Shown here one piece after another: positions 1 through 64,000 of a stretch of DNA of 64,000 nt (positions are counted from its first letter, which is position 1; the number at the start of each line of letters is the position of its first letter). The stretch covers positions 48,571-112,570 of the forward strand of contig CAZWEM010000007.1 of assembly GCA_964632315.1 (NCBI GenBank). The letters are read 5' to 3'. Source of the DNA: an uncultured archaeon. Its GTDB lineage: Archaea > Asgardarchaeota > Lokiarchaeia > Sigyniarchaeales > SOKP01. A program made the position numbers and the translations under genes. The notes under the pieces were generated by a model. That model was not told the DNA's origin and did not search any database. It was given only the letters and a program-made list of their open reading frames with translations.

Positions 1-2
1 CG

Positions 3-155
3 ATCACTAAAGGTGGGGAAAGATTTTGGCAAAAACATGTTCCCGGTGCTAAAGGACAGAACCATACAACTATTAAAGGTGCGGGGCATTTCCTTCAAGA
101 AGATAAAGGAGAAGAACTCGCTCAGGTAATAATAGAATTTATTACAAAAAACTGA
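3..155 (+). CDS. 3' end of haloalkane dehalogenase-like alpha/beta hydrolase (partial, runs off the window start)
   Basis: Manual translation ITKGGERFWQKHVPGAKGQNHTTIKGAGHFLQEDKGEELAQVIIEFITKN*; the AGHFLQED motif carries the catalytic His. Confidence 0.8.
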   Translation: MTKGGERFWQKHVPGAKGQNHTTIKGAGHFLQEDKGEELAQVIIEFITKN

Positions 156-205
156 TTTTTTCTTTATTTTTTATTACAGATAATAATATCTGAACCGAAA
201 GAAAT

Positions 206-727
206 TCAAATATAACGACTTCTTAAAATTCCAATAACGGACATATTAACTATAGCTATAATGTGCACTAAAATTAAAAGAATCAAAATTTGCATAAAAA
301 TTGAAGGATTGGTAGCGATTGTTACTGGGATTGAAATTCCCATACTCACCCAACAAAGATAAGATACAATATAGATGTTCCACAAATTTCTTCTAAATCT
401 TGACATTTTTATTGATTGATCTGTCTTTGTAAGAAGAACTAATGCTGCTCTTCCAATATCAGAAAAAGTATATTTAGATTTTTTTTGAATTAAGAATTAT
501 CGCATAGTTTTAAGATGATAAGAAAGTGTAGGACTATCTATTTCTAATTTCTTTTGAATTTGTGAGAAGGTAAGGTCACGTTCTCCCAATACTTTTATAA
601 TATTTCGACGAGTTTGATGTGTTAATAATTTAAAAATTTCATCTTCCTTTGTAATAGGGATTTCTTCTTGGTGAGTTTTATTTTGATTCATTATGATTAA
701 TAATTTGAATTTATTACTTATATACAT
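206..727 (-). pseudogene. ArsR-type winged-helix regulator with C-terminal TM helices, interrupted by an in-frame TAA at 499-497
   Basis: ORFs 497..727 and 206..406 are in the same frame. Read-through gives SYHLKTMR*FLIQKKSKYTFSDIGRAALVLLTKTD, colinear with the intact paralog 2910..3431 (SYHLKSMKELLTQRDSKYTFSDIGRAALVLLTKTD). Confidence 0.8.
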
Positions 728-1084
728 TAATATCGATTTTGGATTACTAAATTCATTTAATTAAATTGGTCTATTTGTAGGGATTTAAATGGTTTACTCA
801 AATTTGGAGGAATAAGTTTACAGAATTAACCCAAAAGCTTTAATCAATATCTCCTTTATCTTATAAAAGAAAATCATAAAATAATTTTAAGATTGAAGCA
901 TTTGCTACAACTAAGTAAGCGAATTAATTAGAAAAATTTTCGATAGTAAACACTTCTTTACTACTTTTTAATGGTCAAAGTTTCTATACTAAAGGCTCCT
1001 ACACTCGCTATCTTATATATTTTGGATTTCTTACTAAAATTAAGCAAATTAAGCTTTAAAAAATAAAAAAAAAGGAGTGTATGA

Positions 1085-1903
1085 ATGTTAAAAATAAAAA
1101 AGATGAATTTAGTAGATAGTAAAAATGTCCATGAGCCTTATAATAGCAATGCAATTGAAGTTTTAAATTTAAGAAAAATATACAGGAATAAGAAAACTAT
1201 AGAAGAAGTTAAAGCTGTAAATGGTGTATCATTTTCGGTAAAACAAGGAGAAATTTTTGGTTTATTAGGACCAAATGGGGCGGGGAAAACCACTACAATA
1301 AACATATTATGTGGATTAATATCTCCAACTGAAGGTGATGCTTATGTGGAAGGACATAATGTAAAAAAGGATCTAAAAAAGATAAGGGAATTAATCGGTG
1401 TATGTCCACAACAAGCAGCTGTTTATCAATACCTTAATGCTAAAGAAAATATTGAACTTTTTGGTAAATTGCATCTCGTAGAAAAAGAAGATATAAACAA
1501 AAGAATGAACGAGCTGCTTAATTTATTGGGGTTATCTGAAGCAAGCAAGAGAAAAGCCAAACATTATAGTGGTGGAATGATTAGGCAATTAAATCTCATC
1601 ATGGCGTTGATAAATGATCCCCCAATCTTATTTTTAGATGAACCGACGATTGGAATGGATCCTCGAGTTAGGCGAAAAACCTGGAATTTTATAAATTCTT
1701 TAAAACAAACTAATAAAACGGTTATTTTGACGACCCATTACATTGAAGAAGCCGAATCACTATGCGATAGAGTTGCAATTATAGACTACGGTAAGCTAAT
1801 AGCGATAGGAACCCCAAGAGAATTGATTGAGAAATATAATTCTGAGGATCTGGAAGAGGTGTTTTTGAATATTACAGGAAGAAGAATATTGGAGGGATTT
1901 TAA
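1085..1903 (+). CDS. ABC-2 type exporter ATP-binding subunit
   Basis: Walker A GPNGAGKT, signature YSGGM, Walker B LFLDEPT, H-loop TTHY. Confidence 0.95.
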   Translation: MLKIKKMNLVDSKNVHEPYNSNAIEVLNLRKIYRNKKTIEEVKAVNGVSFSVKQGEIFGLLGPNGAGKTTTINILCGLISPTEGDAYVEGHNVKKDLKKIRELIGVCPQQAAVYQYLNAKENIELFGKLHLVEKEDINKRMNELLNLLGLSEASKRKAKHYSGGMIRQLNLIMALINDPPILFLDEPTIGMDPRVRRKTWNFINSLKQTNKTVILTTHYIEEAESLCDRVAIIDYGKLIAIGTPRELIEKYNSEDLEEVFLNITGRRILEGF

Positions 1904-1905
1904 AG

Positions 1906-2658
1906 ATGAACTTCAAACGAGTATCAGCTTTTATGAATGTGCAATTTAAGAGTTTAATAAGAGTACCATCAGCGTTATGTATGATTCTGTTACTCCCAAT
2001 AGTATTAGCTTTAACATTTGGATTGCTATTTGGATCAATAGTAATAGATGAAACGGGATTAACTGTTTTTGAATTTCTCGTTCCAGGATTGTTTTCAATT
2101 AGTGCCCTCTATATGGCCATGCCTGTTTCATATTCATTTGCAGAAGATCGGGAACAAGGCTTGTTAAAACGGATTAAAACAACGCCGACGACAGCTTTAG
2201 AGTTTATAGGGAGTCATATAATATCAAATATTGGTATGGTAATCATTCAAGTGGCAATAATTGCACTCATCTGTTATTTTTTGGGTTATCATCCCGTTGG
2301 ATCAGCTTTTAACTTAACCTTTGCATTTATTTTTATGATTGTATTTTCCCTCTCTACGATTGGGTTTGGGTTAATCACAGCGACAATCGCTAAAAATGCT
2401 AAAACGGCAGCAGGAATTATTTGGATTTTTATGCTTCCACAACAAATGCTAGCATCGGGCTTGTATCCATTACCCAGTGAAGCTGCAATGATCAGTAAGT
2501 TTATGCCATTATACTATGTAACAGATGCAATAACTAAACTCTTTAATGGTGGTTCTTTAGGTGAACTAACTATCTGGTGGGACTTAGTTGTTCTTACCAT
2601 ATTTAGCGTTGTATTAGTTACTGCTGGAATTTTACTATTTAAAAAATATGGAAAATAA
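1906..2658 (+). CDS. ABC-2 type exporter permease
   Basis: About 6 TM helices, EDREQGLLKRIKTTP motif, 2 nt after the ATPase gene. Confidence 0.9.
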   Translation: MNFKRVSAFMNVQFKSLIRVPSALCMILLLPIVLALTFGLLFGSIVIDETGLTVFEFLVPGLFSISALYMAMPVSYSFAEDREQGLLKRIKTTPTTALEFIGSHIISNIGMVIIQVAIIALICYFLGYHPVGSAFNLTFAFIFMIVFSLSTIGFGLITATIAKNAKTAAGIIWIFMLPQQMLASGLYPLPSEAAMISKFMPLYYVTDAITKLFNGGSLGELTIWWDLVVLTIFSVVLVTAGILLFKKYGK

Positions 2659-2683
2659 TTTTTTTTAATTTTAATTTTTTAAA

Positions 2684-2870
2684 AATATTTAGGAATATAT
2701 AGTCAATTGTTTATATATTGAGAGATGTTAAATATCGAATTTTCCTAATTTATCTCAGAATAAGCAAATCACGATATAAATTGCCTTACTTTTTTGTAAT
2801 CCCCTCTTTGATTTTAGAAATTTGCTTATCCTTGGCCTGTAGACTAGTTCTACAGCATTCCTTATTTTCT
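2684..2870. repeat. Diverged ~190 bp direct repeat, copy 1 (copy 2 at 4368-4556)
   Basis: Shared colinear blocks AATATTTAGGAATATA, TTATATATTGAGAG, AATAAGCAAATCA, CCCCTCTTTGATTT, GTTCTACAG. Confidence 0.85.
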
Positions 2871-2909
2871 ATTGAAGAAATAAACCATATTTAGACAAAA
2901 TTATTAATC

Positions 2910-3431
2910 TTAAGTATAACGACCTCTTAATAATCCAAGTACGATTAAATTTATTGTACAAATCCCATTTATTATGATTTGGATTATTATATTAGAGACT
3001 TGTTTTGGTGAAACGAACCAAAAAGCGAGAGGAGTAAATATTTCTGCCGTTATCCAACAAAATAGAGTTATCAAATATGCATAAAAAAAATTTCTTCTAT
3101 ACCTCGAAATTTTGAAAGAATGATCGGTTTTTGTAAGAAGAACCAATGCCGCTCTTCCAATGTCGGAAAAAGTGTACTTTGAATCTCTTTGAGTTAATAA
3201 TTCTTTCATGCTTTTAAGATGATAGGAGAGGGTTGGACTATCAATTGAACCCAACTCCATCTGAATTTGGCTAAATGTTAAATCTCGTTCTCCTAAAACT
3301 TTTATAATATTTCTCCGAATGGGATGGGTTAACAACTTGAAAATCTCATCTTCTTTGGAACTTTCATCCGTGTTCGGTTTATTTTTTAACATTTGTTTCA
3401 ATATTGTAAGTAATATTTTTTTTGCTTTCAA
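2910..3431 (-). CDS. ArsR-type winged-helix transcriptional regulator with two C-terminal TM helices
   Basis: IFKLLTHPIRRNII...LSYHLK...YTFSDIGR wHTH pattern; hydrophobic C-terminus; start may be downstream of the annotated TTG. Confidence 0.8.
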   Translation of the reverse strand: MKAKKILLTILKQMLKNKPNTDESSKEDEIFKLLTHPIRRNIIKVLGERDLTFSQIQMELGSIDSPTLSYHLKSMKELLTQRDSKYTFSDIGRAALVLLTKTDHSFKISRYRRNFFYAYLITLFCWITAEIFTPLAFWFVSPKQVSNIIIQIIINGICTINLIVLGLLRGRYT

Positions 3432-3451
3432 GATAATATTTATATTCTGTT

Positions 3452-3600
3452 ATATATACATTTTTCTCCTCCCCTTTATTACCAACTGGTATTTCGCTTT
3501 TCTATCAATTTTTTTCAATTATATCTCTTTTAAAGGGTGAAATAATTACATATACTCTATGTGCATCGATACTATTAATACTTAATTTCCAAAAATAATG
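3452..3600 (-). pseudogene. Decayed copy of the 3' end of the 4707..5351 gene
   Basis: Translates FWKLSINSIDAHRVYVIISPFKRDIIEKN**KSEIPVGNKGEEKNVY versus FWILSTDDVDAHKVYDIISPLIRDFIEKNGGESEIQVGNKGEEKKVY; constant 1265 nt offset. Confidence 0.85.
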
Positions 3601-3696
3601 GATTATACTCTTTTGTCAAAAATGGAATTTATACGAATATTGAACTTCCTAAAAGTACAATCTAAGATAAACAATCAACAAATAACTGTACTATCT

Positions 3697-4095
3697 TTAT
3701 TTGGGTTTCCATTGTTGGAAATATTGAAACAATTCTATAAGATTTCCCGAAGGATCTAAAAGAAGGATTTGTTTACCTCCTACTCCGATAACTATATCAT
3801 TGCGAAACTTGCCACCAAGTTTTTTAAGTTCTTCGACTTTTAAATCTAAATCATCAATTTCAATTGATATTCTGTTCCATCCTCCTGGTGATTGCATTGT
3901 ACCATCTGACATTTTCTGTCCTCCCCCACCCTTTTCACTCGGTTTTGTAAGATATAATCTAACACCACTTTGCTTCACAATCGCGAATTCCGGAGCTGGA
4001 TGCATAATTAATTTGAAGTTTAACAGTTTAGTGTAAAATTCGATAGCTGAATCAACATCATTAACAATATAACGAACACTTATATTACTTTCCAA
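3697..4095 (-). CDS. VOC/glyoxalase-bleomycin resistance family protein
   Basis: VRYIVNDVDSAIEFY ... DPSGNLIELFQ. Confidence 0.9.
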   Translation of the reverse strand: MESNISVRYIVNDVDSAIEFYTKLLNFKLIMHPAPEFAIVKQSGVRLYLTKPSEKGGGGQKMSDGTMQSPGGWNRISIEIDDLDLKVEELKKLGGKFRNDIVIGVGGKQILLLDPSGNLIELFQYFQQWKPK

Positions 4096-4367
4096 TGTAG
4101 TACCTCTGTTATTTATTAATTTAATGGTACAGAAATCTATGATAATTGTTGAATATAAAAAAGTTACTATTATTACTTATACTAATTATCTCGATTGTGT
4201 TTCATATTTAAAAGAACACTATTCAGTTTCAATCTCAACGTATTGATTTCTCAATTCATATTTTTGTATAAAAGATTAGTAAATTCCCAAATTAGAAATG
4301 TACAAAATATAATTCAAATTCTTGATTTCTCTTATAATCATTTTTATCGATTTATTCATAGATAAAT

Positions 4368-4556
4368 AATATTTAGGAATATACTGCCAATTGGTTATAT
4401 ATTGAGAGGAGTTAAATATACGAATATCCAAAATTATCTCAAAATAAGCAAATCATAAAAAAGACTGCCTTTCTTTTTTGTAGTCCCCCTCTTTGATTTA
4501 ATATATTTGGTTATGTGAGCTTATATATTTGTTCTACAGTTCTGCTCATTTTCCAT
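4368..4556. repeat. Diverged ~190 bp direct repeat, copy 2 (copy 1 at 2684-2870)
   Basis: Same shared blocks as copy 1, offset about 1684 nt. Confidence 0.85.
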
Positions 4557-4706
4557 AAAAAATAACAATTTTGATTAAGATACTTACTCATATTTGAGTA
4601 TTGATTTAAAGCTTAGGTATTTCTATTTTTTATTACTCCAAATATGATTATATTGATATTAAAATTACATTGATCTTGATTTGGCTTATTAAATATATTT
4701 CTACCG

Positions 4707-5351
4707 CTATTTAACTTTATATACTTTTTTCTCCTCCCCTTTATTGCCAACCTGTATCTCACTTTCCCCTCCATTTTTTTCAATAAAATCTCTTATGAGA
4801 GGTGATATAATGTCATATACTTTATGTGCATCAACATCATCAGTACTTAATATCCAAAAACTAATATGATGGTTTCCCTTGTCATAATCATCTATTTCAC
4901 GAGGATAATACATCAATTCTTCTTCAATTTTATATTCTAGATCTTCAACAAAACAATTCTTCAATTCTTTATTAATTTTCTTTTCTGTTTTCCATGTTAC
5001 TCTAATTATTTCTATATCCATTGGTTCCTCCTCTTCTTTTTCTACACGCTTAAGTTCTTGATCGAACCATTCTCTATACTTTTTAACAGCTTCTTCATAC
5101 TCTGATTCTGAGAACTCGGTAAATATTCCTTTTGTCTTATTTCCTTGAGTTTTACAATATTGTAATTTAGTTTTTTCTTTCATTTTTCCATTTAAAATCA
5201 ATGTTTTAATAGTAGTTCTGAGCTCATCATAACTCGCTATTTCCCGTTGCCTAAAATCAATCCAGGAAATTAGTTGCCACAATTCAATAGGATCTTCTGG
5301 TTTATTATTTTCTAAAACCCAAAGAATATCTTTTTCAAATTTCATAATCAC
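4707..5351 (-). CDS. Hypothetical protein
   Basis: 214 aa ORF; a decayed paralogous fragment at 3452-3600 supports coding status. Confidence 0.65.
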   Translation of the reverse strand: MIMKFEKDILWVLENNKPEDPIELWQLISWIDFRQREIASYDELRTTIKTLILNGKMKEKTKLQYCKTQGNKTKGIFTEFSESEYEEAVKKYREWFDQELKRVEKEEEEPMDIEIIRVTWKTEKKINKELKNCFVEDLEYKIEEELMYYPREIDDYDKGNHHISFWILSTDDVDAHKVYDIISPLIRDFIEKNGGESEIQVGNKGEEKKVYKVK

Positions 5352-5654
5352 TACATTTTCTTCTCTTTTTAATCAGTCGAACTCTTTTCTATTTACTACA
5401 TAAAGTAGTTTTTAGTTTTTACGCCTAAATGTTAATTAGGATATAAAAACAAGAAAATATCTTTAAATCTTATGGTACATAAATAAATGAAGGAAAAACC
5501 CGAGATCGTTGATAAAACCTAAAAATTTATCTTTTTTTAGTAGAGAAAGAATAAATTTAAGTTAATTAGTTACATTAAACATCGTTCTCTATTTGACAAA
5601 AGTTTTATGAAATATTAAAAATTTTTATTTTCAATCATTAAGAAAGGTTTTTTC

Positions 5655-6911
5655 GTGTCATTCTCGAGTAGATCAGTGGATAAAAAGTTAAAATCTAACC
5701 ATAATACTATTCGCGCGTGGCCTTTATTCGTTATTTCATTCATAAGATTGTTTTACTCCTCAATATTCGATAGAGCTTTACTAAATCATCTTTATTTTGC
5801 GATAGGAATTGATGAAAGCACTTTAGGAATTATTTCTTCTGCTGGAGCACTAGCTTACATATTTACACCCTTGATTGGCCAACAAATAACAAAGAAAACG
5901 GGGATTCGTAATGCACTTATAATATCTTGCATTTCCACTCCTATTCTTACTTTTGTTCAAATAATATATTTTGAAATTTGGTATCTGATTTTGATTAGAG
6001 TAATGCTAAGTTTAGCAATCGGTTTGAATTGGCCGAATTGTTTTAATTTATTGAGCAAGTGGCAAGAAGTTAGCAATCCAGAAAAAGCAAGTAGGCATTT
6101 TAACTACTTTAATTTCTCTTGGAATGTTGGTTTTATTGGAGGTCTTCTTACGGGATATTTATGGGCGTTTGTATGGAACGATTATTTTGCGATGGTGATT
6201 TCATTTTTTATCTCGTTCCTATTGATACCTTTCTCTTTCTATTTGCAAGATGTTCCAAGCCAGAAAGCATTATATTTTGTTCCAATGGATGAAATTGTTG
6301 AAAAATTACCACCAGTTACAGAAGACAAAGATCCTAAAGTGGAGACAATGATGATGGCCTTTCCAATATTGTTCTCATGGATAGGTTTGGTCATGATGTC
6401 GATCTCGAAATCAATTGTCATCTTCAGTTATCCAATAATAATTAAAGATATTAATGAGAATCTCTCTGATCTTACATATCTAATACAAGCTGGAATTCAA
6501 ACAGGTCAGGTTCTTGGTATAACTTGGACTAATTCAATGAATCCTTCCCATCGCAAGCTTTCTGTTCCTATAAGTGTGATGGTAATTACATTTTCAATGC
6601 TCCTAATTTTTATTTTCAGACAAGTTGTTTTAATCAGCATAATAAGCATTTCTATGGGATTATTTTTCGGATTGATTCATGGAGTTTCCATGAAAATAAT
6701 GCTTGATTATGGCACAGCAAAAATTACCTCAAAGTATTCAACCATAAACGAAGTAATTATAGGTATGGGTTTTGGTATTACTCCAATAATTGCTGGTTAT
6801 GTCGCTGAAATAAGCATTTATTCAATGTTTTCATTTAATGTTTTGCTTGGAATTCCAATCTTCATTTACTTTATTTTAGTGTCAAAGAAAATAAAGTGGA
6901 GAAATAGTTAA
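5655..6911 (+). CDS. MFS transporter
   Basis: About 12 TM helices with a central hydrophilic loop. Confidence 0.85.
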   Translation: MSFSSRSVDKKLKSNHNTIRAWPLFVISFIRLFYSSIFDRALLNHLYFAIGIDESTLGIISSAGALAYIFTPLIGQQITKKTGIRNALIISCISTPILTFVQIIYFEIWYLILIRVMLSLAIGLNWPNCFNLLSKWQEVSNPEKASRHFNYFNFSWNVGFIGGLLTGYLWAFVWNDYFAMVISFFISFLLIPFSFYLQDVPSQKALYFVPMDEIVEKLPPVTEDKDPKVETMMMAFPILFSWIGLVMMSISKSIVIFSYPIIIKDINENLSDLTYLIQAGIQTGQVLGITWTNSMNPSHRKLSVPISVMVITFSMLLIFIFRQVVLISIISISMGLFFGLIHGVSMKIMLDYGTAKITSKYSTINEVIIGMGFGITPIIAGYVAEISIYSMFSFNVLLGIPIFIYFILVSKKIKWRNS

Positions 6912-7057
6912 AGATGCATCCATGACGTTTAATAGGGTAAAATGAGCTAAATATTACAGTATTTACGTCTCCATAATCTTAAAGGAATGAAATATAACCA
7001 AAAGATTCTTAATTTTAGAAAGAGTTATTAATATAATATAGACAAGAGATAAATTAA

Positions 7058-8278
7058 ATGAATTATCGAGAAATGGGTTCTCTGGGATGGAAGGTATCTG
7101 CTCTTGGATTTGGTGCTATGAGATTACCTGTAGATCCAGAAACTAGAGAAGTAATTGAAGAAGATGCCATAAAAATGATACGTTATGCCATTGATAATGG
7201 TGTAAATTATGTAGACACTGCTTATCCTTATCATGATGGTAAAAGTGAAATTATTGTTGGAAAAGCCCTCCAAGATGGGTATCGAGAAAAAGTAACGCTT
7301 ACAACTAAACTTCCAATGTGGCTTGTTAAAGAAACGAGCGATTTTGATAGATATCTTAGTGAACAAATTGAAAGATTACAATCTACACCAGATATTTATC
7401 TATTTCATGGGTTAAATAAAGGACGACTTGAAAAAATCAAGGAGTTAAACTTAATAGAAAAGATGAAAGACGCACGTGCTAATGGTTTGTTTAAATTTAT
7501 CGGATTCTCGTTTCATGACGGATTGGATATTTTTAAAGAGATCATTGACTATTTTGATTGGGATTGTTGCCAAATTCAATTAAATTATTCGGATGTTAAT
7601 TATCAAGCGGGTTTAAGCGGTTTAGGATATGCAGCTGAAAAAGGAATAGCTGTCATTATTATGGAACCATTACGTGGGGGAAAATTGACCATTCCCGATG
7701 ATAAGCTACCAGATGTACCTGAAATTAAAAATGTGTTGGATAATGCAAAAATTAAAAGGACTATGGCAGACTGGGGTTTGCAATTCCTTTGGAATCGCCC
7801 AGAAGTGTCTGTTGTCTTGAGTGGGATGAGTAATCTACAACAAGTTAAAGAAAATGTTCGATCAGCTAGTAATTCAGGAATTGGCTCGCTAAGTGAAGAA
7901 GAATTGGCAATAATTAAAAATTTACAGAAAGCCTTTAAAAATTACCAGTTAATCCCTTGTACTAGCTGTGGGTATTGTATGCCTTGCCCTAATGGAGTTT
8001 CTATCAAAAATGTCATATATGTATTAAACGAGTTAGCATACTGGGGTGAAAATGGTAGGCAGAGAATTGCTTTCTTTTATGACCGGATGGCAAAATCGCA
8101 AGAAGAACTTGAAAAGAAAATTTCAGAAGGAGAAGAAGCGGATGGATCAGCGGTCTTATGTATTGAATGTGGTGAATGTTTAGATAAATGTCCTCAGCAA
8201 ATTGACATTCCAGAATACATGAAAAAAGCAGTTGCCATCCTTAGCGAGGGTAAAAAAATCTCAGAAGTCCTTATATAG
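7058..8278 (+). CDS. Aldo/keto reductase with C-terminal 4Fe-4S domain
   Basis: LGFGAMRLP, DTAYPY, TKLP; CTSCGYCMPCP and CIECGECLDKCP. Confidence 0.92.
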   Translation: MNYREMGSLGWKVSALGFGAMRLPVDPETREVIEEDAIKMIRYAIDNGVNYVDTAYPYHDGKSEIIVGKALQDGYREKVTLTTKLPMWLVKETSDFDRYLSEQIERLQSTPDIYLFHGLNKGRLEKIKELNLIEKMKDARANGLFKFIGFSFHDGLDIFKEIIDYFDWDCCQIQLNYSDVNYQAGLSGLGYAAEKGIAVIIMEPLRGGKLTIPDDKLPDVPEIKNVLDNAKIKRTMADWGLQFLWNRPEVSVVLSGMSNLQQVKENVRSASNSGIGSLSEEELAIIKNLQKAFKNYQLIPCTSCGYCMPCPNGVSIKNVIYVLNELAYWGENGRQRIAFFYDRMAKSQEELEKKISEGEEADGSAVLCIECGECLDKCPQQIDIPEYMKKAVAILSEGKKISEVLI

Positions 8279-8360
8279 AATTAATTAAACATGTTCGTCC
8301 TAAATTTTAATATCATTATTTTATATAATTAACTCATAATACTAAGAAAGTTTGAGGATT

Positions 8361-8678
8361 ATGTCAAAGGAAGAAATTTTAAACTTAGATAAAATGTTAG
8401 CTTATCAAGAAGGGTCTGTTGTTAGCAGGGCGTTAATTAACAAGAATGAGGGAACGGTTACTCTATTTTCATTTGATAAAAATGAAGGATTGAGCGAGCA
8501 TTCCGCGCCATTCGATGCCTTAGTTTATGTATTCGAGGGAAAAGCAAAAATTACCATCTCTGGAGTAGATTATATTCTAGAAAAAGGTCAAATGATTACG
8601 ATGCCAGCAAATGAACCACATGCATTAAGTGCTATTGAAAAATTCAAAATGATGCTTATAATGATCAAATCTAATTAA
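8361..8678 (+). CDS. Cupin domain protein
   Basis: EGLSEHSAPFDA...MPANEPHAL; ATG at 8361 preferred over TTG at 8352. Confidence 0.88.
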   Translation: MSKEEILNLDKMLAYQEGSVVSRALINKNEGTVTLFSFDKNEGLSEHSAPFDALVYVFEGKAKITISGVDYILEKGQMITMPANEPHALSAIEKFKMMLIMIKSN

Positions 8679-8840
8679 TTCAATAATATAATCATGATTA
8701 TAATGTTCCTAATTGCCTTTAGAATAGTAGGAGCATACTAAAAAAACAATTTTTTTACTTTTTTTAAATTTTTCAGAAAATTTTACCGAGAATGCTTCAA
8801 AAAATTAATTTAAATCGAAAGTCTGCCTTTAATTATCAAG

Positions 8841-9269
8841 ATGAAAATTAATATAGATCCTGATAAGATTTTAAAAGTTTATACTGATGGAGCGGCTCGT
8901 GGAAATCCTGGTCCAGCAGCTTGTGCTTTTATAGTTGTTCAATCTTCTAGAATCCTATTCTCTGATGTAGAATACATCAATCATGCGACAAACAATGTGG
9001 CTGAGTACAAAGCAATAATTAATGCCTTAAATTTTGTTAAAGATACCTTCTCTGGTGAAATAGAAATTAATTCCGACAGTAATCTAGCGATACAGCAAAT
9101 AAACGGTAAATGGAAGATTAATTATCCGCATTTAGCAAAATTACAGAAAGAAGTTTTAACAATAAGTAAAAAATTTAAACAAGTAAGATTTACTCACGTT
9201 CCCAGAGAAAATCGCTTTATCAAAAAATGTGATGATTTATGTAATCATAAACTTGATGAACAATTATAA
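8841..9269 (+). CDS. rnhA: Ribonuclease HI (archaeal/Aquifex type)
   Basis: YTDGAARGNPGPA, TNNVAEY, SDSNL, HVPREN...D catalytic DEDD residues. Confidence 0.93.
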   Translation: MKINIDPDKILKVYTDGAARGNPGPAACAFIVVQSSRILFSDVEYINHATNNVAEYKAIINALNFVKDTFSGEIEINSDSNLAIQQINGKWKINYPHLAKLQKEVLTISKKFKQVRFTHVPRENRFIKKCDDLCNHKLDEQL

Positions 9270-9301
9270 ATTCCTTATTATTCTTTAATTATTAAGAAAG
9301 G

Positions 9302-9922
9302 GTGACAAATATGGTAATTAAATATGGATTTTTTAGAATTCCAATCATATTAGAAAAAGTATATGATACTACCTTAGAATTTTGGAGAAATAAAAATGGG
9401 AACATCATTGAAGAGGGAAATTCAAGTGATGGGGCAATCAAAATTTTGAAAATCCAACGTGGGATGTCTTTGAGTTCAAATGGGGAACATTATGTGATGA
9501 GATTCAAGTTTAATGAGCAGGAAGCAACCACATATGTTGCGATTGAAGTTTCTTTGTCATTTGGATATGGAATTCAATGGTTAACTCCACAAAAGCTTAT
9601 CAAGCAATGGGGTAGACAATTTGATTCCTATAGTTCTTTTAACCTCATACGAAATGGAGACATGAATAAATTCTTTGAATTCAAGAAACCCCCCTCAGTA
9701 GCAATAACAATTAAAAGTACCGAGCCAGAAATCATCTCGAATGCTATAACTCAAAAACAGTTTAAAGAAGAGATAAGTTATATTCAGCCTCAAAAAATTG
9801 GGAAGTACTTTGCGATTCGAAACGCTCCAAAAGTTAAAATAAATTTCTGTACTAATTGTGGTGCTGCAGCAAGCGAAGATCATCGATTCTGCGTAAACTG
9901 TGGACAAAAACTTAGGGAATAG
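9302..9922 (+). CDS. Hypothetical protein with C-terminal zinc ribbon
   Basis: FCTNCG...FCVNCG at the C-terminus. Confidence 0.8.
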   Translation: MTNMVIKYGFFRIPIILEKVYDTTLEFWRNKNGNIIEEGNSSDGAIKILKIQRGMSLSSNGEHYVMRFKFNEQEATTYVAIEVSLSFGYGIQWLTPQKLIKQWGRQFDSYSSFNLIRNGDMNKFFEFKKPPSVAITIKSTEPEIISNAITQKQFKEEISYIQPQKIGKYFAIRNAPKVKINFCTNCGAAASEDHRFCVNCGQKLRE

Positions 9923-10006
9923 ATAAGGATTTTATCTATAGTTGAAAATTAATCTTTATTAAATCTCAAGGCAATATACACTATAATTACTTACTATTCG
10001 ATTTTT

Positions 10007-11377
10007 ATGAATAACATTAAAACTCCCCGAGATGAGAAAATTTCTTCGAAAAGAATTTTTGGATACGTTATAGGAACTGTACCGTTAATAATCTTAGCCG
10101 GTTTCTTTAGTCTGGTCTATGTGAATTTTTTCTATGACGATTTAAAACTCGATGAGGGGTTATGGATAATCGGTCTTATTATATATATGGTGGTAAATGC
10201 CTTAAATGACCCAATCGTTGGTTATTATAGCGATAATATGGATGTTAAGCGATGGGGAAGTAGACGCATTTTCTTTATAAAATATTTTAGTCCATTTCTG
10301 ATTGTTAGCTTCATTTTCATCTGGTTTCCTTGGAGTTTGGATAATCAAATCGTCATATTCCTTCATTTTGTCATAACAGTATGTACTTATGAGACGTTAT
10401 TTACAATCGTAACCATGACTTGGTATGCTCTTTTACCTGATATGACTTCAAATATTGATTCAAGGAATAAAATTGGATTGATAAGTGGTATAATAGGCTT
10501 TTTTGCGTCCATTCCTATAATGATAGTTCCATATATTATGGATAATCGATTCTTACTCCAGATAAGTAGTATCTTTGTAGCAGGAATCAGCTTGGTTTGC
10601 TACGTATTTGTAGTAAAATTTTCAAAAGAGACTCCAGAATATCAGCACGACAAAAGCCCACCATTATTAAAAGCAGTTAAGCAAACTTTGAAGTCAAAAA
10701 GCTACATTTTATTTATGGGATATAATTTTGCTGCCATATTGCAAACTTCTGTAGGTTTATCCTATTTGTTCGTGTACTCATTGATTCTGGGATCTGAAGG
10801 GATATTATATTTCTTTTTAATTTATATATTAGTTGGATATTCTTCAAACATTATCTGTGTGAAATTACGCTTTAAATATGGCATGAAAAAGATTATGATG
10901 TCCTATATGTCATTACAAATAATCGGAGGGACCATATCGTTTTTAATGATCCTTAATCCTGCAACAGAATGGTTTATCTGGATTGGAATCCTATGGACTA
11001 GCTTCTTTGGTGGATCTGGTGTCTTTTCAACTTCACTACAAACCCTACCAATAGATGAAGACGAGTTAAAATACGGTTCACGACGAGAGGGTATGTTTTT
11101 TGGAGTGAATGCATTATTCACAATGCCCGCTTATAGTATTGGCCCAATCATTGCAACTTTCATCCTGGGCGTTCTCAACTATATAAGAGATGCTCCAGTC
11201 GAAGTTCAACCAGCTTCTGCTATCATTGGAATTAAGTTTCTTTTTTTTATGTTACCACAGATATTCACCGCAATAGCATTGCTTTTTATTGCATTTTACC
11301 CTGCGGCATATCTTGAAAGTAATGAGTTCCAAGATCAGCTTAGTTTACTTCATAATAAAAAAAAAGAATCATTTTAA
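10007..11377 (+). CDS. MFS transporter, GPH/MelB-like sugar:cation symporter family
   Basis: NALNDPIVGYYSD...WGSRR; IDEDELKYGSRREGMFFG. Confidence 0.9.
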   Translation: MNNIKTPRDEKISSKRIFGYVIGTVPLIILAGFFSLVYVNFFYDDLKLDEGLWIIGLIIYMVVNALNDPIVGYYSDNMDVKRWGSRRIFFIKYFSPFLIVSFIFIWFPWSLDNQIVIFLHFVITVCTYETLFTIVTMTWYALLPDMTSNIDSRNKIGLISGIIGFFASIPIMIVPYIMDNRFLLQISSIFVAGISLVCYVFVVKFSKETPEYQHDKSPPLLKAVKQTLKSKSYILFMGYNFAAILQTSVGLSYLFVYSLILGSEGILYFFLIYILVGYSSNIICVKLRFKYGMKKIMMSYMSLQIIGGTISFLMILNPATEWFIWIGILWTSFFGGSGVFSTSLQTLPIDEDELKYGSRREGMFFGVNALFTMPAYSIGPIIATFILGVLNYIRDAPVEVQPASAIIGIKFLFFMLPQIFTAIALLFIAFYPAAYLESNEFQDQLSLLHNKKKESF

Positions 11378-11449
11378 TCCGTTAATTTGATTTTTTATTT
11401 ATTTTTTCATATCTCTTTTCAGATTGAAACGTTTATATTAAAAAATTAT

Positions 11450-11605
11450 CCGTAAAAAGGTCGGTAAAACGAATAAAATGCATCTAATTATTTGATTCCC
11501 GAATATGATTCGATATATTTAAATAAAATAAATCCATATTCTATTATGTAAATCATTGTAAAATAAAGTTCATAGTTTAATTAAAAATAATCGAATTTTA
11601 TTCGA
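11450..11605. promoter_or_regulatory. Cluster of 15-bp palindromic sites (TCGAA-N5-TTCGA type) upstream of ORF 11610
   Basis: CCGTAAAAAGGTCGG 11450-11464 (weak), CCGAATATGATTCGA 11499-11513, TCGAATTTTATTCGA 11591-11605 (perfect arms). Confidence 0.6.
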
Positions 11606-11609
11606 ATAG

Positions 11610-11840
11610 GTGAAAATTTTGGTTAAATGTCCAAAGTGTGGAATGGAGTATAGTTTGGGTACAAGAATATATCATTCTTGTGAAGATTATGAAATCTGTC
11701 ATGGGGTAGTATTTGGGGATGATAGGGTTTGCAGACCTTGGAATTGCAACCCAATTGAAGATTATAACCCCCCCGAAATTAATTTAGAAGCGGATTCTAC
11801 CTATCGAGATGAAAATATGGTTTTAAGCATCAAACAATAA
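11610..11840 (+). CDS. Small CPxCG-type Cys/His-rich putative zinc-binding protein
   Basis: VKCPKCG...HSC...C...C...C; GTG start within AGGTGA; palindromic sites upstream. Confidence 0.6.
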   Translation: MKILVKCPKCGMEYSLGTRIYHSCEDYEICHGVVFGDDRVCRPWNCNPIEDYNPPEINLEADSTYRDENMVLSIKQ

Positions 11841-11866
11841 TCACATTTCCCTCTTTTTTATAAATC

Positions 11867-12292
11867 TTAGATATTCGAAAGTTTTACAGTTATGAAAAAG
11901 AAGTTTACGATGGAACTCATTATATCATAAAATTCTTTTATCTCCAAAGGTTTATTTATATAGCAGTTAGCATGTAAGTCATAAGCTTTAATTAAATCTT
12001 CCTCATTAGTTGAAATCGTTAATATTATTACTGGAATTCGTCTAAATTTTTCATGTTCTTTTATTTCCTTTAAAACTTCAAGCCCTGTCATTTTAGGTAA
12101 ATTAAGGTCTAAAAAGATGAGATCAGGACGAGATTTTTTTTCTAGGAAGTTTAATGCCTCAACTCCATTGTGAACTACGTGAATTTCGTTGACAATCTCA
12201 TTTCTATTTAGTGCTTCTTTTGTAAGACTAATGTCAGCCGGATTATCTTCCACTAACAATATTCTGAACTTCTTATTCTGTTGATCATTCAT
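11867..12292 (-). CDS. Single-domain response regulator, Rcp1-like
   Basis: ILLVEDNPAD, PDLIFLDLNLP (phospho-Asp), ANCYINKP; ATGA overlap with the kinase gene. Confidence 0.92.
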   Translation of the reverse strand: MNDQQNKKFRILLVEDNPADISLTKEALNRNEIVNEIHVVHNGVEALNFLEKKSRPDLIFLDLNLPKMTGLEVLKEIKEHEKFRRIPVIILTISTNEEDLIKAYDLHANCYINKPLEIKEFYDIMSSIVNFFFITVKLSNI

Positions 12293-13374
12293 GGATTACG
12301 CTCTCCTCGCTGAGGATTCTTAATTTTCTTAGTTTTAATTGTAAAATAAAAGGTAGAACCTTTTCCAAGTTCTGATTCCACCCATACTTCCCCACCATAT
12401 CTCTGAACGATTTTTTTACATATTGGTAGTCCTATCCCTGTTCCGGGATATTCTTCTTTTGTATGTAGTCGATAAAATATATTATATAGTCGATCGTGAT
12501 ATTTCGGATCTATTCCAATACCATTATCCTTAATTGAAAAAATCCAGTAATTGCTTAATCTTTTCACTCCTATGTGGATTTTTGGAGGGTCTACATTACG
12601 AAATTTAATCGCATTACTTAGAAAGTTTTGAAATAATTGTAAGAATTGTATACGATCGACTTTTAAAGTAGGTAGTGGATCATGAGTAATAACTGCTCCA
12701 CTTTCTTTTATTGCTTCTTGTAAATTAAAAATAACATCATTTAAAATGGGTTCAAGGTCATGCCATTCTATTGGATTTGCTTGGGTTGTGATTCTAGAAT
12801 AGCTTAATAAATCTTTTATGAGAACGTTCATCTTTTTCGCTCCATCTGTAATAAAGTATATATATTCTTTACCATCCTCATCTAATTTATCATGATACTT
12901 TTCCTCGAGAAGTTGAGAAAAACTAATGATCGCTCTTAGAGGTTCCTGTAGATCATGAGATGCCACATAAGCGAATTGTTGAAGATCTTCATTTGATCGC
13001 TTTAAATCTTTAATAATCTCATTTAATTCTAATTCTTTCTTTAAAATTTTCTCAGATAAAAATGCGATTACTACACCAACTATTAGGACTGAAATCTTGA
13101 TTGAAAAGCCGTTTATCGCATCTTCACCAAAAAAAGACACACCTTGAGAAATTTGGACAATCAACAAAAATAATATTAAAAAAATAGGAATAGTAAGCCC
13201 TTTTCTCTTCCACCACAAAGTAGCTAAAATGGTAGGAAAATAGAAAAAATTAACAATATAAAAATTGATTTTAAGTATTACTTCAAAGTAGATAACTAAT
13301 AAGCAAGAGATTACTATTAAAGCTATTATTATCCCAAATTTTATGCATTCCTTTCGATCATTTAAGCTTATCAT
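12289..13374 (-). CDS. Membrane sensor histidine kinase with about 4 TM and a Cph1-type HisKA/HATPase core
   Basis: H-box FAYVASHDLQEPLR, N-box NFLSNAIKF, DNGIGI, GTGIGL, GKGSTF. Confidence 0.93.
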   Translation of the reverse strand: MISLNDRKECIKFGIIIALIVISCLLVIYFEVILKINFYIVNFFYFPTILATLWWKRKGLTIPIFLILFLLIVQISQGVSFFGEDAINGFSIKISVLIVGVVIAFLSEKILKKELELNEIIKDLKRSNEDLQQFAYVASHDLQEPLRAIISFSQLLEEKYHDKLDEDGKEYIYFITDGAKKMNVLIKDLLSYSRITTQANPIEWHDLEPILNDVIFNLQEAIKESGAVITHDPLPTLKVDRIQFLQLFQNFLSNAIKFRNVDPPKIHIGVKRLSNYWIFSIKDNGIGIDPKYHDRLYNIFYRLHTKEEYPGTGIGLPICKKIVQRYGGEVWVESELGKGSTFYFTIKTKKIKNPQRGERNP

Positions 13375-13560
13375 TTATAATCAAGCAAGCTACACGTTCT
13401 AAAGCTCCCTATATATGAAAATGAATTTATCTATTTAAATATCGTAGTGATAAATCGTATAATTACAAATTTGATTCATTTTTTTTTTAATTTTCCGAAT
13501 GAAAAATAGGTGAATAACATATTTCATTGATTAACTTCCATCTTACCAATCAAATCATTG

Positions 13561-13575
13561 TTGAAAGAATTTCGA
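13561..13575. promoter_or_regulatory. Palindromic site TTGAA-AGAAT-TTCGA between the divergent kinase and REC-Lrp genes
   Basis: One mismatch to TCGAA-N5-TTCGA. Confidence 0.45.
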
Positions 13576-13678
13576 AAAAACTGATTGAATTGATCTCTTG
13601 ATGGACTAATTATATATAAAAATGAATATTATTCAGAATTACTATTATTAATATAAATAAAGGGAGAAGACTCTTACA

Positions 13679-14551
13679 ATGAAAATATTATTAATTGAAG
13701 ATAATGCAGCTGATATTAAACTTATAGAAGAGTTTTTAAAAAAATCCTCCACTTTTCAATACGAACTTCATTCATTTACGCGTCTTTCAGAAGGATTAGA
13801 TTATGTTAATAATAATGAAGTGGATGTTATCTTACTAGATCTGACCCTACCAGATAGTGATAAAGAATCCTCTCTTGATACGATCCTAGAATACACATCT
13901 AAATATCCTGTTATTATTTTAACTGGATTTGATGATAAAGAAATTGCCTTAAATTCTCTTAAAAAAGGAATTCAAGACTATTTAGTAAAGGGAGATTTAA
14001 CTGATACCATCTTAAATCGTTCGATTTTATATGGAATCGAACGCCACAAAATCAAGCCTGAAGGTGCAATCAAAAAAGAAATCGAATTACCTTTAGATAA
14101 AAAGGATAAATTAATTCTAAACATTTTACAAGATAATTACAAAATATCTTATAAAGAAATAAGTAGTAAAGTGCATCTAGCAGCGAGCACAATCCATAAT
14201 CGCGTACAAAATATGATTACTACGGGGATTATTAAAGAAATCGATACAATTGTGGATCCATATAAAGTCGGTTTTAATACCATTACCATTGTGAGTTTAT
14301 CTGTAGATCCCTTAAAAATAGATGAGATTGCCCAAAAACTAAAAATATATGATAACATTCAACTCATTGCCTCTAGTGGAGGAGAATATAACTTAATAAT
14401 AAAAATTATAGTGGAAAATGAGAAAACCCTCTGGAAATTTATTAATGAAAAAATTAAAACAATTTCGGGAATATCAACCCAAATAAATGTTTCAAGCTTA
14501 ATTGAAATTTTTAAAAACACATCAAGAGTAAAATTTAAAGTAGAAAAATAA
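13679..14551 (+). CDS. Response regulator: receiver domain fused to a full Lrp/AsnC regulator (HTH + RAM domain)
   Basis: REC ILLIEDN, VILLD, ILT, YLVK; then LDKKDKLILNILQDNYKISYKEISSKVHLAASTIHNRVQNM...GIIK...VDPYKVGF...SGGEYNLII. Confidence 0.9.
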   Translation: MKILLIEDNAADIKLIEEFLKKSSTFQYELHSFTRLSEGLDYVNNNEVDVILLDLTLPDSDKESSLDTILEYTSKYPVIILTGFDDKEIALNSLKKGIQDYLVKGDLTDTILNRSILYGIERHKIKPEGAIKKEIELPLDKKDKLILNILQDNYKISYKEISSKVHLAASTIHNRVQNMITTGIIKEIDTIVDPYKVGFNTITIVSLSVDPLKIDEIAQKLKIYDNIQLIASSGGEYNLIIKIIVENEKTLWKFINEKIKTISGISTQINVSSLIEIFKNTSRVKFKVEK

Positions 14552-14556
14552 AAGAT

Positions 14557-15888
14557 TTAAGGAAAAATTCCTCTTAATTCAATAGCTCTTGCTAATCTTG
14601 AAACGGCTATTATATATGCAGCAGTTCTTAAAGTTGTATTTTTCTTCAAAGAGAGATCATAAACTTCCGAAAATGTGTTAACCATAATACCTTCTAATTC
14701 TTGGTTTATTCGATCAAGTTTCCAAAAGTAGCTATGAATATCTTGGATATACTCAAAATAACTTACGCAAACTCCCCCAGCATTTGCTAAAATATCAGGT
14801 ACAACAATTATCCCCCTCTCTCTTAATATTTCATCAGCTTCTGGTGTCGTTGGACCGTTTGCTCCTTCTAAAATTATTCCACAATTAATATTGTCAGCGT
14901 TATCGAGGGTTATCTGATTTTCTATTGCAGCTGGGATTAAGACATCACAATCAATATTTAGTAATTTGTCGTTAGGAATAAATTCGTAGTTTTCTTCCCT
15001 ATAGTCTTTTAAAAAGTGATTTTGATCGACCCATTCTGATAATTTTTTGATATCTAAGCCTTTATTATCATATAATCCCCCACTAATATCTGAAATCGCA
15101 ATAATCTTTGCTCCTTTTTCATATAGTATCCTAGCTATTGTTCCTCCAACGTTTCCAAAACCTTGGACTACGATGCTACTACCTTTGAGAGCTAAATTCA
15201 TTTTTTTATATAATGCATCTAATACATAATATAATCCCATTCCCGTTGCACTTTCTCTTCCCACTGATCCTCCTATTTCTATAGGTTTTCCGGTAACCAC
15301 TCCTGGAACAGAACGCCCTTTCTGCATTGAATACACATCCATAATCCATGCCATTATCCTTTTATCAGTTCCCACATCTGGAGCAGGAATATCAATATCA
15401 GGACCAATAATATTAATGATTTCAGCTGTGTATCTTCTTGTCAGTCTTTCAAGCTCTCCTAATGAAAGTTTTCTTGGATCAACACATACTCCTCCTTTAG
15501 CACCCCCTAAAGGGAGGTTTAATAAGCTGTTTTTCCAAGTCATCCATGTTGCAAGTGCCTTTACTTCATCTAAACACACGTTGGGAGAAAACCGAATGCC
15601 TCCCTTTCCTGGACCCCTGACGGTAGAATGCTGGGCTCTATATCCCTCAAATACTTCAAGTTCTCCATTATCCATAACTACAGGAATTGAAACAATCAGA
15701 GAGCGCTCTACTCTTTTTAGATATTTGGTAATATTTTTGTCTAGTCTCATCTCTTTAGCGACAATGTCGATTTGTTGTTTCGCCATCTCAAAGGGATTTC
15801 GAATTACTTTCTGAGGCCTTTTATATTCTTCTGATGGTTCGATCTCATTTGATACTACTATTGCTTTTTTATAAATAATTCTCCCCAC
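14557..15888 (-). CDS. gdhA: Glu/Leu/Phe/Val dehydrogenase, probably glutamate dehydrogenase
   Basis: GPGKGGIRF, GGAKGG, DIPAPDVGT, GFGNVG, NAGGVCVSYFE. Confidence 0.93.
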   Translation of the reverse strand: MGRIIYKKAIVVSNEIEPSEEYKRPQKVIRNPFEMAKQQIDIVAKEMRLDKNITKYLKRVERSLIVSIPVVMDNGELEVFEGYRAQHSTVRGPGKGGIRFSPNVCLDEVKALATWMTWKNSLLNLPLGGAKGGVCVDPRKLSLGELERLTRRYTAEIINIIGPDIDIPAPDVGTDKRIMAWIMDVYSMQKGRSVPGVVTGKPIEIGGSVGRESATGMGLYYVLDALYKKMNLALKGSSIVVQGFGNVGGTIARILYEKGAKIIAISDISGGLYDNKGLDIKKLSEWVDQNHFLKDYREENYEFIPNDKLLNIDCDVLIPAAIENQITLDNADNINCGIILEGANGPTTPEADEILRERGIIVVPDILANAGGVCVSYFEYIQDIHSYFWKLDRINQELEGIMVNTFSEVYDLSLKKNTTLRTAAYIIAVSRLARAIELRGIFP

Positions 15889-15991
15889 TTGTTTATTATA
15901 AACGAATAAAGTTCATTCTTAATTTTTTTTGTAAGATTGGTAAAAACGATTAAATACATGTTAATTATGGGGTTTATTGGTTATAAATCTA

Positions 15992-16036
15992 TCGAACAAG
16001 ATACGGGAAATCTATGGGATCTCGAATGATGTTCGA
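15992..16036. promoter_or_regulatory. Two palindromic sites, 30 bp apart, between gdhA and the ORF16123/TauE unit
   Basis: TCGAACAAGATACGG 15992-16006 and TCGAATGATGTTCGA 16022-16036. Confidence 0.6.
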
Positions 16037-16122
16037 TTTATCTCGAAAAGGAATACAAAACTTTAAATAATGGTGAGTCATTACATTTAATTAAATCTAA
16101 TTATTTGTAATTATATCCTAAA

Positions 16123-16278
16123 ATGACTACTGAATGCAACATTGGAAAAGAAGCAAAAGAAATTGATCGCCTCCCCATTAAAGAAAAGATGAAAATATCA
16201 AAGAACACGTTACATAAATTTCTTGGGGCAATTGGGATATACTTTTTAGTAATGACATTATTTTTTTTTACATTATAG
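16123..16278 (+). CDS. Unannotated 51 aa small membrane protein
   Basis: MTTECNIGKEAKEIDRLPIKEKMKISKNTLHKFLGAIGIYFLVMTLFFFTL*; stops 12 nt before the TauE start. Confidence 0.5.
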   Translation: MTTECNIGKEAKEIDRLPIKEKMKISKNTLHKFLGAIGIYFLVMTLFFFTL

Positions 16279-16290
16279 GGTAAATCACCT

Positions 16291-17079
16291 ATGGAATTAT
16301 TGATTCATATAATTCTCATTGCATTTATATTTGAGTCTATGGACTCAATGGCCGGAATGGGTTTTGGAACCGCCTTGACTCCTTTGTTATTAGCTCTTGG
16401 TTATGTCCCGCTTCAGATTGTTCCCACGATCTTAATATCAGAAGCTATAACTGGATTAATTGATAGTTTTTTTGATCATGAATTTGGGAACGTACGCTAT
16501 TCATTCATCCCTCTCAATCAAGCAACGAAAGTGTCATTGATAATGGCATTTTTTGGTTGTTGTGCAATTTTTACATCAATTTTTATTGGTTATTTTGCTA
16601 TCAAATTTCCCCTAAATATTATTAAAATCTATGTAGCAGTTTTGGTTGTTTTTATGGGTTTGTCTGGTTTCATCAAGTTAAAATTAAGTAAGATAGAGAA
16701 TATTGGGTATAAACCAAAACTAATTTATGGATTTTCTGCTTTAGCTGGTTTTAATAAGGGGATTGGAGGAGGAGGGTATGGACCAGTATTAACAATGGGA
16801 CAGATTTTTTCAGGTATATATGAAAAAAGCGCTACTGCTTTAGTTTCTTTTTCGGAATCTATTGTTTCAATAGTTGGGATTTTTACATTCTTTGGGATAA
16901 GTTACGCTGGAATAAATATCGATCTGGTATTGTTACCTTCACTCTTTACGGGAGGATTTTTTGCTGCACTGATTTCACCTTATCTAGTAAGAATCCTTCC
17001 GAATAAATTATGGAAATATCTAATACCTATCTACGCTTTTGGAATAGGTTTATACACATTATTCGAAATTTTTATGTAA
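16291..17079 (+). CDS. TauE/SafE (TSUP) sulfite-exporter family membrane protein
   Basis: DSMAGMGFGTALTP and GFNKGIGGGGYGP repeats; about 8 TM. Confidence 0.85.
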   Translation: MELLIHIILIAFIFESMDSMAGMGFGTALTPLLLALGYVPLQIVPTILISEAITGLIDSFFDHEFGNVRYSFIPLNQATKVSLIMAFFGCCAIFTSIFIGYFAIKFPLNIIKIYVAVLVVFMGLSGFIKLKLSKIENIGYKPKLIYGFSALAGFNKGIGGGGYGPVLTMGQIFSGIYEKSATALVSFSESIVSIVGIFTFFGISYAGINIDLVLLPSLFTGGFFAALISPYLVRILPNKLWKYLIPIYAFGIGLYTLFEIFM

Positions 17080-17081
17080 TC

Positions 17082-18029
17082 TTATTTCAAAATTGCTAAT
17101 TGCTCTAAAGAAATTTGCTTTGAAAAAATAATATCTTCTTTTAAGATCTCTTTAATTGTAATTAAAATAGTAGTATCAATTATACAATAGGGAAAAGTAA
17201 AAACTATTTCTTCTTCAAATAGCCATTGTTCGACATCAATATTCATTACTTCTTTTTCAAACAAATCGTAAATATGAGAGATTCGAATATTTAGGGCTTC
17301 AAATATCTTCTCTGTTATATTTTTAATTATGATTTCAATTTCTTCACATAAGTTGTTAACTTTTATAGTCTTTACTTCAAAGATATTCTTATCTTCGCTT
17401 AATTTAGAAATTGATTCAAAGATATTAATATTCGAAAAATTTTCCTGAGATATTTGTTCTAGATGAGAAACATTCATTCCCATCGATTCTAAAAAAGTTA
17501 TGGCTTTTTGTAATTTAGTACATTTTGCGTCAGGGAAACCTGTAATAGAGTTTAAAAAAATTGAACATACAAAATTGATAAGTTCTAATACTCGTTTTTT
17601 GAGGATTTCTCCTTTAAGAATTATTTGTTGCTTTTTCACATTTTGTACTATATCATATTTATTTATTTCAGATTCCACAATCGTATAAAGTGAATATTTA
17701 TATCGTTTTATAATGTAATTCTCTAATAAACTTAACAAGTTCTCTCCAATTATATGTAATTCTACAGGTAATATTAGACAAATCGCACAACATTCAAACT
17801 GATTTGAGCTTTCTGAAAACAATTCTAATTTTTTAGCGAAGTATACTTTTTTTCCCAATTCTAAAACTAAGGTGCTGTTTTTTTCTTGTTCATCAAAATA
17901 AAGTGCAAGAGTTCCTAACATTCGTGTTCTTTCGTGATCTAATTTAATAGAATCATAAGGGTATATTACAAAAGGCACGTAACCAAATAATCGGTCAAAA
18001 TATAATAATAATACTTCGAACCTACTCAT
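17082..18029 (-). CDS. Hypothetical protein with a possible N-terminal longin/uDENN-like domain
   Basis: Likely start MSRFEVLLLYFDRLFGYVPFVIYP (ATG 18029, about 50 nt after the hydrogenase stop); resembles the FDxxxGP first hairpin of uDENN/NPR2-type longins. Confidence 0.6.
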   Translation of the reverse strand: MSRFEVLLLYFDRLFGYVPFVIYPYDSIKLDHERTRMLGTLALYFDEQEKNSTLVLELGKKVYFAKKLELFSESSNQFECCAICLILPVELHIIGENLLSLLENYIIKRYKYSLYTIVESEINKYDIVQNVKKQQIILKGEILKKRVLELINFVCSIFLNSITGFPDAKCTKLQKAITFLESMGMNVSHLEQISQENFSNINIFESISKLSEDKNIFEVKTIKVNNLCEEIEIIIKNITEKIFEALNIRISHIYDLFEKEVMNIDVEQWLFEEEIVFTFPYCIIDTTILITIKEILKEDIIFSKQISLEQLAILK

Positions 18030-18078
18030 TTCCGTTATTTGAGTCTTTTCAAATATAAGAATCACCCTATAAATTATT

Positions 18079-19386
18079 TTAATGACTCGCACACGAGACA
18101 CATGGATCAAAAGATCTTATAATTTGTTGAACATCACATTTAACTCCATTAATATCGCCAGTTTTTTGATATAATCTTCGAGCATAATTCGTTATCATTG
18201 TATTTATGAGTGGAATGTTTATTTCTGTTGCTATGAGCAATTTTACTTCCTTTACTATCTTATTCTCATCAATCTTGTAGTGATGGATCAATGTGCCACG
18301 AGGAGCCTCTAAAATTCCAACACCATCTTTTCTTTCAATTTTTTTTAAATTTGAGAGATTCCTTTTTCCCTTTAGTGCAGGATTATCTAAAATTGCTAAA
18401 GCTTGGTTTGCTTCTACAAAAATTTCAATTAATCTGAGAAAGTTCATAAACAAGGTCGATCTTTTCCAGGATTTATCGAAATTTGTGAAATATTTATCAA
18501 CATCCTCAACGTTATAACTTTCAATCAGATTATAACGTGCAAGAGGACCAACTAAAATGCTTGAATCTTTTTCTAAATTAAAATTGATCCCTCGTAGATC
18601 AGGATCTTTATCAAAATATCTTTCATAATTATTAAATTGAAAGTCTACGGGTTTAGATTGATCGGTGAGTAATCTCAATATACCATTGTATCTTCCGTAA
18701 TTGCCATGAAAATGTTGACTGAGAAATGTTGTATTTGGTAAGGTGAATTGTTCTGGAGGCTCAAAATTTGAAAATAGGTTTATAAATTTATCTAACACAT
18801 AATCTATACTTACAATAACTTTTTGGAAGTAGCGTTTTACGGTTGTAAAATCTTTTTTTATTGGAGTATAAATTACTCCTCCTGGAATTGTATTAATTAA
18901 ATGTACCGAACGACCACCAAATATCTTGTCAATTTCGTTCCCAAATTTGACTAGCTCATACATGTATGAGGTTAATTGAGGATCAAAATGGGTTAATTCA
19001 TATGGATTAGGAACATTTTTAAAATGTCCAAAAATATGTAAAAGATCTGGTAATGCTTGAAAGAAATAATGCATTGAATGAGATTTGATTAGTTCGCCTG
19101 TCAATAATAATTTTCTTAGAAGTATCATTTGTTCATCTGGTTCAACATTAAATATGTGTTCAATTGCCTTGCAACTTACGATACTTTGAGAAGCATGGCA
19201 TAGCCCACATATCCTACTTACAATTCGGGGAAGTTCTATTAATCTCTTTCCAATAAGAATTTGTTCAAATCCTCTTAAAGTATTAATTTCGAAATCTACC
19301 GTGGAAATATTATCATCTTGAAGAATTATTTTTACATTTCCATGGCCTTCTATTCTAGTACATAGATCTACGATCTTTAACATCAT
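18079..19386 (-). CDS. mvhA: Group 3 [NiFe]-hydrogenase large subunit (MvhA-like) with no C-terminal extension
   Basis: TRIEGH, RGFE, L1 RICGLC, EAPRGTLIHHY, L2 FDPCVSCASH followed directly by TAA. Confidence 0.9.
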   Translation of the reverse strand: MMLKIVDLCTRIEGHGNVKIILQDDNISTVDFEINTLRGFEQILIGKRLIELPRIVSRICGLCHASQSIVSCKAIEHIFNVEPDEQMILLRKLLLTGELIKSHSMHYFFQALPDLLHIFGHFKNVPNPYELTHFDPQLTSYMYELVKFGNEIDKIFGGRSVHLINTIPGGVIYTPIKKDFTTVKRYFQKVIVSIDYVLDKFINLFSNFEPPEQFTLPNTTFLSQHFHGNYGRYNGILRLLTDQSKPVDFQFNNYERYFDKDPDLRGINFNLEKDSSILVGPLARYNLIESYNVEDVDKYFTNFDKSWKRSTLFMNFLRLIEIFVEANQALAILDNPALKGKRNLSNLKKIERKDGVGILEAPRGTLIHHYKIDENKIVKEVKLLIATEINIPLINTMITNYARRLYQKTGDINGVKCDVQQIIRSFDPCVSCASH

Positions 19387-19387
19387 T

Positions 19388-20146
19388 TCACCTCTCTAAA
19401 ACTGGTCTTGAAAATCTGTAGAAAATTCCATCATATTTACGCAAAGTTGCAGATAGATTTATGAGGCTCAAAAAATTAATAACATTTGAAGTATAATCCT
19501 TAGAAATGGGCCCCATACATCCCTCACAAGGCATTCCTTGATTAATACATTTGTGCTCGCATCCTTCTCGTGTAATGGGACCTAAACATAAAATTCCCCT
19601 TTTTAAAAAGCAGATCCCATTTGTTTCAAAATCCGAAATCTCTTCAGGATTAGGTTCAAATCGAGAAATTTCAATTTCTGTGTTTAGAGTTATGTCCGCT
19701 TTTAATGGGCAATTTGCACATAAATTTTTGTTTGATAATTCGATTTCTTTATTTTCGATTATATGTAGTAAAATGTTACCTAACATTTTAGAAGGAGGAG
19801 GACAACCGGGAATAATTCCATCAATTTCTATGTATTTAGAAATAGGTTCTGCATTTTTAACTTTAGAAAGACTCAAGATACCACCAAAAGTAGCACAAGA
19901 TCCTAAAGAAAATACTTTTTTAGCATAATATCTTATAGTTTTAACCAGGTCAATTTGCTCTTTTTCAGAGATGCATCCTTCTATGAGAGCAATATCACAA
20001 TCCTTTATTTCTATTTCATCATTAATAAACGGAAAGATAACGTCTCGGGTTCTCTCGAGAAACTGGGGAAAGATATCTAATGCCATTAACGTTGATATAC
20101 ATCCACTACAAGATGTTAATGAATAAATGAGAATTTTAGGCTTCAA
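19388..20146 (-). CDS. mvhG: [NiFe]-hydrogenase small subunit (MvhG-like)
   Basis: SCSGC, IEG, GSCATFGG, IPGCPP, CANCP, CFLKRGILCLGPITREGC...C...PCEGCMG. Likely TTG start at 20146 after a GAGGTG SD, overlapping the upstream stop. Confidence 0.88.
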   Translation of the reverse strand: MKPKILIYSLTSCSGCISTLMALDIFPQFLERTRDVIFPFINDEIEIKDCDIALIEGCISEKEQIDLVKTIRYYAKKVFSLGSCATFGGILSLSKVKNAEPISKYIEIDGIIPGCPPPSKMLGNILLHIIENKEIELSNKNLCANCPLKADITLNTEIEISRFEPNPEEISDFETNGICFLKRGILCLGPITREGCEHKCINQGMPCEGCMGPISKDYTSNVINFLSLINLSATLRKYDGIFYRFSRPVLER

Positions 20147-22697
20147 TTTCTCCCACCTCTTCCAATTCTTTGTAAAATTTTTGAATGATTTCAGAAAACT
20201 TACTTCCTTCCACAGCATTTACATGTTTCAATATGACTCGGTGGGCGAATTTTGGACCAAGAATACTCTTTAATAAGTGAACTTTCTTTCTTACGTTCTC
20301 AATACCATCAATGTATCTGCAAGAGTTTTTTCGGCATCCAATGATCAAAATTCCATCAAACCCTAATTCAAAAGATTTTATAATAAAGCTTGAATCGACC
20401 CTTCCGGTACATGGTACTTGAATTATGAAGATATTAGGATAATATGTTATCTTCTTCAATCCAGCATCATCAGCTGCAGCATAACCACAAGATCGACAAC
20501 AAAATGCGATAATTTTAGGCGAATTTTTAAATTTGGAAAATATTTCTATACTTTTTAATATTTTTTCAGAGCTGTCTATGTTCATGCTCAAAGCATTAGT
20601 AGGACAGACGCTTACACAAGTACCACATCCCTTACACTTGAATTTATCAATGTTTAATTTATCAACTTCAAAAGTTATAGCATTATAAGGACATACTTTT
20701 AAGCATAGTCCACAGAGACCACATCTTTCATAATTTATTTCAATTCCTCCAAATTCAGCTAATAAATAATCATTAGAAAGTAAAGAAATTACTTTTAACG
20801 CAACTTGGTTTGCTGATATAATAACCTCCTTATAACTTAATGGCCCAAAAATCGAGCCTGCCCCGTAGACTCCTGAAGCAAGTGTTTCTTCGCTCATAAA
20901 TCCAAAATCATTTAATGTAAAATCCATTTGTTTACGAAGAACTTTTAAATCTTTATTGGGAATTAAATTAGGATTCAGAATTATTAAATCAGAAGGATAT
21001 TCTTTATCATCAGCAACGACAACATTTTGGTTATATGTGTTTTTAATTTCTAACTTTTCAGCGTAATGAATCCTATCATCAAAAATACTAAATCTATATG
21101 AGGGAGTTTTCACCTTATTTTGAATTTGATAAAACACATTTATGTTTATTTCTGGATTCTTTTGGCGAATTTCTTCCATGTATTTTAATACTAAGACGTT
21201 AGCTAAATCTAATTGTGAGTTGCTCTCAGTTGCATTCTGAATTATGGAGATATCATTCGGTACTGCTTTATCTGAAAGACGAATGATTTTTCCTTCTGTT
21301 ATTCCATCTGAAGATAATATTCTTTCAAATTCAGCTGAAGTTATTATATCATTCATTGGATTATGGGAGAAATTATCAAATTTATCAGGAAGGTCAGTAC
21401 CAATAGCAACCACCTTAGTACCTGCTTTAATTCGTATTTCTTCTGGTTTTTGAGATAGATCAATTGCTTTGTTTGGACATGCCCGTTCGCATATTCCGCA
21501 ATTAAGACAGTTCTTTATGTCTTCTTGATCAATTATGGGAGCATATGGATAACAATGAATAAATGGTAAGTATATTATTTTTCGCTCCTCCAAATTAAAC
21601 TCATATTGATTTGGTTTTTGAACACTACATAAATCGATACATTGCTTACAACCAGTACATTTGGTTTCATCTACAAACCTTGGATTTTTTCTTAAATCAA
21701 TGGTAAAATTACCAACCTCTCCAGAGATATTCATAACTTCTGTATTAGTAAAAATTTTGATATTAGATTCTTTTACAAGTTCAGAAATGAATTCTGAAAT
21801 AAAACATATCGAACAATCTCCCATTTCATAAATTTTATGCCATCTTGCTACTTTTCCTCCAAGTGTTGCCGATTTTTCAATTAAATACACTTTTATTCCC
21901 GCCCTTGCTAGATTAAGAGCAACAGTCATCCCAGCAATACCTCCTCCAAGAACTGCGCAACTCCGTTCAACTTCTACCTTTTTAACCCTAATTGCTTTTT
22001 GAAGTATTGCTCTCTCGACTGCAGCTTCTATTAATAATTTAGCTTTTTCTAGGGTTAAAGCAGGATCTATTATTTCGTTTAAATTATTATGAACCCACGC
22101 ACATTGTTCTCTAATATTCGCAAATTCAATATAAGTATGATCAACTGTATTTTCAAAAATATGCTCAAAGAGATGTTGATGAGTCTTGGGAGAACAAGCA
22201 GCAATAACAATCTTATTTAAGTAGTTATCTTTAACCCAATTTTTAATTTGATCAAAATTTTTCTGTTGACATAAATTTTGAAAACGTTTAACTGAAACCA
22301 CGTTTCTTAAACGGGTAATGTAATTCTCAAGTGCGGAAATATTGATAACACTAGAAATTTCCTCATTACAATTACAAATTATTACGCCTACTCTACTGAT
22401 CTCACTTCCTTTGGAGTGAAAATAATCATCTATGTCCTCACCTGAGAGAATTCGTTTATTAAGATTCATAATAGTCATAATCCTTTTGCCATCTTCGGTG
22501 AGAAAATAGGATTTATTATCCTTTCCAATAAGAGAACCAAGTTTCTTAAGGTGAAAATTAAGTTGACCAGTCGTATCTAACCCAAGGCGTTCCATTAACT
22601 CTGTGTAAGGAATATAACCTTCTTTTTCCAAAAGGAGTAAAATTTTTCTTCGAAAAGGGTGGGATAAAATTGAATAAACATCCATTTCTTTTAACAT
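20136..22697 (-). CDS. Winged-helix (ArsR-like)-HdrA-MvhD fusion flavo-FeS protein
   Basis: aa ~5-85 wHTH; HdrA N-domain (GVIICNC, AACSP, ANIREQCAWVH); FAD motif GGGIAG; two 2x[4Fe-4S] domains; C-terminal MvhD (IIAFCC, VPCTGRVD, GC...CRY). Confidence 0.9.
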   Translation of the reverse strand: MLKEMDVYSILSHPFRRKILLLLEKEGYIPYTELMERLGLDTTGQLNFHLKKLGSLIGKDNKSYFLTEDGKRIMTIMNLNKRILSGEDIDDYFHSKGSEISRVGVIICNCNEEISSVINISALENYITRLRNVVSVKRFQNLCQQKNFDQIKNWVKDNYLNKIVIAACSPKTHQHLFEHIFENTVDHTYIEFANIREQCAWVHNNLNEIIDPALTLEKAKLLIEAAVERAILQKAIRVKKVEVERSCAVLGGGIAGMTVALNLARAGIKVYLIEKSATLGGKVARWHKIYEMGDCSICFISEFISELVKESNIKIFTNTEVMNISGEVGNFTIDLRKNPRFVDETKCTGCKQCIDLCSVQKPNQYEFNLEERKIIYLPFIHCYPYAPIIDQEDIKNCLNCGICERACPNKAIDLSQKPEEIRIKAGTKVVAIGTDLPDKFDNFSHNPMNDIITSAEFERILSSDGITEGKIIRLSDKAVPNDISIIQNATESNSQLDLANVLVLKYMEEIRQKNPEININVFYQIQNKVKTPSYRFSIFDDRIHYAEKLEIKNTYNQNVVVADDKEYPSDLIILNPNLIPNKDLKVLRKQMDFTLNDFGFMSEETLASGVYGAGSIFGPLSYKEVIISANQVALKVISLLSNDYLLAEFGGIEINYERCGLCGLCLKVCPYNAITFEVDKLNIDKFKCKGCGTCVSVCPTNALSMNIDSSEKILKSIEIFSKFKNSPKIIAFCCRSCGYAAADDAGLKKITYYPNIFIIQVPCTGRVDSSFIIKSFELGFDGILIIGCRKNSCRYIDGIENVRKKVHLLKSILGPKFAHRVILKHVNAVEGSKFSEIIQKFYKELEEVGEIEA

Positions 22698-22945
22698 CCC
22701 TCTGACTTTTTATGATAAATAAATTGATAAATTTTTTAATATGATAATTTTTTTTATCAACATGACAAATGATGTGATCAAGATATATAAATCTATGTTG
22801 TAAATCGATCATATAATGTTGCATTCCAAAAATAGCGATCCTCAATTTCAATAATATTGAGTATTTTTCTATAAAAAATCCGGTAATTAATACCAAAAAA
22901 CTATAAAAGTAGGGGTTGTTACAGCAAAATAGGTTCAAATCTTAA

Positions 22946-23019
22946 TTGACAACACTTTTAGTTAAGCATTTTTTTTGATAAGATTTGTTGTCAAATTTAG
23001 CATTAATTTTGTTGTCAAA
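22946..23019. promoter_or_regulatory. Repeated TGTTGTCAA boxes in the divergent promoter region
   Basis: TTGACAACA 22946-22954 (inverted); TTTGTTGTCAAA at 22984-22995 and 23008-23019 (perfect 12-bp direct repeat, 24-bp period). Confidence 0.6.
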
Positions 23020-23100
23020 CTCTTTAAATTTGGAATAAATGGTTTTTCAATTAGAAAACTGTATTCAACTAATTTCCAACGAAAAAAAGGTGGTAAAAAA

Positions 23101-23721
23101 ATGGAAGTATTAGAATTGAACGGTCCCAAGGATGTAAAAATTATTGTATACATGGCAAAGTCAGAAAAGTCAGATATTCAGAAGGGATTCGATAGTAGAG
23201 TCCTTTCTTTTATCAAGGAAAAAGGAGTAAAGTTTGTAACCATTGATTTTCAAATTGACATTAAATCATTCAAAAATACAGACTTAGGAAAAGTATTAGA
23301 AAAGTCAGGAATTCCATTTTATCAAGTTGATATTCCTGAATATGCTATGGGATATATTTATGAGGAAATAGTGGAGAAGGAAGAATTAATGAATGAGTTA
23401 TGCGATGAATATGAATCAATGGAGAATAAGGATAGTTATAAAGGAGAAAGCTTGAAAAATTGGATTGACCTGCTTCATGAAGAAATCCAGCAGAAAGAAA
23501 ATTATATTAGTCTAAAATTAAGACCGCAGTGGATTGTTAAAAAAATGTTGGATCTATCTAAAACTCATAGAGCAAATCGAGTAGTATTCCTTCATTATGT
23601 CCAAACGGACATTTGTGAAGATATTTGCCCACAAGTCACACAACAATTAAGAGAAGTGGGCGTTAAGGTAATTAATTATAATGTAAAAAAACATTTAAGA
23701 GAAATATTAGCAAAATCTTAA
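23101..23721 (+). CDS. Hypothetical protein, paralog of the N-terminal domain of the next gene
   Basis: Likely ATG at 23101 after an AGGTGG SD; IPFYQVDIPEYA...W...EEIQQKE...LRPQWIVKKML aligns with IPYEMVDISEQA...W...EEYDQKE...VREAWMMMKVL. Confidence 0.75.
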   Translation: MEVLELNGPKDVKIIVYMAKSEKSDIQKGFDSRVLSFIKEKGVKFVTIDFQIDIKSFKNTDLGKVLEKSGIPFYQVDIPEYAMGYIYEEIVEKEELMNELCDEYESMENKDSYKGESLKNWIDLLHEEIQQKENYISLKLRPQWIVKKMLDLSKTHRANRVVFLHYVQTDICEDICPQVTQQLREVGVKVINYNVKKHLREILAKS

Positions 23722-23725
23722 AAAG

Positions 23726-25432
23726 GTGAAAATAAAAATGTCTGAAACCTTAGAATTAAAAGCAATAAAGGACAAAAACCTAAAATTGGTAATGGTAGAA
23801 AGCGAATTTCCTATAGATTGGTTTTTTAATAAGGAAAAAAATGATGATTCATTACTTTTGAATTTACATTTTGTCTCTAAACAATATCTACACGTCATTG
23901 AAGGTTTGATTGATCAGTATAAACCCAAGTTTATTTTGGAAGAAAAAGGTAATCGAGACGAAGCTTTTACTGAGGATGATCCTTTAAAAGACCTCTTTAA
24001 AAGTAGAAATATTCCTTATGAAATGGTCGATATTTCTGAACAAGCAGAAGATTATTTGCGAGCATCTTTAGATGATCATAAAGCATTAATTAAACAGTTA
24101 ACTGGAAAGATTGATCAAATGATAAAAGTGAACCATGGAGCACCCCCCATTAATGATGAGACATTCTCTCAATTAATCATGTGGAGGGAACATTTACAAG
24201 AAGAATATGACCAGAAAGAAGATGAGGTAAGATATAAAGTTCGGGAAGCGTGGATGATGATGAAGGTATTAAAACAAGCCAAAAGTTTTACGGATAAAAA
24301 GCTTTCAGGCCTCTTCATTTGCGATGAGCGCCATTTTGAGGGATTAGAAAATCTAGCAACAAATTTAAATGTCTTGACGGAGCAAATAAAGATTAAAAAA
24401 GAGATTGCAATAGAACAACCAATGCTTTTAAACACCGATGGAAGCATTTCTACTGCTAATGAAAGTCCAAGCGCTGTAGGAAAATCAATGTGGGAATTGT
24501 CTGCCATAAAGATAAAAAAAGCAGATACTTCTGATAAGATATGTTATTTCTTTGATACTGATGAGATGGCTTCTCCATTTGACATTAACATGGCATATGA
24601 TGCTGGGTTTGATGTGGTAGTACCTGTACCTAGTATTAATGCTGATAAAGTACCAAAATTAGTTCAAGACGCAATCTTCTCTCGTAAACCAAATGCTCCC
24701 ACAACCTTCTTTATAGGAGGATCAAATGTCCTTGAAGGAGAAAAAATAGCAAAAAAGGTAATAAAATCATTGGTTCCTCCTTTTGAATGTCCTGTAATCA
24801 TTGATCCTCGTGGTTCTCATACCACTGCATCTGCTGTTGTAGCCATGACCATAGATATTGCAAGAAAAGAGCATGGAATAAAGGATGTTAAAGGAAAAAA
24901 AGTGATTATCTTTGGGGCAGGCCCCGTTGGTAGGATTGCTGCTATACTTGGAGCTAAGTTAAAGTGTGACACTTATCTTATCGAAACTTGGGATAAAGGA
25001 TCTAAGAAAGCAATTGAAAAGCTAGCAGAGGAACTCACTAAAGAAGCTGGAGAAAACGCAACGAAGGTCAAGGGTATATTTGCACCAACAATAGAAGAAA
25101 GAGTTGAGATTAGCAAAGATGCAAGTTTCATATGGTCCTTAGCAGCTGCGGGTGTAGAAGTTTTACCTGTTCACGCTATGCAGAAACTCTCAGGAAAGAA
25201 GATAGTCGTGGATATTAATCTGGTCCCTCCATATGGAATTGAAGGAATCAAACCAAAACACAAGAATGATGAGATTTATCCTGGAATTTTCGGAATAGGA
25301 GCTCTGGCTTTAGGAAGACTGAAATCAGAATCAGAAGGCCAAATTTTAAAAGAAGCAGCTCAAACTAAGGGTAAAAGGATTTTTGATTATAATTATGCAT
25401 TTGAAAAGGCAAATGAACTCTTAGCTAAATAA
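23726..25432 (+). CDS. Unknown N-terminal domain fused to an NAD(P)-dependent methylene-H4MPT/H4F dehydrogenase (MtdB/MtdA family)
   Basis: SPFDINMAYDAG, QDAIFSR, FIGG, VPPF, DPRGSHTTA, GAGPVG, DINLVPPYGIEG, GIGALALG. Confidence 0.85.
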   Translation: MKIKMSETLELKAIKDKNLKLVMVESEFPIDWFFNKEKNDDSLLLNLHFVSKQYLHVIEGLIDQYKPKFILEEKGNRDEAFTEDDPLKDLFKSRNIPYEMVDISEQAEDYLRASLDDHKALIKQLTGKIDQMIKVNHGAPPINDETFSQLIMWREHLQEEYDQKEDEVRYKVREAWMMMKVLKQAKSFTDKKLSGLFICDERHFEGLENLATNLNVLTEQIKIKKEIAIEQPMLLNTDGSISTANESPSAVGKSMWELSAIKIKKADTSDKICYFFDTDEMASPFDINMAYDAGFDVVVPVPSINADKVPKLVQDAIFSRKPNAPTTFFIGGSNVLEGEKIAKKVIKSLVPPFECPVIIDPRGSHTTASAVVAMTIDIARKEHGIKDVKGKKVIIFGAGPVGRIAAILGAKLKCDTYLIETWDKGSKKAIEKLAEELTKEAGENATKVKGIFAPTIEERVEISKDASFIWSLAAAGVEVLPVHAMQKLSGKKIVVDINLVPPYGIEGIKPKHKNDEIYPGIFGIGALALGRLKSESEGQILKEAAQTKGKRIFDYNYAFEKANELLAK

Positions 25433-25488
25433 TTCTTTTTTTTATTTTAAATTCAAAAATTATCAAACTTTAAACGGGGGCTTTAAAA

Positions 25489-27708
25489 GTGGATAGGAAT
25501 GTAAATTTTAAAAATGATCCATCAGAATTGAGAGTTAAGGATGCATTTAAAGAAGACGCGGGAAAGGGAATTGTAAGAATAGATACGTCCATCATGCAGG
25601 AATTGAATTTAAAAGCTGGTGATGTCATAGAGATTGTACACCCCCATGTTAATAAAAAAACTGTAGCCTTGGTGAGTCCTGGAAAGGAGGAGGAAAAGGA
25701 AAAAAATATTATCCGCATTGATCCTTCTATAAGAAGAAATTTGGGGTCTTCTATTGATGATATAATCAAAATACGCAAAATTGAAGCAAGTATTGCTAAT
25801 AGTGTAATATTTACTGGAGTTGATGACTCTTTGATACTGAGGAATACTCAACAACTCGCAAGAAGATTAGAAAATAGAGTTGTAACAAAGGGAGATATTT
25901 TAAGTTTTTATACCTATGGTAAAAGAATTGATTTGGTAGTTCTTGATTTCACGCCTAAATCAGAAGCTGTTCGAATTTTTTTAACTACAAAATTTGAACT
26001 TACTGATCATGTTCAAGTTCAAAAAGAATATAAAAAAATAGAAACAGGACATATAACATATGAAGATATTGGCGGATTAGATGAGACAATACAGAAAATT
26101 CGGGAGATGATTGAAGTCCCTATTAGGCATCCTGAATTATTCAAAAGAATAGGAGTTTCAGCTCCTAAAGGAGTATTATTATATGGTCCTCCAGGAACGG
26201 GAAAAACTTTATTAGCTAGAGCTGTAGCTTATGAAACAGACGCTCATTTCTTTACTATTAGTGGCCCAGAAATAATGAGTAAATTTTACGGGCAGAGTGA
26301 AGAAAACCTAAGGAAAATATTTGATGAAGCGAAGGAAAAAGCACCAGCTATCATTTTTCTTGATGAAATGGATTCGATCGCTCCTAAACGTGGTGAAACT
26401 GGAGAAGTAGAAAGAAGAGTGGTTGCTCAACTGCTAGCTTTAATGGATGGCTTAGAAAGTAGAGGGGAAATCATTGTAATGGGTGCAACAAATCGCGTGA
26501 ATGATATTGATGAAGCTTTAAGGAGGCCTGGTAGATTTGATAGAGAAATTGAAATAATAGTGCCCGATTCAAAGGGTAGATATGAAGTATTGCAAATTCA
26601 TACAAGAGGCATGCCTTTAGATAATGACGTCGATTTAAGATTTATTGCTGAAAAAACACATGGTTTTGTAGGAGCAGATATCGAACTTTTAGCAAAAGAA
26701 GTTGCGATTTTAGCTATTCGAGACTTTTTGCCTAATGTTGATTTAGAAAAAGCAATTCCTCCAGACGTTCTCAGTAATATTAAGATAAAGATGAAACATT
26801 TTCTTCAAGCCCTTACCACGATTCAGCCTTCTGCTTTAAGGGAAGTTTTAATATCTACTCCAACTGAAACGTGGGAGGATATTGGGGGATTAGAAGATGC
26901 TATACTTCAATTAAAGGAAGTAGTAGAATGGCCATTGAAATATCCAAAGTTGTATAAACGGATGGATTCTGAACCTCCTAACGGAATATTATTATATGGT
27001 CCACCCGGAACCGGTAAGACCTTGATTGCAAGAGCTTTAGCACACGAGAGTGAGGCAAACTTTATTTCCATAAAAGGTCCAGAAATTTTATCAAAATGGG
27101 TGGGAGAAAGTGAAAAAGCAATTAGAGAAACTTTTAGAAAAGCGAGATCTACCACTCCGTGTATAATATTTTTTGATGAAATTGATGCGATAGCTAGCGC
27201 TAGAGGGCGATATGCACAGAACCAAACGATAGAAAATGTAGTTTCACAATTACTCACAGAAATGGATGGTTTAGAGGATGTAAAAGGCATAATATTATTA
27301 GCTGCAACTAATAGACCAGACATGTTAGACACCGCTCTTTTACGTTCAGGAAGATTTGGAAGGCATATAGAGATTTCTTTACCTGACTTGTCTGCAAGGA
27401 AAGATATTTTAAACATTCATTTTAAAGATAAACCTATATCAAATGAGGTAGACTTGAATCAAGTTGCTGAGATATTGAGTGGATTTTCCGGGGCAGACAT
27501 TAAAGCATTATGCCAAGAAGCTATATTACTGACTATTAGAAAGGCTATAAAAGGTGATATTGATGATGAAGATGAGCATTCTTTAGCTAACGTCCTTATT
27601 ACCGAAAATGAGATAAACGAAGCATTTCATAAAGTTGGAAAATCTATTGCCAGAGCTAAAAAAACATATGAAAAAGAAAAACTGAACTCTGAAAGGATAT
27701 ATTTATAG
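25489..27708 (+). CDS. cdc48: CDC48/p97/VAT AAA+ ATPase
   Basis: N domain, two AAA modules (GPPGTGKT x2; FLDEMD and FFDEID; RRPGRFDR and RSGRFGR), C-terminal IYL (HbYX). Confidence 0.96.
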
Positions 27709-27894
27709 ATCCTTTCCATTTTTTTTATTTTGTAAAGAAAATACAGGTTTTCATTTATGAAAAAAAAAAATCTCAAAACAAAAATTTGATTAAAAAAATT
27801 ATCAAAAACTCCAAAATTTCTCTTATCAAATTTTTTATATTGGAATTGGATTATTTATCATTTAGTAATAACAAAATAAAAAAGTGATTGAAAA

Positions 27895-28113
27895 ATGACT
27901 ACGACTATTCAAGTTTTTAAGAAAGATTTTCATAATGATCAAGTTGCTAATAGGAGCTTTTTTGAAGAAATGAAAAAAGGATGGGAGTGGTTCGAAAATG
28001 ATCAAGAACTTCAGAGATTACAAGAATTTAAAAAGGCTTATGAAGAAGAAGTTGATAAAGATTCATTTAATGCCCAAATGTTGGCAACTTATATAGATTT
28101 ACTCGAAAAATAA
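27895..28113 (+). CDS. Small hypothetical protein
   Basis: 72 aa ORF with upstream AGTGAT and a T-rich tract after the stop. Confidence 0.6.
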   Translation: MTTTIQVFKKDFHNDQVANRSFFEEMKKGWEWFENDQELQRLQEFKKAYEEEVDKDSFNAQMLATYIDLLEK

Positions 28114-28230
28114 TTAAAATTATTTTTTCCCTCTTATTTTTCTCGCATTAGACATTTTGCAATCATAAAAAGAGTTCTTAAAATATAGGTTATTATTACT
28201 TTATAGTTCAACAATGGATGAGATGCAAAA

Positions 28231-29220
28231 ATGGTCAGAATTCTAACTAAGCAAGATGTTTTTGAGTTGTTATCGATGAATGATGCCTTAAAATATGTTG
28301 AAGAGGCATATAAACAACTTACACTAGGAAAAGCGATTGTTCCTCAGAGAATCGCTATAACAGATCCAGCTCCTGGTTTAACTTTAATCATGCCGGGAAT
28401 AATTGGTGGAGAAATGAATGCTTTGGCAACAAAAATTGTATCAGTATACAAACAAAATCCTGAAAAATACAATATGCCAACTGTTTTGGCTAAAATAATG
28501 GTTCAAGACATAAACACAGGAGATATTGTCGGGATAATGGATGGGAGTCTAATTACTGCAATGAGAACTGGCGCTGCTACAGGAGTTTCTGTGAAGTACT
28601 TAGCTCGCAAGAATAGTAAAACTATGGGTATATATAGTGCTGGAGTACAAGCAAGAAAACAAGTTGTGGGTGTTTATTGGGGTTTAAATAAGAAATTAGA
28701 AAAATGCAAAGTCTATGATTTAAAAAGAGAGACAGCTTTAGAATTCAAGAAAGAACTTGAAAAAGAGTTAGGAATTGAAATAGAAATAGTCAACTCTGGT
28801 GATGATGTACTTAGAGATACAGACATTATAGTTGCTGCTACAACTAGTACTACTCCCTTATTTGATGGAAATAAGGTTCGTGAGGGGACTCATATTTCAT
28901 CAATCGGAGCTCATGCTGCAGAAATAAGGGAATTAGATTCGACTATTATAAAACGAGCAAGCGTCTTAGTAGCTGGCTTAAAAGAAGCCTGTTTAGCAGA
29001 AGCGGGAGATTATATAATTCCTATTAATGAAGGGATTATTATGTCTGATAAAGTAGTTTCGATTGGGGATATTATAACGGGAAAAGCCACAGGCCGCGGA
29101 AAAGAATCGGATATCACGATATTCAAATCAGTGGGAATTAGTGCTCAAGATGTTGCCACGGCTAAGCTTGTTTATGACAGAGCAATCGAACAAGGAATAG
29201 GACAAGATATTAATTTTTAA
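28231..29220 (+). CDS. Archaeal alanine dehydrogenase / ornithine cyclodeaminase / mu-crystallin family
   Basis: ATKIVSV, TAMRTGAA, HISSIGA, FKSVGISAQD. Confidence 0.9.
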   Translation: MVRILTKQDVFELLSMNDALKYVEEAYKQLTLGKAIVPQRIAITDPAPGLTLIMPGIIGGEMNALATKIVSVYKQNPEKYNMPTVLAKIMVQDINTGDIVGIMDGSLITAMRTGAATGVSVKYLARKNSKTMGIYSAGVQARKQVVGVYWGLNKKLEKCKVYDLKRETALEFKKELEKELGIEIEIVNSGDDVLRDTDIIVAATTSTTPLFDGNKVREGTHISSIGAHAAEIRELDSTIIKRASVLVAGLKEACLAEAGDYIIPINEGIIMSDKVVSIGDIITGKATGRGKESDITIFKSVGISAQDVATAKLVYDRAIEQGIGQDINF

Positions 29221-29284
29221 TTTATTTTTTCACACTTTATCATAATTAAGTCAAGAGAAAGGGAATTCTATGTTTTCCGATCAG

Positions 29285-31423
29285 TTAATCCTTTAAAATT
29301 TGGTAAGCTACTATTGAGAATATGCCAGGAATGCTAAAACCAAGGATTAGAGTCAACCAATCAGGGAATTTGAATGACATCGCTCCCAAAAAATCAAGAA
29401 CTAGGCTCCCTAATGTAAAAACGCCAAGCATTGTGAGAAATAATTCAACTCTCCTACTCCTCCTAGCAGATTCAATCTCATCTAATTGACTTATTAAATC
29501 TCGTAAATTTTCCATTTTTGAGGTTGCTGCTTCAAGGATTTCATCAGTTCTCCATGATTTTCTTATCCTTTCAATAAATGTCATGCTATAATAAGTAGAG
29601 GTCACATTCCTAGACTTATGAGTGTCTAATACTAAAATTATGTGATTCAACAAAGCATTTACAGCATAAACATCTCTATATCCTTCAGTTCTTTTATGTT
29701 TCAAGTGAGAAGTCACTACATTTAACAAGAGATAAAATCCTCTATCTAATTCCCAAACTATTTTCCAAGTATAATGTTGAATCGCGATCCATTGAACCCA
29801 ATCTTCATTAGCAATAAGCTTTGGTGATCTATTCTGTATATCTGGAACATTTGGCAAACAGATCAATGAATCTCCTGATTCAACATACGCAAACACTTTA
29901 GGAAATATCGAATAATTGTAAATTCCATCTTGGTTGAGGTTCAAGAGGGTTTCCTGAAAATGATTAGATTCAAGATCAAAATCATTTGGCATAATTGCAA
30001 CTAACGTACTGTGAGTCCAAAATAATTGTGTAGTGATTTCTTCAGATAATTGAGTAAAATCTAAAATTGGGGTCTTAAGAATTGGTGGCTTTATATCTTT
30101 TACAACTTTTGTCAAGATAGAGTTTATTTCAATGATTATCGGTGCGAAAATTGATTCCATATCTATCCCAAACTCTGTTAAAAGATGCGAATGCCGCTGT
30201 ATAAAAAACCTTACTCTTTTTATTACTGCACTATCTTGCCAAGATTCGGGAGGAATATAAACTATAAAGTGAAGAATTGCACAATTAAAGTGATATATAT
30301 TAATATAAATCTCATCTAATCTAACATCAATATATTTGTTATCATTAATCCTTATATTAAATTCCCTTATTGGTAATGCATTTGTCACGTCAACACTGAG
30401 AAATGTCCCAACTTTAGGTGGAGAATAATTATCTACCGCTCCAGAAGCTAGAACTCCAGCACCCTCATCAGACCAATCAAATTTATCATGATTTTTTGTT
30501 AAATATTCGAGAATTATTTTACGATATTTTTTTTCATCAGCGATTGTATCAAAATCGAATATATAATCTGGACTAAATACGCCCGTTCCATAAAAGTAAA
30601 GTTCTTCAGCTTTAGGTAAATCCTGTGAATAATTGGTTGGTTCTTGTTCTTTATTGACACTAGCTATAATTCTAACTCCAAATTTAAATCCCTCGTCAAT
30701 CATTTTCAAAAGCATATTATGCCATTTATCTGGAACTTTTAGCTTTTGATGATAAATTTTTTCCATTCCACGCATATGTTTAAAATAGATTTCACTAAGA
30801 TCTTCAAAAATGATATTAGAAAAACCAGCATCTTTTAGATCTTGAATAAAGTCATACACCGAGATCCTAATCATCTCTGGAGATCCAACTTCACGGTTGA
30901 CCTTTTCAAATTGCTTGATCTTCTCTTTAGGTACATTAGAGAATGGAATCCATAATTGAAATCCTAACCTTCCATGATTTTTCAGGACTCGTCTAATTTC
31001 CTTAAAAATTGTCTTTCTATTTTTATGTGCTAATCCATCAGGATCTTGCCCATAAACTACGTCAAAGGAAGAATCGTGGTAAGGTAAATCAAATACATCA
31101 CCAACTTTAAAATCTACCAAATCGGAGACTTCTTGAGATTTTGCTTTTTCCTTCGCGGCTGAAATAGCCTTGTCTAGTATATCTATTCCACTGACCTTAA
31201 GACTATACTCTTTTGCTAGCCAACACGCAGTGCTACCTTCACCACAGCATACATCAAGTACTTTTTGAGAATTCGATAATTCTAATCTTTTAACAAGATC
31301 AAAAGTAGCCTTCCAACCACCGAAATGCAACTGTTCACGTGGCTCAGGCCAAAATTCAGCAAGTCGTTCGATAATGGTCTTATCAACAGTTCCGCTTGGT
31401 AATTCTTTTTTAGGTTTTTTCAA
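29285..31423 (-). CDS. Class I SAM-dependent methyltransferase fused to a large domain ending in a coiled coil plus 2 TM (CorA-like)
   Basis: LHFGG...VLDVCCGEG...GID...LPYHDSSFDVV...RVLKNHG in aa 1-255; C-terminal stalk helix then two TM helices. Confidence 0.75.
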   Translation of the reverse strand: MKKPKKELPSGTVDKTIIERLAEFWPEPREQLHFGGWKATFDLVKRLELSNSQKVLDVCCGEGSTACWLAKEYSLKVSGIDILDKAISAAKEKAKSQEVSDLVDFKVGDVFDLPYHDSSFDVVYGQDPDGLAHKNRKTIFKEIRRVLKNHGRLGFQLWIPFSNVPKEKIKQFEKVNREVGSPEMIRISVYDFIQDLKDAGFSNIIFEDLSEIYFKHMRGMEKIYHQKLKVPDKWHNMLLKMIDEGFKFGVRIIASVNKEQEPTNYSQDLPKAEELYFYGTGVFSPDYIFDFDTIADEKKYRKIILEYLTKNHDKFDWSDEGAGVLASGAVDNYSPPKVGTFLSVDVTNALPIREFNIRINDNKYIDVRLDEIYINIYHFNCAILHFIVYIPPESWQDSAVIKRVRFFIQRHSHLLTEFGIDMESIFAPIIIEINSILTKVVKDIKPPILKTPILDFTQLSEEITTQLFWTHSTLVAIMPNDFDLESNHFQETLLNLNQDGIYNYSIFPKVFAYVESGDSLICLPNVPDIQNRSPKLIANEDWVQWIAIQHYTWKIVWELDRGFYLLLNVVTSHLKHKRTEGYRDVYAVNALLNHIILVLDTHKSRNVTSTYYSMTFIERIRKSWRTDEILEAATSKMENLRDLISQLDEIESARRSRRVELFLTMLGVFTLGSLVLDFLGAMSFKFPDWLTLILGFSIPGIFSIVAYQILKD

Positions 31424-31630
31424 GAATTATTACCCTTTTAAGTTAAATACTCTTAGATTGCATTTTAAATAAATGCACCTCTTATAATAGGCTCCAGTTA
31501 TACAGAAACGAAACTGAATCGATCTTTTAATGTATTTACTTGTGAAAATGCAAATTTAGAATCTAATAAATTGGACCTTTTTTCCTTCCAGTTTCCTTTA
31601 ATTTTCTGACCCGCTGACTCAACGCGCGTT

Positions 31631-32104
31631 TTAAATTTTTGAATTAAATTGATAATCTTTTATTTTACCATGAATCTCGATTTTATTATATTTAGATCTT
31701 GTAGATTGAAAATGGACAATGACCGGTGTTTCTTTTAGCAATGGAAAGTGATCAAATAATTCAGAATCTCCATAGATAATAGCGTCTAATACCATAGGTA
31801 AGTGATAACGGAAAATTTTGTCTCGCATTGCTGCCCATCCAAATATAAATCCCCCACTTACATGTAAGTATACATGAAGCTCTTTTCTATCACCATTAAG
31901 AATCCATTCCGCTAAAACTTCATCACGCATAAAGCGAGTATAAAAAGAGGAAATTTGCTTAATATCATAATCACAATCAATTTTTAAAAATAATTCGCCT
32001 GTAGAGTCAGAATGTGTAAGTGTATAGCGTCGAGGTATAAAGTCATCACTAATTCTGCATGAGTTTCCATAAGAACAATGCAGTTTATTTGGATTAAAAC
32101 TCAT
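31631..32104 (-). CDS. Staygreen (SGR, Mg-dechelatase) family protein
   Basis: PRRYTLTHSDSTGELFLKI, RDEVLAEW, LHVYLHVSG, LDAIIYGD, VHFQS. Confidence 0.88.
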   Translation of the reverse strand: MSFNPNKLHCSYGNSCRISDDFIPRRYTLTHSDSTGELFLKIDCDYDIKQISSFYTRFMRDEVLAEWILNGDRKELHVYLHVSGGFIFGWAAMRDKIFRYHLPMVLDAIIYGDSELFDHFPLLKETPVIVHFQSTRSKYNKIEIHGKIKDYQFNSKI

Positions 32105-32243
32105 TAGAACTCCCTCTTGAAGTAATTTGAATTAGATACTTCATTATTAGTAAGAAAAATAATGATATAATCTATAATTGATCATAATCTTATGTGATGT
32201 ATTACTTGAAAAATAATAAAAATAAACCTATTATGATCTAAAT

Positions 32244-32699
32244 GTGAGAATTATGATAGAAGAGAACTTATTAAAATCCATAAAGCAACTATTTAACTCT
32301 CAAATTTTAGCTATTTTAGCAACCAATATGAAAGGAATGCCCTATACTTCATTGGTTGCATTTGTAGCTACAGATGATTTGAAAGAAATAATATTTGCAA
32401 CTTTTAAAGGTACAAAAAAACATGATAATCTCTTAAATGAACCAAGAGTATCGATTCTCATTGATAATAGAAAAAATCAAACTTCTGATTTTCAAGATGC
32501 TATAGCAGTTTCCGCAAGAGGGCTGGGAATGATCATAACCAGTCAGAGAGAAAAATATCAATCTTTATACTTGAAAAAACATCCCTCTCTTTTTGAATTC
32601 ATTACATCTCCTAAATGTGATCTGATTAGAATAAAAGTGAGTGAATATCAATATGTTAGCAAATTTGAAAACATTAAAATATTAATTTTTAAACCTTAA
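32244..32699 (+). CDS. Pyridoxamine 5'-phosphate oxidase-like split-barrel flavin/heme-binding protein
   Basis: ILAT...PYTSLVAF...FAT...TKKHDNL...PRVSILID. Confidence 0.85.
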   Translation: MRIMIEENLLKSIKQLFNSQILAILATNMKGMPYTSLVAFVATDDLKEIIFATFKGTKKHDNLLNEPRVSILIDNRKNQTSDFQDAIAVSARGLGMIITSQREKYQSLYLKKHPSLFEFITSPKCDLIRIKVSEYQYVSKFENIKILIFKP

Positions 32700-32981
32700 A
32701 ATAAGCACAAAAAAGTTCAAGAAGTAATTTATTTTAATTCAATCTTAGTGCTTTTAATCGAATAGAGTTATATAAAATTATATTAAGTCTTTTAAGATCA
32801 ATCTGAAGCAACTTCTAAGCAAAGATAAAATAATTGCAATGAAAAAAGAAATCGGTGAAGATACTAAATTTATAATTTATATTTTTTTGTGTACGAAACT
32901 TTAGTTCATCTAATTAAGTTTGCTTGAAAAGTTATAATCTAAATAGATTTTTTTTATATTTCCAAGAATATCATAATTCTT

Positions 32982-33818
32982 ATGAATTCTACAACAAAAG
33001 AAGAAGAATGGTTAATTCCAAAATCAGATATTACCTTTGATTATCTTAAAAAATTTAACCGAAACGCCATGATCTTACATTTAGTCCAAGGCTTACTGAT
33101 GGTTTTCTTTGGGTTCTTACCTTTCCTCGATTTTTCTGTGAATATTTATACTTTTTACTTAAAATTTGATATTGGTCCACCTCCAACTTTAGCACCTAAT
33201 CCAGAGGTACTTTTTACATTCACTGCTTTAGGAGCGTTTGTAGGAACATTTCTCTTGTTATCTGCTATAGCGCATTTTCTTATCGCTTATCCATTAAATA
33301 AAAAATACGTTAGAGACTTAAAGAAAGGAATAAATAGAGTAAGATGGTTTGAATATGCTCTCTCAAGTTCTATAATGATCGTGTTAATCGCTTTATTCTT
33401 TGGAGTATTAGATTTCTGGGCTTTATTTATGATTTTTATATCAAATGCTCTCATGAATATGTTCGGTTTAATGATGGAGCTTCAAAACGTGTATACTAGA
33501 AAATTAAAAGAAAAAGTAAGATGGACAGCTTATTACTTAGGAGTGGTGGCTGGTGCAGTACCTTGGATCGTTATTACAGCCTATTTCATCAATACAAGTG
33601 TAGCAGGAGGAGAAATTCCTGATTTTGTATATTGGATATATGCAATTGAATTGTTTTTCTTTAATACCTTTGCAATCAACATGATCCTTCAATATAAGGG
33701 CGTAGGAAAGTGGAAAGACTACTTGTATGGTGAAAGGGTATACATTATACTAAGTTTTGTCTCAAAAACATTTCTGGCATGGTTAGTATTCGGAGGAGTT
33801 TTCTCTCCAACTGGATAA
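32982..33818 (+). CDS. heR: Heliorhodopsin
   Basis: LHLVQG, AHF, NRVRWFEYALSSS (counterion Glu), GERVYIILSFVSKTFLAW (retinal Lys); 7 TM. Confidence 0.93.
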   Translation: MNSTTKEEEWLIPKSDITFDYLKKFNRNAMILHLVQGLLMVFFGFLPFLDFSVNIYTFYLKFDIGPPPTLAPNPEVLFTFTALGAFVGTFLLLSAIAHFLIAYPLNKKYVRDLKKGINRVRWFEYALSSSIMIVLIALFFGVLDFWALFMIFISNALMNMFGLMMELQNVYTRKLKEKVRWTAYYLGVVAGAVPWIVITAYFINTSVAGGEIPDFVYWIYAIELFFFNTFAINMILQYKGVGKWKDYLYGERVYIILSFVSKTFLAWLVFGGVFSPTG

Positions 33819-33860
33819 AAACGATTTTTGATTTTTTTTTTATTTTAATTTTTTAAAGAG

Positions 33861-34886
33861 ATGAAATTTATGAAATTAAATGAAGAAAGAGTAGATTATT
33901 TGGCAGATAATCTAAAAATTCATAAAATTTTGAATGGGATGTGGCAAGTTTCAGGAGGCCATGGGCAAATTGATTTTAAAAATGCCATCGAAAGTATGGA
34001 ATTCCATGTGAAGAAGGGATTTATTTCTTGGGATCTAGCAGATCATTATGGTCCTGCTGAAGATCTGGTCAAAATTTTTCGCGAGAAACTTCAATTTGAT
34101 GGAAATGAAGGATTACTTAAAGATATACAATTTTTTACAAAATGGGTTCCAAGACCTCAAAATATTACTCGAAAGATTGTAAAGAGAGCGATAGATATAT
34201 CACGTAAAAGAATGGGAATGGAATCCTTAGATATGGTACAATTCCATTGGTGGGATTATGATGATAAAAATTATCTTAAAGCAATAGAATATCTGGATGA
34301 TCTTCGTGAAGAAGGAATAATAAAATATCTAGGGTTAACGAATTTTGATACCCGGCATTTAAAAGAATTAGTGGATATGGGTTTTAAGATTATTTCAAAT
34401 CAAGTTCAGTATTCTCTCATTGATCGACGACCAGAGAAAAAGATGTGCCAATTTTGTGAAAAGAACGGTATAAAATTACTTGCTTATGGTACATTAGGAG
34501 GGGGTTTATTAAGTGAACGGTACTTGGATCAGCCAGAACCACATGGAAGTCAGTTATATACAACCTCACTTCAGAAATACAAACGTATGGTTGATCTATG
34601 GGGAAACTGGAGTCTCTTTCAGCAATTATTAAAGGTTTTATATGGTATTAGTAAAAAATATAGCGTAAGTATTGCAAATGTAGCCGTTAGATACATCCTT
34701 GAGAATTTGATTGTTGGTGGAGCAATTATTGGAGTTAGATTAGGGATTTCTGAAAATGTAGAGGACAATTTGAATGTGTTTAAATTTACTTTAGAGAATG
34801 ATGATTTAAACAAGATAAATGAGATTTCAGAAAAATCAAATGATCTTTTTAGCATAATAGGAGATTGCGGAGATGAATACAGATGA
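33861..34886 (+). CDS. Aldo/keto reductase
   Basis: GMWQVSGGHG, DLADHYG, TKW, QFHWW, SNQVQYS. Confidence 0.9.
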   Translation: MKFMKLNEERVDYLADNLKIHKILNGMWQVSGGHGQIDFKNAIESMEFHVKKGFISWDLADHYGPAEDLVKIFREKLQFDGNEGLLKDIQFFTKWVPRPQNITRKIVKRAIDISRKRMGMESLDMVQFHWWDYDDKNYLKAIEYLDDLREEGIIKYLGLTNFDTRHLKELVDMGFKIISNQVQYSLIDRRPEKKMCQFCEKNGIKLLAYGTLGGGLLSERYLDQPEPHGSQLYTTSLQKYKRMVDLWGNWSLFQQLLKVLYGISKKYSVSIANVAVRYILENLIVGGAIIGVRLGISENVEDNLNVFKFTLENDDLNKINEISEKSNDLFSIIGDCGDEYR

Positions 34887-35782
34887 AATTGAAAGTATTC
34901 CCCAAAAATATTCCTGAATTAAAAGAAATGAAAATTGTGTTAGAAAATTATCATGATTTACATTATCATGAGAATATATATAAGAATGCCTTACAAATCA
35001 TTACTTCTATAAGTCAAGTTGAAGCTGTTTTCATTTTGGGTTCTATTGCGAATGGAACAGCAGACTTCTTTTCAGATATCGATTTTTACGTAATGTGTAT
35101 TGAAGAAGAAGATATTAAAACAATCCAAGATCAGATATTATCAAAATTAAATCAAATCGGCCCAATAATTCACATTTACCAATCTAATGCAAAACCTAAT
35201 GACTTAATTATTTATTTCAAACCATTTATTAAGTTTGAGCTCGTAATTGATACAAACAAAAATTTATCTAATAACTGGAAACTTGGAAATAGTTCTAAAA
35301 CCCTATTTGATCGCAATGGTCTTGGAAAAAGAACTTTACAAGATGCTCAAAAGTTAAATTTCAATTTTTTAGACCACATTAATGAGATCACAAATTTAGC
35401 AATTGAACTTCCCAGCTTCTGCTATATTATTTGTGGTTATTTAATGAGAGGGGAATATGTTACGTCTATTGATTTCATATCTTGGATTCGGAGAAAAATG
35501 CTACGAGTGAGTGGGTTTCTTTTAGGGATCAGAGATGAAGGTACAAGAAGAGCAGAAGAACGATTTCGACCAGAATTAATTGATTATTATAGTAATTTAT
35601 TGGTTAGTAATTTCGATGAAATATGGGATAAACTCCATATCATATTAAATTGGTATTCTGATTGGATGGTTCCTTTTTTTAATGAAAATAATATCAAACA
35701 TGCTGAAAAAGAGGTAGTGTTAATCAGAAACATTATTAATATCTTAAAAATAAGACATGAAAGACTTAAGGAGGAGGCATAA
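34883..35782 (+). CDS. DNA polymerase beta-superfamily nucleotidyltransferase (aminoglycoside/lincosamide adenylyltransferase-like)
   Basis: GSIANGTADFFSDIDF (GS...DxD) plus helical C-terminal domain; ATGA overlap with the AKR gene. Confidence 0.8.
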   Translation: MKLKVFPKNIPELKEMKIVLENYHDLHYHENIYKNALQIITSISQVEAVFILGSIANGTADFFSDIDFYVMCIEEEDIKTIQDQILSKLNQIGPIIHIYQSNAKPNDLIIYFKPFIKFELVIDTNKNLSNNWKLGNSSKTLFDRNGLGKRTLQDAQKLNFNFLDHINEITNLAIELPSFCYIICGYLMRGEYVTSIDFISWIRRKMLRVSGFLLGIRDEGTRRAEERFRPELIDYYSNLLVSNFDEIWDKLHIILNWYSDWMVPFFNENNIKHAEKEVVLIRNIINILKIRHERLKEEA

Positions 35783-35783
35783 T

Positions 35784-36329
35784 ATGGATTGGTTTAGTGC
35801 AGATTATCATTTATCTCATAAAAATATCATTAGGTATGTTGACAGAAAATTTAATAGTGTTGGAGAAATGGATGAACTAATTCTCTCAAATTTAGATTCT
35901 CATCTTGATCCCGGTGATTCATTTTATTTTCTTGGAGATTTAACCTTCAAGGAAGAAGTCGCAAAAAAATTCTTTAAGCAATTCAAACATGTGAACATCC
36001 ATTATATAATTGGGAACCATGATAATAAAAAAGTTTTAAAAGTTGCTGAAAAGTATAGTAGCTCTATAGCATATATTAAAGATATAAAAATAGAGGGGAT
36101 TAATATCACTTTATGCCATTATGCTATGAGAGTTTGGAATTTAAGCCATTTTAACGCATGGCAACTTTTTGGTCACTCACATGGAACTCTTAAACCAATA
36201 GGTAAGCAATATGATGTAGGGGTAGATAGTAATGATTTTAAACCCGTTTCTTTCGAGGATTTAAAAAAAATAATGGAATATGCTGGAAATAATGAAAATT
36301 ACTTGCCCCCTGAAAAAAGAAGATCATAA
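35784..36329 (+). CDS. Calcineurin-like metallophosphoesterase
   Basis: DYH, LGD, GNHD, CHY, GHSH; ATG at 35784 after a GGAGG SD, 1 nt after the upstream stop. Confidence 0.88.
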   Translation: MDWFSADYHLSHKNIIRYVDRKFNSVGEMDELILSNLDSHLDPGDSFYFLGDLTFKEEVAKKFFKQFKHVNIHYIIGNHDNKKVLKVAEKYSSSIAYIKDIKIEGINITLCHYAMRVWNLSHFNAWQLFGHSHGTLKPIGKQYDVGVDSNDFKPVSFEDLKKIMEYAGNNENYLPPEKRRS

Positions 36330-36342
36330 TAAAGGTTATTAA

Positions 36343-37032
36343 TTAACCTAAAACCTCTAATCCAGCTTTCAAATGAATAGTTAAAGTGTTGAATAACTGA
36401 ATTTTAACATCATTCTCTTTAATTAACAATGGAATTTCTGTACAACCTAAGATGATACCTTGTGCTCCTTGGGAGGAGAGCCTATCAATAATATCAATGA
36501 ATTTCTTTTTGGTTGATTTTCTAAATTCACCTTGAGCAAGTTCGTTATATATTGCATTATGGATGTAATTTCTATCATCTTGAGGAGGCAAAAGTACCCT
36601 TAAATTATGATTCTTGGCTAACCTCTCCACATAGAAACCTTCTTCCATCGTGAATTTAGTCCCTAATAATCCCACTTTTTCAAATCTTTTTTCTTTAATG
36701 ACTTTTGCAGTTTCATCTACCACATGAATCAAAGGTATATGAACTTGCTTTTCTATCTCATCTGCAACTTTGTGCATTGTGTTAGAGCAAATTAATATTG
36801 CCGAACTTCCTGCTAGTTCAAGCTTTTTAGAAATATCAACCATTATAGCAGCAATCTCATCCCATTTGCCTTCATTTTGTAAGGGAAGAATTTCCCCGAA
36901 ATTTACGGAGTACAGTAACAATTTTGCTGAACTCCAACCTCCTAATTTTTCTTTTATCATTTCATTTAGGATTCTATAATATTCAATAGTACTCTCCCAA
37001 CTCATTCCACCTATTAGTCCAAGAGTTTTCAT
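36343..37032 (-). CDS. Aspartate/glutamate racemase family (YgeA/RacX-like)
   Basis: GLIGGMSWEST, ICSNTMH, LGCTEI two-Cys active site. Confidence 0.92.
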   Translation of the reverse strand: MKTLGLIGGMSWESTIEYYRILNEMIKEKLGGWSSAKLLLYSVNFGEILPLQNEGKWDEIAAIMVDISKKLELAGSSAILICSNTMHKVADEIEKQVHIPLIHVVDETAKVIKEKRFEKVGLLGTKFTMEEGFYVERLAKNHNLRVLLPPQDDRNYIHNAIYNELAQGEFRKSTKKKFIDIIDRLSSQGAQGIILGCTEIPLLIKENDVKIQLFNTLTIHLKAGLEVLG

Positions 37033-37135
37033 TTTTCACACGAATACTTTTGTTTTCAAATAATCAGATTTTATTTTAAATTTTTTTCATAATTTTTAAT
37101 ATTCTTCAAACTTTAGTATGATATTGATTAAATAG

Positions 37136-38890
37136 GTGAAACAAAAAAGTATGACAATTTTATTAAATCCTAAGAAACATAGTCGATATTATCCCGATGA
37201 GAAATCCAAGGAGATAATGGTAAAAACAATCGAGTTCTTTGAGAATAGAGGTCTGGCCAAGATGAAGGAAGATGATCATAACAGAGTTTGGTATGCTGAC
37301 TTCCTTGAATTCCAGAAAAAGGAAAAATTATTTGCTCAACTTTTAACTCCTGCACAATATGGAAAAGGGGACAGCTATCGTTGGGATACTTGGAGGATAT
37401 GCGAGTTTAATGAGATCCTCGCGTTTTATGGCTTAAGTTATTGGTACACTTGGCAAGTTTCCATTTTAGGTTTAGGACCCATCTGGATGAGTGATAATGA
37501 GTTGGCTAAAAAGAAGGCAGCACAATTACTTGATGAAGGCGCAATTTTTGCTTTTGGGCTTTCTGAAAAGGAACACGGAGCTGACATTTATGGAACTGAG
37601 ATGGCACTCACACCTCAAGGAGACGGGACTTATAAAGCAAATGGAGAAAAGTATTATATCGGAAATGGTAATGAAGCAGAAATGGTTTCAACCTTTGGGA
37701 AATTTGCTGATAAAGATGGAAAAATTCCAGAATATAATATGAAAAATAAAGACCAATATGTCTTTTTTGTTGCAAATTATCGACATAAAAATTATGATTT
37801 AATTAAAAATGTATGTGATAGTCAAAATTACGTTGCAAATTTTGCGCTTAGAGATTATCCGATAACTGAGGATGATATACTTTCTAAGGGGGATGCTGCC
37901 TGGAATGCCTCACTCAATACTGTTAATGTGGGGAAGTATAATTTAGGATGGGCTTCAATAGGGATCTGCACGCACGCTTTTTATGAAGCGATTCATCATG
38001 CTGCTTATCGAAGACTATACAAGATACATGTAACAGACTTTCAACACGTTAAACAAAATTTCGTGGACGCTTATACTCGTTTAGTTGCTATGAAACTCTT
38101 TGGTTTGAGAACAGCTGATTACATGCGAAGTGCTTCAGAAAGGGATAGGAGGTACTTACTATATGCACCAGTCATGAAAATGAAAACTACCACGCAGGGT
38201 GAAGAAGTTATTAATCTATTGTGGGATGTTATTGCTGCTAAAGGTTTCGAAAAAGATGTTTATTTTGAAACTGCAGCAAAAGATATTCGAGCATTACCAA
38301 AACTTGAAGGAACAGTACATGTCAATATTGCGTTAATTTTAAAATTCATGCTCAATTTCTTCATGAATTACAAGAAATACGACCCTATTCCAAAGCAATA
38401 TCAAGCTAAAAATGATGACTTTTTGTTTAAACAAGGAGCTACTAGAGGGTTGGGGCGAATCCGATTACATGACTGGAAACCTGCATTTGAAAAGTTTGAT
38501 CTTCCAAATGTGAAAATATTCTTGGAACAAATTAAATTGTTTAATTTGTTTGGAGTAAAAGCCACTCCAACTGCGGAACAACAAAAAGATATGGATTTTA
38601 TGCTCGCCGGAATCGGTGAGATTTTCTCTCTAATTGTTTATGCACATTTAATTATTGAAAATGCACCGATCTATAATTTGGATGAAGATACGGTAGATCA
38701 AATCTTTGATTTCCTCGTGAGAGATTTCTCTAAGTATGCCCTCAATTTATATCATAAAACTAGCACATCTCCAGAACAGATGGAGTGGTGTTTAAAAATG
38801 ATAAAAAAACCAAATGTCGATCCCGAAAGGTTTTATCGCGTGTGGAATACAGTTTATTCCTTAAAAGATGAATATGAAATGAATAAATAA
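37136..38890 (+). CDS. Acyl-CoA dehydrogenase (FadE-like)
   Basis: FAFGLSEKEHGAD, NGEKYYIGN, LEGTVHVN. Confidence 0.9.
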   Translation: MKQKSMTILLNPKKHSRYYPDEKSKEIMVKTIEFFENRGLAKMKEDDHNRVWYADFLEFQKKEKLFAQLLTPAQYGKGDSYRWDTWRICEFNEILAFYGLSYWYTWQVSILGLGPIWMSDNELAKKKAAQLLDEGAIFAFGLSEKEHGADIYGTEMALTPQGDGTYKANGEKYYIGNGNEAEMVSTFGKFADKDGKIPEYNMKNKDQYVFFVANYRHKNYDLIKNVCDSQNYVANFALRDYPITEDDILSKGDAAWNASLNTVNVGKYNLGWASIGICTHAFYEAIHHAAYRRLYKIHVTDFQHVKQNFVDAYTRLVAMKLFGLRTADYMRSASERDRRYLLYAPVMKMKTTTQGEEVINLLWDVIAAKGFEKDVYFETAAKDIRALPKLEGTVHVNIALILKFMLNFFMNYKKYDPIPKQYQAKNDDFLFKQGATRGLGRIRLHDWKPAFEKFDLPNVKIFLEQIKLFNLFGVKATPTAEQQKDMDFMLAGIGEIFSLIVYAHLIIENAPIYNLDEDTVDQIFDFLVRDFSKYALNLYHKTSTSPEQMEWCLKMIKKPNVDPERFYRVWNTVYSLKDEYEMNK

Positions 38891-38909
38891 TTGGATGGGA
38901 AGGACCAGG

Positions 38910-39041
38910 ATGGAAGAAGAACTGAAAAAAAAAAAAGAAGGAGAATTAAGGAAAAAAATTATTCTTGGGTTTTTACTTTGCATGTTATTTGTAACCCCAA
39001 TTACTCTAATTTTATTACTTATTTGGTTTTATAACCCGTAG
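38910..39041 (+). CDS. Possible 43 aa single-TM microprotein
   Basis: MEEELKKKKEGELRKKIILGFLLCMLFVTPITLILLLIWFYNP*. Confidence 0.35.
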   Translation: MEEELKKKKEGELRKKIILGFLLCMLFVTPITLILLLIWFYNP

Positions 39042-39165
39042 ATATTAGGTTTTTTAATGGTTTTATCCTATATGTTTACTTTTAATAAATTAAAAAAAGT
39101 TCTAATCTTTCATTTGAGAAAAAAAGGATATAACATTTAAAAATAAAACGCCTAATAGAAATTGG

Positions 39166-40713
39166 TTATGTTCTGCCGTAAATTTCACTGATATGGGCTA
39201 AATTAGAATTATAATTTTCATTTAATTGATCCCAAGTGAATCTCCACTCCCAATTATCTTCGGTTTTTCCAGGGACATTCATTCTTGCTTCATCATCTAA
39301 TCTGAGAAGATCTTGTAATGGAATCACTGCCATATTTGCCACAGAACCCCAAATAAGACGAATTAGAACACCCACCATATCGTCATCGAAGGAATTGACA
39401 TAATCTATAAGATTATTTTTCTTCTTAGCAGATAACCCATTGAACCAGGATTTGGTGGTTTGGTTGTCATGAGTGCCAGTATAAACAATTGAATTTTGAA
39501 TATAATTATGGGGTAAATATTTATGTTGAGAGGGATCCGAAGGCTTAGAGGGATCTGGGGATTCCTCAAAGGCAAATTGTAAGACTCTAATGCCTGGATA
39601 TCCTGTATGTTGTAGTAATTTATCTACTTCAGGAGTAATGAGCCCTAAATCTTCTGCAATTATTGCTAATTCTCCCAAGTTTTGTTTTATTTTCTGAAAC
39701 AAATCAATTCCTGGCCCTGGTTTCCACTCACCTCTCACTGCTGTCTCCTCGATAGCCGGAATTTGCCAATAAGATTCAAAGCCCCGAAAATGATCAATTC
39801 GTAATATATCAACCATTCGAAAAGAATTTTTAATTCTTTGGATCCACCATTTATAATCTTGCTTTTTCATCTCTTCCCAGTTATATAACGGATTACCCCA
39901 ACGCTGTCCTGTTGATGAAAAGTAATCAGGAGGAACTCCTGATACGTATAATAATTCTCTATCGTCATCTAGCTGATAAAATTCAGGATGTATCCATACA
40001 TCAACTGAATCATATGCTACAAAAATTGGAAGATCCCCTATGATCTTGATATTCTTTTGATTTGCATAATTTTTCGCTTCTTTCCATTGTTTAAAAAACA
40101 AGAATTGAGTAAATTTATGGAACCTAACTTCAAATTTATGATCTTTTTCCCATTTTTTAATAGCTACGGGATCATGAAATCTCAAATCCTGTTCCCATTC
40201 ATTCCATGCTTTTAATTCGTTAGCTAACTTAATTGACATGAATATGCTAAAATCATCCAACCAAGACGATTCATCTTTAATAAAAACCTTGAACTCTTGA
40301 ATTATCGAGGGAATGCTGTCTTTCTGAAAATGCTTAAAAGCTGTTTCTAAAACATTCCATTTATATTTAATCACCTTTCCAAAATCCACACGTGAGTCTG
40401 GAAATGTTTCGGTCGGTTCACATTCCTTTGACGATACTAAATTCATTTCAATCAATTTTTCGGGACTTATTAACATGGGATTCCCAGCAAACGAAGAAAA
40501 GCTTTGATAAGGAGAATTAGCATAACCAGTAGGACCTAACGGAAGGATTTGCCAGAGATTTTGTTTATATTTGTATAAAAAATCAATAAAATTATATAAC
40601 TCGGGACCAAGATCACCTATTCCATATTGACTTGGGAAACAAGTAGGGTGAACTAAGATACCCCCCATTCGTCTATTAGAAGGATTATTTTGGTTTAAAT
40701 TCATTTCATTCAT
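39166..40713 (-). CDS. malQ: 4-alpha-glucanotransferase (GH77)
   Basis: WQILPLGP, SPYQS, RIDHFRG, IAEDLG, YTGTHDN. Confidence 0.95.
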   Translation of the reverse strand: MNEMNLNQNNPSNRRMGGILVHPTCFPSQYGIGDLGPELYNFIDFLYKYKQNLWQILPLGPTGYANSPYQSFSSFAGNPMLISPEKLIEMNLVSSKECEPTETFPDSRVDFGKVIKYKWNVLETAFKHFQKDSIPSIIQEFKVFIKDESSWLDDFSIFMSIKLANELKAWNEWEQDLRFHDPVAIKKWEKDHKFEVRFHKFTQFLFFKQWKEAKNYANQKNIKIIGDLPIFVAYDSVDVWIHPEFYQLDDDRELLYVSGVPPDYFSSTGQRWGNPLYNWEEMKKQDYKWWIQRIKNSFRMVDILRIDHFRGFESYWQIPAIEETAVRGEWKPGPGIDLFQKIKQNLGELAIIAEDLGLITPEVDKLLQHTGYPGIRVLQFAFEESPDPSKPSDPSQHKYLPHNYIQNSIVYTGTHDNQTTKSWFNGLSAKKKNNLIDYVNSFDDDMVGVLIRLIWGSVANMAVIPLQDLLRLDDEARMNVPGKTEDNWEWRFTWDQLNENYNSNLAHISEIYGRT

Positions 40714-40826
40714 GTTTAGTTACTTGATTATTCTACGCTATATAAATTGCTGGACTTAAAATCATTAAGCAAAATGTAATAAAGCTCTTGAATCATTGCA
40801 GAATCTAATAAAAAAATAAGTTATTA

Positions 40827-42050
40827 TTAATGAGTTTTTCCTGCCGCCCTCTGGGTAAGGAGGTCCATTTGATTCTTTACGGGAACTATTTCTCGCACTT
40901 TTTCTAGAAAAATAGCCTCTTCAGGACAATTAGAGGCACAGAGCCCGCACCCTATGCATCTATCTATCCTAATTTTAATTTTATCATCAGAGAGATCTTC
41001 TTTATGAGGCCAATGATGATAAATCGCTTCCATTGGACAAATACTCAAACAAGATTCGCATAAAGTGCACAGTTCTTGTTTGATTCTAGGTTCAAAATTA
41101 GATTTAGTAATTGAACCATAGTTATTGAGTTCTTTAACCGACTTTAAAAACCCACAACAACAAGAGCAACAATTGCAAACAAAGGTCGCTGTATCTTGCA
41201 TGTTAAATGTTTCATGTACCAAGCCTTCTTTTTCAGCTCTTTCCATTATCTCCATCAATTCATCCAATGACACTTCCCTTCCTACTCCTTGTTCAATAAC
41301 CATCTTTGCTAATGTTCCAGTAGTAACACAATAATTTTCATCAGTTTGTTTGCAGGGTTCTCCAGCTAATTTTGCTGCATTTCTACAACTACACGGCACA
41401 ACAGCATATAATTTAGGATTAGCTTTTTCCAAATATTCTTTTAATATTTCGAAAGGTAAAATTTGATATTTACCTTCAACAGATTTCTCTATTTCGAGTA
41501 CCTTTTCGGTGGGTTTTATTGCTGGAATAACACGATAAATTGTATAATCGCTGGCACTTAATTCATATGGAAATCCAATCTTCTGTAATTCTAAGTGTGC
41601 TTCTGCAGCTTTTTTCATCCTCTCTGGATCATCCCTGTTAGTAGTAAAATATACCTCAAATCCACCCGGTAAGTAAGGTAATAGAAGGTATAAAGTCCCC
41701 AATTTTATCAGTTTTCCTTTATTATACATGTCTTCAAGAACTTCTGTTAATTCATCTATGGGAACATTTGATAACCTTGATATTTTCTTAATGTTCATTG
41801 GAGTACTCACTTTCTCAAAGCTTGAGGTCAAGATCTGAGCTTCTCTTTCTGTAAACATATTTTTCAGTAATTTCATTGAGATTGGATGTTTCGGTAATCC
41901 AATAACATTCTCACCCTTGCTCAATAATAAACGAAGATTCTCATACAAATCTGTCGTATCCATCTTATCATTCCTCATTTTAGAAATTTTATTTAATATG
42001 AATGATTTTGTCTTGGCAATATATAAATGTAAATAAAAACCATACGTCAT
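40827..42050 (-). CDS. 4Fe-4S dicluster-domain protein (true start probably MDTTDLYE near 41963)
   Basis: PCSCR, CNCCSCCC, CTLCESCLSICP, CIGCGLCASNCP. Confidence 0.85.
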   Translation of the reverse strand: MTYGFYLHLYIAKTKSFILNKISKMRNDKMDTTDLYENLRLLLSKGENVIGLPKHPISMKLLKNMFTEREAQILTSSFEKVSTPMNIKKISRLSNVPIDELTEVLEDMYNKGKLIKLGTLYLLLPYLPGGFEVYFTTNRDDPERMKKAAEAHLELQKIGFPYELSASDYTIYRVIPAIKPTEKVLEIEKSVEGKYQILPFEILKEYLEKANPKLYAVVPCSCRNAAKLAGEPCKQTDENYCVTTGTLAKMVIEQGVGREVSLDELMEIMERAEKEGLVHETFNMQDTATFVCNCCSCCCGFLKSVKELNNYGSITKSNFEPRIKQELCTLCESCLSICPMEAIYHHWPHKEDLSDDKIKIRIDRCIGCGLCASNCPEEAIFLEKVREIVPVKNQMDLLTQRAAGKTH

Positions 42051-42064
42051 GTGGCTTTTACTAC

Positions 42065-42124
42065 TTAAGTTAAGTCTTCATTCAACAGTAACCAAAGTTT
42101 CTCATACAATTCTGTTGTACTCAT
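42065..42124 (-). pseudogene. 19-codon fragment duplicating the N-terminus of the downstream 4Fe-4S gene
   Basis: MSTTELYEKLWLLLNEDLT* versus MDTTDLYENLRLLLSKGE. Confidence 0.6.
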
Positions 42125-42231
42125 TATAGATATGATTAAAGTTATAGTAATCGAAATTACCTCGTTAAATTTGTCTTTGATTTTAGAACAAAAACATTAA
42201 AATTAAAGTTGAATCTTAATATCTTCCAAAT

Positions 42232-43215
42232 ATGGTTAACTTCGAATTAATAAAAATTGACTCAGAGTTTGAAAAGATATTAAAAGAAGATCAAGAATTA
42301 AAAGAAGTAGCAGCACGAGAATTTGCGAAATCGGAAGGCATTCCGGTCGAAAATGCAATAGAAATGAAAGGAGATTGGAATCTTATTTTAGGGTTAAACA
42401 GATTTACAACGGAATATATTGGAGATTTTCAAAAGAATTATATTCCTGAAACTGTAATTTCAAAAAAGTTCAAGATCAAAGAAGTCAATGCTGAATGGAC
42501 AATTGTACCGAACAGTAGAGAAGAAAGAGCATTCCTTTACTTCTTTGGTGGTGGATATATTATGGGAAGCTTGAGTGCAAGCAGTTATATCCGATATTTA
42601 TTAGGTAGGTATACTGGTGTAAATGTTCTTGGAATAGACTATTCTCTTGCTCCAGAAATGCCATTTCCTGCAGCATTAGATGATGCAATAAGTAGTTATG
42701 AGTGGCTTTTATCCAATGGTTATAACGCTCAAAATATTATAATTGGAGGGAGCTCTGCCGGAGGAGGTCTTGCCATGGCAATGTTATTAAAAGCGAAAGA
42801 ACTAGGCTTAAAGTTTCCAAAAGCAGCAGTTTTAATCTCTCCATGGGTTGATTTAACTTGTAGGGCTAAATCAATCAAAAAATCGAGGGAAATCGAGCCA
42901 GAATTAGCTACTGGATTAAAACCAATGGCTTCCTTATATGCAAAAGGAGAAAACAAAAAAAATCCTTATATTTCACCAGTATTTGGCGATCTAAATAAAC
43001 TCCCACCGCTTTTGATCCATGCTGGGAGTGTTGAGGGTCTTCTTGATGATGCTCAACTATTGGCTAAGAATGCTAAGTTTCAAAATGTAGAAGTTGAATT
43101 GAAAATATGGGATAACATGCCGCATGATTTTCAGACTTATGGAGATAATCATCCTACAGGTAAACTCGCATTTGAAGATATTTCTGATTTTGTTCAAAGA
43201 CACTTTAACCTTTAA
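42232..43215 (+). CDS. HSL-family alpha/beta hydrolase (esterase)
   Basis: FGGGY oxyanion loop, GSSAGG nucleophile elbow, MPHDF. Confidence 0.9.
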   Translation: MVNFELIKIDSEFEKILKEDQELKEVAAREFAKSEGIPVENAIEMKGDWNLILGLNRFTTEYIGDFQKNYIPETVISKKFKIKEVNAEWTIVPNSREERAFLYFFGGGYIMGSLSASSYIRYLLGRYTGVNVLGIDYSLAPEMPFPAALDDAISSYEWLLSNGYNAQNIIIGGSSAGGGLAMAMLLKAKELGLKFPKAAVLISPWVDLTCRAKSIKKSREIEPELATGLKPMASLYAKGENKKNPYISPVFGDLNKLPPLLIHAGSVEGLLDDAQLLAKNAKFQNVEVELKIWDNMPHDFQTYGDNHPTGKLAFEDISDFVQRHFNL

Positions 43216-43257
43216 ATCTAAGAGGTTTAACCATATTTTAATTTCTAAATTATAATT

Positions 43258-45717
43258 TTAGCTATAAAATTTATACTGTTCTTTTATGTGATCGAGGTTT
43301 CTTTGTGTTGTGGATAACATTTGATAATCTTCTATCTCTTTATATATCGTGACTGCTCTTTCTAAAAGATTTATTGCTTTTTCATAATCCTTCTTGAACT
43401 TATATAATACTGTCCCTAAATTATTTAGCGCTTTAGCAATTCCTGGCTTAATTTCCAAATCTTCCATAATGCTTAATGCCTTAGTATAAGTACCAATACA
43501 TTCATCATGCTTTCCGATATCACCTAAAATTCCTCCAATATTAAAAAGCTGATTCGCAGCTTCATGTAAGTTCTCCAAAGATCGTGCAATACTATGTGCT
43601 TTCTTATATTCCTCTAAAGCTTTTTCAAATTGTCTTCGAGCTTCATAAATTGAACCCCTATTTCCATAGCGTACTGCCAAATGAATTTTTTCTCCGATAT
43701 TTTCAGCAATTTCAATGGATTGATTGAAATAATCGTATGCTTTATCATAATTTCCTCTCACCCTAAAGATCAATCCGATATTATTCAAGCTAGTCGCTTG
43801 GCCCGATAGGTCATCTAATTCTTTTCTAATTTTATAAGCATCATTATAAAACCTCATTGCATCGTCAAGTTTTCCTATAGAAAAATAAATACCACCAATT
43901 GCATTACCTGCAAGTGATTTGATTCTTAATTTTTTAATTTTATCTGCGATTTTGTATGCACGATCTAAATAACTTAGTGCTTCTTTGTTATATCCCGCAA
44001 TTCTATAAATATTTCCAATGGTGTTTAAGTTAGATGCCATATCATCCAAATCTCCCAATAGTTCATCAATTTTAAGAGCTTCTGATGCATTCTTCAATGC
44101 CGGGTCTAATAATCCTTGAGATAGATAAATACTTGCTAAGTTGTTATAACATAATGCCTTATTTGATAGATCTCCATTTCGTTCTGCTATTTCAAGTGCT
44201 TGTTCAATATTTTTAGTAGCATTTTGAATATCTCCACTTGATCGATATATGACTCCTAAACCATTTAAAATCGAAAATTTTAATATATAAGGTGTTTGCT
44301 CCGTAATTAAATTAGATGCGTCGATGATATGTTTCAAGGCATACTTAAAATCTCCCTTTTTTCTATAGTATTCTCCAATATTAAGAAGAACTCCAATTTT
44401 TTCATTTATTTGATTTAAATTCTCGGTCAATTGAAGAGTCTTTTCAAAATATTCAAATGCTTGTTCTGGTTTGCCAATCGTAAGAGATAATAATCCAATT
44501 GCATTGGTGAAATATAGTTCATTTATATCATTCTTCTCGTTCTTAGCAAGATCTAAACCTCTTAAAGCGGTTCTCTCAGCATCTTCTGTATTACCCAATT
44601 CATTATAAATCTCATGAGCAAGACGATATTTAGAGGATTTTGATGCTTCGAAATGGTTTTCTTTCATATATTCACTAAAACTGGGTACCTTTCTAACCGA
44701 ATCTTCATTTAAAGTTTCAAAATTCTCTTTAAATATTGGAGCTAACTTGGTCTTTACAAAATTAATCGTGTTAGTCGTGATTTTAAATACCTCAATATTC
44801 TTTTTAGATGCTAATTCAAGTAATAAAAAGTCCTGTTTCGAAACAGATGAGCTGGGTTGTAGTTTTGAGAATTTAATTGGGAGATATTTAAAAATTTCCA
44901 CTCCTTGCATATCTTGTACGTGTTCAACCCAAATAATTCGCTTTAAACCCTCTAATTCTTTAAGCATTGGACTGATATCAAAATCATCACTACCGGAGTA
45001 CCCCATTATAACCAGATCGCGGTATTGCATAATCTTGTCTATTAATTTCTTTTTGTACGGTTCGATGGCAAAAGTCTTACCCTTTTCCCTATCCTTGCCA
45101 AGAGCGCTTATTGTCGTTATTAATGAATCTTTTGTAGGTCTCCCTTTAATACAATCCCATTTAGATCCATGGATTTTAATGATTGGAAATTGGGATTGTA
45201 TATTTTTTTCATAATCTTCCTTAGTGATGATAACCATAACTTTTTGGTGATATGGATGAGACATGAGAAATTGTGAAAGTTTTGCCTTTAAGCCCATTTC
45301 AAGTAAATAGTCAAAATTGGTGGTTACAACATAGTTATATCGCATTATCATATTTGCTAGAAAGATATGGTTGGCATTCGGTTCCTTTACTTCATCTAAA
45401 TAATCTAAAAATCGAACTTCTTTATCAAACAAGCTTTGGATTTTTTCTACTAAAAATTCATATCTCAATGTGCCTAATTGGGATAATTTTTCAATTTCTT
45501 CTTTAGGTGCATAATAAGTAAATAATTCTTTCACGAATTGTCGTGCAGAAGGAACGCAAGAAGGAGGATCCATTGAGATTCCAGCACCAACTAAAAACGT
45601 ATAACGTTGCTGCTCATTGAACAAATTGTTTATTTCATTATTTTGCTCTTCTTTTGGAACCTTGAGTATTAGGTTATTTTGAATTATATCATTCATAAGT
45701 AAGTACAATTTTTTCAA
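43258..45717 (-). CDS. SIR2-like (SIR2_2) domain plus long TPR array
   Basis: FLVGAGIS, VTTNFD, KIHGS, GYSGSD; about 11 TPR-like repeats (NNIG/NNLA...A...A pattern). Confidence 0.88.
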   Translation of the reverse strand: MKKLYLLMNDIIQNNLILKVPKEEQNNEINNLFNEQQRYTFLVGAGISMDPPSCVPSARQFVKELFTYYAPKEEIEKLSQLGTLRYEFLVEKIQSLFDKEVRFLDYLDEVKEPNANHIFLANMIMRYNYVVTTNFDYLLEMGLKAKLSQFLMSHPYHQKVMVIITKEDYEKNIQSQFPIIKIHGSKWDCIKGRPTKDSLITTISALGKDREKGKTFAIEPYKKKLIDKIMQYRDLVIMGYSGSDDFDISPMLKELEGLKRIIWVEHVQDMQGVEIFKYLPIKFSKLQPSSSVSKQDFLLLELASKKNIEVFKITTNTINFVKTKLAPIFKENFETLNEDSVRKVPSFSEYMKENHFEASKSSKYRLAHEIYNELGNTEDAERTALRGLDLAKNEKNDINELYFTNAIGLLSLTIGKPEQAFEYFEKTLQLTENLNQINEKIGVLLNIGEYYRKKGDFKYALKHIIDASNLITEQTPYILKFSILNGLGVIYRSSGDIQNATKNIEQALEIAERNGDLSNKALCYNNLASIYLSQGLLDPALKNASEALKIDELLGDLDDMASNLNTIGNIYRIAGYNKEALSYLDRAYKIADKIKKLRIKSLAGNAIGGIYFSIGKLDDAMRFYNDAYKIRKELDDLSGQATSLNNIGLIFRVRGNYDKAYDYFNQSIEIAENIGEKIHLAVRYGNRGSIYEARRQFEKALEEYKKAHSIARSLENLHEAANQLFNIGGILGDIGKHDECIGTYTKALSIMEDLEIKPGIAKALNNLGTVLYKFKKDYEKAINLLERAVTIYKEIEDYQMLSTTQRNLDHIKEQYKFYS

Positions 45718-45937
45718 TTTTTTATGGAAATAAAGAATTCAAAATTAAAAATTTAATTAAATCACCATTTTTGAACGCAAACCTTTCGTATTGAAATTTA
45801 CAGAAGGCTTTTATCCGTATAGCAAGAGATCTCTTAAAAAACTAAATTTTTGATGCCCTTTTTTAGATAATATTTACACTAAAATCTGAAAGATTTACCA
45901 CAAGAATTAAATATCTTATTAACAATACGATCCTCAA

Positions 45938-46414
45938 ATGAAGATAAAAATCTTACTATCAATGATATGTTGGTTCGTTTTAATTCTATTCAGTCTACAT
46001 TTTAATGTGGTTCAAGCACATCCACCTACAAATATGACTGGATCATATGATCAAAACACTGAAATCTTAACCGTTACAATAACACATCCAGTTTCAGACC
46101 CTAATAAGCACTACATCAAAATGATTGAAGTGAGAGTTAATGACACCGTTGTCTTAACTGAATATTATACGAGTCAACCCAATTCGAATATATTTACTTA
46201 CAAATATTCAATTGTCGCGGGTGATGGAGCATACATTTTAATAGAAGCCCGATGTAATGAAAACGGGGGAATGAGTATCTCAGTAATCGTAGGAGAACCT
46301 ACTGGTCTAAAAATTCCGGGATTTACTGAATTTTTTTGGATATTAGGAATTTGTTTTTTCATCGCAATTATCATAACCATTAGAAATAGGAAAATTTTTC
46401 ATCAATCCAAATAA
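45938..46414 (+). CDS. Exported superoxide-reductase/desulfoferrodoxin-like fold protein with IPGF-TM-basic sorting signal
   Basis: Signal peptide; AHPP, THPVSDPNKHYI, ARCN; IPGF + TM + RNRK tail. Confidence 0.6.
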   Translation: MKIKILLSMICWFVLILFSLHFNVVQAHPPTNMTGSYDQNTEILTVTITHPVSDPNKHYIKMIEVRVNDTVVLTEYYTSQPNSNIFTYKYSIVAGDGAYILIEARCNENGGMSISVIVGEPTGLKIPGFTEFFWILGICFFIAIIITIRNRKIFHQSK

Positions 46415-46543
46415 CATGCAAATATAGGAATATCCTATATTTTTCTATAATATTTAAGCTTTAATTTTATAAAGATGAGAGTTATCCACTATTATAGAAT
46501 AGAACTCAATTTTAGAACATGTTCGAAAATGTTATTAAATTGA

Positions 46544-47107
46544 ATGTTTCGTGAGTATAATTTAGAGATGGTAAAAAAGATGATGCCAATTGGACCATTA
46601 ATGAAAGAACATCGATTAATTGAGAAAATGATTGAACATATAGATAATGAAATCGAAAGAATGGAAAAATTTAATAAGGCAAATCCGCTTTTCATTGATA
46701 CTGCTGTTGATTTCATTAGAATGTATGCGGATAGAACTCATCATGGTAAAGAAGAAGAGATTCTATTTAGAGAGTTAGGTAAGAAAGATTTATCTCCGAA
46801 TCATAAGAAAATTATGGAAGAACTCGTAGAAGAACATAAATGGGCAAGAAGAATAGTAGGAAATCTCGTCGAAGCTAAAAATAGATACGTAAATGGTAAA
46901 GTTGATGAAGTGGGAGACATTATAAATTTGATGAGTGAACTGGTTGAATTTTATCCAAAACACATTGAAAAGGAGGATAAGCATTTTTTCATACCGGTAA
47001 TGAAATATTTCAGTCAAGAAGAGCAAGATCAAATGCTCCAAGAATATTGGGATTTTGATAAAACTCTTATACACGAGAAATATGAAAAAGTAGTAGAATC
47101 TCTCTAA
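46544..47107 (+). CDS. Hemerythrin/HHE domain protein
   Basis: LMKEH, HHGKEE, EEH, HIEKED; true start probably MMPIGP. Confidence 0.9.
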   Translation: MFREYNLEMVKKMMPIGPLMKEHRLIEKMIEHIDNEIERMEKFNKANPLFIDTAVDFIRMYADRTHHGKEEEILFRELGKKDLSPNHKKIMEELVEEHKWARRIVGNLVEAKNRYVNGKVDEVGDIINLMSELVEFYPKHIEKEDKHFFIPVMKYFSQEEQDQMLQEYWDFDKTLIHEKYEKVVESL

Positions 47108-47259
47108 TTTTTATTAATTTGATTTTATTTCGAACTTTTTTATTTTTTTACATTTTCCTAGATTTATTAATTCATTCAAATAAGAAAAAAATATTTACCT
47201 TGTTAATTTGTAATACTATTATTCTTCAATATTGAATAGAAAAATGTGCATGAGATATT

Positions 47260-48396
47260 ATGGCTGACAAATCCAAACTATTAGAATTAGTAAAAGATCA
47301 TGGAACTCCAATTCTTGTCATAGATCATGATATAATAAGAGAGAACTATATGAAATTTTCTAAAAATCTTCCTCGTGTCAAACCATACTATGCTATAAAA
47401 GCAAATCCTGAATCCAAAATAGTAAAAACGTTATATAAGTTAGATTCAAATTTCGATGTTGCATCATGGGAGGAATTTATGATTGTTTATGATGCAATTC
47501 AAGGAAGTGAAAATATAAAAAAACGTTTTATGAACGATAAGATTATATATGCAAATCCTGTTAAACGTATTGATTCATTGAAAAAACTCAATAACTATTT
47601 TCTTCAAATGACGTTTGATAATTATGTTGAAATCGATAAAATTTCTAATTATTGTAAAAACAGTCGATTAATTTTGAGAGTCGATGTTCCAAATATCGGA
47701 TCAGTTGTAGAATTATCCACAAAATTTGGAGCACCTCATGATATTTGCATTGACCTTATCAAACATGCTAATAAGAGGGGTTTTAATGTTGATGGCCTAA
47801 GTTTTCATGTTGGTAGTCAATGTAGTAATTTTAATAACTATGTTGAAGCTTTTAAAATAGCTCGTTGCATTTTTAACCAATCTGAGAAGATAGGAAATAG
47901 ATTGTCGATATTAGACATTGGAGGAGGATTTCCAGTACCATATGATGAAAATGTCCCCTCTTTTGAACAACTAACCACTATTATCAATTCTAATCTTGAA
48001 AAGTATTTCAATGATCCCGAGATTAAAATTATAGCAGAACCAGGACGTTTTTTAGTTGCTACTAGTGCTACTGCAATAGTTGAAATTAATGGAAAAGCAA
48101 CTAGAAACAATAAAACCTATTATTATGTCAATGATGGGGTATACAATACCTTCTCGGGACTAATATTTGATCATATCCAGTATCATTTTAAGGCTTTCAA
48201 GGAAGGAGAGTTAAGTAGCTGTGCTGTTGTTGGACCTACTTGTGACGCTTTAGACAAGATCTCACTTGATGAAATGCTACCAGAGTTGGAAATTGAGGAT
48301 CTACTTTATTCAGAAAATGCAGGAGCTTACACAAATGCTTCTGCCACCCATTTTAACGGTTTTCCTCCCGCAAAAATAGTACATATCAATACTTAA
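47260..48396 (+). CDS. Fold-type III PLP lysine/ornithine decarboxylase
   Basis: YAIKAN, FDVAS, FHVGSQ, DIGGGF, EPGR, GPTCD, GAYT, FNGF. Confidence 0.92.
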   Translation: MADKSKLLELVKDHGTPILVIDHDIIRENYMKFSKNLPRVKPYYAIKANPESKIVKTLYKLDSNFDVASWEEFMIVYDAIQGSENIKKRFMNDKIIYANPVKRIDSLKKLNNYFLQMTFDNYVEIDKISNYCKNSRLILRVDVPNIGSVVELSTKFGAPHDICIDLIKHANKRGFNVDGLSFHVGSQCSNFNNYVEAFKIARCIFNQSEKIGNRLSILDIGGGFPVPYDENVPSFEQLTTIINSNLEKYFNDPEIKIIAEPGRFLVATSATAIVEINGKATRNNKTYYYVNDGVYNTFSGLIFDHIQYHFKAFKEGELSSCAVVGPTCDALDKISLDEMLPELEIEDLLYSENAGAYTNASATHFNGFPPAKIVHINT

Positions 48397-48487
48397 TTTT
48401 AAACATATAATATGAACATAATTTAAATTACTGGGTGAAAAGTCAACGAATTCTCCAATAGAAGATGGTAATCTCAAGAAAAAAACG

Positions 48488-49828
48488 ATGCGAGTTTCTA
48501 TTACTGAAGGTTCGGTTGGCGTTTTTAGCAGCATGATCTCTGATAACTACATTGTACCTTTTGCACTTTTTCTGAACTCCTCACCTCTTCAAATTGGTAT
48601 CTTATCTTCTTTAGGAAACTTGATATCACCTTTAGGACAAATTATTGGATCACGTAAGATTGAAAAGAACTCAAGAAGATCAGTTCTAATGACAGGAATT
48701 ATAGGTATGGGTGCAATTTGGCCACTTTATACAATCTTAATCATTTTAGATCTTGTAAAATTTTTAATCTTAATTCTTCCCTGGATTTTAATAAGCATGT
48801 TTTTACTATATATGCTTTTTTCAGGCATAATGAATCCGGCATGGTTTTCAGTTATGGGGGATGTTGTTCCTGAAAATTATCGAGGAAGATATTTCGCGAA
48901 ACGCAACCTTATAACTAATGCAATTGCATTAATCGGCATATTATCCTTGTCTTACATGTTGGATTGGTTTAATACCTTAGGATTTGTTTTCTTTGGTTTC
49001 ATTCTCATATTTTTTTTCGGTTTCATTTCCCGTGGGATTTCCGCATTTCTTTTTACAAAACATTATTATCCACCGTTTGATTTTGAACAAAAAGATCACG
49101 TAAAATTTAGCAAAATGATTAAAGAGATTCCAAAAAGTAATTTTGGACGATTTACATTGTTTGTTTCTTTATTAACGTTAGGTCAATGGATAGCAGGACC
49201 ATTTTTTTCTGTTTATATGCTATCGGATTTAGGTTTTGATTATTCAATTTTTATTCTGGTGAATGTTTTTTCATCTATTATCGCATTATTTATTTTTCCA
49301 GTTTTAGGAAAAATATCAGATAAGTTTGGAAATGTTAGATTACTTCAAATTGGCGGAATTATCATCCCTTTACTTCCAATTTTATGGATATTTTTTAATA
49401 CTCCTTTAGGATTGATCCTTGGACCACAATTACTCGGAGGTATTGGTTGGACTTCATTCAACTTGGCCACTTCGAACTTTATTTATGATAATATCGCTGG
49501 AAAAGTGCGAGGAACTTATATTGCATTCTATAATTTTATATTGGGAATTTCTATCTTGATGGGAGGGCTGACAGGAGGATTCATAATTACATATATCCCC
49601 ATTAATTTTATGAATAAATATCATTTTATATTTCTAATTTCTGGGGTCTTGAGAATAATTATTGTCATTATAATGCTACCCATGATTAAGGAAGTAAGAG
49701 TAGCAACAAAACCTGTTTTCAATTTGAAGAATCTAAGCATTTACAAATGGCTTTATGATTTAACGCTAAGAAACTACGATAAAAATAAAAAATTAAAATC
49801 CAACACGAAGAATAAAAACCAGAGTTAA
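48488..49828 (+). CDS. MFS transporter
   Basis: About 12 TM; RGRYFAKRN, GKISDKFG. Confidence 0.88.
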   Translation: MRVSITEGSVGVFSSMISDNYIVPFALFLNSSPLQIGILSSLGNLISPLGQIIGSRKIEKNSRRSVLMTGIIGMGAIWPLYTILIILDLVKFLILILPWILISMFLLYMLFSGIMNPAWFSVMGDVVPENYRGRYFAKRNLITNAIALIGILSLSYMLDWFNTLGFVFFGFILIFFFGFISRGISAFLFTKHYYPPFDFEQKDHVKFSKMIKEIPKSNFGRFTLFVSLLTLGQWIAGPFFSVYMLSDLGFDYSIFILVNVFSSIIALFIFPVLGKISDKFGNVRLLQIGGIIIPLLPILWIFFNTPLGLILGPQLLGGIGWTSFNLATSNFIYDNIAGKVRGTYIAFYNFILGISILMGGLTGGFIITYIPINFMNKYHFIFLISGVLRIIIVIIMLPMIKEVRVATKPVFNLKNLSIYKWLYDLTLRNYDKNKKLKSNTKNKNQS

Positions 49829-49856
49829 AAAATCTAATATAAAAGTAAAATTGAAT

Positions 49857-50057
49857 TTAACCAAAGATTTGGACATGTGGAATAGCTAAATGATCTTGAA
49901 CTTCTTGTATCTCTTTACTTTTTTGTTGATGAGTATCATATTCATCTAATTTTCTTTCCATCATTATTATACTTCTTTCAATTTCATGTAATCTTTTCTC
50001 AATCTTTTTTATTTTTTCAATTAAGGTTAAGTTTTCAACTTTCATAGTAATCTTCAC
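49857..50057 (-). CDS. Small coiled-coil hypothetical protein
   Basis: 66 aa heptad-like ORF with GAGGTGA at the start. Confidence 0.55.
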   Translation of the reverse strand: MKITMKVENLTLIEKIKKIEKRLHEIERSIIMMERKLDEYDTHQQKSKEIQEVQDHLAIPHVQIFG

Positions 50058-50304
50058 CTCTCTATTTTTTTAGACTCATGCATTATATGGATTTCCATAT
50101 TTAAATCTTTTATTGTCTCATTCTATGAAACTAAAGCAAGTATTAGGCAAATTTAATATAAATTACTTTGTTTAAATAGAGCTAATTAAGTACAAACAAA
50201 TTTTTTATGTGTCTAAATCCCTCAAATGCAATTAAAATTAAAAATGTGCCATAAATTTGTTAAAATAATTATACTTCGATTCGTGAATTAATGAATAAAA
50301 AGAT

Positions 50305-51318
50305 CTAAGTTTTTTTTAATATAATGAACAATGCACCTAATTCTCCAGTAATCGTATTTTGCAATGAGATTTCTTCGTAATTTTGATTAAAAATTCCAGC
50401 AATTTCAAATCCACTTAATTTAGTAAATTCCTTGAATTCATCAAATATCCACAACCTTAAATCATGAGACTCTTCTATATCAAAAATTTCCCCCTTATCT
50501 AGAGCTCGCATTTTAAAATCTACATGTCTTATCCTTTTCTCAAATTGATACCAGTTAATCGCCCAAGTCACTTCAAGCTCTATATCCACATTTTTAACAT
50601 GCCATGTATCATCAATTCTCTTCTCATTTTTAATATCATCACATTTAAAACTTATTTCAACTATGTAAATTCCCCCGTCATTAAGAGAATCATTCATATT
50701 TTGAAAATGCAATAAGATATCAATATCATATTTTAAATATCCTAAACTGTTAATACAAATAAAAGCAGCATCAAATTTTTGATCAAATTTGGCATTTATC
50801 ATATTGGCAATGACTGCATCGGCACTATTGGTTGTTATTTTTTGATCCTTTAGTCTCTCTTTGGCGAACATGATCATAGCAGGATTTAGGTCATATCCTA
50901 ATATAAAGAATCCAAATTTGGGCACACTAGCTAAAAACAATCCTGGCCCACATGCAGGCTCTAAAATGTTTTTTACTTCATGATCGCAATATCGTTTAAA
51001 ACAATTAATAAAAAACTCAATATCTCGATCTGCATCTCTTAAGAAAGCTAAATCATAATACTCTGCCAAATTGTAGAACTTATGCAGTTTTTCTTGCTCT
51101 AAGCCTAAATTAGGATTAGTTGTATCAATTTGAATAGTTTGACTTGAAATTATGTCGACTTCACTTTTATAATCAATATTTGAATTACTTAGATCAATAA
51201 CGGGATCACTTGCTTGTATTTTCACAGAATTAACCATAACCAACACCTCAATTCTTAACATATTTTCTTTAAATGAATCTGTGTATAAGTATAGGTAAAA
51301 TTCAGAAATTATAATCAT
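50305..51318 (-). CDS. Class I SAM-dependent methyltransferase
   Basis: ILEPACGPG, GYDLN, FDAAF, LNDGG; true start probably downstream. Confidence 0.85.
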   Translation of the reverse strand: MIIISEFYLYLYTDSFKENMLRIEVLVMVNSVKIQASDPVIDLSNSNIDYKSEVDIISSQTIQIDTTNPNLGLEQEKLHKFYNLAEYYDLAFLRDADRDIEFFINCFKRYCDHEVKNILEPACGPGLFLASVPKFGFFILGYDLNPAMIMFAKERLKDQKITTNSADAVIANMINAKFDQKFDAAFICINSLGYLKYDIDILLHFQNMNDSLNDGGIYIVEISFKCDDIKNEKRIDDTWHVKNVDIELEVTWAINWYQFEKRIRHVDFKMRALDKGEIFDIEESHDLRLWIFDEFKEFTKLSGFEIAGIFNQNYEEISLQNTITGELGALFIILKKT

Positions 51319-51448
51319 ATATTTTTATTTTTGAAATTAACTTAACTACATGATCTCTTTAATTAGATCATCAGATTCTAAGTATTATGTAAATTTAGCG
51401 AACTATTAAAGCTTTTCTATTGAATTCTGAAAAATTTACTACCAAAAA

Positions 51449-52045
51449 TTAAAAAAGAGTAATTAAAGCACTTGTAAGAAATAAAATTGTGAAACAAGAG
51501 GTAATAATTATCATAATAAGATCCACATTTGTTTCTTTATTTAGATACGATGATTTTAGTTTCCTATACTGTTCTATCGATGTATTACCTGGATCCCAAA
51601 CTTCACCCATTCTACCTGGTTTAATTGACATTCTACTAAACAAGTTAAAAGTTGCTGGATCATGGTGCAATGGATTTGGATTTTTATTTGCTTTCATTTT
51701 ATAGTAATAAGAGTTACTATCAAGCCAACGAAGTAATAAGAGAAAATAGATTATTAGCTCTGGCATGATTAAAAAGCCAAGTAATGGCATTATATAAACA
51801 ATAGGAATACTACAGATAATGATGCCGATATAAAAGTAATAGTAATAAAATTTACTGGTAAAAAATGTGTAAAGCGCTAAAAATATCAAACTGGTGCTAC
51901 TTACTATACTAATAATTATGAAAACGAAATTAAACGGGCTTTGATATATATAAAATGCAAAAATAAATGCGTGTAATGCGATGAGGATTAGATAAATACT
52001 GTTTTTTAAATCGGAATCTTTTCCTTTATACAATTCTAAAATCAC
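51449..52045 (-). CDS. Hypothetical membrane protein
   Basis: Several TM segments. Confidence 0.6.
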   Translation of the reverse strand: MILELYKGKDSDLKNSIYLILIALHAFIFAFYIYQSPFNFVFIIISIVSSTSLIFLALYTFFTSKFYYYYFYIGIIICSIPIVYIMPLLGFLIMPELIIYFLLLLRWLDSNSYYYKMKANKNPNPLHHDPATFNLFSRMSIKPGRMGEVWDPGNTSIEQYRKLKSSYLNKETNVDLIMIIITSCFTILFLTSALITLF

Positions 52046-52138
52046 TCTAAGATAAATTTTAAAAAATTGATTTCTATTCCTTTAATTTTCTAGAGTAAAT
52101 TTGATATTTAATTCTATTTGCTTGAAACACATAATTGA

Positions 52139-52558
52139 TCACGTGCTTGGAACAGCTGCAAGTGTTACTATTGCTTTTGAAATTCGAGACTCTTTGCCTT
52201 CTGTAACTATATAAATGTTAGATTCAGCAACGAGAATTTTTTTACCGTGATTAATTACTTTAGATCTACAGATTACCAAATTGCCAATAGCTGGTTTAAA
52301 ATAATTGATTTTAAATTCAATCGTAAGAATTCGGATATTTTCCGGAACAATAGTGTAAGCAGAATATCCTGCAGTATGATCCGCCATCGTTGCAATCACG
52401 CCAGCATGGACGAATCCATCTTGTTGACGATGTTCAGAACGAACTTTTAAAATTGAATTAAATGTACCATCATTAACCTCTCCGACTTTGATGCCACAAT
52501 ATGCAGGAAAGCCTTGAACATACTCTTCTTTTAAAAAGTTTATTCTATCTTTTTCCAT
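52139..52558 (-). CDS. PaaI-family hotdog thioesterase
   Basis: GFVHAGVIATMAD, TIEFKINYFKPA. Confidence 0.9.
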   Translation of the reverse strand: MEKDRINFLKEEYVQGFPAYCGIKVGEVNDGTFNSILKVRSEHRQQDGFVHAGVIATMADHTAGYSAYTIVPENIRILTIEFKINYFKPAIGNLVICRSKVINHGKKILVAESNIYIVTEGKESRISKAIVTLAAVPST

Positions 52559-52764
52559 TAATAGAGTAGTAGCTTAGCTAATTTTTAGATTTTTTTAATT
52601 TTTAAAAGGAATCCTTTTGATTCGGATAATTTGTTTTGTGAACAAATATTGGGTTGATTATAAGAAAATTAAAGGATTAGAGTGAATTGGTTCTTAAAAC
52701 GAGAGCAGATTAATAAAAAAAAAAGTTAACTCTCTTATTGAGAGCATTATTATTAATAAAATTA

Positions 52765-54039
52765 TCAATATACTGAATCGATTCTAAACCAAATAGTATA
52801 TCGACAATCTCCTACATCATACCGTGAACCAGACCAATACCATCCATTATTAACATATCCGTGCCATTGACTTGGACTGAACCACCACTGAAAGACGGGA
52901 TAGCCATCATCTCCTGAAGTGGAATCATATTCCGATGCTTGAACTCTTACTTTACTATATGAATTATATGAAAATAGTGCGTAGTGATAATTATTCCAGT
53001 CTAAAGCTTCTCCACTGCCTGCTGATACATAATGATCATTTGCATCATCTATCTTATCAAGATGATTATCATTTAAATAACCTCCCGCCGCACAACTCGG
53101 GAAGTATGCTTCGCCTATCCAAAGTTTAAGATACATTTCTCCATCTCCCATTAGCCAACCTTCATGTTCATCATCATAATATACCTCATCTATGAAGACA
53201 GTTAATTTGTAGAGATCATTGGATGCATCGATCGCATATGCACCACCTGGTACGCTATTTCCGTTTGGATCAGAATTCATTTCTAATGCAATTACTTGGG
53301 CATATTGAGACCAATATAGGTCTTCAGGCGAAACTCCAATATTGAAAGGTGAAAAATCACCATCTAAATCAATGCCAATTACTGATTTGTAAGCCGCCCA
53401 AGCTAATTCTGAGCAATAATAGCCATCTGGAGCAATTTCAGGATCAGCAGTATCGATTCCTACCTGTTTACCTAACCAGTTCCAATCATATCCCTCGTCA
53501 AGACCAATCTTAGAGACCGCGAAATTGACAATTGCAGACCGTTCAGAGCTTGATAAAAGTCCGCCTCCAGGTTTCAAAATTCTCATGGCTACAACATTTC
53601 CAGCGTGATCATTTACCACGTTATTAAATCTCGAGGTTCTTAAGCCAGAATCTATATCATCCTTTGTAGAATGGACAACCCAAGTTTCCCCTTGAGGAAC
53701 CCATGTACCTTCCTCAGTTGCCCAAATTTCATGATATCCAGCTACCCCACCAATAATAACCGTATGCGACCATTTTCCTGGGATGAGATAGTCGAAAAAG
53801 GTATCATCAGTACCTAAAAGAACTATATCCCCTGGCAAGAGATTATCAGGACTCATATCATTAGTTCCAGAACTTGCGAAAGAAGAATGAAGTTCTGAAT
53901 CAGAAGGAGCCATCTCATTACTAGGTGCCACAATATTTGGAGGATTTACTATAGAAAACGATGCGAAAACCATCATAATGATGTAGATGCATAAGATCAA
54001 AAATTCTTTTTTTGAAGTGATTTGTTTCACAAATATCAC
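52765..54039 (-). CDS. Exported permuted NlpC/P60 (YiiX/YebB-like) papain-fold enzyme with an acidic/aromatic C-terminal domain
   Basis: Signal peptide; PGDIVL, WSHT (His), YDW, YYCSELAWAAY (Cys), VSPEDL. Confidence 0.8.
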   Translation of the reverse strand: MIFVKQITSKKEFLILCIYIIMMVFASFSIVNPPNIVAPSNEMAPSDSELHSSFASSGTNDMSPDNLLPGDIVLLGTDDTFFDYLIPGKWSHTVIIGGVAGYHEIWATEEGTWVPQGETWVVHSTKDDIDSGLRTSRFNNVVNDHAGNVVAMRILKPGGGLLSSSERSAIVNFAVSKIGLDEGYDWNWLGKQVGIDTADPEIAPDGYYCSELAWAAYKSVIGIDLDGDFSPFNIGVSPEDLYWSQYAQVIALEMNSDPNGNSVPGGAYAIDASNDLYKLTVFIDEVYYDDEHEGWLMGDGEMYLKLWIGEAYFPSCAAGGYLNDNHLDKIDDANDHYVSAGSGEALDWNNYHYALFSYNSYSKVRVQASEYDSTSGDDGYPVFQWWFSPSQWHGYVNNGWYWSGSRYDVGDCRYTIWFRIDSVY

Positions 54040-54226
54040 ATTATAATAAATTTAGATTAAATAATGTAGGAGATTTTCTCATATTTAAAACTTAATCTTA
54101 GTGGGAAAATATCTATAAGATCTAATCCACATATAAATAACTATTAAAAGTCATTATATGTTTTAAACGACAATCTTAAAAGTATTTGAGAAATTACTTT
54201 AATTAAAAATTAATGGTTGAAATATA

Positions 54227-54385
54227 ATGTCATGTCATGAGCTAAAAAAAGGGGACGTTCTTGTATGTCCCGATTGTGGGTTAGAAGTAAAAGTCACCAA
54301 AGCATGTAATTGTGCCGATGAAGGGGCTAATGCGTGCACGGATGAAGGTTTTAAGTGTTGCGGTGGACTTATGCAAAAAAAATAG
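54227..54385 (+). CDS. Unannotated 52 aa, 8-Cys desulforedoxin-like microprotein
   Basis: MSCHELKKGDVLVCPDCGLEVKVTKACNCADEGANACTDEGFKCCGGLMQKK*; GC-richer than its flanks; T-rich tract after the stop. Confidence 0.8.
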   Translation: MSCHELKKGDVLVCPDCGLEVKVTKACNCADEGANACTDEGFKCCGGLMQKK

Positions 54386-54526
54386 AACAAGTTCATTTTT
54401 TCTTTTTTATTTTTCTTTCAAAGATTAATCTCACATATAAAAATACACTTATTTAATTTAATATTAAAGGAATTCATATATAGATATATGAATAGTTCCT
54501 CAATTTTACTGAAGTTGTGGTAATAA

Positions 54527-55042
54527 ATGATTGAAACGAATAGATTGATTTTGAGAATGATGAGAGAAGAAAACTTTGCGGACTTGCTCAGAATATTTAC
54601 TGATAAAAAGGTATTGAAATCCTTTAATCTAGAGTCATTTAGTCAACAACAAATGCAGAATTGGATGGATAGAAATTTAAACCATCAAAAAAAATATGGT
54701 TATGGATTGTATTCAGTGTTTTTGAAATCCAATCAAGAATTAATTGGTGATTGTGGGTTAGAACATACGGAATTTGAGGGGAAACCTTGCGTTGAGATTG
54801 GATATGATTTCCTAAGCAAATATTGGAACCAAGGTTATGCCACAGAAGCTGCAGGAGCAATAAAGGATTATGCAATAGAGAAATTACAAATTGATTCAGG
54901 CGAAATGTGTAGTTTCATTCGTATAAAAAATAAAGCCTCACAGCGCGTTGCTGAGAAAATTGGTATGTTAAAATTAAAAGAATATGAAAAAAATAAAATT
55001 AAATATTATCTTTACCTATTCTCAAGCGATTATTTCATTTGA
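54527..55042 (+). CDS. GNAT acetyltransferase, RimJ/RimL type
   Basis: IETNRLILR, EIGY, YWNQGYATEA, NKASQRVAEKIGM. Confidence 0.92.
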   Translation: MIETNRLILRMMREENFADLLRIFTDKKVLKSFNLESFSQQQMQNWMDRNLNHQKKYGYGLYSVFLKSNQELIGDCGLEHTEFEGKPCVEIGYDFLSKYWNQGYATEAAGAIKDYAIEKLQIDSGEMCSFIRIKNKASQRVAEKIGMLKLKEYEKNKIKYYLYLFSSDYFI

Positions 55043-55141
55043 AGTTTTAAGAACCTAAAATTTGAAGTAGATCAACCCAAATATTTAATTCAATTTAATT
55101 AAATTACTCTAACAAGTTAAAAAAAAAGAAAAGAAATTTTT

Positions 55142-55540
55142 TTAATTAATTTCAAACCCTTCTTTTTCTAAAGCGATACGTGCTTTTTTTATATCATCTA
55201 CACCAATTACTATCCTATTATTCTCAGCTAAATATATCAAATCGATATTCACTCCATAATCTCCAATTTTACGAGCCATTTTACCACCCGATCCTGGCTT
55301 TCCAGCAACGTGGCCGATACTTAATACCAAGACTTCACGTACTGCTCTTACCTCGAAACCAGAGTCTTCAAGAGCCCAACGAGCCGTGCTATCATCTTCA
55401 ACTAGAATATGAATAATACCTTCATCTTTTGAGGGAAATCCACAAATTCCTTCCATGTTAATTCCCGTTTTACCTAGTTTTTCTCCCATATCCGCTAAAG
55501 CTCCCGGACGATTTTCCAATATGACAGTTAAGTCTTTCAT
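55142..55540 (-). CDS. Tandem ACT domain protein
   Basis: LENRPGALA...GINM; KPG...GVNIDLIY. Confidence 0.85.
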   Translation of the reverse strand: MKDLTVILENRPGALADMGEKLGKTGINMEGICGFPSKDEGIIHILVEDDSTARWALEDSGFEVRAVREVLVLSIGHVAGKPGSGGKMARKIGDYGVNIDLIYLAENNRIVIGVDDIKKARIALEKEGFEIN

Positions 55541-55825
55541 TTTATGACAATCCTTTACATGTTAAATTGAATTTCAATTAGGTTATTTTGCATTTCTAAA
55601 TTATGTTAATCCAATATTTAAGCTTTGTTTCAATGATTAAGAGAAAAAATAAACTGAATTCAAATTTTGTTCTATTATAATATGTACAAAATTAGTCGTT
55701 TTTCGTTACTAAGTGACAAAATCCATAAATCTCAAAAATATTAATAATGTTGAGTCTATGTTAATTATCTGAGATAAATAATTATCAATGACTTAACTTA
55801 ATTTTATTACAGGGTTTGGTATATA

Positions 55826-57199
55826 ATGGTTTACTTTCAAGTCAGTCGGATAGGTTTTAATTGCGGTAAAGATAAAGAAGAATGCACTTTCTACCCAAAT
55901 AAGTGTAAGGAATGCGTGATAAATTATTTTACACAAGTAGGATTCGATACGAGTCAGAATATAAAAGTAGCCATCATGGATTCGGAAGAAAAGCGAATTC
56001 AGATGCATCAATCCTTAATTTGGTATAAATTTTTAGATGTATTGAACATCAAACACATAATCTTATTGACCAAAGATTCTGGCCTCCTCGTGATAGATTA
56101 CCCCGTCTCGAGTGGAACCTTGGATGTAGATCTTTTAATTGGCTTCATTCAAGCAAATATAACTTTTTCTACGTCTAATAAAGCAATAGATACCCGCGCT
56201 GGAGTTGTGAGCCCTCCGAAATTTTACGAATTCCAGTACGAATCTTTCAACATCCTCTTAAAGAGTGGTGCCTTTATTAGGGTTTGCTTAGTTTTAGATC
56301 AACAAGCATCTTCTAATCTTAAAAATCTTTTATCGGAATTTTTAAAAGAATATGAAAAAGTGTATTATAATAAAATAGAGCGATTATTAAGAACAGGTCA
56401 ACTCGATTTTGAAGATACATTCAGCTTCATTATCGAAAAGTTTAATATCAAATTGGTTTTTCCAATGATCCTAACACACCAATTATTGCCAGATGATATA
56501 GAAGAGATAAATCGAAATTCAATTCAAAAAGCGATAGTAGATTTTGCTAACGAGTTCTTAGTAGCAAAAAAATTCTTTTTTATTAATAACTTACTCAATA
56601 AGGTACAATCAGTTCTTCAAGTGAGCCCTCACGTCATTCTTTATGAGATTTATCAATTATTGGAAAAAAATATCATTATTCCATCAAATTTAGAAGCAAT
56701 AGAACAAGAAGTTAGAAAATTTCAAGAAGTAAAAGCGCAAAGAATTGCAAATAATGAATTGATATCCCCTATAATTGCAAATGATAATGCAATAAATGAA
56801 TTGAAAGAAAATATTCGAAATATGAATTTGGAGGAAGCGAAAAAGTTGATGGAAAATTACATCAAGAAAGGAGAAACTGCTGATAAAGCCTTAGCATACA
56901 AGGAAGCGCAGAAAGAATATGAAAAAGCGCTTTATATCGCAACTGGTTTTAATTTAGAGCCTGATATTGGTAAAATCTCATTTATGGTTCTTGAATTAGA
57001 TAAAAAGATTAAATCAATCGAAATTGGGTTCGAATTAGAAGCGGGAGAAAAAGCAGAAAAGAAAAAAGATTATGTAAATGCAATTCAACACTTTAAACAA
57101 GCAATTAAATTTCTAGATAATGATGGAAATGCTAACGGAAATGATGCAAAAATCAAAAAATTAGAAAAAAAGATCTTATCTCTTCAAAAACAGCTCTAA
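55826..57199 (+). CDS. Asgard longin-like domain protein with N-terminal Cys cluster and C-terminal TPR/MIT-like helices
   Basis: IKHIILLTKDSGLLV...DVDLLIGFIQANITF...EFQYESFNILL...GAFIRVCLVL; C...C...CKEC; helical C-terminus. Confidence 0.7.
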   Translation: MVYFQVSRIGFNCGKDKEECTFYPNKCKECVINYFTQVGFDTSQNIKVAIMDSEEKRIQMHQSLIWYKFLDVLNIKHIILLTKDSGLLVIDYPVSSGTLDVDLLIGFIQANITFSTSNKAIDTRAGVVSPPKFYEFQYESFNILLKSGAFIRVCLVLDQQASSNLKNLLSEFLKEYEKVYYNKIERLLRTGQLDFEDTFSFIIEKFNIKLVFPMILTHQLLPDDIEEINRNSIQKAIVDFANEFLVAKKFFFINNLLNKVQSVLQVSPHVILYEIYQLLEKNIIIPSNLEAIEQEVRKFQEVKAQRIANNELISPIIANDNAINELKENIRNMNLEEAKKLMENYIKKGETADKALAYKEAQKEYEKALYIATGFNLEPDIGKISFMVLELDKKIKSIEIGFELEAGEKAEKKKDYVNAIQHFKQAIKFLDNDGNANGNDAKIKKLEKKILSLQKQL

Positions 57200-57242
57200 G
57201 TTCGCTTTAAATCGACTAAATCTAGAAGTATGGATTCAGATG

Positions 57243-58013
57243 TTATTTTCTTTTTTCGGGATAGGCAACTTTCGGGCGTTTTATTATAAAAGAATCATCC
57301 AAATAATTAGCCATACGTTCCGCAAATTTAATAGGAATGCCCAAAGATAAATAATTTTGAGGAAACCAATAATTTCCCGTTGGATCAGTAGGTCCAAGGA
57401 TCAAGTCATTATTTTGCTTTACTGTCAATCCTGCCGGGTAGGTAATAAAAGAAGCACAGGAAGGACCCCACGGCATTTTTACAAGAGATCCTTTCTCTGG
57501 TTGAAAATAAGCTAAAGAACACAGGTTTCTTATTTGTTCTGAATGTCCAAAACATAAAAATTCTTTTACATTAAGATTTTGATCACTTATCGAATTAAAC
57601 TTTTTTACTACGGTGTAATTATCAATAGGAGTAATGTTTCCAATTGAATTTAATTCTTTCTCAGCTATATCTGGACTAGCAAGTAAAAATTCAGCGGCTC
57701 CATTCCTATAATTCTTCGATCCTGTTGAAATAAAATATTTTAATTGAGAATGAAAGGATTTATATCCTAACCATGCTTGACCTCCTGGACAACAGCCCTC
57801 TAAAGCACCATTTCCCACATAAATCGAGTCAATTTCGTTATTTATCGATAGATCAAAAATCGCATGAGCTATGCAACGATTTATATCTTTAATTGGAACT
57901 CCATTCGATGGAATTGTTTCTGATCCATAGATGTATAATGGATTTGTTTCTAATCTTCCCGCCACTTTCAATTTAGATCCAATTTCTTTAACAACCTTGC
58001 CAATCATAAGCAT
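57243..58013 (-). CDS. DUF169-like protein
   Basis: C...GCCPGG...LG...EQIRNL...WGPSC...GPTDP pattern. Confidence 0.65.
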   Translation of the reverse strand: MLMIGKVVKEIGSKLKVAGRLETNPLYIYGSETIPSNGVPIKDINRCIAHAIFDLSINNEIDSIYVGNGALEGCCPGGQAWLGYKSFHSQLKYFISTGSKNYRNGAAEFLLASPDIAEKELNSIGNITPIDNYTVVKKFNSISDQNLNVKEFLCFGHSEQIRNLCSLAYFQPEKGSLVKMPWGPSCASFITYPAGLTVKQNNDLILGPTDPTGNYWFPQNYLSLGIPIKFAERMANYLDDSFIIKRPKVAYPEKRK

Positions 58014-58128
58014 CTAATTGAAAATTAATATTTAATACCATTTAGAATTTCCGATTAATCAATTAGTTTATCGTCTAAATTATAGTTCCGATAATAGCGA
58101 ATAATGAGCGTAATTTAAATTTTATGCA

Positions 58129-58869
58129 TTATATTGCCTTTTTGAATGCTAAGATCCCTCCAAATTGATTGAAACGATCAACCGATGGATCTTCAATGGA
58201 TATAATTTTTACTTTTATTCCCTTATTATTTGCGATTTGTGTAAGCCTATGGATTCTATTCTTGTTTTTTTGATTATTAATGTAATTTTGAGTGACAATG
58301 ATAAGATCTAACTTTTTTGCGGCGGATTTGTCCTTTTTACCCCCTTCGTAAACAATTGCTTCAATCTCATCCAAATTGTATAATAATCTTTCATTAGGAT
58401 TTTCAGCATTAACAATCTTTTCTAATCGCTCATTTAAATGGGAAATCTCTTTAGAAATGATTTCATTAACAACTTGTTTTGATTCTTCTGTAGATACCAA
58501 ATTTTTAGCACTTTCAAGAGTATTAGCCCTACCGATAACTTCTCCAAAACTCACTCGATTATAACCTTTTAAGAGCCATTGATGATGCTTAGTTACATGT
58601 TCCATGAACTGACTCCAAAATTCCTTCTTATAGGAGCTTGCGATTAAGATGCTTTTTAGGCCATCTTTAACCACTTTTCGTATGACATCTACAACTTCTT
58701 CAAGCAAATTATATAATTGCTTATCATCTAAGTTTTGCCATTTACGAGGTAATTTAATCGTTTCATGTGTTCTTAATGAGTGGCTATAGATCTTCCAAAA
58801 ATATATTTTTTTATTATCATAACCAATCAGTAATGCACTTAAATTCCCCCGTTTTTGCTTTTTTCTCAT
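58129..58869 (-). CDS. Pelota/eRF1-family paralog with domains 2 and 3 only
   Basis: ALLIGYD...LLEEV...ILIAS; LLYNLDEI...LIIVT...KVKIIS...FNQFGGILAF; no GGQ, no domain 1. Confidence 0.7.
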   Translation of the reverse strand: MRKKQKRGNLSALLIGYDNKKIYFWKIYSHSLRTHETIKLPRKWQNLDDKQLYNLLEEVVDVIRKVVKDGLKSILIASSYKKEFWSQFMEHVTKHHQWLLKGYNRVSFGEVIGRANTLESAKNLVSTEESKQVVNEIISKEISHLNERLEKIVNAENPNERLLYNLDEIEAIVYEGGKKDKSAAKKLDLIIVTQNYINNQKNKNRIHRLTQIANNKGIKVKIISIEDPSVDRFNQFGGILAFKKAI

Positions 58870-59456
58870 TTTTTTTCTGACTCTCTCCGAGCGAGTTCGA
58901 ATCCGTTATGTAAGACTCTTAGGTTTTTTTCTAAGTTTTCTTTTGAAAACAATTTTTCTATTGAAGTTTTAAGATTTTCATACTCCAACGGCAGAAATAA
59001 TAACATAAATCCAAGTATGAACGTATTGAGAAATATCATATCATGCTTCACTTTGATAATATCAAGATAGAAAATCTTTTTTGAATACGCTGAAAGGACA
59101 TGCTTAAGGTAATCATCAGTAGGATAAGTTTGACTTTTTAGAAGTTTTTTATATTCAGTAATAATTAATCTTGTATTTTTATTCAGCTTAGCATACTCTA
59201 ACACATCAAGGATGCAACTTTTTTCAAGAGCGATGATTATTTCAGCAGAGTGATTTAATGGAATTGGTGAAGTTAGCTTATTTCCATACCGAAGGAAACA
59301 TTTTACTTTTCCACCTCTTTGACTTAATCCATGTGTTTCAGATGTCATTACTGTAAATCCTTTATTCATGAGTGCATCTCCCAGTATTTGGATAAATCTT
59401 ACGATGCCTTGTCCTCCTAATCCTGTAATGACGATGGTTTGAGTTGATGACTTCAT
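58866..59456 (-). CDS. iorB: Indolepyruvate:ferredoxin oxidoreductase beta subunit
   Basis: GLGGQG, SETHGLSQRGG. Confidence 0.9.
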   Translation of the reverse strand: MKSSTQTIVITGLGGQGIVRFIQILGDALMNKGFTVMTSETHGLSQRGGKVKCFLRYGNKLTSPIPLNHSAEIIIALEKSCILDVLEYAKLNKNTRLIITEYKKLLKSQTYPTDDYLKHVLSAYSKKIFYLDIIKVKHDMIFLNTFILGFMLLFLPLEYENLKTSIEKLFSKENLEKNLRVLHNGFELARRESEKK

Positions 59457-61405
59457 TATTCCACCTCTCTACTAATTGCCTTACTTGGGCATATCTCTTC
59501 ACATATTCCACAATCTGAGCAAGAATTCATATCAATCATTACTTTTACTGCATCTCTTTTTATAGCTGGGCAAGCAAGTTGATTGTAACATAAACCACAT
59601 GCAGTACACATTTCTTGATTAATAATCCTAAGTTCTGGTTTCCTTCTCTTGATTACTTTTTGAATACACTCATCTTTGATCAAAACAACTTGTAAAGTAT
59701 GTTTTTCGAGAACTTCCTCACTCTTCCCTAAAATTAGATTCTTTAAAGATTGAAAATACTGTTCATCGTCATAATCATGTCTGATTACACTAACATTAGC
59801 TCCGGTACCGTTTATCAACTTTTCTAAGTCAATTTTTTCTTTATACTCACCACCCTCATAATTTTCAGTATTACTCCCAGGATGGGGTTGTTGACCAGTC
59901 ATTCCGATCCATCCATTATCCAATATTAGAATTAATATAGGAATTTTATTATGTACAGCATTAACAAGTGCAGGGATTCCTGAATGTAAAAAAGTTCCAT
60001 CTCCGATTATGGATATATTTAAATCATTACTTGTATGGGCAACTCCTTGCGCTGTTGCAATGCTTGAGCCCATACAATATTTAATATTAGCAAATCCAAG
60101 TGGAGGATATGATAGCATTGTATAGCAACCAATATCTTGATGAAAGTATACATTTAATTTTTTGCTTGATTTAATTTTATTAACTAACTGGCTTAAAGCG
60201 TATCCTGTTGTTCGATGTGGGCATCCAGAACACATCACTGGTAATCTTTTAACTGTTACAAGTTCTTCTTGGATTTTCAAATCTAAGTCCCTAATTAAAC
60301 TTGAGGAGATCTCATCTTTTAAGATGTGACTTAATGCTAAAGTTACTTTAGTTGGATTGAGCTCTCCAACTAACGATAACAAAGATTTTTCCTTAGAATA
60401 ATGAAAATAGGCTTTCCCATAAATCTTAGTTCTAATACCTGCTATTTGAGCAACTGCGAGAACTTGATTCTCGATGAAAGCGTCCATTTCTTCTAAGACA
60501 AAAACTTCCTTGAATTTCTTCAGAAATTTAATTACTTTTTTCATGGGAAAGGGATGGATAAATCCAAGTTTAAGAATGGGTGTCGAGATGTCCAAGTAGT
60601 CAATTGCTTCTTTTACATAATGATAAGAAACTCCACTTGTAATAATTCCTAATTGACTAGTACTATCTCCTTTAATAATACGATTTAAAGGACTTTCTTC
60701 TGATAACTTTAAAGCCATATTCATTCTATCATAAATCTGATTATCTTTAAGATCTATAAAATACAATCTTGAAGCAACATTAACCTCTTTGGATAAAGAG
60801 AATTCCTCGAGAAGACCATTGGTTTTTATCTCACCTAGTAGGACATTACTTCTAGCATGAGCTACCATTGTGACCGTGCGAAGTATTGTGGGTAATTTTA
60901 ATTCTCTCGAAATTTCAAATGCTCTTTTGGTGAATTCTAAACACTCTTGAGGATCACTTGGTTCTAATGCAGGAATTTTAAATAAATGTAGATAATTTCT
61001 TGAATCCATTTCTACTGCACTGGAATGCGCCTGAGGATCATCAGCTACTACTATCACGAGTGCCGAATTTGGGTTGTTTGGTTTCGATGTCGAAAGGGCA
61101 AATAAAGGATCGGAAGCAACATTCAGACCAACATTTTTCATCGCTACCATTGCCGTTGCTCCTCTTGCATATGCACCACCAGCAATTTCTATAGCAACTT
61201 TTTCATTGATACTAGATTCAACCCAATTTAATGCACTTTTCCTAAAAACTGCATTAAAAACAGTTCCAATCTCTGAACTGGGAGTACCGGGGTAATGAGT
61301 AAATACATTAATACCACTTTCAAGAGCTCCTCGTGCAATTGCTTCGTTTCCCAATAAAAATTGCCTTTCTCCCTTTTTGTAGTTGAGAATATCACCAAAA
61401 TTCAT
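59456..61405 (-). CDS. iorA: Indolepyruvate:ferredoxin oxidoreductase alpha subunit
   Basis: GNEAIARGA, YPGTPSSE, CSGCPH, DIGCY, GDGTFLHSG, C-terminal 2x[4Fe-4S]. Confidence 0.95.
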   Translation of the reverse strand: MNFGDILNYKKGERQFLLGNEAIARGALESGINVFTHYPGTPSSEIGTVFNAVFRKSALNWVESSINEKVAIEIAGGAYARGATAMVAMKNVGLNVASDPLFALSTSKPNNPNSALVIVVADDPQAHSSAVEMDSRNYLHLFKIPALEPSDPQECLEFTKRAFEISRELKLPTILRTVTMVAHARSNVLLGEIKTNGLLEEFSLSKEVNVASRLYFIDLKDNQIYDRMNMALKLSEESPLNRIIKGDSTSQLGIITSGVSYHYVKEAIDYLDISTPILKLGFIHPFPMKKVIKFLKKFKEVFVLEEMDAFIENQVLAVAQIAGIRTKIYGKAYFHYSKEKSLLSLVGELNPTKVTLALSHILKDEISSSLIRDLDLKIQEELVTVKRLPVMCSGCPHRTTGYALSQLVNKIKSSKKLNVYFHQDIGCYTMLSYPPLGFANIKYCMGSSIATAQGVAHTSNDLNISIIGDGTFLHSGIPALVNAVHNKIPILILILDNGWIGMTGQQPHPGSNTENYEGGEYKEKIDLEKLINGTGANVSVIRHDYDDEQYFQSLKNLILGKSEEVLEKHTLQVVLIKDECIQKVIKRRKPELRIINQEMCTACGLCYNQLACPAIKRDAVKVMIDMNSCSDCGICEEICPSKAISREVE

Positions 61406-61487
61406 TTTTTTTTACCTTAATCTCTATGTAATTCAAAAAGTATGTATAATTCAAATATATTATACCTCATCAGAGTGGATTTAAAAT

Positions 61488-62234
61488 ATGCAAGTGACTT
61501 TTTTAGGAACTAATGGGTGGTATGCTTCAGATACTGGAAATACAGTATCAATTATAATCGAAACTGAAGATTTTTATGTCATATTGGACGCTGGTGATGG
61601 AATCTACAAAATTGATGAATATGTTAAAAGTACAAAGCCAATTGTGATTCTTTTAAGCCACCTACATCTCGATCATATAATAGGATTTCATAGTTTTGCA
61701 AAACTTCAATTTTCTCAAAAAATCGATATTATTGGATATAAAGGTGTTAAGAAAGGATTAAACATGATTATTGATCATCCTTATTCCTCACCTATTAATT
61801 CATTACCGCTAAATGTTGAAATTCATGAAATTGAAGAGGGTTTTCACAATATTTGCTTTCCTTTTGAAACTAGACTTTTAGAACATGTTGATCCTACTCT
61901 TGGATTTAGATTAAAAATTGATAATAAAACCATTACCTATTGCACCGATACCGGAATGTGCGACAATTTATATATTCTCGCAGAAAATGCGGATTTACTG
62001 ATTACAGAATGTTCTTATAAACCGGGTCAAGAGGAATGGGGCTGGCTTCATTTAAAACCGGAAGAATCAGCAGAGATCGCTAAAAGATCCAATGTAGGAA
62101 ACTTAATTTTAACTCATTTTGATGCTAGTTATTATAAAACTTTTAGAGCCCGTGAAATTGCAGGCAAGAAAGCGAAAATAATTTTCCCTAATACTCATAT
62201 TGCTAAAGATGGTTTTGAATTCCTCTTAAATTGA
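61488..62234 (+). CDS. Metallo-beta-lactamase fold hydrolase, RNase Z/BN-like
   Basis: FLGT, DAGDG, SHLHLDH, YCTDT, ITECS, HL, LTHF. Confidence 0.88.
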   Translation: MQVTFLGTNGWYASDTGNTVSIIIETEDFYVILDAGDGIYKIDEYVKSTKPIVILLSHLHLDHIIGFHSFAKLQFSQKIDIIGYKGVKKGLNMIIDHPYSSPINSLPLNVEIHEIEEGFHNICFPFETRLLEHVDPTLGFRLKIDNKTITYCTDTGMCDNLYILAENADLLITECSYKPGQEEWGWLHLKPEESAEIAKRSNVGNLILTHFDASYYKTFRAREIAGKKAKIIFPNTHIAKDGFEFLLN

Positions 62235-62276
62235 ATAAAAAAAGGGAAAATATAATAATTTTTGATATTGGATAAT

Positions 62277-63104
62277 TTATACTTCTTTGAGTGGTTTCGA
62301 GAGAGTACTTATCCCATACGTAATAATAATGACTATTATAACTAATAAGTTAATGAAAAAAAATATCCACCTTCCTAGATCAGTCACCCAGTAGGGAAAA
62401 ATCATTGATGAGAAATTTCCCATCGCATGGTACATAATTGCAAGAAAAACATTGACATTACCGTTTTTATCTCTATTATTGTTTAAAATCCACGTGTAAA
62501 AAATTGAAGAAAGCATTTGAATAAGTATGAACTCATAGATAGGAATGAAAGATTGAGTAGGACCCGAAATGAAAAACAAGGGTAGATGCCATATCCCCCA
62601 GATAAAACCGAGAATTAGACTTGAATACAAGGCATTAAATTTTGATTGTAAACGATCCAATGCATACCCCCTCCAGCCGTATTCTTCTGTAAATGGCCCA
62701 CCAATGAAGTAATAGAGGATAAAGTTAGGAATCCACATAATGAATGGTGGAGCATATTGAAACCTGTCCATCGGTTCCATAAAACTGACGATGAGAATTG
62801 CTAATCCAGAAATGAATATGGGAATGAACAATGCTATAATCCATTTTTTATGAAATTTAAAATTCCACCCACTTAAAAATAATCTCTTTACCTCACCCTT
62901 TTCCGCTTTGAAGTATGATAAGATGAAAGCTGCAATAAAAGGTCCAAAGATGGCGAAATTGCCAAGAATTTGGATTGGTCCAGAAGCAATGATTCCTGCA
63001 GTAACCAGAATACTCGGAATCCAAAGAAGCCAAGAAATTGCGAATGATAAAAAGAAAAATATCCAAAGATTCTTTTTTTCTTCTTGAAAATTCAAGTGAA
63101 TCAT
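62277..63104 (-). CDS. CPBP (CAAX protease/Abi) intramembrane metalloprotease
   Basis: EEYGWRG, WGIWHLP, HAMGN. Confidence 0.92.
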   Translation of the reverse strand: MIHLNFQEEKKNLWIFFFLSFAISWLLWIPSILVTAGIIASGPIQILGNFAIFGPFIAAFILSYFKAEKGEVKRLFLSGWNFKFHKKWIIALFIPIFISGLAILIVSFMEPMDRFQYAPPFIMWIPNFILYYFIGGPFTEEYGWRGYALDRLQSKFNALYSSLILGFIWGIWHLPLFFISGPTQSFIPIYEFILIQMLSSIFYTWILNNNRDKNGNVNVFLAIMYHAMGNFSSMIFPYWVTDLGRWIFFFINLLVIIVIIITYGISTLSKPLKEV

Positions 63105-63277
63105 AAAAATGAAAAATGCATTTTATAATTAATATTATTCTTGTTTGAAGAATAAAGAGATATGTCGAAGATTGTGATTTATTTCACTTAATTTTATATA
63201 ATTCTACAATTATATTTTTTCTGATTATTTTAGTCTTATTTTGGTTGAGGTAAAAATAAATAAAATGGTTTCAGATC

Positions 63278-64000
63278 ATGAAAAAAAGAGAAAATGTAAT
63301 AAAAGTCTTTGTCATATTTACTGTATTACTCAGCATTTTACTTTCCTTTAACTTCATTCAAATAAATCAAAAAAGCAACGGAAATGAAATTGAAGCAAGA
63401 GATTTAATATTAAAAGATAAAGAGAATGAAGGGTTTGGACAAAAAACAAGCGATATTCCCTCAGATATCGGGGGATATACTACATACAATGACTCTTCAT
63501 TTCATACAATCCAAAATGCCTCAAGTTTGATATCTCAGAGAGACTTTTTTGTAGATCCAAGCTCTCAATTTGAGATCCTAACCCCTCAAACTTGGAATGT
63601 CAGTTCCGCCTCTTTTTCATTAGATCCTTATGAGAAGAATCAAACCATATTGGACCCTAATTTTGATATACAATATACTTCAGGAATAAACTATTGGGGT
63701 AAAGAAAAAGTAGATAGTGGTCTTGGTTATTTTAGCTTTAATGATTTAGATAAATCTACATATGGAAGGATTAACATATATAATTTAAAGCGTAGGGAAT
63801 TTCCCGGGTTCTATGCTGGTGATCATGCCTATTGGAATACTGAATTATCAAAGATCAACCCAAATGGATTAGATGTAGCAAGAGGAAAAATAATTCAAGA
63901 ACAAGACGAAAAATCTGAAGATTTCGATTTATTTCACGTAAACCCAGGATTTTCTGTAGATTTAGATTCTCCTTATGGAGGGAGCTACGACCCCCAATGG
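63278..64000 (+). CDS. 5' part of an exported/surface protein (runs off the window end)
   Basis: Manual translation MKKRENVIKVFVIFTVLLSILLSF..., open for 241 codons; signal peptide and several N-x-S/T sequons. Confidence 0.75.
   Translation, partial: MKKRENVIKVFVIFTVLLSILLSFNFIQINQKSNGNEIEARDLILKDKENEGFGQKTSDIPSDIGGYTTYNDSSFHTIQNASSLISQRDFFVDPSSQFEILTPQTWNVSSASFSLDPYEKNQTILDPNFDIQYTSGINYWGKEKVDSGLGYFSFNDLDKSTYGRINIYNLKRREFPGFYAGDHAYWNTELSKINPNGLDVARGKIIQEQDEKSEDFDLFHVNPGFSVDLDSPYGGSYDPQW

Follow-up and report, generated by a model that had tools for sequence, protein, structure and literature searches.

Phased copies of a 13-bp palindromic box mark the promoters of three neighbouring genes in the archaeal DNA studied here, a window of 64,000 nucleotides (the whole stretch that was analysed). 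These boxes are probably the operator arrays of a response regulator with an Lrp-type output module (REC-Lrp, encoded at 13679..14551 on the + strand) which, to judge from the sequence, would repress its own gene and control both a glutamate dehydrogenase gene (gdhA) and a gene for a CPxCG microprotein; REC-Lrp is the most likely protein to bind them. The locus would then hold a small gene circuit, made up of a kinase-controlled Lrp and its neighbours, that is directly testable.

The initial annotation had described the motif as a 15-bp palindrome, TCGAA-N5-TTCGA. The actual unit is the 13-bp box YGAAY-NNN-RTTCR, with the core GAA-N5-TTC and, in its best copies, an A/T-rich centre. The boxes in the window have the form abcdeWWWe'd'c'b'a' described for Lrp/FFRP proteins, a 13-bp dyad whose 5-bp arms flank three A/T base pairs (PMC2715240), and the CGAA-N5-TTCG core is that of the SELEX optimum published there for FL11, so the earlier assignment of the motif to this type stands. 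Centres composed of A and T alone are found in CGAAT-TTT-ATTCG, TGAAT-ATT-ATTCA and TGAAC-TTT-ATTCG. A single G or C occurs in the centres of CGAAT-ATG-ATTCG, CGAAT-GAT-GTTCG, TGAAA-GAA-TTTCG and CGTAT-CTT-GTTCG, several of the window's boxes being degenerate (the boxes at 16023 and 11500 have a G there). In published Lrp operators several imperfect sites are clustered on a shared face of the helix and follow one another at two or three helical turns (PMC2995911); the boxes in the window form such clusters, at spacings of 30, 92, 61, 90 and 30 bp, and one of them (13623-13635) lies in the control region of the REC-Lrp gene itself.

Pattern searches recovered the exact 15-bp copies at 11591-11605 and 16022-16036, both also read directly, and the one-mismatch copies at 11499-11513 (CCGAATATGATTCGA) and 13561-13575 (TTGAAAGAATTTCGA). 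The weaker copy at 15992-16006 (TCGAACAAGATACGG) was borne out with two mismatches in 10 arm positions, and the 30-bp distance claimed for the gdhA-side pair is correct, centre to centre. The copy placed at 11450-11464 (CCGTAAAAAGGTCGG) did not survive, because it has four mismatches, is out of phase with the other boxes and lacks the GAA-N5-TTC core. Within the window, two exact matches were observed against 0.04 expected and nine matches with at most one mismatch against 2.64, numbers reached in 0 of 100 shuffles in either case. Five of those nine lie outside the spacers of the locus (929, 5377, 15788, which is inside gdhA, 43625 and 57894); the first two are intergenic on a crude ORF map, so the statement that the motif is absent from other spacers is not strictly true. 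Genome-wide, the exact 15-mer is not enriched: it occurs 10 times in 4.45 Mb, seven of these in coding DNA, with no excess over other spacings (3-11 copies for N0 to N20), which indicates that the circuit is local. What exceeds chance instead is clustering and conservation. Across 16 orthologous loci, the reported motif (at most one mismatch) is concentrated in the three promoter regions, with 20 matches in 10.8 kb as compared to three in the remaining 143.5 kb.

The 13-mer box is present in all 20 REC-Lrp-linked gdhA promoters of the genus and in none of 10 promoters of the best GDH paralogs from genomes without the linked gene; it was also found in 16 of 17 REC-Lrp promoters and, as the core, in 12 of 14 CPxCG promoters, counts that come from related genomes and thus overstate independence. 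The claim that the CPxCG and gdhA promoters are box-marked therefore holds in nearly all cassette-carrying genomes. When palindromic 4-mer dyads are counted without bias, CGAA-N5-TTCG comes first upstream of gdhA (12/16), while upstream of REC-Lrp GAAT-N3-ATTC is second (14/17) and TGAA-N5-TTCA third (13/17), tied with dyads made only of A and T. Centre-to-centre distances over 17 loci are quantised at 30-31, 61-62, 90-92 and 120-121 bp. For gdhA (n = 33), 13 fall at 30-31, nine at 90-92, five at 120-121, two at 88, two at 102 and two elsewhere; for CPxCG (n = 19), two are at 30, three at 61, 12 at 90-92 and two at 121; and four of the seven distances in the REC-Lrp promoter are 61-62 bp. The 30/90 plan is common to two different promoters, and those of gdhA and CPxCG may descend from one duplicated cassette. 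It is hardly credible that the repeats are relics of a common promoter ancestor, or arose by chance in AT-rich DNA, and have no regulatory role. Such an origin would accord with the lack of genome-wide enrichment of the exact 15-mer, with the relatedness of the orthologs and with the likeness of the two target promoters, but conservation is 80% or higher in the box columns whereas the flanking spacer columns are mostly unconserved, spacing is held within 1-2 bp and no boxes accompany the unlinked GDH paralogs.

Searches blind to the locus point the same way. In the window genome, the 13-mer with an A/T-only centre has eight intergenic copies, three of them in the cassette locus, and paired 13-mers occur at two places only, the promoters of gdhA and of CPxCG. 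We also ran a composite pattern (box, 4 nt, WTTTA, 66-72 nt, box) against 42 genomes of the genus, with the reversed pattern as control. It matched 33 places in 19 of the 42 genomes as compared to none for the control, which is a further point against chance; 28 of the 33 were assigned to cassette contigs, two of these inside the CPxCG coding region. The cassette was matched in 18 of 20 genomes that carry it, and any place at all in only one of the 22 others. A dimeric regulator of some other family could in principle recognise such palindromes, the likeness to feast/famine operators being coincidental, and binding by REC-Lrp is after all our inference. Intergenic DNA is enriched for a 14-bp relative of the box, TGAAT-N4-ATTCA (29 intergenic copies genome-wide, as compared to 7-15 for other spacings), which shows a similar half-site to be in use by some other factor of this genome. 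We nevertheless regard a regulator of another family as improbable: a dyad centred on N3 with A/T in the centre (ATT, in the best box, is the SELEX optimum in the FL11 work cited above), 30-bp phasing and a site in an Lrp gene's own promoter all match Lrp behaviour, and the boxes are in synteny with no further DNA-binding gene.

At gdhA (14557..15888, - strand, assigned by Pfam), the spacer is best conserved at a box in the leader, TGAAC-TTT-ATTCG on the gdhA strand (15903..15915), which is present in 20 of the 20 linked promoters shown. The initial annotation was right that this promoter is marked but overlooked its best-conserved box. The putative TATA box, ATTTATAA (15981..15988, - strand), is part of a TTCG-N4-ATTTATAA arrangement conserved in orthologs. 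The TATA-adjacent box, CGTAT-CTT-GTTCG on the gdhA strand (15993..16005, the weak 15992 site), ends 4 nt upstream of it and 90 bp from the leader box; one arm lacks the GAA core in the window, while orthologs have nnGAA-N5-TTCG at this position. A distal box, CGAAT-GAT-GTTCG (16023..16035, the 16022 site), stands 30 bp further upstream, and its counterparts in orthologs lie at 30-31 bp.

The CPxCG promoter has the same plan. Its putative TATA box, ATTTAAATA (11517..11525, + strand), is conserved in orthologs; in the window genome the density of ATTTAAATA in intergenic DNA is about 5.6 times that in coding DNA, and TTTAAATA is most frequent 40-80 nt ahead of ORF starts. The box CGAAT-ATG-ATTCG (11500..11512, the 11499 site) ends 4 nt before this element, and orthologs have a box at the equivalent place ahead of a TTTAAATA-type element. 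Sequence and spacing identify a half box, CGAAT-AAA-ATGCA (11470..11482), whose centre precedes that of the next box by 30 bp; a close relative has the same CGAATAAAAT half box 31 bp upstream of its TATA-adjacent box. It is this phased half box that takes the place of the discarded 11450 copy. Downstream of the TATA-adjacent box by 92 bp, CGAAT-TTT-ATTCG (11592..11604, the 11591 site) ends 4 nt before a GGTGA Shine-Dalgarno sequence (11609-11613), and the 12 CPxCG upstream regions that keep its core hold it 90-92 bp from the upstream box. If the upstream TATA boxes serve as the promoters, the start-proximal boxes (11592-11604 and 15903-15915) would be transcribed, 4-20 nt before Shine-Dalgarno-like motifs, and the palindrome can form a 5-bp stem, so they might act as leader RNA hairpins, for example by masking the ribosome-binding site, instead of as DNA operators. 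Five base pairs closed by a 3-nt loop make a weak hairpin. Such a role is very unlikely, since the word is also found ahead of the TATA boxes and, in the case of REC-Lrp, immediately behind the TATA-like element, and some proximal boxes would mispair (TGAAC...ATTCG gives a C-A pair); GAA and TTC themselves are uninformative on pairing because they are invariant by definition of the core.

In the REC-Lrp promoter the most conserved block of the aligned spacer is a perfect palindrome, TGAAT-ATT-ATTCA (13623..13635), 44 nt before the ATG. A box was found at this place as TGAATATTATTCA in 11 loci, CGAATATTATTCA in three and TGAAAATTATTCA in two. Directly upstream lies a conserved A/T block, TAATTATATATAAAAA (13607..13622, + strand), which is probably the TATA-like element. 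The 13561 site is an auxiliary box, TGAAA-GAA-TTTCG (13562..13574), 61 bp upstream; a GAA-N5-TTC core at 61-62 bp is present in four of 17 loci (the window, L032, L036 and L037). The promoter is therefore marked as had been proposed, but chiefly by a box absent from the earlier description. Two parts of the proposed regulon are unsupported. Ahead of the divergent histidine kinase gene there is no box near the conserved ATTTAAATA. The pair formed by orf51 and a TauE-family gene (16123..17079, + strand; Pfam TauE), divergent from gdhA, has TTTAAATA nearby at 16062-16069, but no conserved box-to-TATA arrangement is seen in the two loci where the pair is separated from gdhA (L039 and L042), core copies there lying solely far upstream of a TATA-like element.

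REC-Lrp combines a receiver with an AsnC-type HTH followed by a RAM domain, the domain order of the Lrp/AsnC family (Pfam HTH_24, 2.8e-13; HTH_AsnC-type, 1.1e-11; AsnC_trans_reg, 1.3e-07; each above the cut-off). In the receiver (Response_reg, 1.4e-15) we read E7, D8, D54, T82 and K104, taking E7/D8 to be the acidic pair, D54 the phospho-acceptor and T82 and K104 to have their receiver roles. Its partner is likely the divergent membrane histidine kinase (12289..13374, - strand; HisKA and HATPase_c in Pfam), which is syntenic in every locus that extends that far; a stand-alone receiver protein (11867..12292, - strand; Response_reg, 7.1e-26) is also syntenic in orthologous loci. The closest solved relatives are PH0140, FL11 (PH1519) and LrpA. 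The reading head is LAASTIHNRV in 16 of 17 orthologs and LAASTVHNRV, an I-to-V change, in the remaining one, and its likeness to FL11 supports the earlier choice of this protein as the candidate regulator. FL11 contacts bases through L24, A34, E35, S36, T37 and H39 (PMC2715240), which align to Y, A, A, S, T and H here, four of six being identical (A34, S36, T37 and H39). The half-site YGAA equals the (C/T)GAA of FL11, bases a, b and c retaining their contacts, and the best box shares its ATT centre with the FL11 SELEX optimum, CCGAAA[AAT/ATT]TTTCGG (natural consensus TGAAAWWWTTTCA; PMC2715240). In contrast, base e is T or C here and A for FL11, and residues 24 and 35 are Tyr/Phe and Ala as opposed to Leu and Glu, so that REC-Lrp departs from the full FL11 set of six residues with the half-site (C/T)GAAA. 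With two of six contact residues and base e differing, the argument is one of analogy, and the specificity of REC-Lrp would be related to that of FL11, not identical.

Could the operators be genuine but read by another Lrp paralog? The window genome has 11 further Lrp-like matches, none with AASTIH, among them a stand-alone protein (C5:18588) with the head PASTIH and Leu at position 24 that is close to FL11. In four relatives (L039, L040, L042 and L044), moreover, an Lrp without a receiver but with the identical LAASTIHNRV adjoins CPxCG. We consider this unlikely, though the least so of the alternatives: the composite pattern follows the REC-Lrp cassette, the best-conserved box is in REC-Lrp's own promoter, the window genome has no receiver-less copy beside CPxCG, and the promoter of C5:18588 lacks such a box.

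With REC-Lrp as the probable reader, known systems suggest how the arrays might work. FL11 (Pyrococcus sp. OT3/P. horikoshii; PDB 2E1C with DNA) uses a 13-bp box of the same form at multiple sites, in the promoters of its own gene and of its targets, and its octamer covers long DNA (PMC2715240; PMC2995911), and its Lrp module is a distant relative (E = 4.8e-20). Unlike REC-Lrp, it has no receiver or neighbouring kinase; it targets lysine biosynthesis as opposed to gdhA and a zinc-ribbon gene, and its host differs from the mesophile-type Asgard genome here (33% GC). LrpA of Pyrococcus furiosus (PDB 1I1G), also without a receiver, is an autorepressor: bound at the downstream border of the TATA box of its own gene, it prevents the recruitment of RNA polymerase (PMC2995911). 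The own-promoter box occupies the same position relative to the putative TATA-like element, from which we infer negative autoregulation. The boxes 4 nt before the gdhA and CPxCG TATA boxes would adjoin or overlap the BRE. Ptr2 (Methanocaldococcus jannaschii), LysM and Ss-LrpB (Sulfolobus) act as activators from this position, binding a few bp from the BRE with phased sites upstream (PMC2995911). These proteins have no receiver, the box of Ss-LrpB (TTGCAA[AAT/ATT]TTGCAA) is unlike those here, and the strongly conserved leader box 90 bp downstream sets our promoters apart. Ss-LrpB, which wraps DNA over about 100 bp, can change between the roles of activator and repressor (PMC2995911).

Placed on one helix face at multiples of about 30.3 bp, the boxes could be bound cooperatively by a multimer of REC-Lrp dimers that would bend or wrap 90-150 bp of promoter. 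At gdhA and CPxCG, occupation of only the upstream boxes (the TATA-adjacent one and one or two more 30 and 60 bp upstream) might help TBP/TFB, while bridging to the near-consensus box just ahead of the Shine-Dalgarno sequence, at +50 from the presumed transcription start, could wrap and shut the core promoter. Since activator-type and repressor-type positions are both present, the architecture does not fix the sign of regulation; phosphorylation of D54, possibly with a RAM-domain ligand, may set the oligomeric state and hence the outcome. We tentatively propose, as a possibility that falls short of our favoured reading, a phosphorylation-gated feast/famine regulator in which the kinase sets, via the receiver, the number of Lrp dimers on the array, and so whether gdhA is open and BRE-assisted or wrapped and closed. 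If so, the locus would hold a complete Asgard sensor-to-promoter circuit that is readable from sequence alone, and two-component signalling would be coupled to nucleosome-like DNA wrapping, a link that the papers cited here do not describe. The archaeal response regulators Bat-like, LtrR and FilR1 likewise join a receiver to an HTH output beside a histidine kinase (PMC5847659), but REC-Lrp has a full Lrp/AsnC module as its output. In its main text that census mentions Lrp/AsnC for the NitrOD1 domain alone; the REC-Lrp architecture may be listed in the supplementary tables.

The CPxCG zinc-ribbon-like microprotein (11619..11840, + strand) probably starts at the TTG at 11619, where the aligned orthologs begin M-V/I-K-C-P, and has a weak zinc-finger match alone in Pfam. 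The linked glutamate dehydrogenase carries about 30 N-terminal residues beyond the other GDH copies, and among the four GDH matches in the window genome it is the one paralog whose alignment begins at residue 1.

We consider it probable that a set of short palindromic boxes at this locus forms operator arrays for REC-Lrp (13679-14551, +), a regulator comprising a receiver domain, an AsnC-type HTH and a RAM domain, which would repress its own gene and control gdhA and CPxCG. On its left lie an MFS transporter (10007-11377, +), the 76-aa Cys-rich protein CPxCG (11610-11840, +), a REC-only protein (11867-12292, -) and HK, a HisKA/HATPase histidine kinase (12289-13374, -); on its right lie the glutamate dehydrogenase gene gdhA (14557-15888, -), a 51-aa ORF termed orf51 (16123-16278, +) and TauE (16291-17079, +). 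The map is from Pfam. By their public names, close homologues put the organism within the Asgard archaea (Promethearchaeota/Lokiarchaeota). REC-Lrp recurs in 16 further genomes of the same genus at 57-68% identity to the window copy, uninterrupted in 15 of them and in two pieces in G007, and the order gdhA, REC-Lrp, HK, REC-only, CPxCG is common to those 16; the cassette was also found in three genomes beyond them.

The initial annotation had proposed a 15-bp palindrome, TCGAA-N5-TTCGA, as the shared mark of these promoters. Pattern searching and sequence reading recover the exact copies as described (11591-11605 and 16022-16036), together with the one-mismatch copies at 11499-11513 and 13561-13575 and the weaker copy at 15992-16006, which has two mismatches. 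A further copy proposed at 11450 has four mismatches, no GAA-N5-TTC core and the wrong phase, and was rejected. The two exact copies in the window compare with 0.04 expected and the nine matches with at most one mismatch compare with 2.64 expected, counts that none of 100 shuffles reached in either case; five of the nine fall outside the spacers of the locus. Across the 4.45-Mb genome that holds the window (33% GC), the exact 15-mer is not enriched, with 10 copies against 3-11 for other spacings from N0 to N20. Because this count lies inside that range and 7 of the 10 copies are in coding DNA, the 15-mer is no signal at genome scale. It stands out by its local clustering and, above all, by its conservation. 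Conservation in orthologous promoters, a check suggested in the initial annotation, is borne out: at 16 orthologous loci, the window excluded, the three promoter regions (10.8 kb) contain 20 matches with at most one mismatch and the remaining 143.5 kb contain 3, a comparison to which no P value is attached because relatedness would inflate any. The sole other intergenic exact copy in the genome (TCGAAATTAATTCGA, C29:40022-40036) lies 115 bp upstream of an apparent HTH regulator (C29:39362-39907), of which it is possibly an autoregulatory box; another exact copy is at C29:41361.

In an unbiased count of palindromic 4-mer dyads, CGAA-N5-TTCG ranks first in gdhA upstream regions (12/16), and GAAT-N3-ATTC (14/17) and TGAA-N5-TTCA (13/17) rank second and third in REC-Lrp upstream regions, tied there with A/T-only dyads. 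The shared core is GAA-N5-TTC and the predicted complete recognition unit is the 13-mer YGAAY-NNN-RTTCR. In the window, the CPxCG promoter has a half box at 11470-11482 followed by CGAAT-ATG-ATTCG (11500-11512) and CGAAT-TTT-ATTCG (11592-11604). The REC-Lrp promoter has TGAAA-GAA-TTTCG (13562-13574) and the perfect palindrome TGAAT-ATT-ATTCA (13623-13635), and the gdhA promoter has TGAAC-TTT-ATTCG, read on the gdhA strand (15903-15915), a TATA-adjacent box (15993-16005) and CGAAT-GAT-GTTCG (16023-16035). Several boxes are degenerate. Those at 13623-13635 and 15903-15915 had been overlooked in the initial annotation; in alignments that were anchored on these same boxes, nothing else in either spacer is as well conserved.

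Conservation of the boxes follows the cassette closely, although box counts across relatives are non-independent samples. That the gdhA promoter is marked, as had been claimed, is borne out in all 20 linked gdhA promoters, each with the 13-mer and two to four cores. Of the 14 CPxCG upstream regions, 12 have core boxes; that of L031 is truncated at a contig end, and that of L034 has half boxes. The own-promoter box of REC-Lrp is found at 16 of 17 loci, the exception being L046 of G007. There (L046:5627-6627) the REC-Lrp match is broken into residues 1-208 and 192-281 and the own-promoter box is degenerate, while the gdhA and CPxCG boxes are kept; the split may reflect decay of the gene or a faulty assembly. 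Among the four GDH paralogs of the window's genome, the boxes are limited to the REC-Lrp-linked copy; two of the paralogs are divergent neighbours (C63:4228-6957) and another is at C33:38673-39911. The 13-mer is likewise absent from the promoters of the best GDH paralogs in 10 genomes without the linked gene, where each has at most one core nearby, apparently inside the preceding gene.

Searches blind to the locus also return to it. The target promoters have about 10 bare cores per kb, compared with 0.39 per kb of intergenic DNA in the window's genome. The 13-mer with an A/T-only centre has eight intergenic copies in that genome, three of them within this locus, and the CPxCG and gdhA promoters are the only two places where two 13-mers stand 90-120 bp apart. 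A strict paired 13-mer pattern proved over-stringent across the genus (4 of 42 genomes matched), and a composite pattern (box, 4 nt, WTTTA, 66-72 nt, box) was used instead, with the reversed pattern as control. The composite pattern matches 33 places in 19 of the 42 genomes and its reverse none; by contig and sequence, 28 of these places were assigned to the cassette, two of them within the CPxCG coding region, and five lie elsewhere. Of the 20 cassette-bearing genomes, 18 have a match in the cassette, the exceptions being G026 and G065; of the other 22, only one has a match anywhere. The REC-Lrp search covered 20 of these 22, with no full-length match, and G063 and G064 lay outside it. A wider regulon, for which the five other intergenic 13-mers with A/T-only centres were considered, is not claimed; judged by their translations, the neighbouring genes look unrelated, among them a likely Pus10, a methyltransferase/flavin-reductase-like pair, RadA and ribosomal protein L11.

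The gdhA and CPxCG promoters share a plan and may be duplicates of each other. Each begins with one or two distal boxes. The next box stops 4 nt ahead of ATTTATAA (gdhA) or ATTTAAATA (CPxCG), and about 90 bp downstream of that stands a near-consensus box, close before a Shine-Dalgarno-like G-rich motif. We take ATTTATAA and ATTTAAATA as putative TATA boxes because TTTAAATA peaks 40-80 nt ahead of ORF starts and ATTTAAATA is about 5.6-fold denser in intergenic DNA. In the REC-Lrp promoter, a box directly follows a TATA-like A/T block. Distances between boxes are quantised in multiples of about 30.3 bp, or about three helical turns. The 33 distances in gdhA promoters comprise 13 at 30-31, nine at 90-92, five at 120-121, two at 88, two at 102 and two others; the 19 in CPxCG promoters comprise two at 30, three at 61, 12 at 90-92 and two at 121; four of seven in REC-Lrp promoters are 61-62; and those in the window are 30, 92, 61, 90 and 30 bp. 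Most of the sequence between boxes is not conserved, and this favours a constraint on spacing itself. Two other proposed targets found no support: orf51-TauE is without a conserved box arrangement across loci, and no box is found near the conserved ATTTAAATA of HK. The element CACTAYGAT-ATTTAAATA (13432-13441), conserved ahead of the kinase in nearly all loci with no box nearby, is probably the HK promoter, and CCGAAT half-words recur farther upstream of it in several loci.

Several features point to REC-Lrp as the reader of these boxes. The closest solved relatives of its Lrp module are PH0140, FL11 and LrpA. As described in parts of Yokoyama et al. 2009 (PMC2715240), archaeal feast/famine (Lrp-type) proteins bind sites of the form abcdeWWWe'd'c'b'a', and Pyrococcus FL11 has the SELEX optimum CCGAAA[AAT/ATT]TTTCGG and the natural consensus TGAAAWWWTTTCA, reading bases through L24, A34, E35, S36, T37 and H39. 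At these six positions REC-Lrp aligns Y, A, A, S, T and H. The residues reading bases a, b and c are identical in the two proteins, and the half-site YGAA found here is that of FL11. Positions 24 and 35 are changed, both of which the same passages tie to bases d and e, and it is at base e that the sites diverge, with T/C here and A in FL11. The reading head LAASTIHNRV is found in 16 of 17 REC-Lrp orthologs, L043 having LAASTVHNRV. Phe replaces Tyr at position 24 in L031 and L034, the two orthologs whose own box is TGAAA-ATT-ATTCA, a hint that residue 24 and own box covary, but one that amounts to a single evolutionary event. None of 11 further Lrp-like matches in the window's genome carries AASTIH (C5:18588 carries PASTIH), and the paralog promoters on C5, C19 and C23 have no clear boxes to tell specificities apart. 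In four relatives, a REC-less Lrp with 52-56% identity to the Lrp module and an identical LAASTIHNRV head follows and overlaps CPxCG (L039:8844-9422, L040:8807-9385, L042:8866-9444 and L044:3480-4058), and is possibly a competitor or partner for the same boxes.

How such arrays might work is suggested by passages of the review by Peeters and Charlier (PMC2995911). There, Lrp proteins target groups of imperfect sites that follow one another at two or three helical turns; the activators Ptr2, LysM and Ss-LrpB place a dimer site a few bp upstream of the BRE; the repressor site of LrpA adjoins the TATA box on its downstream side; and Ss-LrpB wraps about 100 bp with a sign that switches with concentration. 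By analogy, the own-promoter box would be a negative autoregulatory site, and the gdhA and CPxCG arrays would be bound by a multimer that can either help the core promoter or wrap it. On sequence reading, the receiver domain carries E7, D8, D54, T82 and K104, which makes the divergent HK its likely input; the REC-only protein may be a competitor for phosphate. Both the direction of control and the influence of phosphorylation are our inference.

Boxes and phasing of this kind are already known for feast/famine proteins; what appears new is their predicted use by a receiver-fused Lrp in a two-component cassette confined to a single genus-level group of Asgard archaea. According to the archaeal two-component census (PMC5847659), DNA-binding response regulators are a rarity among archaea; its main text mentions Lrp/AsnC only for the NitrOD1 domain. 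The word 'receiver' is absent from the Lrp review (PMC2995911), and among the titles and abstracts examined none dealt with an Lrp module joined whole to a receiver, or with the operators of such a protein. The best 120 of 856 homologues (E <= 1e-10) are all REC + HTH + RAM and carry generic names only. The regulator, its likely kinase, the box sequence, the phasing and three target promoters can be read from sequence and are conserved in about 20 species, and such predictions are exact and addressable by recombinant protein without culturing the organism. If they are true, an Asgard archaeon couples an external or membrane signal to glutamate/2-oxoglutarate metabolism, and the published recognition code gains one residue-base pair (position 24/35 versus base e).

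Some further observations concern neighbouring features. The CPxCG start (region 11609-11621) is most likely TTG 11619, 5 nt past GGTGA, in preference to GTG 11610; CPxCG orthologs begin M-V/I-K-C-P at the position of this TTG. Linked gdhA has about 30 additional N-terminal codons (15790-15888, -), open in 20 of 20 orthologs. In several of these the aligned start is without ATG, GTG or TTG, and in the window GTG 15888 overlaps a Shine-Dalgarno-like GGGGAG; the true start codon may be non-canonical. Finally, the 14-bp palindrome TGAAT-N4-ATTCA, frequently in the form TGAATAATTATTCA, occurs between genes of the window's genome 29 times (C1:24101, C4:1183, C19:37573, C23:45519, C35:23304 and 24 more), versus 7-15 times for its arms at other spacings; it probably serves another factor, more global in reach, with a similar half-site.

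Follow-up and report, generated by a model that had tools for sequence, protein, structure and literature searches.

The MvhAGD-HdrABC complex of methanogens (5ODC, 8RVU, 9SW2) comprises a NiFe large subunit, a small subunit and MvhD, followed by HdrA, a FAD protein with a cluster domain at its N-terminus and two ferredoxin domains, one inserted and one C-terminal. The same parts recur in an Asgard gene cluster within the 64,000-nucleotide stretch of DNA analyzed here (the window). Unlike MvhAGD-HdrABC, the Asgard module has no HdrBC in cis, has lost the HA4 cluster ligands, has MvhD fused to HdrA, has Gln for the L1 His and no tail on its large subunit, and has an added N-terminal winged helix-turn-helix (wHTH). 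The best NCBIfam match of the fusion is HdrA2 of Methanosarcina (NF040770), likewise an HdrA-MvhD fusion, with which residues 102-852 align end to end. Relative to HdrA2, the Asgard fusion scores 574 bits against a model cut-off of 1100, lacks HA4, bears a wHTH, and is encoded beside its own hydrogenase.

A second point of comparison is the bacterial group 2b hydrogenases HoxBC and HupUV, with their HoxJ kinase and HoxA, which share with the Asgard large subunit a Gln at the same L1 position, the same terminal His, and the absence of a tail (PMC5665086, PMC7294309). Their output is transcriptional control, as we propose for the Asgard module. Unlike HoxC, the Asgard large subunit belongs to group 3 by sequence (E 1e-52 to MvhA versus 1e-12 to HoxC). 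Unlike these bacterial systems, the module occurs in archaea and lacks both a histidine kinase and a response regulator, since the complex itself contains the predicted DNA-binding domain.

PutA offers a further parallel: this flavoenzyme binds DNA through its N-terminal domain, has several operators in a divergent intergenic region, and releases repression when its FAD is reduced. PutA is a single polypeptide with a ribbon-helix-helix head and switches via membrane binding, whereas the Asgard module bears an ArsR-type wHTH head on a multi-subunit hydrogenase and its switch is a proposal. That head resembles the ArsR/SmtB repressors CadC, NolR, BigR, and HlyU, as well as YodB, in fold and topology (rmsd about 2.1 Å over ~80 residues). 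ArsR/SmtB dimers bind palindromes of inverted hexamers, and the putative operator of the Asgard wHTH is of the same type. Unlike these repressors, the Asgard wHTH has no metal or thiol site and no free-standing copies among the short proteins searched, and sensing by the attached redox enzyme is proposed instead. Our main reading, to which we assign a probability of about 0.5, is that a working hydrogenase doubles as its own repressor through PutA-like DNA binding switched by H2 or redox state.

The initial annotation knew of no description of this architecture, which holds only in part. Seitz et al. 2019 (PMC6478937) reported the same three genes in Helarchaeota, on the same contigs as two of our related loci (L103 and L129), and interpreted them as a possible membrane energy-transferring complex. 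Neither its main text nor the supplements covered here refer to a wHTH, an operator, the loss of HA4, or traits resembling those of sensors.

The proposed wHTH-HdrA-MvhD reading frame was borne out by Pfam and NCBIfam (Table 1). The minus-strand ORF (20136..22697, 853 aa) is uninterrupted, and we moved its start to M5 because homologs begin there (MD[IV]YS...). Translational coupling to the MvhG- and MvhA-like genes also held, with one revision: the most probable start codon of MvhG is TTG 20146, preceded by the Shine-Dalgarno sequence GAGGTGGGAG, a start that makes the gene overlap the last 11 nt of the fusion. The MvhA ATG lies 1 nt past the MvhG stop codon. We found the fusion in 119 of 400 Asgard genomes and at least 8 families, with mvhG-mvhA always next wherever the contig was long enough. 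Among 80 related loci, 73 had the MvhG-like gene and the remaining seven were cut short. The same architecture occurred in 160 protein clusters (90% identity) and 98 species genomes, and metagenome contigs from other studies spanned the wHTH-HdrA junction without indels. The fusion is therefore neither an assembly artifact nor unique to one genome, two concerns raised at the outset.

Table 1. Features of the fusion hydrogenase locus, in window coordinates.
Feature	Position	Strand	Basis or remark
Asgard-specific 315 aa protein, lineage-specific fourth gene	17082..18029	-	Downstream in 22/80 related loci
Group-3 [NiFe] large subunit (MvhA-like)	18079..19386	-	VhuA and ShyA matches, 181 bits each
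MvhG-like small subunit	19388..20146	-	ORF 19388..20218 matches Oxidored_q6, VhuG
Fusion gene, wHTH-linker-HdrA-like core-MvhD	20136..22685	-	849 aa from conserved start; ORF open to 22697
Fused MvhD/FlpD domain ([2Fe-2S])	20136..20522	-	Pfam FlpD/MvhD (fusion residues 729-849), E 1e-34; solved MvhD chains, E 1e-24
HdrA-like core	20532..22394	-	Alignment to solved HdrA chains 8rvu_a, 5odc_A, E 1e-105
Equivalent of HdrA motif CxGSRD...CSxxCC (HA4 ligands), without conserved Cys	21180..21251	-	Alignment to 8rvu_a
Flexible linker, wHTH to HdrA N-terminal domain, about residues 86-101 (~15 residues)	22395..22442	-	pLDDT about 50
Predicted ArsR/SmtB-type wHTH, P0001 residues 5-85	22443..22685	-	Pfam DUF7347 (ArsR-like wHTH; fusion residues 6-75, E 2e-11), model, Foldseek
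Second proximal putative operator, TGATAATTTTTTTTATCA, perfect	22742..22759		21 bp from O1
Putative operator O1, TGACAAATGATGTGATCA, 1 mismatch	22763..22780		3 bp downstream of TATA box
Predicted TATA box of operon promoter, TTTATATA on minus strand	22784..22791	-	Sequence
Distal putative operator O2, TGATAAGATTTGTTGTCA, perfect	22976..22993		Promoter region of divergent up1
up1, divergent Asgard-specific gene, paralog of up2 N-domain	23101..23721	+	Upstream, opposite strand, in 45/80 loci
up2, N-domain fused to MtdA/B-type methylene-H4MPT dehydrogenase	23726..25432	+	Pfam Mpt_N, E 2e-24

The HdrA-like core retains the N-terminal cluster domain (C108, C110, C143, C168), the FAD site GGGIAG, the motif DCSIC, and both ferredoxin domains, inserted and C-terminal. 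Its cluster-ligand cysteines were conserved in 118/118 family members, and all cofactor ligands apart from those of HA4, including those of the ferredoxin-side clusters HA5 and HA6, were invariant in 117-118 of 118. No conserved Cys column was found in the HA4 segment among the 118 members. HA4 connects FAD to HdrB (PMC13580544). Because this cluster is lost, the HdrA-like protein would no longer feed HdrBC, and the suggestion that the fusion might act as a normal HdrABC partner was not borne out. As originally noted, the window contains neither hdrB nor hdrC, and both are likewise absent from all 80 related loci. The same genome encodes hdrCB on another contig, beside a second, Vhu-type [NiFeSe] hydrogenase.

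HA4 loss is one of three family-wide traits, and the other two lie in the large subunit. Its motif RICGLCHASQ has Gln67 where others have His, and the protein terminates exactly at DPCVSCASH without a C-terminal tail. All 69 orthologs had Gln for the L1 His and 67 of the 69 lacked the tail, while every solved group-3 enzyme has a His there. C. necator HoxC shows the same two traits at exactly the corresponding positions, and both are described as hallmarks of regulatory hydrogenases (PMC5665086, PMC7294309). They favor the complex being a dedicated H2/redox sensor without net catalysis that reports the H2/ferredoxin state to a wHTH controlling C1/F420 genes, which would make it an archaeal one-complex counterpart of the bacterial HoxBC-HoxJ-HoxA system. 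Loss of the exit towards HdrBC and a small, local regulon also favor such a sensor, and the second Vhu-type hydrogenase could be the metabolic one.

We nevertheless consider a dedicated sensor unlikely. The invariant HA5/HA6 and other ligands count against it, as does an frhB-like (catalytic-type, substrate-binding) subunit gene standing first in the operon at 25 of 81 loci. In two families (f19 and f31), an Mtd-like gene lies directly 3' of mvhA on the same strand. On one closed chromosome (genome G188), the fusion hydrogenase was the only one detected among hydrogenases of any class. Moreover, the operon of the second hydrogenase had no operator among the PWM matches listed. Of the H2 sensor claimed in the initial annotation, the architecture, the ArsR/SmtB fold, the operator, HA4 loss, and the Gln67/tail-less traits all point the same way, whereas the pure-sensor part is weakened by the frhB-like first genes, the invariant FeS ligands, and the sole hydrogenase of the closed chromosome. 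A pure sensor is thus less likely than a working hydrogenase-repressor. Against the latter, the Gln67 substitution and the lack of a tail hint that turnover at the active site is low, as in a sensor rather than a metabolic enzyme (PMC5665086).

The wHTH is predicted to share the fold of ArsR/SmtB DNA-binding repressors. Its structure model has the topology a1-a2-b-a3-aR-wing-a5 (pLDDT about 90), with recognition helix TGQLNFHLKKL and wing KSYFLTEDGK, and the best Foldseek matches were CadC, NolR-DNA, and YodB. The residues T-G-Q-L-N-F-H were unchanged across 36 aligned homologs. Mean identity was highest in the wHTH (82%), compared to 69% in the linker and 54-76% in other domains. The wHTH was present in all full-length proteins of the subfamily lacking HA4, and no free-standing copy was found among short proteins (48-154 aa) in a database of 5.8 billion proteins. 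Residues 1-100 of the fusion contain no Cys, leaving the wHTH without a metal or thiol sensing site; any redox signal would thus have to be allosteric, via the flexible linker. The stand-alone regulator at 2910..3431, initially likened to this head, is a true DUF7347 paralog (25% identity, E 3e-9), although the recognition helices of the two are not alike.

The putative operator is an 18-bp palindrome, TGAYAA-N6-TTRTCA, located 3 bp past the operon's TATA box, with a second position 120-210 bp upstream. The 80 related loci (957 kb) contained 94 perfect palindromes, almost all of them in the operon's promoter, and 48 of 81 loci had a TATA box with the palindrome 3 nt beyond. The window contains 7 sites with at most one mismatch versus 2.07 expected, three of which cluster at 22742-22993. 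Genome-wide (4.45 Mb), the two best-scoring PWM sites are among those of the window, O2 ranking first. Across 400 Asgard genomes, the TATA plus operator pattern gave 40 matches in 38 genomes, compared to 3 for the reversed control. The fusion was present in all 38, and the pattern occurred in 0 of 281 genomes without a fusion-query match, 44 of them in the same family. This candidate operator, co-occurring exclusively with the fusion, is new in the present analysis.

The palindrome was kept upstream in 3 of the 4 most divergent families sampled, and even in families whose N-terminal region is only 36-43% identical. Its arms (commonest form C...A) did not covary as RNA pairs, and Rfam returned no match to it. 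In families f19 and f31, Q41 of the recognition helix is replaced by L with the palindrome unchanged, and no informative covariation between recognition helix and operator was found, which counts against our main reading.

Winged helices mediate protein contacts too, and an NrdD-like enzyme on contig C1 of the same genome also has an N-terminal DUF7347, implying that heads of this kind may be widespread add-ons in Asgard archaea. Accordingly, the wHTH might be a protein-protein or structural module, or bind another nucleic acid, with a separate transcription factor reading the palindrome. We judge this the least probable of the readings considered, given that the fold is that of ArsR/SmtB repressors, which bind DNA, and not that of winged helices that bind proteins, that the wHTH is the sole DNA-binding domain conserved in cis across the 80 loci, and that the TATA plus operator pattern is confined to fusion genomes.

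The operator evidence is shared by a third alternative, redox-independent autoregulation, wherein constitutive wHTH binding would provide negative feedback on the complex and co-ordinate partner genes without sensing. The head's lack of a cysteine or metal site, and the flexible linker parting it from the redox body, are consistent with this. Against it, the extremely conserved wHTH is coupled to loss of HA4, Gln67, and a large subunit lacking the tail, a package of derived traits suggesting that the head and the body evolved together to serve a common function. The known fusions of enzyme and repressor (PutA, BirA, NadR) are also ligand- or redox-switched. Hence, we regard autoregulation of this kind as improbable, more so than a dedicated sensor.

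Given the conserved palindrome on the promoters of the operon and linked genes, the enzyme most likely acts as a switch for its own genes. H2/redox state probably controls DNA binding, and the response to hydrogen may be direct. In the preferred reading, where a working hydrogenase doubles as a repressor, the group-3 [NiFe]-hydrogenase would be wired via the fused MvhD into the HdrA-like flavin/FeS protein. Its partners would more likely be ferredoxin and, where encoded, the FrhB-like subunit and Mtd-like C1 dehydrogenase. We propose that the two wHTH heads of an HdrA dimer bind the palindrome, and binding just past the TATA box should block RNA polymerase recruitment. The complex would then repress its own operon, the frhB-like genes, and the up1/Mtd-like operon. 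H2 (or reduced ferredoxin) would reduce the FeS/flavin chain and move the N-terminal domain, presumably changing DNA binding by the tethered head, as FAD reduction is coupled to derepression in PutA.

Judged by palindrome sites, the regulon is small and local. No RNA run was found to contain the locus. Unlinked frhB-like genes (loci L116 and L117) retain the palindrome. Counting against the main reading, the genome studied here has no dedicated frhB-like partner with an operator. The up1 gene is directly adjacent and divergent in about 35 of 80 loci; where separated from the operon it carries its own palindrome, and it is likely a regulon member. In distant lineages, the up2/Mtd-like gene either diverges from the operon or immediately follows mvhA in the same orientation. 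The 315 aa protein had no Pfam or NCBIfam match, and its atlas matches were exclusively unnamed Asgard clusters.

The minus-strand frame 20136..22697 is open over 853 aa and holds the domains that the initial annotation assigned to it, but the conserved start of its homologues (MD[IV]YS...) falls at codon 5, and the protein therefore has 849 aa. Pfam placed DUF7347, an ArsR-like winged helix, at residues 6-75 (E = 2e-11; HTH_24 matched weakly), and recognised motifs for 4Fe-4S and FAD binding and, at the C-terminus, FlpD/MvhD (E = 1e-34). Residues 102-852 aligned end to end with HdrA2 (NCBIfam), the Methanosarcina protein that is likewise an HdrA-MvhD fusion, at 574 bits against a curated cut-off of 1100. 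The MvhG-like gene that follows likely starts at TTG 20146, preceded by the Shine-Dalgarno sequence GAGGTGGGAG, in which case it overlaps the last 11 nt of the fusion, and the MvhA-like large-subunit gene begins 1 nt past the MvhG stop. The product of the fourth ORF matched unnamed Asgard clusters only; it has a paralogue on contig C45 (31% identity).

Features of the fusion operon, its upstream region and other loci in the window
Feature	Position	Strand	Remark
Fusion gene	20136..22685	-	849 aa, from conserved start
Fourth ORF of operon	17082..18029	-	315 aa; no family match
TATA box	22784-22791
O1, operator copy after the TATA box	22763-22780		one mismatch
Proximal operator 2	22742-22759		perfect
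O2, distal operator copy near up1	22976-22993		perfect
up1, divergent neighbor	23101..23721	+
up2, divergent neighbor	23726..25432	+
Additional intergenic site	27787-27804		TGATTAAAAAAATTATCA; one mismatch
Ornithine cyclodeaminase (OCD)/mu-crystallin family gene	28231-29220
Receiver-Lrp/AsnC fusion	13679-14551
Glutamate dehydrogenase gene	14557-15888

The fusion is real and old. A search with its N-terminal 140 residues returned 160 clusters of proteins of about 849 aa that share its domain set, and it is encoded in 98 species genomes. Among 400 sampled Asgard genomes, 119 carry it, spanning at least eight GTDB families with N-terminal identity down to 36%. The order fusion-mvhG-mvhA is invariant, being seen in 73 of 80 fetched loci while the others end early. 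The initial annotation had flagged the wHTH-HdrA junction as a possible assembly artefact, which this distribution rules out along with salt-marsh metagenome contigs from other studies that cross the junction without indels. Querying with the stretch of the enzyme that is most specific to the family returned only wHTH-bearing proteins. Database entries of 816-821 aa, considered as wHTH-less orthologues, were start-codon miscalls in which the recognition helix is still encoded.

The upstream regions of the operon have a palindrome in common, TGAYAA-N6-TTRTCA. Across 957 kb of sequence from related loci it occurs 94 times without a mismatch, almost always in the promoter of the fusion operon, and 48 of 81 loci have a copy, mismatched at no more than one position, that begins 3 nt after a TTTATATA box. 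A second palindrome lies upstream of the promoter copy, most often 167-169 bp off, with weaker copies at 21-29 bp. The whole 4.45-Mb genome has seven perfect sites, compared with 1-6 for other spacers, and the two in the window have the top two PWM scores genome-wide; four of the five beyond the locus fall inside ORFs. Searching the 400 Asgard genomes for TATA box plus palindrome gave 40 matches in 38 genomes, compared to 3 for the reversed control. All 38 genomes carry the fusion, and the combination was absent from all 281 genomes without a fusion-query match, including 44 of the same family. Of the four most divergent families sampled, three keep an upstream site with at most one mismatch, and one locus of another family keeps the GAYAA-N6-TTRTC core. 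We dropped the alternative of an RNA element, since the two arms often fail to complement each other (C...A) and an Rfam scan of the intergenic region returned one sub-threshold chance match only. The palindrome is thus a candidate operator read by a protein, which, bound 3 nt after the TATA box, would be expected to block polymerase recruitment.

The winged helix is the best-conserved part of the fusion (mean identity 82%, versus 54-76% in the other domains and 69% in the linker), and its recognition helix, TGQLNFH, is invariant in 36 aligned homologues. In the AlphaFold model, a head of ArsR/SmtB topology (a1-a2-b-a3-aR-wing-a5 by DSSP; pLDDT ~90) precedes low-confidence linker residues 82-96 and the HdrA N-terminal domain. 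Its best Foldseek matches were DNA-binding repressors: CadC, the NolR-DNA complex, YodB, BigR, HlyU and Archaeoglobus ArsR (rmsd ~2.1 Å over ~80 residues; probability 1.0 for CadC, NolR and A. fulgidus ArsR). The head has the topology and sequence profile of ArsR/SmtB-type winged helices, whereas the a3N or a5 Cys/His site with which such proteins sense metals or thiols is absent, with no Cys in residues 1-100. The predicted homodimer of residues 1-98 scored 0.32 relative to a mark of 0.42, which gives no verdict, and comparing the recognition helix with the operator across divergent lineages revealed no informative covariation. Given the repressor matches, it is quite unlikely that the head does not bind DNA.

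No free-standing copy of this wHTH subfamily was found among short proteins (48-154 aa) in a database of 5.8 billion proteins; 14 short matches were apparently gene fragments, being either labelled 'partial' or too short to hold a whole wHTH. Because no DNA-binding domain other than the wHTH is conserved beside the operator, no free-standing copy turned up and the operator is tied to genomes with the wHTH, autoregulation by the fusion's own head would be the most economical reading of these sequences.

As judged by alignment, the body of the fusion is not a normal HdrA. The core matched the solved chain 8rvu_a at E = 1e-105 and keeps the FAD site, the N-terminal cluster domain, and the inserted and C-terminal ferredoxin domains, all with invariant Cys. 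However, alignment to solved HdrA chains showed that the motif CxGSRD...CSxxCC, which provides the ligands of cluster HA4, is replaced by ISIIQNATESNSQLDLANVLVLKY in the window protein. No conserved Cys occupies the HA4-ligand columns in 118 homologues, of which 117-118 retain the MvhD cysteines, the DCSIC pair and each remaining cluster ligand. HA4 passes the high-potential electron from FAD to HdrB (PMC13580544). Its loss would explain the absence of hdrB and hdrC, which was initially reported for the window and extends to all 80 related loci. The loss of HA4 contradicts the alternative that the complex works as a normal HdrABC partner.

The genome's own hdrCB lies beside a second, Vhu-type [NiFeSe] hydrogenase (VhuA and Sec-containing VhuU). 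This cluster (L028:6582-10806, on contig C11) encodes a 409-aa small subunit, VhuA, VhuU, hdrC and hdrB, and lacks hdrA and mvhD. Its VhuA stops before the L2 motif, and the small VhuU ORF carries Sec (FDCULSCAAH) and a tail.

The large subunit of the window has the L1 RxCGxC and L2 DPCxxC nickel ligands and is closest to MvhA, its MvhD partner being fused to HdrA; VhuA and ShyA scored 181 bits each, so score does not separate groups 3b and 3c. Gln occupies the L1 His position (RxCGxCxxxQ) in 69 of 69 orthologues, and 67 of 69 lack a C-terminal tail and end exactly at DPCxxCxxH. It thus lacks the L1 His (RxCGxCxxxH) and the cleavable C-terminal extension expected of a group 3c Mvh/Vhu enzyme. 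Each solved group-3 enzyme in the comparison has His, and the tails of two aligned MvhA-type chains are ~25 residues. The H2-sensor subunit HoxC of C. necator shares both Gln67 at the same aligned position and the terminal His. Nevertheless, the window subunit is not affiliated by sequence with the group 2b hydrogenases (E = 1e-12 to HoxC versus 1e-52 to MvhA), whose typical partner is a histidine kinase, and no kinase gene was matched in 80 related loci. Gln at L1 and a missing tail have been called characteristic of regulatory hydrogenases, although tails are also lacking in other hydrogenase groups and the Gln is seemingly dispensable for sensing (PMC5665086, PMC7294309). In these two features the large subunit is sensor-like.

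Genes sharing the operator point to an enzyme. An frhB-like gene (PF04432/PF04422) stands ahead of the fusion and is driven by the operon promoter in 25 of 81 loci, and two genomes have an unlinked frhB-like gene with the same TATA-operator promoter. Upstream on the opposite strand, up1 occurs in 45 and up2 in 39 of 80 loci, directly adjacent (divergent) in ~35. Where up1/up2 lie away from the operon they have their own palindrome, and in distant families f19 and f31 up2 immediately follows mvhA in the same orientation. The up2 protein joins an N-domain without a named family to an MtdA/B-type methylene-H4MPT dehydrogenase. On a closed 2.27-Mb chromosome, searches with PF00374, PF02906 and PF00346 detected no hydrogenase besides the fusion-linked one.

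Given invariant cofactors, FrhB-like and Mtd-like partners, and a genome in which it is the sole hydrogenase detected, the complex can still be argued to work as an enzyme. A pure sensor would fit the sensor-like large subunit but is doubtful in light of these arguments. Gln67, tail loss and HA4 loss further argue that the chemistry was retuned together with gain of the head. Feedback independent of redox state, compatible as it is with a head lacking its own sensing site, sits poorly with this joint change and is unlikely. Together, the arguments for an enzyme and for retuned chemistry favor a putative PutA-like trigger enzyme (probability of about 0.5) whose DNA binding depends on H2 or redox state. 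A DNA-binding domain of its own and operators in its own promoter are present in the window system, with both catalysis and DNA binding putative. H2 would be split at the complex's own NiFe site, electrons would pass through MvhG and MvhD to the flavin and clusters of HdrA, and a conformational change triggered in this way would shift two tethered winged-helix heads on or off the operator. We tentatively propose that the complex may be a transcription factor switched directly by H2 and controlling C1/F420-linked genes, and that its active-site traits (Gln67 and no tail) would have converged with those of bacterial regulatory hydrogenases.

Hydrogen-based syntrophy is the presumed way of life of Asgard archaea, the lineage closest to eukaryotes. 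We know of no described archaeal H2 sensor. If true, our proposal would provide the first such sensor and the first hydrogenase itself contacting DNA. The candidate is concrete and widespread, comprising one domain, one 18-bp operator and a small regulon (hydrogenase operon, frhB-like genes and Mtd-like C1 dehydrogenase operon), which makes the question of H2 sensing directly testable. Gln-for-His and tail loss in a group-3 enzyme, convergent with bacterial regulatory hydrogenases, would also be of interest for hydrogenase mechanism.

The architecture was initially thought to be undescribed. This holds for the fusion, as neither a wHTH-HdrA fusion nor DUF7347 turned up in our literature searches, but not for the three-gene cluster, which was noted in Helarchaeota (contigs of loci L103 and L129) as a possible energy-transferring complex; that paper's main text and accessible supplements mention neither an HTH nor an operator (Seitz et al. 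2019, PMC6478937). Elsewhere in the Asgard literature, clusters of this kind are listed under hydrogenases of the MvhADG-HdrABC type. Our results would redefine the cluster routinely annotated 'MvhADG-HdrA' as a version that cannot feed HdrBC, and metabolic reconstructions counting it as a canonical bifurcating Mvh-Hdr would need to be revisited.

No regulon member beyond the locus could be assigned in the window's own genome, as the other intergenic sites were indistinguishable from chance; candidates lay upstream of a Pyr_redox_2/rubredoxin-reductase-like gene and beside a URO-D family gene. The additional site before the ornithine cyclodeaminase family gene ranks fifth in the genome by PWM score and may be a regulon member or chance. 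Identification of up1 as a thioredoxin-like CxxC protein was ruled out by the lack of conserved Cys. Instead, up1 is a paralogue of the first 220 aa of up2, both representing one Asgard-specific domain in which Asp, Glu, His and Trp are conserved and for which the TraB/GumN fold is the nearest named family (score 0.81, a weak lead). Two frhB-first loci (L053:3290-5029 and L116:2861-4774) have a divergently transcribed HdrA paralogue upstream of the operator pair that may belong to the same regulon; the L053 copy is interrupted by an in-frame stop, probably Sec.

A second DUF7347 enzyme of 630 aa is encoded at L029:4257-6149 (own-genome contig C1:160256-162148), with a wHTH, an ATP-cone-like stretch (by eye; no profile match) and an NrdD-like anaerobic ribonucleotide reductase domain. 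Because this protein also has an N-terminal DUF7347, enzyme-wHTH fusions are suggested to recur in the window's organism. Elsewhere in the window, a response-regulator receiver domain is fused to a complete Lrp/AsnC regulator (HTH_24/AsnC and ligand domain) adjoining the glutamate dehydrogenase gene. NCBI names of the loci (Thor-, Hermod-, Hod- and Odinarchaeota) conflict with the single GTDB family holding most of them, and one complete Asgard operon (L099, DATKTW010000111.1) was deposited as 'Candidatus Nanopelagicaceae bacterium', probably a binning error.
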